NCBI GenBank assembly: GCA_002633005.1
Contig: NMRA01000797.1
Span: forward strand, 104,212-141,734
Direction: 5' to 3'
DNA from: Phoronis australis
Lineage: Eukaryota; Animalia; Phoronida
Length of the DNA: 37,523 nt
Below are positions 1 through 37,523 of this stretch, in pieces. The first letter of the stretch is position 1. Each line of letters starts with the position of its first letter. The notes beneath the pieces were generated by a model. It saw only the letters and a program-made list of their open reading frames with translations. It was not told the origin of the DNA and did not search any database. The position numbers and the translations under genes were made by a program.

Positions 1-1920
1 CTTTCGTCAGACAACTCTTTGACGCCTTAACATGTTCTCTAATGTAATTTTCTACGTCTGTGTGGTTTAATTGTTGACACATTATTAAAATTCAATATCC
101 AGGTTGGACTCGAAAGACCGGCTATTTAACTCACGCAATGTCTACTTTCGCTTTGTTTATCGCAGTGAGCCTCGCTTTGGATTTTAATGTCCGCCGGAGG
201 GTTCAAATTGGAAGTTCGCGTCGTATGACATCGTATGACGTCATATGACGTAGGAGATGCGAGCCTCATTTGCATATATAAGTGACATCTGTTGGTTCAA
301 AAAAGAGGATCATGCCCGAGTACATGCCTGGGAAGAGGCATCTTTTTAAGGGTAAAACAAGTCATGTTCAAAGCATCCTAGTACCATTAATATGCAGTCT
401 TTGAGGACCAAAGTGGTGTCATTTTATAGCTAAAGGAATAAGCTTTCAAACACAATGCTTGGATTCCAGACGACTTTAACATTTACTTTTGAAATCACTT
501 TTGAATATCCGTTAAAATGCGCTAAAACAGTTGTCCCTTCCTGGTTATCTCTTCCTGGTTGTATGCTACATTCCAAGTTTTGTATGTTAACAAAGGAATT
601 GTCCCCGCCAGCTGTGAGTGTGATTCAATCATCCATGTGGTTTTGCAGTGAAAAATTAATTTTGGGACCAGCAACACACATTATCGAATCAGGGTCACCA
701 GTTTGTCGAGCAAAGTCGTGGACTAGAGGATGCATGCAATCAGGCAAAAAGAGAGCTGCATATTACCACAGTTACACAATATTCAGGATCACGTGTTGCT
801 GGTGAAGGGGTTGTTTTGAATCTAAGCGGCAAGTGTTGACTTTGTTACTTGGTGAGTCCATGCGCTGTAGCAAACCGTAATTCAGTAAATATTGATTGGT
901 CCAACGCTGGAAGACAGCCAACGTCAACCAGCATGCATCCTATTGATACACAAGTGACCGATACAAATATTGCTCAATTTTTTATTTAATTTGAGAGATG
1001 ATATAGAAATACGTTTATATTTCACAAGTGCTTTGTGATTTCAGAGTGTTATTTCTGGACGAAGGCAAGCATAACTTGCCTTAGACAAACTTCAGCGCAT
1101 TGATTTAATAGCATTGAAACCAGTGACAGACCATAATGCCTCATCGAGGATATAGCTACATGTACTTTTGACAGTGTCAGCGATGGTAACAATAACAACA
1201 TCTAAGAAAACCACACCAACAAATGTTCAGACAACGCCACTGATGAGATTTCAATAACAAACGCAATAGTATGTATGAAGAAAAAACGAATGTTGTTGCT
1301 TTGGCTTGCATTGAGGGCCTAGGGTCTTCTTTTACTGACTTACTTCATGATAATCTGACTTATATTTCATGTACCAAAACCAGTCCATGGATTAATGTAT
1401 TCAACAGTCCATTTCATACCTAGACTATTTGACTTCAAAATTGCCGTCTATTCACATGACACAGCAACATAAGTCTTACTTACAGCCAAAGCCCAACATT
1501 AAGCCAACAGAACATACACTCAACAATGGAGTATTTCTAAACACACCTTTTTACAAATTTGAGATAAACTCTCTAAGTATTAAATTCAACCCAACAAAAG
1601 CAGAGTAGCTCCAAGCTGGCCCTTCTTGACCAAAAGGGTGTCTGCACATTGTTTCTATAGCACTCCCCAGAGACAAAATTTGAAACAGTCAGGTGATCTG
1701 TCAAAATCTAAACATTTAAAATGGAAGCAACGCCTTCCACCATAAGTCAGGCTTTCAGTTAAGAAACATACTCTTGGGTACGTTGTTCATACAATGCAAA
1801 TTTGGTGAACACAGACCAGGGTTGCACTTCATTTCAATATGATTTCTCGTGGTCTTGGGTATGTGTAATGTACCCTTCAGGATATTAGGTGACTGCTTGA
1901 AATGTCCCTTCGAACGTTGA

Positions 1921-2470
1921 ATTTATTTATTTATTTAAACTTCTTTAAAAGACTGGGAGACAACTTCACTGATTTTCAAGTGGGCCCCGTCGGAAATAAT
2001 TACATGAAGTAAAATACAGAGAGCTTGTACAATTAGATTGAAAAGATTAGTAAATAAAGTACATTAGTATAAAATAAGTTAATGTGTACAATTAGATGAA
2101 TAAATAAGATAAAATAGAGTAAAATAGTGATGAGCTGAGGCCTACAGTCCCGAACCACGCACAAAGTCCCAGTCATTCAGTTTGAATACGTGGACATTGG
2201 GCGCATTCCCCGACAGCAGACCCCAGCCCGTTGTAAGCGACAGCACCTCTGTAGGCAAAGGCTCTTTTGCCACAGTTGTTTTTAGGTTCATCTGAAAATC
2301 TCTGACAGCTTTGAATTTAGTAGTGAGGTAATTAGGTTTGAGGCTATGTGTGGCTTTGTGCACCATAAAGTTTAAATGAAAGGCATGCCTGATAGGCAGA
2401 TTATCAAGTAGGTCAAACATAGGAAAGTCATTATGAAGGCCACTATAATTGAGTATCAGCCTGTGCAAGA
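1921..2470 (-). mobile_element. Degraded 3' end of an L2/CR1-type non-LTR retrotransposon
   Basis: Minus-strand ORF 2142-2468 (RLIL..MF..L..LPI...L..MVHK..H.L.P.YL...F) resembles the post-RT C-terminus of L2/CR1 ORF2; followed by a 3' UTR ending in a (TAAA)n tail at ~1921-1936. Confidence 0.55.
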
Positions 2471-2667
2471 TTCACCACGAAATTTCACCATTCAATAGTT
2501 ACCCATATTAAAATTGCCTGAACGATAATAATAGTATTTTTCAGGTAATTTACATCAAGAAAACTTTTTATTGGGATACAAGTTGGCCATATTCTGAATT
2601 CCAGCAACTTTCTGGGGATTAATTCCGAAAAATGTCCGTCTTCCACGATAACCTGCATTGTTGTGTG

Positions 2668-2776
2668 GGTAATAGTCTGATATAACGTGCCCGTATTTTG
2701 AGAACCAGTTTGAAGCCGTTATTTAGAGGAGAAAACTGGTTCTCAAAATGCTGGCACTTTATATCAGACTATTACC
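2668..2776. mobile_element. Hairpin MITE, 44-bp TIRs, 8-bp TSD (Merlin-like GG termini)
   Basis: 2668-2711 and 2733-2776 are reverse complements (3 mismatches in 44); flanks gttgtgtg / gttgtgcg (7/8 match). Confidence 0.75.
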
Positions 2777-3358
2777 GTTGTGCGCGATCACGCATGGTCT
2801 TGTGTCCCTCATCCAGAGTTTTCATGGGCTAACCATTAGGGATTTTATTCACTTTGTTTTTGTTTTGCTTTGGTTTTAAACTGTGATTGACAGCATATCC
2901 TCCACCCGTATCATGATTTCATGCTGTTACCAGAAAAATAAACGCAAGTAACTGAAGTATGAATTCATTTGCATTAGACATAAAAAAGAACATCTCTTGT
3001 TCGTGATTGTTTAAATTTGGTATCTGAAAACAAAAACATAGTTGGTTTTGCTCTGTGTTTTTTGAAAATCGAATTGGCGGCGGGTACTCGTTGTAATGGT
3101 TCTCTTTTCAAACAGCAAAAAAATCTTAAAGGCGAAGGCAATCTCTTTTCATATCATTTTTGTTAAAATAAGGTTCGTTGATTATATATATTACGTTATA
3201 TACATGTATATTATTATATGACGTTTAAGAAGTCAAGAATTTCGCGCCATTTGTTTTCATATAGTCTGACTGTGTGAGCTGTCGTGTCAGTCATTGTTCT
3301 ACCTGGGTAATTGCGATAAGTTTGGTCGTCGGTTGCTTTTGTTTACGAGTCAGTCAAC

Positions 3359-3900
3359 ATGCCGCACAGTTGCTGTGCACTCTTGATGTACCATTACATA
3401 GGCGGATATAGGGGGGCAGCCCCCCCCCCNGCAGCCCCCCCCCCACCATTAGCTGCCGCAATCAAAATGAAACAGCAACACCCTGAAGCGTGAGGAAATA
3501 TTGAGTTCTGGAATAAGGACCAGCAACGACCTCAGATTGCTGCGGAATCGTACTCCCGTTTTTTTTTCTTTGGTCCACCACTAATAGATTTTGTGACAGC
3601 AGGTCCACAACCCCGGCCCCCGCAACTATCGGGCCACCTCTGTACATGCAATAGCGCTTTGCCCAATTCCCCGATGCAACGTGTGGCCCTCCCTTATGGT
3701 TTCCTAGATCCGCCACTGCATTACATTGCTTTAAGGAAGATGACACACTTCGTAGCACGTGGCTCGTTCGTGTGAAGAACGCAGCGTTACCCGTCCATAC
3801 AACGTCTGCAGTCGGATTACAAAAGAGATATGTACGCTGAATAGATGAATGTCCCTACAAAACAGCGCCTGAAGAAGGGCGCCACAACATCGGTGTTGAT
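3359..3900 (+). pseudogene. Degenerate THAP-domain relic (DNA-transposon derived), interrupted by a MITE
   Basis: ATG 3359 MPHSCCA; after the insertion DDTLRSTWLVRVK, VCSR and QRLKKGATTSVL in shifting frames, in THAP motif order (MPxxC, LRxxW, CSxHF, RLKxxAVP). Confidence 0.5.
3397..3718. mobile_element. Short non-autonomous DNA element with CA..TG ends and 5-bp TSD
   Basis: Ends CATAGGCGGATATAGG / CCTAGATCCGCCACTG; CATTA duplicated on both sides (3392-3396, 3719-3723). A related copy is at ~11787-11901. Confidence 0.6.
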
Positions 3901-4109
3901 TCCCCGGCAGTGCCCCGTCGCCACCCTCGAGAAGTGCAGTTTTGAAGCGAGAAGCTTCACGAGCTGTGGCGATAAAAAATAAACATTTAGAATAGCAAAA
4001 TTTGCCAACAGAAAGATTCCGAATAGCAGTTGCAACTGATTCAGAAATGTGGAGCAAACACCGCATCGTCCAGCGATGACCGTCATCTTCCCTCAGTCAA
4101 CCCTTCAGG

Positions 4110-4606
4110 AGACCTACGATATTAACTTGCATTGACAATTGGAATTCCTTACTATCAAAAATAACAGAAAGCATTTCAATCGTCACTCTCAACTTAACTT
4201 AAACTTCCTACCATTACTCAAGACCTGCCAGTTCCATTGACGTCATTCCAACTTCCTCGCAACCATGAAATAATCCTATACATGTACATATCAAAATCCA
4301 AACTATATACTATTTAGGCATAATTTTAATAGTATTTCACCTCTGTGTTCCTGTGGAGACACTCAGACATATCGTCATAATTTGTTTTGCACGTGCGGTA
4401 CGCAAGGAGCAGATGGTACAGCTTTTCCACACACTCGAACAATACTCCAATGTTTACAAAAAAGATTCAGATATTCCTCAATGTATAACAAAAGTACTTT
4501 TTTTCTAAATGGATGTAAAGAACTCGACCCAAAAGAAAATAAGGTTTTATTCGAAATAGTATCAAAATTTCTTTTTAATATTGAATCTCTTTGTGTGAGT
4601 CGGTAA
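4110..4606 (+). mobile_element. Degraded LINE ORF2 C-terminus with zinc-knuckle remnant
   Basis: WNSL, then LFRHN...PLCSCGDTQTYRHNLFCTC (CxCG..H..C knuckle) and FLNG...ENKVLFEIVSKFL, typical of non-LTR retrotransposon ORF2 ends; disrupted frames. Confidence 0.6.
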
Positions 4607-4960
4607 AATTGTATACACGTAAAATAAGTTATTGTGTGGAAATGATTTATTTACATTCGTAATCATATGTCATTGTAATCTTAACATCAGTTTCTTAATT
4701 TATGTATTTGTGTATAATAATTGTATACAAATTTCTTTGTATTTATTTAACACTATGCCTCTTGGCGTTTTTTGGTTCTGTGTATTCATTGTACTGAATA
4801 TTTCATAATAACCACTTAAAAATGACCGCCAGGAACAAGTAGACATCATTTTCCTACAACGGAGACGATCCGTGACCATGTAACACTAGAGAGGTAGTTC
4901 AACTGCTTACATGTAACTGCCACGAGGTATGAACTACTTCAGCGTACCCTTTTGCATAAC

Positions 4961-5206
4961 CATGCGCGCACCCAGGGGGCTCTGAGGGCTCGAAGGAGCC
5001 CCTCCCCCATTTGGCGAAGTGGGCAAAAAGGTACGCCTCAGAGAAACAAAAAGTCCGAGAAAACGTGACAAAAACAAAAGTCCACTAAAAAGGCGCGAAT
5101 GCACAATTCATATCTCTGAACATGGTACCCCATTTTTAGTCCCCGTATTTTTGTTAGTAAAAGGTCCACATCGAACCCCCTATATTTTAGACTGGGTGCG
5201 TGCATG
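4961..5206. mobile_element. MITE in the proximal upstream region of gene copy A
   Basis: 15-bp TIRs CATGCGCGCACCCAG / CTGGGTGCGTGCATG (1 mismatch); ATAAC TSD at 4956-4960 and 5207-5211; homologous empty site upstream of copy B (~20300-20335). Confidence 0.85.
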
Positions 5207-5381
5207 ATAACGGTTAGAACTTGCGTACAAGGAAATTTACAAAAGTAAGTGACGATGTGCGAAACACCATGAACCAATAGGTGGCGAGTGGAAATTTTAT
5301 ATAATTTTATATAATTTTAGTATAACAGGCGAATGAGGGTCGACAGGTGCCATTTTGTCAGTGACTAGTCTGGTGGTTAAG

Positions 5382-16520
<11,139 letters not shown>

Positions 16521-16790
16521 TTATTCCGTAAAGCGGCTTCCGCAGTTCTGTGCTGGGAACAATGTCTACCTTCGTACGACAGCTATTTCCTACATAAAAT
16601 TGTGTTAAGTAAAGTTCAAAACTTGAACTTCGGCGTGGAAATCTCAATTTAAGCTGTACCTACTATCAAAATTTCGGGAAATAGAACTGACTAATCTTTC
16701 CGATTGGGTTGTTTTATTTATCGTGAATAACAAAAAAGAAGTACTTAGCAACTGTAGCCGTCCTTGCAAAGATCTTTTATACCAAGAAGT

Positions 16791-16796
16791 AATAAA
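16791..16796 (+). promoter_or_regulatory. Candidate polyadenylation signal of copy A
   Basis: AATAAA ~270 nt after the stop, just beyond the 3' UTR block shared with copy B. Confidence 0.4.
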
Positions 16797-17124
16797 AAGT
16801 GATCAAAATAAAGACAACTTCCGTTAAATGGTAGCGAAGGTATCCTATTATTTTTAAATTCTGAATAGATTTTCCATCCCAACCTGGGCTTTGTTCCCTG
16901 AAAAGTGACTTAAGACGTAAAACAGAAATTTATGAAAAAATAATTTACAGTGTAAACTGAATTAAGCAAAATAATATATGTGACATACCCGTAATTGTTA
17001 ATCTGTACAAATCATTCCCAGGCAGTAATAGTTATAACTTAGAATAAACCTTTATTTAGCCATTGTGAAATGGGAGTGTAAGACCAAATTTTTGTCGCAA
17101 GTCGTCAGTCACTTTTCATGAAAC

Positions 17125-17562
17125 GGACCCCAGTGGCCGGTTCCATGAAGCAGTCCCAAATAGGGACTCAACTAAATCTTCTGTGTATTTTTGGACTTGT
17201 GAAACCATCGATTGCCCTTTCTTGTATTGTTTTAGTTTCATTACTAAGTCAATTTTTGACTTTGAGACAAATCGAGAGTGCACTCTACGTTGAATTGTCA
17301 ATATTGTCGAAAATAAGTAGTGATCTTTTCTTGCAACATCCCCAATTTAAGGACTAAGTCTTTATATTTTTTAATAAATTCTGGGCTCAGTTTTTAGTTA
17401 TGTTATTAAAAAATGTCAGTAATCAAAGAGGAGCTCATAATAAAGATGAAATGATAGAAAAATATTGCATCACTGAGGCCATAAAAACAATACGCAAGAA
17501 GATTTAGGGACCTTAATTGAGTCCCTATTTGGGCCTGTTTCATGTAACCGGCCACTGGGTCC
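17125..17562. mobile_element. MITE with ~50-bp TIRs (Harbinger-like ends)
   Basis: ggaccccagtggccggttccatgaagcagtcccaaatagggactcaa matches the reverse complement of ~17516-17562 with few mismatches. Confidence 0.8.
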
Positions 17563-17815
17563 TAATCTAGAAACTTCGCACGGCTAGGGATGAAACTCTT
17601 TTCACACTTGGATCTTTCTAGATCACAAGGCACGACTTAGATATGGCGCGATACTCAAGAAAAGAATTTTACCAGCAAAATGATTAAAGTGTCGCTACCA
17701 TCGATCGGATTTCTTAAGTAGCTTTTAAAGTTAGTAGAAAGCCCACGAAACTATATATTTTTAAAATCCTTGGTAACCACAGAATCTGCTTATGTACACG
17801 AAAGCAATGCCCATT

Positions 17816-18236
17816 GGCCTGTTTCATAAGACGTAAGACAGATTTGATCATATTAACAAAATAAAATAAAGGGTAAGCAATGTAGTTATTTGCATACCAT
17901 TGCCTGGAAATACTTTATGTGAAATTTCTAACTAGGTAGCAGTTATGGTTACATTCTCAGATATTTTGTATTTCCGTGAAAGAGAATTTAAATTAGATTT
18001 ACTTTTAGAATGGAGTGTAAGATCACATTTATTTTCGAGGAGGTCTACAATTTTTCCACTACCTCTAATTGTTTTAGCCCGAAAATTTCTGGCAGATACC
18101 AAGACTTCCGTTTTGTTCAAGGAATGTTGGCGTTGTTAGGATGTCCAGGGTCAATAGACTAGCGTATTTTTGTGAAAATAAAACTAAGTGAAAAATATTC
18201 TCGTAAGAAAGTCGAAGATTTTTATGAAAAGGCTCC
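17816..18236. mobile_element. Degenerate related MITE
   Basis: Ends ggcctgtttcataa / ttatgaaaaggctcc; internal ggagtgtaaga motif also at ~17073. Confidence 0.4.
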
Positions 18237-18540
18237 GAAAACTGTTGACACATTTTGTCTAAGACACGTCTGTGCAATTCAGTTTGTCTTTTCGTACTTT
18301 GTCCGTGCTTCAATGACAACTAAGTATCAGTGCATGGTTTACCCTTTGAGGGTCCTGTCCAGGATATCGTTGTTAGGCCTGGTTTACGTTTTTGCAACAT
18401 AGGTCATCTAAACGCACTTGAAAACGTGCATTTAATCATTCATACATGTATTTCGAAAATCAAGAAAATTGTAAATTCAACAAGACAATTTTTCGAATCC
18501 AAAACTATATTTTTCCAGAGGTCCCTCTCTGGCAAATTAT

Positions 18541-19255
18541 AACGAAGAAAAACGCCTGAACCTACCGCTTCAAATAGGCTTCTTTGTTTATTGGCACGCG
18601 AAGAGTTTTACTACGACTTCATGTTAACATTCGCCGACAGATCTGCCTCCCGTTCAGTAACGCTAGGACCTCGCGTGAGATATTGCCGTGTATTTTAAGT
18701 GAGAACACGTGACTTTAGCTAGATTTTAGTTAGGTCCTAGCGTAGGTCCTAGCTTTACTGAACGCACGCCCGATTTCGAATATTGCGAGATGGACACAGA
18801 CTCGACGTACATGGCTATATCTGGTAACTGTCTAGAGGACGTGATTAAATCCGACATGCGAGCAGCTTTCAAGAGGAAAAACATCTCTGTTTACCGCGAA
18901 CAGACACGGAAGAAAACGAGGGCTACGACACGCACACGACTGGTTTACTGAAGTTGGAATTCGAAGGGAACTACTGTATCGCGCTTTGCTCTAAAATGTA
19001 TTACGTCGGAGCCTCCGGACGACGGTAAATCTCATTTTAGCTGTAAATTTGTACACCGGCAGAGAAATGAAATCGACAAAGCGAGGTATCTCAAAGTGAT
19101 GCAGACCACGAAGAGTAGCTCAGCCCTCAACAAAGGATTTCGGTTAGGCGTCGATTACACCATGTATACCCATCTGCAAGAGAGGTGCGCATTCACCTAC
19201 TTTTATCCCAAAAGTGTTCGACGACGGCGTCAGCACTGGACCTTTGAACGTTTAA
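18541..19255 (+). mobile_element. Pseudogenised family-B DNA polymerase C-terminus of Polinton/Maverick-like element
   Basis: LNLPLQIGFFVYWHAK, EFYYDFMLTFADRS, YCEMDTDSTYMAISG (DTDS motif, 18781-18825), GLLKLEFEG, IALCSKMYY, NKGFR, FTYFYPK, DGVSTGPLNV*; multiple frameshifts. Confidence 0.82.
18651..18764. mobile_element. MITE inserted in the PolB relic
   Basis: 21-bp TIRs CGTTCAGTAACGCTAGGACCT / AGGTCCTAGCTTTACTGAACG (1 mismatch) splitting DRS|DFEY. Confidence 0.8.
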
Positions 19256-20486
19256 TTCGGGACATTTAATAAATACTGTTTTACGGATAACGGTGTCTGA
19301 ACGTCTGGATGATTCTTGTAGTGCATTCGAATGTACTTTGTTATTAATACACCTTTAAAAATATTAAGTTTATTTTTCTATTTTAGGTGGTCACATCTAA
19401 TTATTTGTGTTATTAATTTAGTACCGTCGGTAACTGGATTAGATATACGCGACATCTGTCGTTGAGTTAGGTGGTTATCCCTTTATCGTCTTTCATGGGT
19501 TATACGCGACATCTGTTGTTGAGAGATGAGAGGGTGCGACTTCTGTTGTTGAGAGATGAGAGAGAACCAAGGGTATACTAAAACGACGACACGTGGCGCA
19601 AGCGAAATAATGTAATCTACCTTCTGTTCTTATTCAGTACGCAGCGTAATCCCTATTTTGTTTCGGCTCTCGATCAGTTGAACTCTACAAACACAACGTA
19701 GTCAACGTCTTTTTAGTGTCAGAACATCTGGGTGGTGGACGGTGCCACGCCTGATCATTTCAGCAGTCACGTGATTTCCAATTCGACCTCGTCTTCTTTC
19801 TGGTTTACCGACGTTCCCCGCTTACACGCATGACCTCGACCTTGGATCGAGGTCCCTTTCCAACGAGTCCAATTAAACCTATTACGTAATGAAGTGTCCC
19901 TTCCGGTTGCATCCATCACACGTGACCGTTGACGTTTCATTTCGGATTGATGACATTTGACCCAGGCGCCTCATACACGGGTCTCCTAAACAACTTTCTA
20001 TACCAGTGGGGGGACAGGTGTGCCCTCGCGAGATTTGATCGATAGCAGCATTCCAAACAGTGAAAAGAGGAAACCTGCCACCTTCATATCTACTGAGTGA
20101 ATGATACTCCACCGTTCCTAAAGAAGGGAACGGGACGCCCCGAGGACTTAAGAATGTTTAGTAAGTATCATAGTCCGGTTGAACAGGTTTAAATTTTCTT
20201 TTATTATAAACATTTCCGGATTATTTAGTAGAATGAATTGCAGTATAATAGAGTAGAGCGGAACCTTCCATGGCGACATTTGAGTACGAAATACTTTTAT
20301 GTACGCTTTTACAAAACGGTTAGAACTTGTGCTCAAGGTAATCCACAGACCAACGAAGATGTGCGGAACCCCAAGGTGGCGAGTGGAAATCTTGTGCGTT
20401 CCCACACAGATAAACCGACGGGTTAGTTTAACAAGTGAATGGGGGAAGACAGGTGCCATACTTCAGTGACCAGACTGGTGGTAAAG

Positions 20487-20617
20487 ATGTTGTTTGCTCT
20501 TGTCATAGTGGTGGTCCTGGTGGGGTTCTGCAATGGTCATTCGTGGCTCACGTGCACTGACTATCTAGAGGAGAATGGCGAGTATTGGAGCTCGAGTTTA
20601 TGCAGGGCATACCCGAG
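20487..20617 (+). CDS. Copy B exon 1: signal peptide + N-terminal His
   Basis: MLFALVIVVVLVGFCNG|HSWLTCTDYLEENGEYWSSSLCRAYP(R)|gtgaga. Confidence 0.9.
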
Positions 20618-23600
20618 GTGAGACGGCGGCTGTTCATTGTGATTCTTAAGTGTAATGTGACGGTAGCTTTTTCTGGCTTCATGTGTATGGTGGCTTGCAT
20701 GCAAAATATCCTCAAATGCAAAAATACGGTCACCATTTTGAAGTATACGGGTAGAAAAGTGTGAAATCGTGTTGTCTGTTGATAACATAGATCGGTAGAT
20801 CGGTTTTGTTCAATACACACCGTGTTCAAGCAGTCGCCATTTTAAAAGTGACACTCTTTTTAGGTTTTAAAAACTATACATCTTGCGCGATTTTGCGCGA
20901 TGAGCAAAGCGTGATTTTTTCGCGTGCTTCTTTATATTCATGTCTCAAATGAATTGTTTTTTAAACCGAAAATGAGGCTCACTACTAAAATGGCGACTGC
21001 AAAAATAAGGTCTATTAGGTTCAACAGGTGCGGGCTTTATGCACCGACCGTGGACTCGAACACTTACAAACCGCCAGTTTTCTCTGAGTGCAGACACTTT
21101 CTATCCGCTCAGTTAGGAAAAGCAGAGATCTATTGATGGCAGTAAGTTTTCTAAATCGAAAGTTAGTTTAATATTTGACAAAACTGTGGTGTGGAGTCGC
21201 TTTAAGCAAATAATTTTTTTACGAATTTCAAATTAATACCGGAGATTTCCAAGAGAACCTGCTTAATAATTTTTTTAAAAAGTGAAAAAGAATTTTGGCT
21301 TTTGCTAATGCAGGCTTCCAGATAACCTGAGTCGCATCATTCGTCCTTTGGAACTATATTATACTTCTTGCTTGTGACTTTCGTTGAAGTAGCTAACCAG
21401 TCTGCAAAAGCTGGCCATGTCATCCATGTTCAACCGGCGGTAGAAGTTAGTATGAACTAAGGCTGTAGGCGAGTAATGATTACGTTATAGCCTCAGATTT
21501 AAAAATAGACTTTTATAAAAACTGAAAGATTTAGAATGACAGTTTCATAAACTGAAGTAATCTCTTTATATTTTGCCCGATATGACTATTCAGACTGCGA
21601 TCACACTCCGACGTTCTGCGAGCTTATTAAAAAGAAAATTTCCTTAGACATCTTTCTAACCAGTGGACTGTTTGTAAGGAGACCATTCATATTTCTAAGA
21701 GCAAATACTTTCGTTCGGATACTCCTCGAACACGAATACATATGCATGGTGGAGGCACAAAATGCCCATGTAAATCTAGTCGAAATTCGCCAACCAAAGC
21801 TGTAGTAATCTTTCATTCTTTCAAAAGTATGTTATGTATCTGACGGTACCAGTGCAATTTGACACGTCATATATTTAGGCGTTTCAATTGCACCCCAAAC
21901 CCCCACTCACTCCAGATTCGGGTAAAACTTAGAGAAAATTCTGTCGAAGCAAGAAAAAATCTGACAGTGTTTTAGGAAAGGGTGTAATCGGTGGCTACCA
22001 GGGAAGGGTAAAATTAGTGGCGACGAAAGTTAAATTGGTGGTGACCATAATTCCCCTACCTCAATATTCAGGCAAAGCTATTTCATATGCCCCCTCTCCC
22101 GCCCCCGAACAGCCACGTCCAGATACACCTATGGCCAAAGGGCTAATTTTTACGTCATCATTATGCAGGACTAGTCACAAATGAATAGAACCTGTTTTGG
22201 ATGACAACGTCCATTTTTCATGGTCAGATATCAACCCGATGGAGGAATGACGTCTTAGCTGGATAGAGTAAGAACAAATCTTTGTCAACAATGCTAACCA
22301 GCAGTGCGGAACAAGACAACATCTCAAACAACCGAGTTTTAATCTACTGTATTTCTTTATTTCTTTACCGTCAGCAGTTCTAATGCGCCTTTGATGACAT
22401 ATAGCATTTTGTACAAATTTGAGAATATTAAAATAAAATCATGTGTCAATTCTACAATTCACTTCAAAGTGACGTTATCGGCGACGACCTTGAGTACATG
22501 TACATGAGATCATCCCAAAAAAGGATTCAAACCCATTGCTGTAGCTAGTGGTCGCAGTCAGGCGCGATGCTAGATTTGAAACCCAAGGTGGCGGGATTTT
22601 CTGCAGACAAGTCCGGTGCTTATATTCGGAATTTCTCGGATTAGAAAATGAAAGTCAAATCCTAATATACGCCCGGGCGTATATTTACAGGTGACGAATT
22701 ACTGTAGCCGGCTCGCAAATTGAAATCAAGAGATGTATGATTGTTGGAAATTTACTTTAGTTTTGGTCTTATTGTTAATTTCTTATGACATTGGAAAAAT
22801 TTCAGGATTTAGCCGTGCATATTTTCCCAGATTTATGCCATGAACTTATTTCTCGAGAATTCTCCTTATGTACATGTAGCTTCATTGGGCGTATTTAAAC
22901 ACGGGACTGATTGACGAAAACTCCGCTTATGAAAACACAAAAGATTATTTTTTGTTTTATAGGCCAAAGCCGCTAATAAAAACGTATTTTTCAACTTCAA
23001 AACTGATTGTGTCTCTGTAATGGAAGACAAGCGAGAACTTTGCCCCGCGTAATCAACGACTTTTTCAGCTCAGCTAGTTTCGATGCAGCTTTTCAGTTAG
23101 GTTAAAACTGACAAATAAAACCGTACACAAAACAAACGTCCTTTAAACGAACACTCTTCCTAGAGCAAACGTCATTCTTTTGCCATTTTAGGCGCTGGCT
23201 TTCAGCGCCGTCACCTGTTGGCCATTTTTTCGCCGTTTCTTCAATCAGCTGTCAAGTTCATCTTCCACAAGGTTGCGTACACGTCACAACAAATCATCGG
23301 AACAGGTTTCACTTCTTTATAAGGTTTTAGTATTTTAATGACCACAAATCGAATTTCAGAACAAAATTGCTTCGGCGAAGCTATCCTCATCTCCCGAAAG
23401 ATGTCGCAAAAATTATCAAATAGCGCGTGCACGTTTCATTAGTGTGCTGTTTCAAACTTCTTTGCTGCAACAAAATGCCATATTCGCTTAAACGGCTGTA
23501 ATGAGCAAGGTGAGAGTCGATAAACTTCCAGATTTTGCGTGCTCTCCCCCCGTTCGCTAGCTGACTTGTTGATACAAGGTTCACGATGAGTTGGCGGAGC

Positions 23601-26600
23601 AGGACGGACATAATGTTTTACTTTTTCGTGCAATCCATGCATGTACATCGATTGTCCTTCATTAATTCCCTTTTTCCTTTACCGTAGCCTTATCCGTCTG
23701 AATTTATGTCTTCCTTAGTATGATGTAGTGTGTCATATTGTATTGCATTACTCTGTGGACCGTCGTTGTAAAATGAATGAATCAATGAAACAAACTATCA
23801 AGTAGGTGTGAAATTTTGAGGTCTGTGCGAGATTAGCACGCACTGCTTTTCCCCGCTGTATTTGCATGTTAGTTACCATGCAGTTGATTAGCTGACTGGG
23901 GATTATCATGAAATGCTGGTTATTTTTGATTAAAAATCAATGTGATGTTATGACAGCAGTATTTAGAAAATATTTCGTCTGATTTTGTTTGTGTTGTAGT
24001 TTTTTATGACAAAATTAAGGACACTGCATCTTTTAAGGGTATTTCTAAATCAACGTGTCAATATCTTTCTTTCATCAAGGCATGCTTCTAAATTTGCTAA
24101 CAAAGAGAAGTTCGGTGTTGATACCGGGTATAACCACTTCGGCAAAGAATCCGCTCCTTGTAAATCAAGCAGAGATGACTCGGGTGGATACGACTCCACC
24201 TACCGAATGGCGGTCTACTACCCTGGACAGAGAATTGTGTTGACACATCCAACGAAGGTAAGATAGCTTCTTGCTGGCTTGCAATCAGGCGAGTTCACGG
24301 CCATACTGGTTCTTCAATTTTTCATTTCTGACATTTCAGAAGTGGTTGTCAACGAGTACCTTAGGCTAATTCACATGCTTTCTCTGTTCGATCTTCTGCT
24401 TTTTAGAATCACGTGGCCGAAACGTGCACCAATATGTGGATCCCAGACAATGGAATGATGCTTTATATGTCTGGCAAGTCCGGCGATGTAAAGATGTCCG
24501 AGTATAAAGCCAACCCAATCTGGGACTTTGGAAAGTAAGGACGTGTTAATGGCTATGTTATTACTGTTTTGAGTAGCGTAGCAATTTTTCTTGTCCATGT
24601 CTGTTTCCCAATTATTGCGCTTTCGAAACATGCCCAGTACGTGGTAAATGTGGACTCAAGATTACAAGACACTAACTCAGCAATTCAGTTCGGCGTCCGT
24701 GTAAACAGCCTGGACTGGTATTAATATTCTTCAAAGTCACATTTATCAGAAACATTTAGAATGTTTATTGTGTGTTTTTATTAAAAAATCAAGGTGATAA
24801 TATAGGTGGCGCGAGAACCACAAGTGAGTGTTCGCGAGATATCGCCATGCCTTACAAGCAAAGCATGTGGTCATTCTAGCTTCATTCGCGAGGGTCCGTG
24901 GACCTTTAATTGCTTGTAATGCTCGAAGATTTGGCTTTTCCCAATCTCATTCTGAAATGTGGCCACCGTATTTAACTGCTGCTTTCATGTACATATACCT
25001 ATTTAACAGGAAGTATGAGAATGACATACAAGTTCCAGAAACATATCGTGGTCAATGTAACATTCTTATGAATTGTGCTGCTAAAATATTAACACTTAGG
25101 CTACGGCTGAGACCAATTTGGACTGACAAAATATTAAAATCGAGAGGTAGGCCAGGCTTGGGCGTACTTTTTAGGTAGGTGTTACATGTAGGCTCCGTGA
25201 TTGTGGTTTGTTTGTATTTGTGATCATGTTAAGAATGCGAAAAGACCACTTGCTCGGCTGTAGCTGCAATCTCCTTCAAGATGGCGGCCCCCTGTTGCAT
25301 GTGTGCATTGCTGGGCTGCAATTTCAGGTAGCTCTCAAACAAGACAGAATTGCCGAAACATGGTTGATTGACAGTATTTTTGGACCACATTTTTGAAATT
25401 GGTAGGAAATTTGCTTTCATAATCTAATGTTGACTTATGTCGTGTATCGACACAGAAGTGGTGGTTTTGGGGTGAACAGTGCCAATTTTGTGATTTTTTT
25501 CTTTTTTTTTTCTTTGCCTGCCTTGCTTTTCAGTAGGATTGAAAGGGTAAAAATACAAATCAAAATAAAGTTTTTGTATTCATCTATAGGGCTTCTGGTG
25601 TAAAATGACTCAAAAGGTTTCGTTTTTTGCCTACAATTTTTGACAGAATGAAGAAAGGGTGGCAATTCCATTTGACGACGAGTGTTCTGGGAGGCAAACC
25701 CCTGTGAGAACTGTTCTGATTCATTTGAGTTTGGGTTAGGCTTAAGATTTGACCAAGCAAGTCATCTGTAAATGTATACCGTATAATTCAAATAGGTTTT
25801 AAAACATTTGGTAATGCTGTATGGTAGGGTGATGGCGTTTTTAAACATTCGGCATCATGTTCTCAGGATCAATTTTAATTGCAGGGTATAACAACTTGTC
25901 TTTTACGTACTTGTATTGACTCTTGGGTTGTCTTCCTGTGTGAATTTCGTGTCAAGAAAACAATACAGCCATAATCTCCAGATTGTTCGAAGGTTTATAA
26001 AAATCACTGTGTTTTAACTAAAATCCCATCCGTTGAATATTCACAGGCTGTAACTATGTCCACTTACAGGTCACCCAATGGTCAGAATAACGGAATGAAT
26101 TTTGACAAAAATCTTCTTTCAACTTACCCTAAGCCTGGATATCAAAACGCACCAAAATTCTGCGAGAACATGGATAAAGCATTGGCAACTATGGCGTTTG
26201 ATCTCCCTACAGACGTAAAGCCAGGTACACATAGTTGTGTCCGTTATACATTTTTTTTAATTCTGCTCTTATGAAATATTAATCTTGTTTATTACCTGGC
26301 GATAGCCTTGTATCTTACTTGTCTATAGATTTTGTTTTTGGTTTCTTTGTTCGCATTGACGTGAAATTTACAAACTACCTGTGTGTCATCAATATATCTC
26401 GAGGTCTGTCATCTTTAGTTGACATCTGGCGAAAGGTGGCAAAATGGCGGCCATTTTTCAATTTTTCGTTTCCAGAGTCGTATTTTCGGCATATCTTTAC
26501 TGATCTTTTCGCAATTTGGTGCGTGGATAGACCTCACCAAGCGTTATCAGTGTTTAAAACTACTCATTTTCCGCTACAGCTCACTTTTCTTGAGTTATTC

Positions 26601-29600
26601 GAGATTTTTTGATGACTGCTCGTAAAATTTAGTTTTTGTGCCCTGTCTTGGGCGTCCATTGACGGTTATGTCGGAAATTTAGTTTGTAGATACATCTTCT
26701 CTAGCTCTATCGGCAATGTGGGTCTTGTGTCTCGCTTCGACTTAATGTTTACGTGACTTTCGGGATGTCCTAGTCAGATGACTTCTTTTGTGCTAATTTC
26801 TAGCTGCACTTTTGTTGGTCTACCATGTTTGTGCTACAGGTCGAATATTTTCTGTCGTTATCACGAAATTTACTCTGACGTTTATCTCGTCAGTAGCTCG
26901 AAGACTGGTTTTTATTCGATGGCGATGTGACGTCATTTGTTGAATAATCCTTCGCGGGACTCTAGTAGCTCCGCAATCCTCTGTTAGAACATTCTAAATG
27001 TTGGCGTAATGGGAATAGACCTCCTTGAGCGCTATAAGTGGAACATTATTGGTTTCTCGCTATGACCAACCGTTCTTGAATTATTCGAAATGTTCTGATA
27101 TGATGACTGCTCTTTCATTGACTGACACTTTGATGCAGTGTTATAGTTTATCTTTTACTGTATGTTGGTGTAATTATCGTCGGAGTCGTAGTTGTTGGTG
27201 ATCTTGGTTTTGTCGCCGTCAGCTTTTAATTTTTTTTCGATTTCGCCAAGTATTGCAAATCAAGGAGCTTTTCTTTATATTGATATTACGGTGCACATTG
27301 TCCCAGTCACCTTCAAACAGAATTGGACATTTATGCTTGACAATAAATATATGCGTCACGAAAAGAGCACACGCGTTGTTGCTTCTGTCCACACTTTAAA
27401 TGCCGTGTGCCCTTCTCGGAAAAGAATTCGACACTAGTTTCCCTAAAACTCGCGAATTACATCATTGTACGCGTTTAAACAACGTCGGAGTTGTGGTTTG
27501 AATCGTCTGGCTATTTCAGGTCACTTTTCTTGAAAATTACTCGGATTGTGAAGTTTTACTAAATGCTACTTTGGCGTCTCAAGAATGGTCAACTTCAAAG
27601 TAAGATAATCAAGGAATTAAGTGTTCAGTAATCCGCAAATAACACGTATTAGCTTGTATTAATTCACGACTCGATTTTGACCGCCGCAAAATTAAACCAA
27701 AACATGCAGATCGGTTTTGGACGTAAAAGGGATTCCATCCGAAGGCTTTTGATGACGTTTTGGGGCTCTGGTTTGGAAATGCACTGCGTCATATAGAAAT
27801 GCGTGCAAAATGTGTAACTGGAAATATTTAGTAACAAAGGTGATTTTTTTTTCTAGGTCGCTATAGCTTCCTTTGGGCGTGGTGGTTTAACACCAACTCT
27901 GACGAGTATAACGGCTGTTTCGAGGCAGATGTTGTGGCCACCAAAGCGGAAAGAGACGCCATCTTAAAACAACGAGGTCAGACGACAAATGACCCAGGTG
28001 AGGCCCATGGAATAATAAACTGTAGCATGGACAAACTATGGTTGTAACATGGGAGGGCATGCTCAGGTCAATTTCGAACTTTCCAAAATGGCATTAACGT
28101 GATCTCGCGAAACGCTTTCGGTTGGCATGTGTCCTAACAGAATACAAATCGCTCTCTTCACACCGTCTAAACCCACGCTCCGTCCAGTAAGCGCTCAGTA
28201 CCGTTTGCCGCTAAAAGTGGTCTCGGCTTGTTCCTTACTCGGAAGCGAAGTGATTTCTGGGTTTGCAAACAGCTGGAAGTTCGTTATTCTTCGAGACCAT
28301 GGCTCGCCGCATGTAGTAACATACCGTGTAGATTTCGGCCTTTTAACTACAAAATTGGCACCCGTTTTCTTGTCTTGAAATCACCCTGACGAAGATGAAG
28401 TTTGAGACCAGTGTTATAAATCTAAGTTGTTTTTTGTGCCGGAAAGCGAGCTTGTAGCCGTTTCATAAAAAGTGAGAAACGCAAGAAAAGAAATTTGTTG
28501 CATCAACATCACAGTGCATTAGGTCGTTTTCATGCTTGGAGTTGTAATTGACCCGTTTAATGATAGACGGATATGTGAAATTACAATGGATTGTGGACTG
28601 CCGTTCGATACTAAAGGTGATTTAATTAACGTGCAGCGGGGTTGAGAGAGTGATTGATTCTTTTATTTCAGTCAACATTTACGACAAGAACGGTGGCGGC
28701 AAGCCAGTGACCAGCGCCCCTGGTGCTAGCTCAACAACTGATGGCGCTGTCATCAAAGTCGACGGAGGGTGGGGAGCGTAAGTTCAATAATTGCTGTTTC
28801 ATTTTAAATTTCTTGTCGACTTTGTCGTTTTGCTGTGGACAACATTTTTATTTGATGGCAATTAACAAAAGACTGGTACACTTGGAGGAAGGGATTCCTG
28901 TTCTCTTAACAGATTGTGGGCTGTGATAAATTTGCTTCTTATAAAAGGGAGGAATTTTGAAATGTAGGTCACAGAAAAAAAATGTAAAACGTTCTGAAAT
29001 CCCAATTTCGGAGGATCCGCCCATCGGGAATTTCCCACCATCTTGCGGGGCCGAATCCTTGGACTAGATTTTAGAAGATGCAAATAAACAAAGTCAGAGC
29101 CACACATAGGCCTAGAGAAGAAGTGGAACTCAATCTGGAGCCGGAATATTGAACAAGTGTTCACTGTTTTCCTCGTTTACTACCAAAAGGTTAAATCTGA
29201 CATTTTTTCTTAACTGCCATGCATCAATCGTTTGTGAAAATCATAATTTTGATTCGTGTTTTGGGTGAAAACCATTGTTTTGTTTGGTTGATACGACGGA
29301 CGGGGTAGCGTGATGAGATCATGTACCAAACTGGTTGCTCCTGCGGAGTGTCTCTCGAAACTAACTTGATTTATTCCGTTTGAAGTTTTCAATTCTGCCT
29401 TGACTTAATCAGCACTGGATCTCTAAACGAATGTAAATAGTAGGGCAATTCCAACTCGTAGATTTTCCGTCTGGGGCGATTGTTCTGTCACGTGCGGAGG
29501 TGGAGTTCAACGGCGCGTGAGACATTGTGACAACCCAGCACCACAGAACGGCGGCGCCATGTGCACAGGCAATGACGAAGAGACAAGAAATTGTAACACT

Positions 29601-32379
29601 GACCGATGTCCACTTACGGGTGGAGTGACTTTCAACAGTAAGTTGACAATTTCGGTGCAAGAACTAGTATGCATCTGCTTAGCAATATGTTACGGTTTGC
29701 GTAAATATATTGACTGGATTTGTTTGACGTATTATTCAACAGCACTTTTTCAACGACAACAACAGATGTACGCCACACGTGGAACCAAATAATGTAATTA
29801 GTAATTTGCCAGAACCAATTACTTGACACTGTTTTGGTAAATGCTGCTACAACATTAAATTCTGAAGTTTACATTAAAAAAACAACCAAGTCTTTTTAAC
29901 CACGAGATGAATTTAAATAATTTGTAGACCTAAAAGTTGAGTTTACTTCTCACTGGGGGCATGGGGCCAACGCCATTGTCGTGTTACCAAGCAACAGGCC
30001 TAAGGACGCGACGTACGTCATTGAATTTCCGTGCCCACCACAGGGAGTTTACGTAAGTGACCACTAAATTTGAAAAGTATGTATTTTACTTCGTGAGATG
30101 ATCATGCCCGGGCTGCACACCATAAGGGGCTGGGGCTACAGCCCCCACTTTTTCAGTGCTGTAGTTCTTTGGTGAAGAATTGCATACACACGTATGATTG
30201 TGCTCCATAAACGTTCGTCTACGGTATATCATCTATTTACCTCTTCAGTCTCCCATTTTATAGTCTCCATCATTCAGCTGAATTTTGTTATGATGCCAAA
30301 TCACCGAACACTGTCCATACTAACTATCTACATGTACAGTAGCATAGAATAGTCAAGTGTTTAAACAAGTATCAAGGGATTAAATATGAAGAATTCCCAT
30401 GGTACATCTGATTCTGACCACTAACGACGCCTCGTGAATAGTTTCAAACAAGTGAACTTAGTTACCATCATCAATGCATAATTTACATACCAACAAGTGC
30501 AGTGTCTTATGTAATCTCGAACCCAGACTCTAATAGGATTGGAGTTTGGTGAAGATCCCGAAATGGTGGTCATTTGGGTAATTACCATGATAAGCTACGA
30601 GGCACTTTACATGCAATTGCGTATTGCAGTATTTCAAAATTGTCTCCTGTTTCTCTCAATTTCGATGTGATTTTCTTCTGCTCATTGATTTTTTAAGATT
30701 TATCAAAATCACCAATTGATCATTATTGGAAAAGTTTTCATACATATAAAACTGTATGCACAATGGTAGTGTAACCGAAGCGAAATATTCTGATCGGGTG
30801 GCAAGTATGCTACCCGAGTGACGTCATGACCGTTGGATATGGTGGTCGCATCCGTTTATCAGCTTGATAGCTGTGGAGGACTCTAAGAACAAGTATTTCA
30901 TGATCAGGGGATTTATGGCGATATGTTGGCGTTTAGTGCTGTTCTTCAGACCTCATCGTTTATTGGCTAATCACCTACCAGTTGCCATGTTGTTTCACCC
31001 GTCCCGTGTGGAGTATGTAAAAAAGTCACAATCTGTTTTGACAGCACATTTTGGTGGTAATTTTGGACAGTGTGTCAGTAGCGTTGACCAAAAATATGGT
31101 CTAGCAATATGCATTGTGTTTGTGTTATTTTATTAGAAATAGTCGATTCCTCAAAAGACTTTCTGTCAAAGTTCACTGAAATCGAGCAGTCTACCTCATC
31201 GTTGTTGAAAATGGACGTCGTAGCCCAGCAAGCACAGTTGAGCAGGGTTGGTTACAACGCTCGACCTCGTAAGGCATGCACTTAAATTTTAACGGTGCAC
31301 TGTCACTTAGCGTGCTCTTAGGTTTTTACAATGTACGTGTACAGTCACTCGGAGCATTTGTTTCGAATCAGGTAAAAGGTGGAGCCGTAGAGCCAGCCAG
31401 AATTAACCTGGACTCCAGAGCTATTTTAATAGCTTTAAAAAGTTGCAACATGGCGGGCTGTGTAAGGAGCTGGTCAAAGACTGCGTGAAAAGAGCTGGCA
31501 AACGTGTTGAGCCTGTGTTAGAAAAAGAAGCGAAGAGCCAATTACAGTGGATGAAAAATCTCATTAGAATAAGCATTTGGGAATGAAAATGACTACCTTG
31601 AGAGATGAGTTGGACATTTCTAGATAGGTCGAGCTTGCTCGGCTAGACAGTCGGGTGGGTTTGTATTCTGTCTCTTATTCCACATATAGCTCGCCATTCG
31701 TGATTTCCTTTGATTCAGTGCGTAAACATACAGTTTTTGAAAAGCTTGCAATGTATCCTATCTTAACCTCTTGGATTCCTTGACGAGTCTTAAACACGTG
31801 TGAACCATTCCAGCCTGTTTTCGACTGATCTTGACTTCATTATAGAAACAAAACTTGTTTTCTTTAATGGCCAAGTCTGCTCGCTTATACACTTCTGGGA
31901 GGTAACTATTATCACATTACTGTGTTTTTGGACGCCATGACTGAAATCTAAAATTACGGGTCCTGGCATTGAGAGCTTGCGAAGAAGATGGATTTTCATG
32001 GTCAAGAGGGGTTTATCAAGGAAGCTGACGGTCAATGGCTTTACAGTTGTTTACGAAACTAAAAAAATCAAGTGATAAACACGCGAGATAATTGTTGTTT
32101 TTTTTTTCAAAAAAGGTGGTCCAAGAAAAATTCGTGTAATTCTGTTCAATTTTTCTATCCGTCGATTATGTCACGGCAGCTAAACGGAATTTACCCTCTT
32201 TGCAGCCTTGGCATGTGAACGATGTGAGTGCCTCAGATGAGAAGGCGCAAGGAATCTACAGCTTCAAACAAACTGACCAATGGATGAGAGACAAGCCAGA
32301 TTTTGGTTTCACTGTCCAGTTTGGTCAGTGCAAAGTTCAGCAGGGGTCGGAGGTGAAGATTACTGCCAAGCTTGGCTGA
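20487..32379 (+). CDS. Gene copy B: intact 437-aa secreted His1 LPMO-like domain + TSP1 + CBM2-like protein; 9 exons
   Basis: Exons 20487-20617, 24080-24257, 24407-24534, 26070-26224, 27857-27997, 28672-28777, 29462-29637, 29928-30052, 32206-32379; 1314 nt, all GT-AG, no internal stop. Confidence 0.92.
20830..21000. mobile_element. Intronic MITE-like inverted repeat
   Basis: Perfect 15-bp inverted pair GCAGTCGCCATTTTA / TAAAATGGCGACTGC; not seen in copy A intron 1. Confidence 0.55.
24080..24257 (+). CDS. Copy B exon 2
   Basis: catcaag|G HASKFANKEKFGVDTGYNHF...LTHPTK|gtaaga. Confidence 0.9.
24407..24534 (+). CDS. Copy B exon 3
   Basis: tttttag|NHVAETCTNMWIPDNGMMLYMSGKSGDVKMSEYKANPIWDFG(K)|gtaagg. 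Confidence 0.9.
26070..26224 (+). CDS. Copy B exon 4
   Basis: ttacag|G SPNGQNNGMNFDKNLLSTYPKPGYQNAPKFCENMDKALATMAFDLPTDVKP|gtacac. Confidence 0.9.
27857..27997 (+). CDS. Copy B exon 5
   Basis: ttctag|GRYSFLWAWWFNTNSDEYNGCFEADVVATKAERDAILKQRGQTTNDP|gtgagg. Confidence 0.9.
28672..28777 (+). CDS. Copy B exon 6
   Basis: Same peptide as copy A exon 6; tttcag / gtaagt. Confidence 0.9.
29462..29637 (+). CDS. Copy B exon 7: thrombospondin type-1 repeat
   Basis: tcgtag|A FSVWGDCSVTCGGGVQRRVRHCDNPAPQNGGAMCTGNDEETRNCNTDRCP..|gtaagt. Confidence 0.93.
29928..30052 (+). CDS. Copy B exon 8: CBM2-like, first half
   Basis: ttgtag|NLKVEFTSHWGHGANAIVVLPSNRPKDATYVIEFPCPPQGVY|gtaagt. Confidence 0.88.
32206..32379 (+). 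CDS. Copy B exon 9: CBM2-like, second half
   Basis: ttgcag|PWHVNDVSASDEKAQGIYSFKQTDQWMRDKPDFGFTVQFGQCKVQQGSEVKITAKLG*. Confidence 0.88.
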   Translation, partial: PWHVNDVSASDEKAQGIYSFKQTDQWMRDKPDFGFTVQFGQCKVQQGSEVKITAKLG

Positions 32380-32588
32380 TTATCCCGTAATGCGTCTACT
32401 ATACACAGCTTAGAGCTGGGAAGGAAATCCACCTTTGCACGACGGCTACTTCCTTCGTAAAATTCTGTTAAGAAAACTAGAATTCAAAATCTTTGAAGTG
32501 GAAATCTTAATTCAAGCTGTACTTTCTACAAACATTTCGGGAAATGAAACGGACTGATCTTTCCGATTGTGTTAATTTGTCTAACTGG

Positions 32589-32594
32589 AATAAA
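32589..32594 (+). promoter_or_regulatory. Candidate polyadenylation signal of copy B
   Basis: AATAAA ~210 nt after the stop. Confidence 0.45.
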
Positions 32595-33177
32595 AGCGAA
32601 ATGCACAGCAAATGTAACAAGTCTTACACACATCTATATTTTGTACCTACAAGGTACTACAAATTTTCAACATATACACGATATTTGCATTACAAATAAA
32701 AAGGACATCAATTCACACATAAAAATAGTTAAATGAAAAACATACAGCATAATTTATGGAAATAAAAAACGTTGCCTCATCTTGCTTTCATAATACTTAG
32801 AGATTTCGTTTTTGCCAAGGATCTCGTATGGCATGAATGAACTTCTAAATGTAACTAGAAGTTATTGAAAAGAAAATGGCAACTTTACAAGATTCACATC
32901 TAAAAACGTGCGATTGCACGAGCTAGACCAGAGAAAAACTAACTTTGAAGCTTAATCTGCCAGAGTAATGACATAAACGGTTGCCCATGGTGTATTGCAG
33001 TGAAGACTACCTGTTGGTGACAAGTGGTTTGGCTTTGATGAATCGCAACAGTGCAATATTGCTCTATCTTGGTCTAAATACACAATAAAATGGTGTCACT
33101 TCAATATTGGCACTATGTTTAATTTTACTTAAGACTGTGCCGATAACTTCTACAGAAATGCCTTAGAAGAGAGAATT

Positions 33178-33528
33178 TTAGCCAAAGCAGCAATCACAAT
33201 ACTTGTTAAACGGCCTCTTGTTGTTGAAGATTTCTTTACACAGAGATGGGTTCTCCTGTTTCAAGAAGTCGTACACAGCTTCGATTCTAACTCCTTGCTC
33301 CATGTGGCTTCCGTTCTCAACCTTGGAAACCTCGTACACACCTGGTGCAATATCTGGCAACGCTATGGAATGAATTGCTGCAACAGCGACGTTGTAGTCA
33401 TGCGTTTGTGCGAAGGCTGGACTTCCAGAACTTCCACCGAGAAAAAACATATTTGTGTGGTAGTGGATTCTCCGCTCATCCTCAATATTTGGGTATTTTC
33501 TCTGCGAGTATTCTTTGATTTTATCAGG
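33178..33528 (-). CDS. FAM111-like trypsin-fold serine protease, last coding exon (catalytic Ser)
   Basis: gatttcag|PDKIKEYSQRKYPNIEDERRIHYHTNMFFLGGSSGSPAF..AIHS..EQGVRIEAVYDFLK..*; resembles FAM111A YTQRSF..ITYDTEFFFGASGSPVF as recalled; phase 0 joins the upstream exon. Confidence 0.82.
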   Translation of the reverse strand, partial: PDKIKEYSQRKYPNIEDERRIHYHTNMFFLGGSSGSPAFAQTHDYNVAVAAIHSIALPDIAPGVYEVSKVENGSHMEQGVRIEAVYDFLKQENPSLCKEIFNNKRPFNKYCDCCFG

Positions 33529-35093
33529 CTGAAATCAAATAATATTTATTGAGAAGACAGGCAGGAGTAGATGTATCATGATAAATGGGAGTAGCGAGAA
33601 AACGAACGTTACAAAACAAATAATCCTAACTTTTTATTCACACCACTAACATGTATGATTACACTTGTTCCTTATTGACAGGAGACTTGGTTTACGGTCT
33701 TACAAATTTCTGTAAGCAAACAAAATAACACGCCGTGACAAGTGGGCTCGTACAGTTTTTTCTCACATGACCTGGAATGTGTTACAACACGACTGGTTAA
33801 TAACACCGAGTACGTAATTTTTGATATTACATGGGCGAATCACAAAGTAGTGCAAAGTAAAAATCCATACGCCTTACATTTTATCGCCTGCAAAACACTA
33901 AAGCAACCAAACGCGCTGCAACCAAACAATGCCGGAATTCTGTGACAAGGTTGTGGTTGACACATCGGTTGTCGCAACTGTACGTGCTCCCAGTCGGAAG
34001 GACATGCAAACAACTTCTTAAACGGACCGATCTTCGGCGACGAGTTCCATATTCACGTTCATTCAAACGGAGACGAACCCCAACTCAAGAAACGCGGTGT
34101 GACTGTCTTACTTTGCCGTCTCAAAGCACGCGTTCCAAGCGCAGTAACACTATTCAAGAGTTAATTAAATGCAAGCCGTTACATGCTTGCAGCTCACTGT
34201 AATAGGTTACTTTAATACATCATACACCGTAACACTCTTCAACGAGTCGCAAACATGTCTATGATATGTCGTAGTCAACAGTTAGTCCTGTATAACGCGT
34301 TGAGTAAATTTTTAAACATAACGCGTAAATATCGTTTCACATTTTTTTGTAAATTTCAGTTTTACATTATTTTGCATCGTGTAGCTTGCTCAATGTAAAT
34401 ACAGAAAAATTATCTAATTTCTATCCCTAAATACTGAACACTAATTATCGTTAATCAATGCTGTACGCAATCAGGCAAATTTGGTTTGAAACGGGGTTTA
34501 TACTACGCGTGACTTTTTTTTTCGCAACATGCGTTCACTGGCGCTTCACTAGAATGATGACTCTGCGGCAAGTCGCGAGAGATTCTTCAACAAATTTTCA
34601 AAGTTGATCAAAACTCGCTTGGAGTCAACATATCGTATGCTAAGTCTTGTTATTCTAAGAAAGATTTTCCCGTATCAAATTCACACCACCGTAGACAACT
34701 TCGTGTTGCCGAGAGAAAGTCACCCCAAAGAGAGTTTTTAACATTTCGTGGACAGCAAATGAAACAGTCTGGTCAAGTTTTTGTTAATTTCTTCATAAGT
34801 TTCTTAAGTTAACTAAAATATTTTGAAAAAATTAACGTTGATAAAAGTATTTTTCCAGATATTGATCTTACCATGTGCCGACTCTAAAAACACTCGCTGC
34901 GCCACTGAACATGTTATCGGTGGCAGAAGCGTCCGCGTGTTTACAAATTTGTTGTGGATCTCGCTCTACACTGGTCCGTCCTTGAGATACCTTGGTAACT
35001 TCGAATTGTGAAAGGGGGATAACAACGTATCGGAGACTAACCCGTTATTACATCTTAACCCTTAGAAGCTGTGATCTAGGGAATGTTACAAAC

Positions 35094-35448
35094 CTCGAGT
35101 TTCTCCTTGGGTATTATTTCGCAGAACATGTCAACACGTTTGGGGTTACAGCACTGTATCACGGGATGTCCACCAAAGTGAAGCACGGAGTGGTTCCTAT
35201 TCACTTCGACGAATTCACGTATAGGCTCCGGCATAGATGGTCCCAGTTTTTTAACCTCACTTGCTGGTATTTCTAATACTGCAAAGTCCAATTCTTTATT
35301 GTATGCTGCCACGCAATTTCCAGTGAAGAATACCACTGTTTTTTGTGCATAGCAAGTAGTAGGGGCATCGAAGAAAAAGATGGCCTGTTGTAGTTCCTCC
35401 GCTGGAAAACAAAACGATGATGAAGCTGCTGCGATCACCTCTATATGC
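35094..35448 (-). CDS. FAM111-like serine protease, penultimate exon (catalytic His and Asp)
   Basis: aaccag|G HIEV...YNKELDFAVLEI...LHFGGHP...KRVDMFCEIIPKEKLE|gtttgt; His-to-Asp spacing 53 aa. Upstream exons not found in the window. Confidence 0.78.
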
Positions 35449-35628
35449 CTGGTTTTAAAAATTTAGTGTACCTTTGCGCGGAACAGACGTACCAGTGAGA
35501 AGTGCAGTCTGTCCTAGGTGTGGTACTGGCTCTGAGAGTCCAGTCATTTATAATAACACATGAGAACAAATGGAAACTTCTGATGATAGCTTCTTATTGT
35601 GGAGTAATTACTTATGACCTTGTGATAT

Positions 35629-35631
<3 letters not shown>

Positions 35632-35663
<32 letters not shown>

Positions 35664-35725
35664 NCACACACACACACACACACCACACACACACACACAC
35701 ATACACACACATATATGTACACACA
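35632..35725. repeat. (CA)n microsatellite with assembly N
   Basis: CA run, N at 35664. Confidence 0.95.
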
Positions 35726-36819
35726 TAAACAAAATGAATTACGATGAATGCATAGAGCGCTAGCAAGGTCTTGACCTTTTTTGTTTATTTTGAGTGAAGC
35801 ATAGCCTCTACTTTGTTTTTAATGTTAAATTACCTTTGAACATATCAGCACTATAAGTTGACCTTAACTGATCTTTGACTAAACAAAAAAGTTATTGTAT
35901 TGCCGTGAGGACACCGTAATTGTGTGATCCGTACCGTACCTATTATATTGAATAATAAAAAGATTAAAAAAGGATTGGTGGAAATCATCAAAGCAGGGTT
36001 CCGGATCATTTTAAGAATTGTGCAGGTCTGAAATCAGAACAGAATGACTGAACATCTACAAAGGGTACCTTTTTACAAAGACTCAATTTTAATTGAGCTA
36101 ACTCTACAGAAGGATAGGATTTAAGTATCAGTCCACGGATCCACCGACCACAGTACAGCCAACAAGCGGCAAGGTGGGGGGTCAACCATTCAGATCAACT
36201 ATGGCTAAGTACAGGCTCTCCAGCGATATCCCAGGCGACCGGCAGTAGCGCTGCTCACTACGACTCCGTTTCCGACGTCTGCTTCACTGCGCAATGATGA
36301 AAATTCTCAGTTCATTTTTTTGGAAGAAAGTGGAAACTGAGAGACGATGAAAAAACAGAAGCTGCTTGTAGGATGTGAATTTTAATCGAAGCCTGAGTGC
36401 ATCACTCAGAAACTCATAATTCTCTCTTTGTCAAACCTTAGTTAAGACGGTTTCCAAAGCAATCGCGTCATTAATGCTAACAAAAAAAAAACGGTTTGGC
36501 CTTTTAGGCAAACACTACAAATTTGTTACGAACTGATTGCACAAAATATAAAAAGTGTAATAAGCATTACAAAAAGAAGTAGGTTTCACGCAAAAAAGTT
36601 GTGGACCATAAACAAGTAGGTCTCTTATTTTAAAGTTATGAGTGAAATCGTGGTGGTGCAGTCGGTGGAAAAGCAGGCGCCCTTTTAGACCGGCAGCCCA
36701 GAGCACTTAGCATAGATGAACGAGGTACCAACATCTGACCACGGGCGCATTTTAAGTCCACTTCAGTATGTACAGAAATGGACGTCTGCCCGCGTTGTCT
36801 GCACTCTGGGGGTGACCCC

Positions 36820-37523
36820 TGGGGCCTTACAAAGAGCCCAAAATGAGCTAGACTAGATATTCGAGGTACCAACCAAAACTGATTTAAAACGAACAATAGT
36901 ACCGCACTGAACACCGAATGACCCTTGACAGACAAATTGCACTCTGGAATAGGTCCGGCAGAAACCAAAAAGGACCCCCCAAAAATGAAGACCCCTGGGG
37001 GCCTTACAAAGAGCCCAAAAAATGAGCTAGACTAGATTTTCGAGGTACCGGCCAAAACTGATTTTAAACGAACAATAGTACCGCACTGAACACCAAATGA
37101 CCCATGACAGACAAATTGCACTCTGGAATGGTTCCGGCAGAAACCAAAAAAGGACCCCCCAAAAATGAGCTAGCACATACATTCGAGGTACCACACAAAA
37201 CCAATTCCATGTGATTCAATACATGTCACAGATCACGAAAACCCCTATGACAGACACAATACACTCTGGGTTGTGCCCGGCAGAAACCCCCAAAAATCTC
37301 AACCATGGTATGCCATCAAAAATTTGAGCTAGACTAGATTTTCGAGGTACCGGCCAAAACTGATTTTAAACGAACAATAGTACCGCACTGAACACTAAAT
37401 GACCTATGACAGACAAATTGCACTCTGGAATGGGTCCGGCAGAAACCAAAAAGGACCCCCCAAAAATGAGCTAGCACATACATTCGAGGTACCACACAAA
37501 ACCAATTCCATGTGATTCAATAC
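36820..37523. repeat. Satellite array with ~142-179-bp related monomers, running off the window end
   Basis: TGAGCTAG..CGAGGTACC..GACAGAC..CACTCTGG..CCGGCAGAAACC units starting at 36844, 37023, 37166, 37325, 37467. Confidence 0.92.

Follow-up and report, generated by a model that had tools for sequence, protein, structure and literature searches.

A gene of the phoronid Phoronis australis (gene B), lying on the plus strand of a 37,523-nucleotide stretch of contig NMRA01000797.1 (the window, to which all coordinates refer), is a real, spliced and expressed animal gene. Its product is predicted to be secreted and is best explained as a copper-dependent lytic polysaccharide monooxygenase (LPMO) of an unclassified family, which would oxidatively cut a crystalline β-1,4 polysaccharide, most likely the cellulose of ingested algae or detritus; we give this reading about an even chance. 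Sequence comparison and the model of a homologue support a catalytic domain with the LPMO β-sandwich, two invariant histidines (His1 and His88) and a tyrosine at the axial position. On sequence grounds, this domain forms a divergent branch whose relation is to Pfam DUF7492.

Gene B comprises nine exons (20487-32379), with GT-AG splice sites throughout; its ATG lies at 20487 and its stop codon at 32377-32379. All eight introns are joined by RNA reads in each of three raw-read runs (6-164 reads per joint), so that the features of the gene are not due to chance, and one 1556-nt contig from a fourth RNA run carries the same eight joints; the first mates are all on the minus strand, which agrees with a transcript of the plus strand if the stranded library is of the usual type. 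The spliced frame of 437 aa contains a leader, the domain with His1, His88 and Tyr198, a linker, a thrombospondin type-1 (TSP1) domain and a C-terminal module. Exon 1 (20487-20617), joined to exon 2 in the RNA reads, encodes a predicted signal peptide of 17 aa and the mature start HSWLTCTDY (His1 codon, 20538-20540), with Cys6 and Cys22. The sequence, the RNA reads and the homologue alignment place in exon 2 (24080-24257) the catalytic-domain residues Asp41 and Cys54, the strand YPGQRIVL, the non-conserved His83 and the near-invariant Lys86; in exon 3 (24407-24534) the second putative brace histidine, His88 (24410-24412), and Cys93; and in exon 4 (26070-26224) the near-invariant Gln154 (GYQNAPKFC) and Cys160. 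In exon 5 (27857-27997), Tyr198 (27907-27909) and Cys201 belong to the terminal strand pair W-x-W-x-F-N...D-E-Y-N-G-C, after which comes a helix, as judged from sequence, RNA reads, the homologue alignment and model, and a profile match. The catalytic domain is thus split over five exons, as had been noticed earlier, but the gene has four more, also joined in the RNA reads: exon 6 (28672-28777), with a linker rich in Gly, Ser and Thr and the start of TSP1; exon 7 (29462-29637), with the TSP1 domain (Pfam PF00090, E 4.7e-15, above the cut-off); and exons 8 (29928-30052) and 9 (32206-32379), which, from sequence and tail comparisons, hold the first half of a CBM2-like module with Trp331 and its second half with Trp365, Trp389 and the stop codon. 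Both the TSP1 domain and the CBM2-like tail were absent from the earlier note. No hydrophobic C-terminal anchor was found in gene B (maximal 18-residue hydropathy 0.7).

A tandem paralogue, gene A (5382-16520, plus strand), has the same putative brace residues, and 192 of its 209 domain residues are identical to those of gene B. Its exons, assigned from the sequence, are located at 5382-5512, 6794-6971, 9719-9846, 11109-11263, 12050-12190, 13009-13114, 13928-14103, 14414-14538 and 16347-16520 of the same strand, with a second copy of exon 2 at 7773-7950. A TAG at 16350-16352, where gene B has Trp365, would remove most of the last exon. Joints specific to gene A were found in two of the three raw-read runs, with 2-4 reads at three joints.

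The claims of the earlier note on the leader and on the residues of the putative copper site were largely borne out. In both paralogues a 17-aa hydrophobic leader ends in C-N-G and is followed by HSWLTCTDY; cleavage directly before His18, making this histidine the first mature residue, is predicted from the sequence, the residue at -1 being small (A/S/G/C/T) in 124 of 126 homologues and that at -3 mostly V/A/I/T. In an alignment of 129 homologues, whose denominators vary by position, His1 is conserved behind a hydrophobic leader in 125/126, His88 in 127/127 and an aromatic residue at position 198 in 123/125 (Tyr in 116, Phe in 7). The mature protein has histidines at positions 1, 28, 46, 83 and 88; the second histidine that had been proposed stands as His88, but His83, mentioned beside it, varies (H 68, W 40, Y 20 and F 1 of 129) and is excluded as a candidate ligand on this basis. 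The six cysteines described for the domain (6, 22, 54, 93, 160 and 201) are present in gene B, and gene A is alike; they are kept at 94-100% among the homologues. Tyr198 lies near the domain end, as stated, within F-N-T-N-S-D-E-Y-N-G-C. The axial residue of LPMOs belongs to the motif N/Q/E-x-F/Y (PMC5320794), located on the last strand, which gene B matches only loosely, having Asp two residues before Tyr198; this position is D in 80, E in 47, Q in 35 and N in 6 of 217 motif matches (168/217).

Homologue P0003, which has 53.5% identity to the gene B protein across 273 aa, serves here as its stand-in. Its AlphaFold model (pLDDT 87.6, pTM 0.88) was compared with 48,161 chains in an unbiased structure search, where 23 of the top 24 rows belong to the LPMO superfamily (Z 7.0-11.5, 7-16% identity), the best match having Z 11.5 and rmsd 2.8 over 144 aligned residues. 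The superfamily matches align from model residue 1 or 2 and span the domain, and in a second structure search all 50 of the matches listed are LPMO-superfamily proteins. Together with the conservation of His1, His88 and Tyr198, these matches speak for the LPMO fold; no LPMO family stands out among the top 24. In the model, His88 follows strand 79-85, and a family profile run against PDB sequences sets Tyr198 opposite the tyrosine of the E-x-Y motif in the AA11 stretch REMYMNC (E 1.5e-5).

Homologues occur in amphioxus, tunicates, a bryozoan, a brachiopod, an annelid (Owenia), oomycetes, amoebae and viral contigs. DUF7492 (PF24320), a mostly ascomycete family whose Pfam entry records no function, is the best Pfam match of the domain: it is found in 88 of 230 relatives at E ≤ 0.001, in the nearest homologues P0003 and P0028 with 39.1 and 29.1 bits (cut-off 27), and in the top three Atlas feature matches (0.91-0.94), which are DUF7492 clusters. 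However, the matches of the relatives are partial and near the cut-off (5/21 above 27 bits), the exons of gene B scanned singly give no DUF7492 match, and the gene B branch draws its members from animals, oomycetes, amoebae and viral contigs and carries TSP1 and CBM2-like modules. DUF7492/"LPMO16" is a large group (665 clusters at 50% identity, E ≤ 0.001), "LPMO16" being a putative LPMO group found by HMM, with A. niger An07g08250 as its representative (Voshol et al. 2017, 2019; PMC5320794, PMC6950343). "LPMO16" is reported to be 78% fungal, 4% metazoan and 6% oomycete, and related to AA11, AA14 and AA16 (PMC6950343); since its taxonomic range and AA11 link fit those of the gene B family, we infer that the latter is probably part of it. 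The family had thus probably not gone unnoticed, metazoan members of "LPMO16" having already been flagged by computer (PMC6950343), even though no characterization of "LPMO16" and no experimental study of the gene B family were found in the literature consulted. The earlier suggestion of a different, possibly uncharacterized animal family can be retained in that, by Pfam and sequence, the protein belongs neither to AA15 nor to another characterized family, but not in its restriction to animals, since oomycetes, amoebae, viral contigs and, distantly, the fungal DUF7492 proteins also have it. The literature consulted describes no animal LPMO family other than AA15, and the gene B family is likely a second one.

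A strong match to a characterized AA family would have removed this novelty; neither Pfam nor the PDB-sequence profile search gave one, the AA11 link being partial. With AA15 (TdAA15A, PDB 5MSZ; PMC5823890), gene B shares, by the P0003 model, an animal LPMO fold (Z 10.2, rmsd 3.5, 150 aligned), as well as predicted secretion, His1, a second His near position 90, a Tyr at the axial position and CBM fusions. The same source gives AA15 an identity of 20-30% to LPMOs, ten conserved cysteines, whereas the gene B family has six, and an alanine (Ala89, shared with AA10) two residues before the second histidine, where 128 of 129 homologues have Lys; this substitution could alter the site and counts against the main reading. 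Moreover, the structural identity of AA15 to the P0003 model is 12%, gene B starts with HSW, and the AA15 start HGxLxxPxxR, whose absence from gene B had been noticed, is missing from all 254 relatives. Pfam LPMO_10 has no match at E ≤ 0.001 among 251 relatives (one at E 0.045), and 5MSZ was not recovered by the profile search at E ≤ 10. AA11 (AoAA11, 4MAH/4MAI; AfAA11B, 9EXJ; Z 9.2-9.8) is the only family linked by sequence, through the terminal strand pair W-x-W-x-FN...Y-x-x-C and the profile match given above; no full-domain relation to AoAA11 or AfAA11B was found, the link being limited to the about 50 residues of this last pair; the structural identity is 13-16%, and the AA11 domain is larger, with another N-terminus. 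The highest structure scores (Z 10-11.6) are those of AA10 enzymes carrying CBM2 (ScLPMO10C and relatives), which share the predicted overall design of LPMO plus CBM2 (6F7E, Z 8.1 against the Owenia tail), but identity is 6-15% and gene B is eukaryotic, intron-containing and has TSP1 between the two domains. AA13-AA18 are cited with Santos 2025 in PMC13431639. AA9, AA10, AA13, AA14 and AA16 have the fold in common with the P0003 model at 6-17% identity, with no PDB-sequence match to them at E ≤ 10 and none of their Pfam families at E ≤ 0.001; for AA17, the pectin-active LPMOs of oomycetes, no entry so titled is among the structure matches listed, and no PDB sequence matched. The work of Santos et al. 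is taken to concern CelOCE, which reportedly has a fold different from that of LPMOs (AA18).

The C-terminal module is likely CBM2-like and sugar-binding, as judged from sequence and modelling. The gene B tail is 35% identical to Branchiostoma tails over 80-81 aa, scoring 136 and 142, values that none of 1000 shuffles attains (mean 25), and the Branchiostoma tails match Pfam CBM_2 with 27.7 and 21.7 bits (cut-off 24); the single exons of gene B, scanned alone, have no CBM_2 match, and the three tail tryptophans are present. With the model of the orthologous Owenia tail, CBM2 structures, some of which we take to be such, occupy the first seven rows in both Foldseek (best E 8.6e-4) and VIA (Z 8-9), the ligand types being tied (chitin-binding CBM2-type Z 8.9, xylan 8.5, cellulose 8.1). 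Among 251 relatives, CBM1 was found in 19, CBM2 in 3, CBM49 in 1 and a GH5 cellulase domain in 2, the CBM1 and GH5 modules being located on members that are non-animal or without a named organism; the Pfam families of the 251 relatives include no chitin-specific CBM or chitinase.

On the whole, signal peptidase is predicted to cleave after Gly17, freeing the amine of His1, and the domain to fold as an LPMO β-sandwich, where a single copper would be bound by His1 and His88 in a T-shaped brace, with Tyr198 taking the axial position. Three disulfides would form, and Gln154, Lys86, Asn87 or Asp196 would make the second shell. By known LPMO chemistry, the reduced copper with H2O2 or O2 would hydroxylate C1 or C4 of the glycosidic bond. 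The CBM2-like tail would anchor the enzyme on the polysaccharide via Trp331, Trp365 and Trp389, while TSP1 would serve either as a rigid spacer or for adhesion. The weakest step is the digestive role, in which walls might be opened for hydrolases; the named animal carriers (amphioxus, tunicates, the bryozoan, the brachiopod and Owenia) are, we presume, all marine suspension or deposit feeders.

Among the alternatives, an active LPMO on chitin or another β-glycan, be it food (diatom or fungal chitin), material that the animal itself secretes (tube, chaetae, gut lining, tunic) or microbial walls attacked in defence, is unlikely, though it fares best. Some observations do speak against cellulose: the nearest structures are AA10, which gives the best matches, and AA15, both with many chitin-active enzymes, AA11, the one family linked by sequence, is chitin-active, and a chitin-binding type heads the tied tail scores; TSP1 is a module of extracellular matrix and immunity. 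Nevertheless, the Z gaps between LPMO families are small and biased to compact domains, and by Pfam the 251 relatives carry 25 cellulose-type modules or cellulase domains against none specific for chitin. Less probable still is a non-catalytic LPMO-like copper binder of the fungal X325/Bim1 kind, carrying or buffering copper at polysaccharide surfaces. LaX325 (PDB 6IBH) shares the predicted fold and brace, and its Z of 8.8 is one that true LPMOs also give; the conserved Asp41 (119/128) or Asp164 (116/127) could be a fourth ligand, and 65 of 254 relatives carry a hydrophobic tail, which fits cell-surface roles. According to PMC13353379, X325-type proteins have the brace and no polysaccharide oxidation, so that a brace does not prove activity; the same source describes them as GPI-anchored, with Asp as a ligand and no CBM, while gene B has a CBM2-like tail, lacks an anchor and keeps a conserved Tyr at the axial position. 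The retained Tyr/Phe with an acid or amide at -2 and the GH5 fusions of two relatives also argue against this role. A copper oxidase or peroxygenase of altered chemistry, in which Lys86 and Gln154 reshape the site to supply H2O2 to other enzymes or to oxidize charged glycans or non-sugars, is improbable: the conservation of Lys86 (128/129), Asn87 (124/127), Gln154 (124/127) and Arg27 (123/127) and the 7-16% identity to every solved LPMO family would suit it, but nothing positive points to another substrate and the appended modules indicate neutral β-glucans. Finally, an artefact or contaminant, as the assembly gaps, the doubled exon 2 of gene A and the family's presence in oomycetes, amoebae and viral contigs might suggest, was rejected for gene B, since RNA reads span all its introns, it falls inside the branch containing all 19 animal rows (99/96), and its whole domain order is common to Owenia and Lingula proteins (48% identity).

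The reading of gene B as a cellulose-active LPMO can be extended, more tentatively and with somewhat less than an even chance, to an ancient second family of active animal LPMOs, unrelated in sequence to AA15. Such a family, kept as a single lineage in chordate and lophotrochozoan suspension feeders, would have the architecture LPMO-TSP1-CBM2 and a second shell of Lys and Gln that is found in no described copper site, and would let these animals open plankton cellulose walls oxidatively without microbes. The gene B branch offers a handle on DUF7492/"LPMO16", whose CBM1, CBM2, CBM49 and GH5 partners name the first candidate substrates, and the near-invariant Lys86 marks the predicted active site in a distinctive way that is open to test. 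If the reading holds, the likely role would be the breakdown of cellulose-like food by marine invertebrates; a second family in amphioxus, tunicates, bryozoans, brachiopods and annelids would extend the reach of oxidative polysaccharide degradation among animals and be of relevance to how filter feeders digest algal walls.

Gene B (20487-32379, plus strand) is a real, expressed animal gene, whose transcription, splicing, domain order and conservation were observed directly. Its nine exons (20487-20617, 24080-24257, 24407-24534, 26070-26224, 27857-27997, 28672-28777, 29462-29637, 29928-30052 and 32206-32379), joined by their coordinates, give an open frame of 437 aa with GT-AG borders at all splice sites. 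The features listed in the earlier note, i.e., the 17-aa leader ending in CNG, the mature start HSWLTCTDY, His83 and His88, six Cys and Tyr198 (numbered from His1, the first mature residue), were found to be exact; the extent of five exons was too short, since exon 5 is followed by further exons encoding a linker, TSP1 (Pfam E 4.7e-15) and a module of 100 aa. Taken singly, the catalytic-domain exons gave no useful Pfam match. All eight introns are joined by RNA reads in three raw-read runs carrying the same species label, of which about 18-19% each was covered (90-164 reads per joint in X2, 63-107 in X3 and 6-17 in X4), and one 1556-nt contig of a further run, X1, has the identical eight joints. 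The joint reads per million records amount to 9.5, 7.2 and 1.1 in X2, X3 and X4, respectively, so that expression varies about ninefold between samples. A candidate exon near 31138 was discarded, being out of frame, and the reads splice 30052 straight onto 32206. Exon 3 is skipped in three X4 reads (24257-26070), and in no X2 or X3 read; a transcript of this kind would be without His88 and frameshifted.

A tandem copy, paralogue A (5382-16520, plus strand), encodes a protein 89.5% identical to that of gene B, with all brace residues kept. The duplication involved the whole gene (5317-16730 vs 20423-32593), and the introns are still 70-86% alike in blocks. The two copies differ by 27 synonymous and 17 non-synonymous codons in the catalytic domain, and by 15 and 20, respectively, in the C-terminal module, a pattern consistent with relaxed selection having acted on one of the two tails. 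The last exon of paralogue A shows an apparent TAG (16350-16352) in place of Trp365, either a real stop or a sequencing error, which would leave little of the CBM2-like module's second half. Its expression is weak, with 2-4 reads at three joints, and most of the reads placed there show the letters of gene B. In the region of its intron 2 (6269-8210), about 1 kb including exon 2 is present twice, 91% alike and flanking an N, the two exon 2 copies differing at three bases; the doubling probably reflects either two haplotypes or a join made in assembly. Further on in the same intron, a long poly-C run adjoins another N. Downstream of gene B, a convergent gene (exons 33178-33534 and 35076-35462, minus strand) contains a GGSSGSP motif; we take it to resemble a trypsin-like serine protease, and its exons matched no Pfam family at E ≤ 0.05. 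From 36814 to 37523, the end of the window, the sequence consists of tandem repeats whose unit measures about 170-180 bases.

The alignment of homologues, proposed in the earlier note as a check, revealed that His1, His88 and Tyr/Phe198 are near-invariant. Among the first 129 homologues, the conserved positions are His1 (125/126), Ser2 (126/126), Trp3 (125/126), Lys86 (128/129), Asn87 (124/127), His88 (127/127) and Gln154 (124/127); position 198 is Tyr in 116 and Phe in 7 of 125, the six Cys are kept at 119/123 to 128/128, and the residue preceding His1 is A, S, G, C or T in 124/126. Position 83 is occupied by His (68), Trp (40), Tyr (20) or Phe (1 of 129) and is therefore a core aromatic position; His83, His28 and His46 were ruled out as copper ligands, not being conserved in the same homologues. 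Two residues before Tyr/Phe198, the 217 matches within all 254 relatives contain D (80), E (47), Q (35) or N (6).

The fold was analyzed on a model of the mature domain of the Watersipora homologue P0003 (pLDDT 87.6, pTM 0.88), which is 53.5% identical to gene B over 273 aa. Foldseek retrieved AA9, AA10 and AA11 structures (E 1.6e-4 to 1e-3, TM 0.3-0.45, 8-20% identity), together with a few non-LPMO sandwiches. An unbiased search against 48,161 chains placed LPMO-superfamily entries in 23 of its 24 best rows, in agreement with a second structure search. The highest score was obtained with AA10 (Z up to 11.5, rmsd 2.8, 144 aligned), followed by AA15 (10.2), AA11 (9.2-9.4), fusolin (9.3), AA13 (9.1), AA9 (8.5-8.9), X325 (8.8), AA16 (7.8) and AA14 (7.0); the LPMO alignments show 7-16% identity and start at residue 1 or 2. 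The LPMO-like character suggested earlier is supported at the structural level, through a homologue. Profile searches of PDB sequences disclosed AA11 as the only link, over the last strand pair (E 1.5e-5), with Tyr198 placed on the AA11 Tyr.

Judging from sequence, the gene B protein falls outside AA9-11 and AA13-16. No LPMO_10 or AA9 Pfam match at E ≤ 0.001 was found in the 251 of 254 relatives scanned (21 + 105 + 125), and the AA15 motif, already reported as absent from gene B, occurs in none of the 254. The AA15 features given in the accessible part of PMC5823890 are ten Cys, His1/His91/Tyr184 and Ala89, and the gene B protein differs from this set, with six Cys and a Lys in the place of that Ala. 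No entry titled AA17 appears among the structure matches listed, which does not exclude that family. In the part of PMC13431639 available, AA13-AA18 are enumerated with reference to Santos 2025. We take AA18 to be CelOCE, which would have another fold. The available text of 10.1101/2024.12.29.630648 deals with AA9 only. The domain is a divergent branch related to DUF7492 (PF24320), which matches 88 of 230 relatives at E ≤ 0.001; in the further 21, 16 match at E ≤ 0.1 and five lie above the cut-off. The top three Atlas feature matches are DUF7492 clusters (0.91-0.94), and the top Atlas structure match is an unassigned Mucoromycota cluster automatically named LPMO (TM 0.73).

Relatives were collected by a chain of searches leading from exon 2 to one longer protein, then to 24 proteins, whose profile retrieved 127 (120 of them listed). 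Against 1.84 billion representatives at 50% identity, the profile matched 665 at E ≤ 0.001, 450 at 1e-10 and 193 at 1e-30; with the best 150 of the 665 listed, 254 relatives were collected in all. Their named sources include the animals Branchiostoma, Styela, Clavelina, Ciona, Watersipora, Lingula and Owenia, as well as five saprolegnialean oomycete species (four genera), Naegleria, Willaertia and Phaeothamnion. Among the matches listed, Owenia P0028 (48% identical over 451 columns) and Lingula P0047 (47.5% over 427) come closest to gene B and share its order of catalytic domain, TSP1 and C-terminal module; identity to the Branchiostoma proteins ranges from 33 to 52%.

A 45-row tree was constructed from the two genes of the window, four viral rows and 39 of the 254 relatives, the latter picked for their names or notable domains; it contains no fungal DUF7492 rows, and the midpoint root serves for drawing only. 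The nearest neighbour of gene B is an Owenia protein (93/89, unstarred). A branch (99/96) separates all 19 animal rows, with four others, from the rest, which fits one ancient animal lineage, whose status as a clade would need a root. The viral rows come from four IMG/VR contigs, two of them labelled GVMAG (L001:1998-3209, L002, L003:1938-2894 and L004); these members are uninterrupted, have a leader and the HSW start, and fall in two separate places. The L003 member carries a C-terminal CBM1 (Pfam E 3.4e-11) and groups with four CBM1-bearing proteins (99/97). A BFVD search gave nothing beyond unnamed or fusolin/GP37-type matches, and a weak search of prokaryote genomes with one pattern gave 24 matches, none of them a relative.

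Over 80-81 aa, the gene B tail shares 35% identity with Branchiostoma tails, at a score that none of 1000 shuffles equalled, and those tails score 27.7 and 21.7 bits with Pfam CBM_2 (cut-off 24). When the Owenia tail was modelled (pLDDT 85.4) and searched, the first seven rows were CBM2-type carbohydrate-binding modules both in Foldseek (best E 8.6e-4) and in VIA (Z 7.5-8.9 vs 7.2 for the next fold); the Atlas structure match agrees and falls below the Atlas naming bar. In the 251 relatives, Pfam revealed CBM1 (19), CBM2 (3), CBM49 (1), GH5 cellulase (2) and TSP1 (3). The GH5 cellulase is fused to the family domain in P0158, which groups with oomycete members (94/82), and in P0187. A hydrophobic tail is present in 65 of 254 relatives and absent from gene B.

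The gene B product is predicted to be secreted, with removal of the leader exposing His1, and to consist of a domain with LPMO fold and a CBM2-like tail. His1 and His88 would form the copper brace, with Tyr198 axial, and a reductant with H2O2/O2 might drive C1/C4 hydroxylation as in known LPMOs. The substrate would be cellulose, because of the partner domains of relatives, and the role digestion, because of the presumed feeding mode of the named animals, few in species and unevenly sampled. The putative LPMO behaves like an LPMO in every test applied; that it is an active LPMO, on whichever substrate, appears rather likely, and for action on cellulose-type food the chances seem even. An active LPMO acting on chitin, or having a self or defence role, appears unlikely, Pfam having found no chitin-specific module or chitinase in the 251 relatives. 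For the Owenia tail, chitin-, xylan- and cellulose-binding CBM2-type examples tied. A non-catalytic copper protein is less probable still; the accessible part of PMC13353379 describes X325-type proteins as having the brace and lacking activity. The reaction of the gene B protein probably matches that of described LPMOs, and an altered redox chemistry is the least probable of these readings.

The earlier note had proposed a possibly uncharacterised family. No experimental study of it, and no paper naming DUF7492, PF24320 or IPR055915, was found in a literature search covering subscription journals thinly; the wider group has probably been flagged in print already. Voshol et al. (2019; PMC6950343), in the part available, name an HMM-flagged group, LPMO16, related to AA11, AA14 and AA16, comprising 78% fungi, 4% Metazoa and 6% oomycetes, with no substrate assigned; its representative, An07g08250 of A. 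niger, was found only in the two Voshol papers. The gene B domain is probably related to this group, and the two families, compared by their descriptions, are rather likely to be identical; Table S1 of that paper may already list these animal proteins. What is new is the animal lineage with its putative LPMO-TSP1-CBM2-like design, the partner domains pointing to cellulose, and the Lys two positions before the second His.
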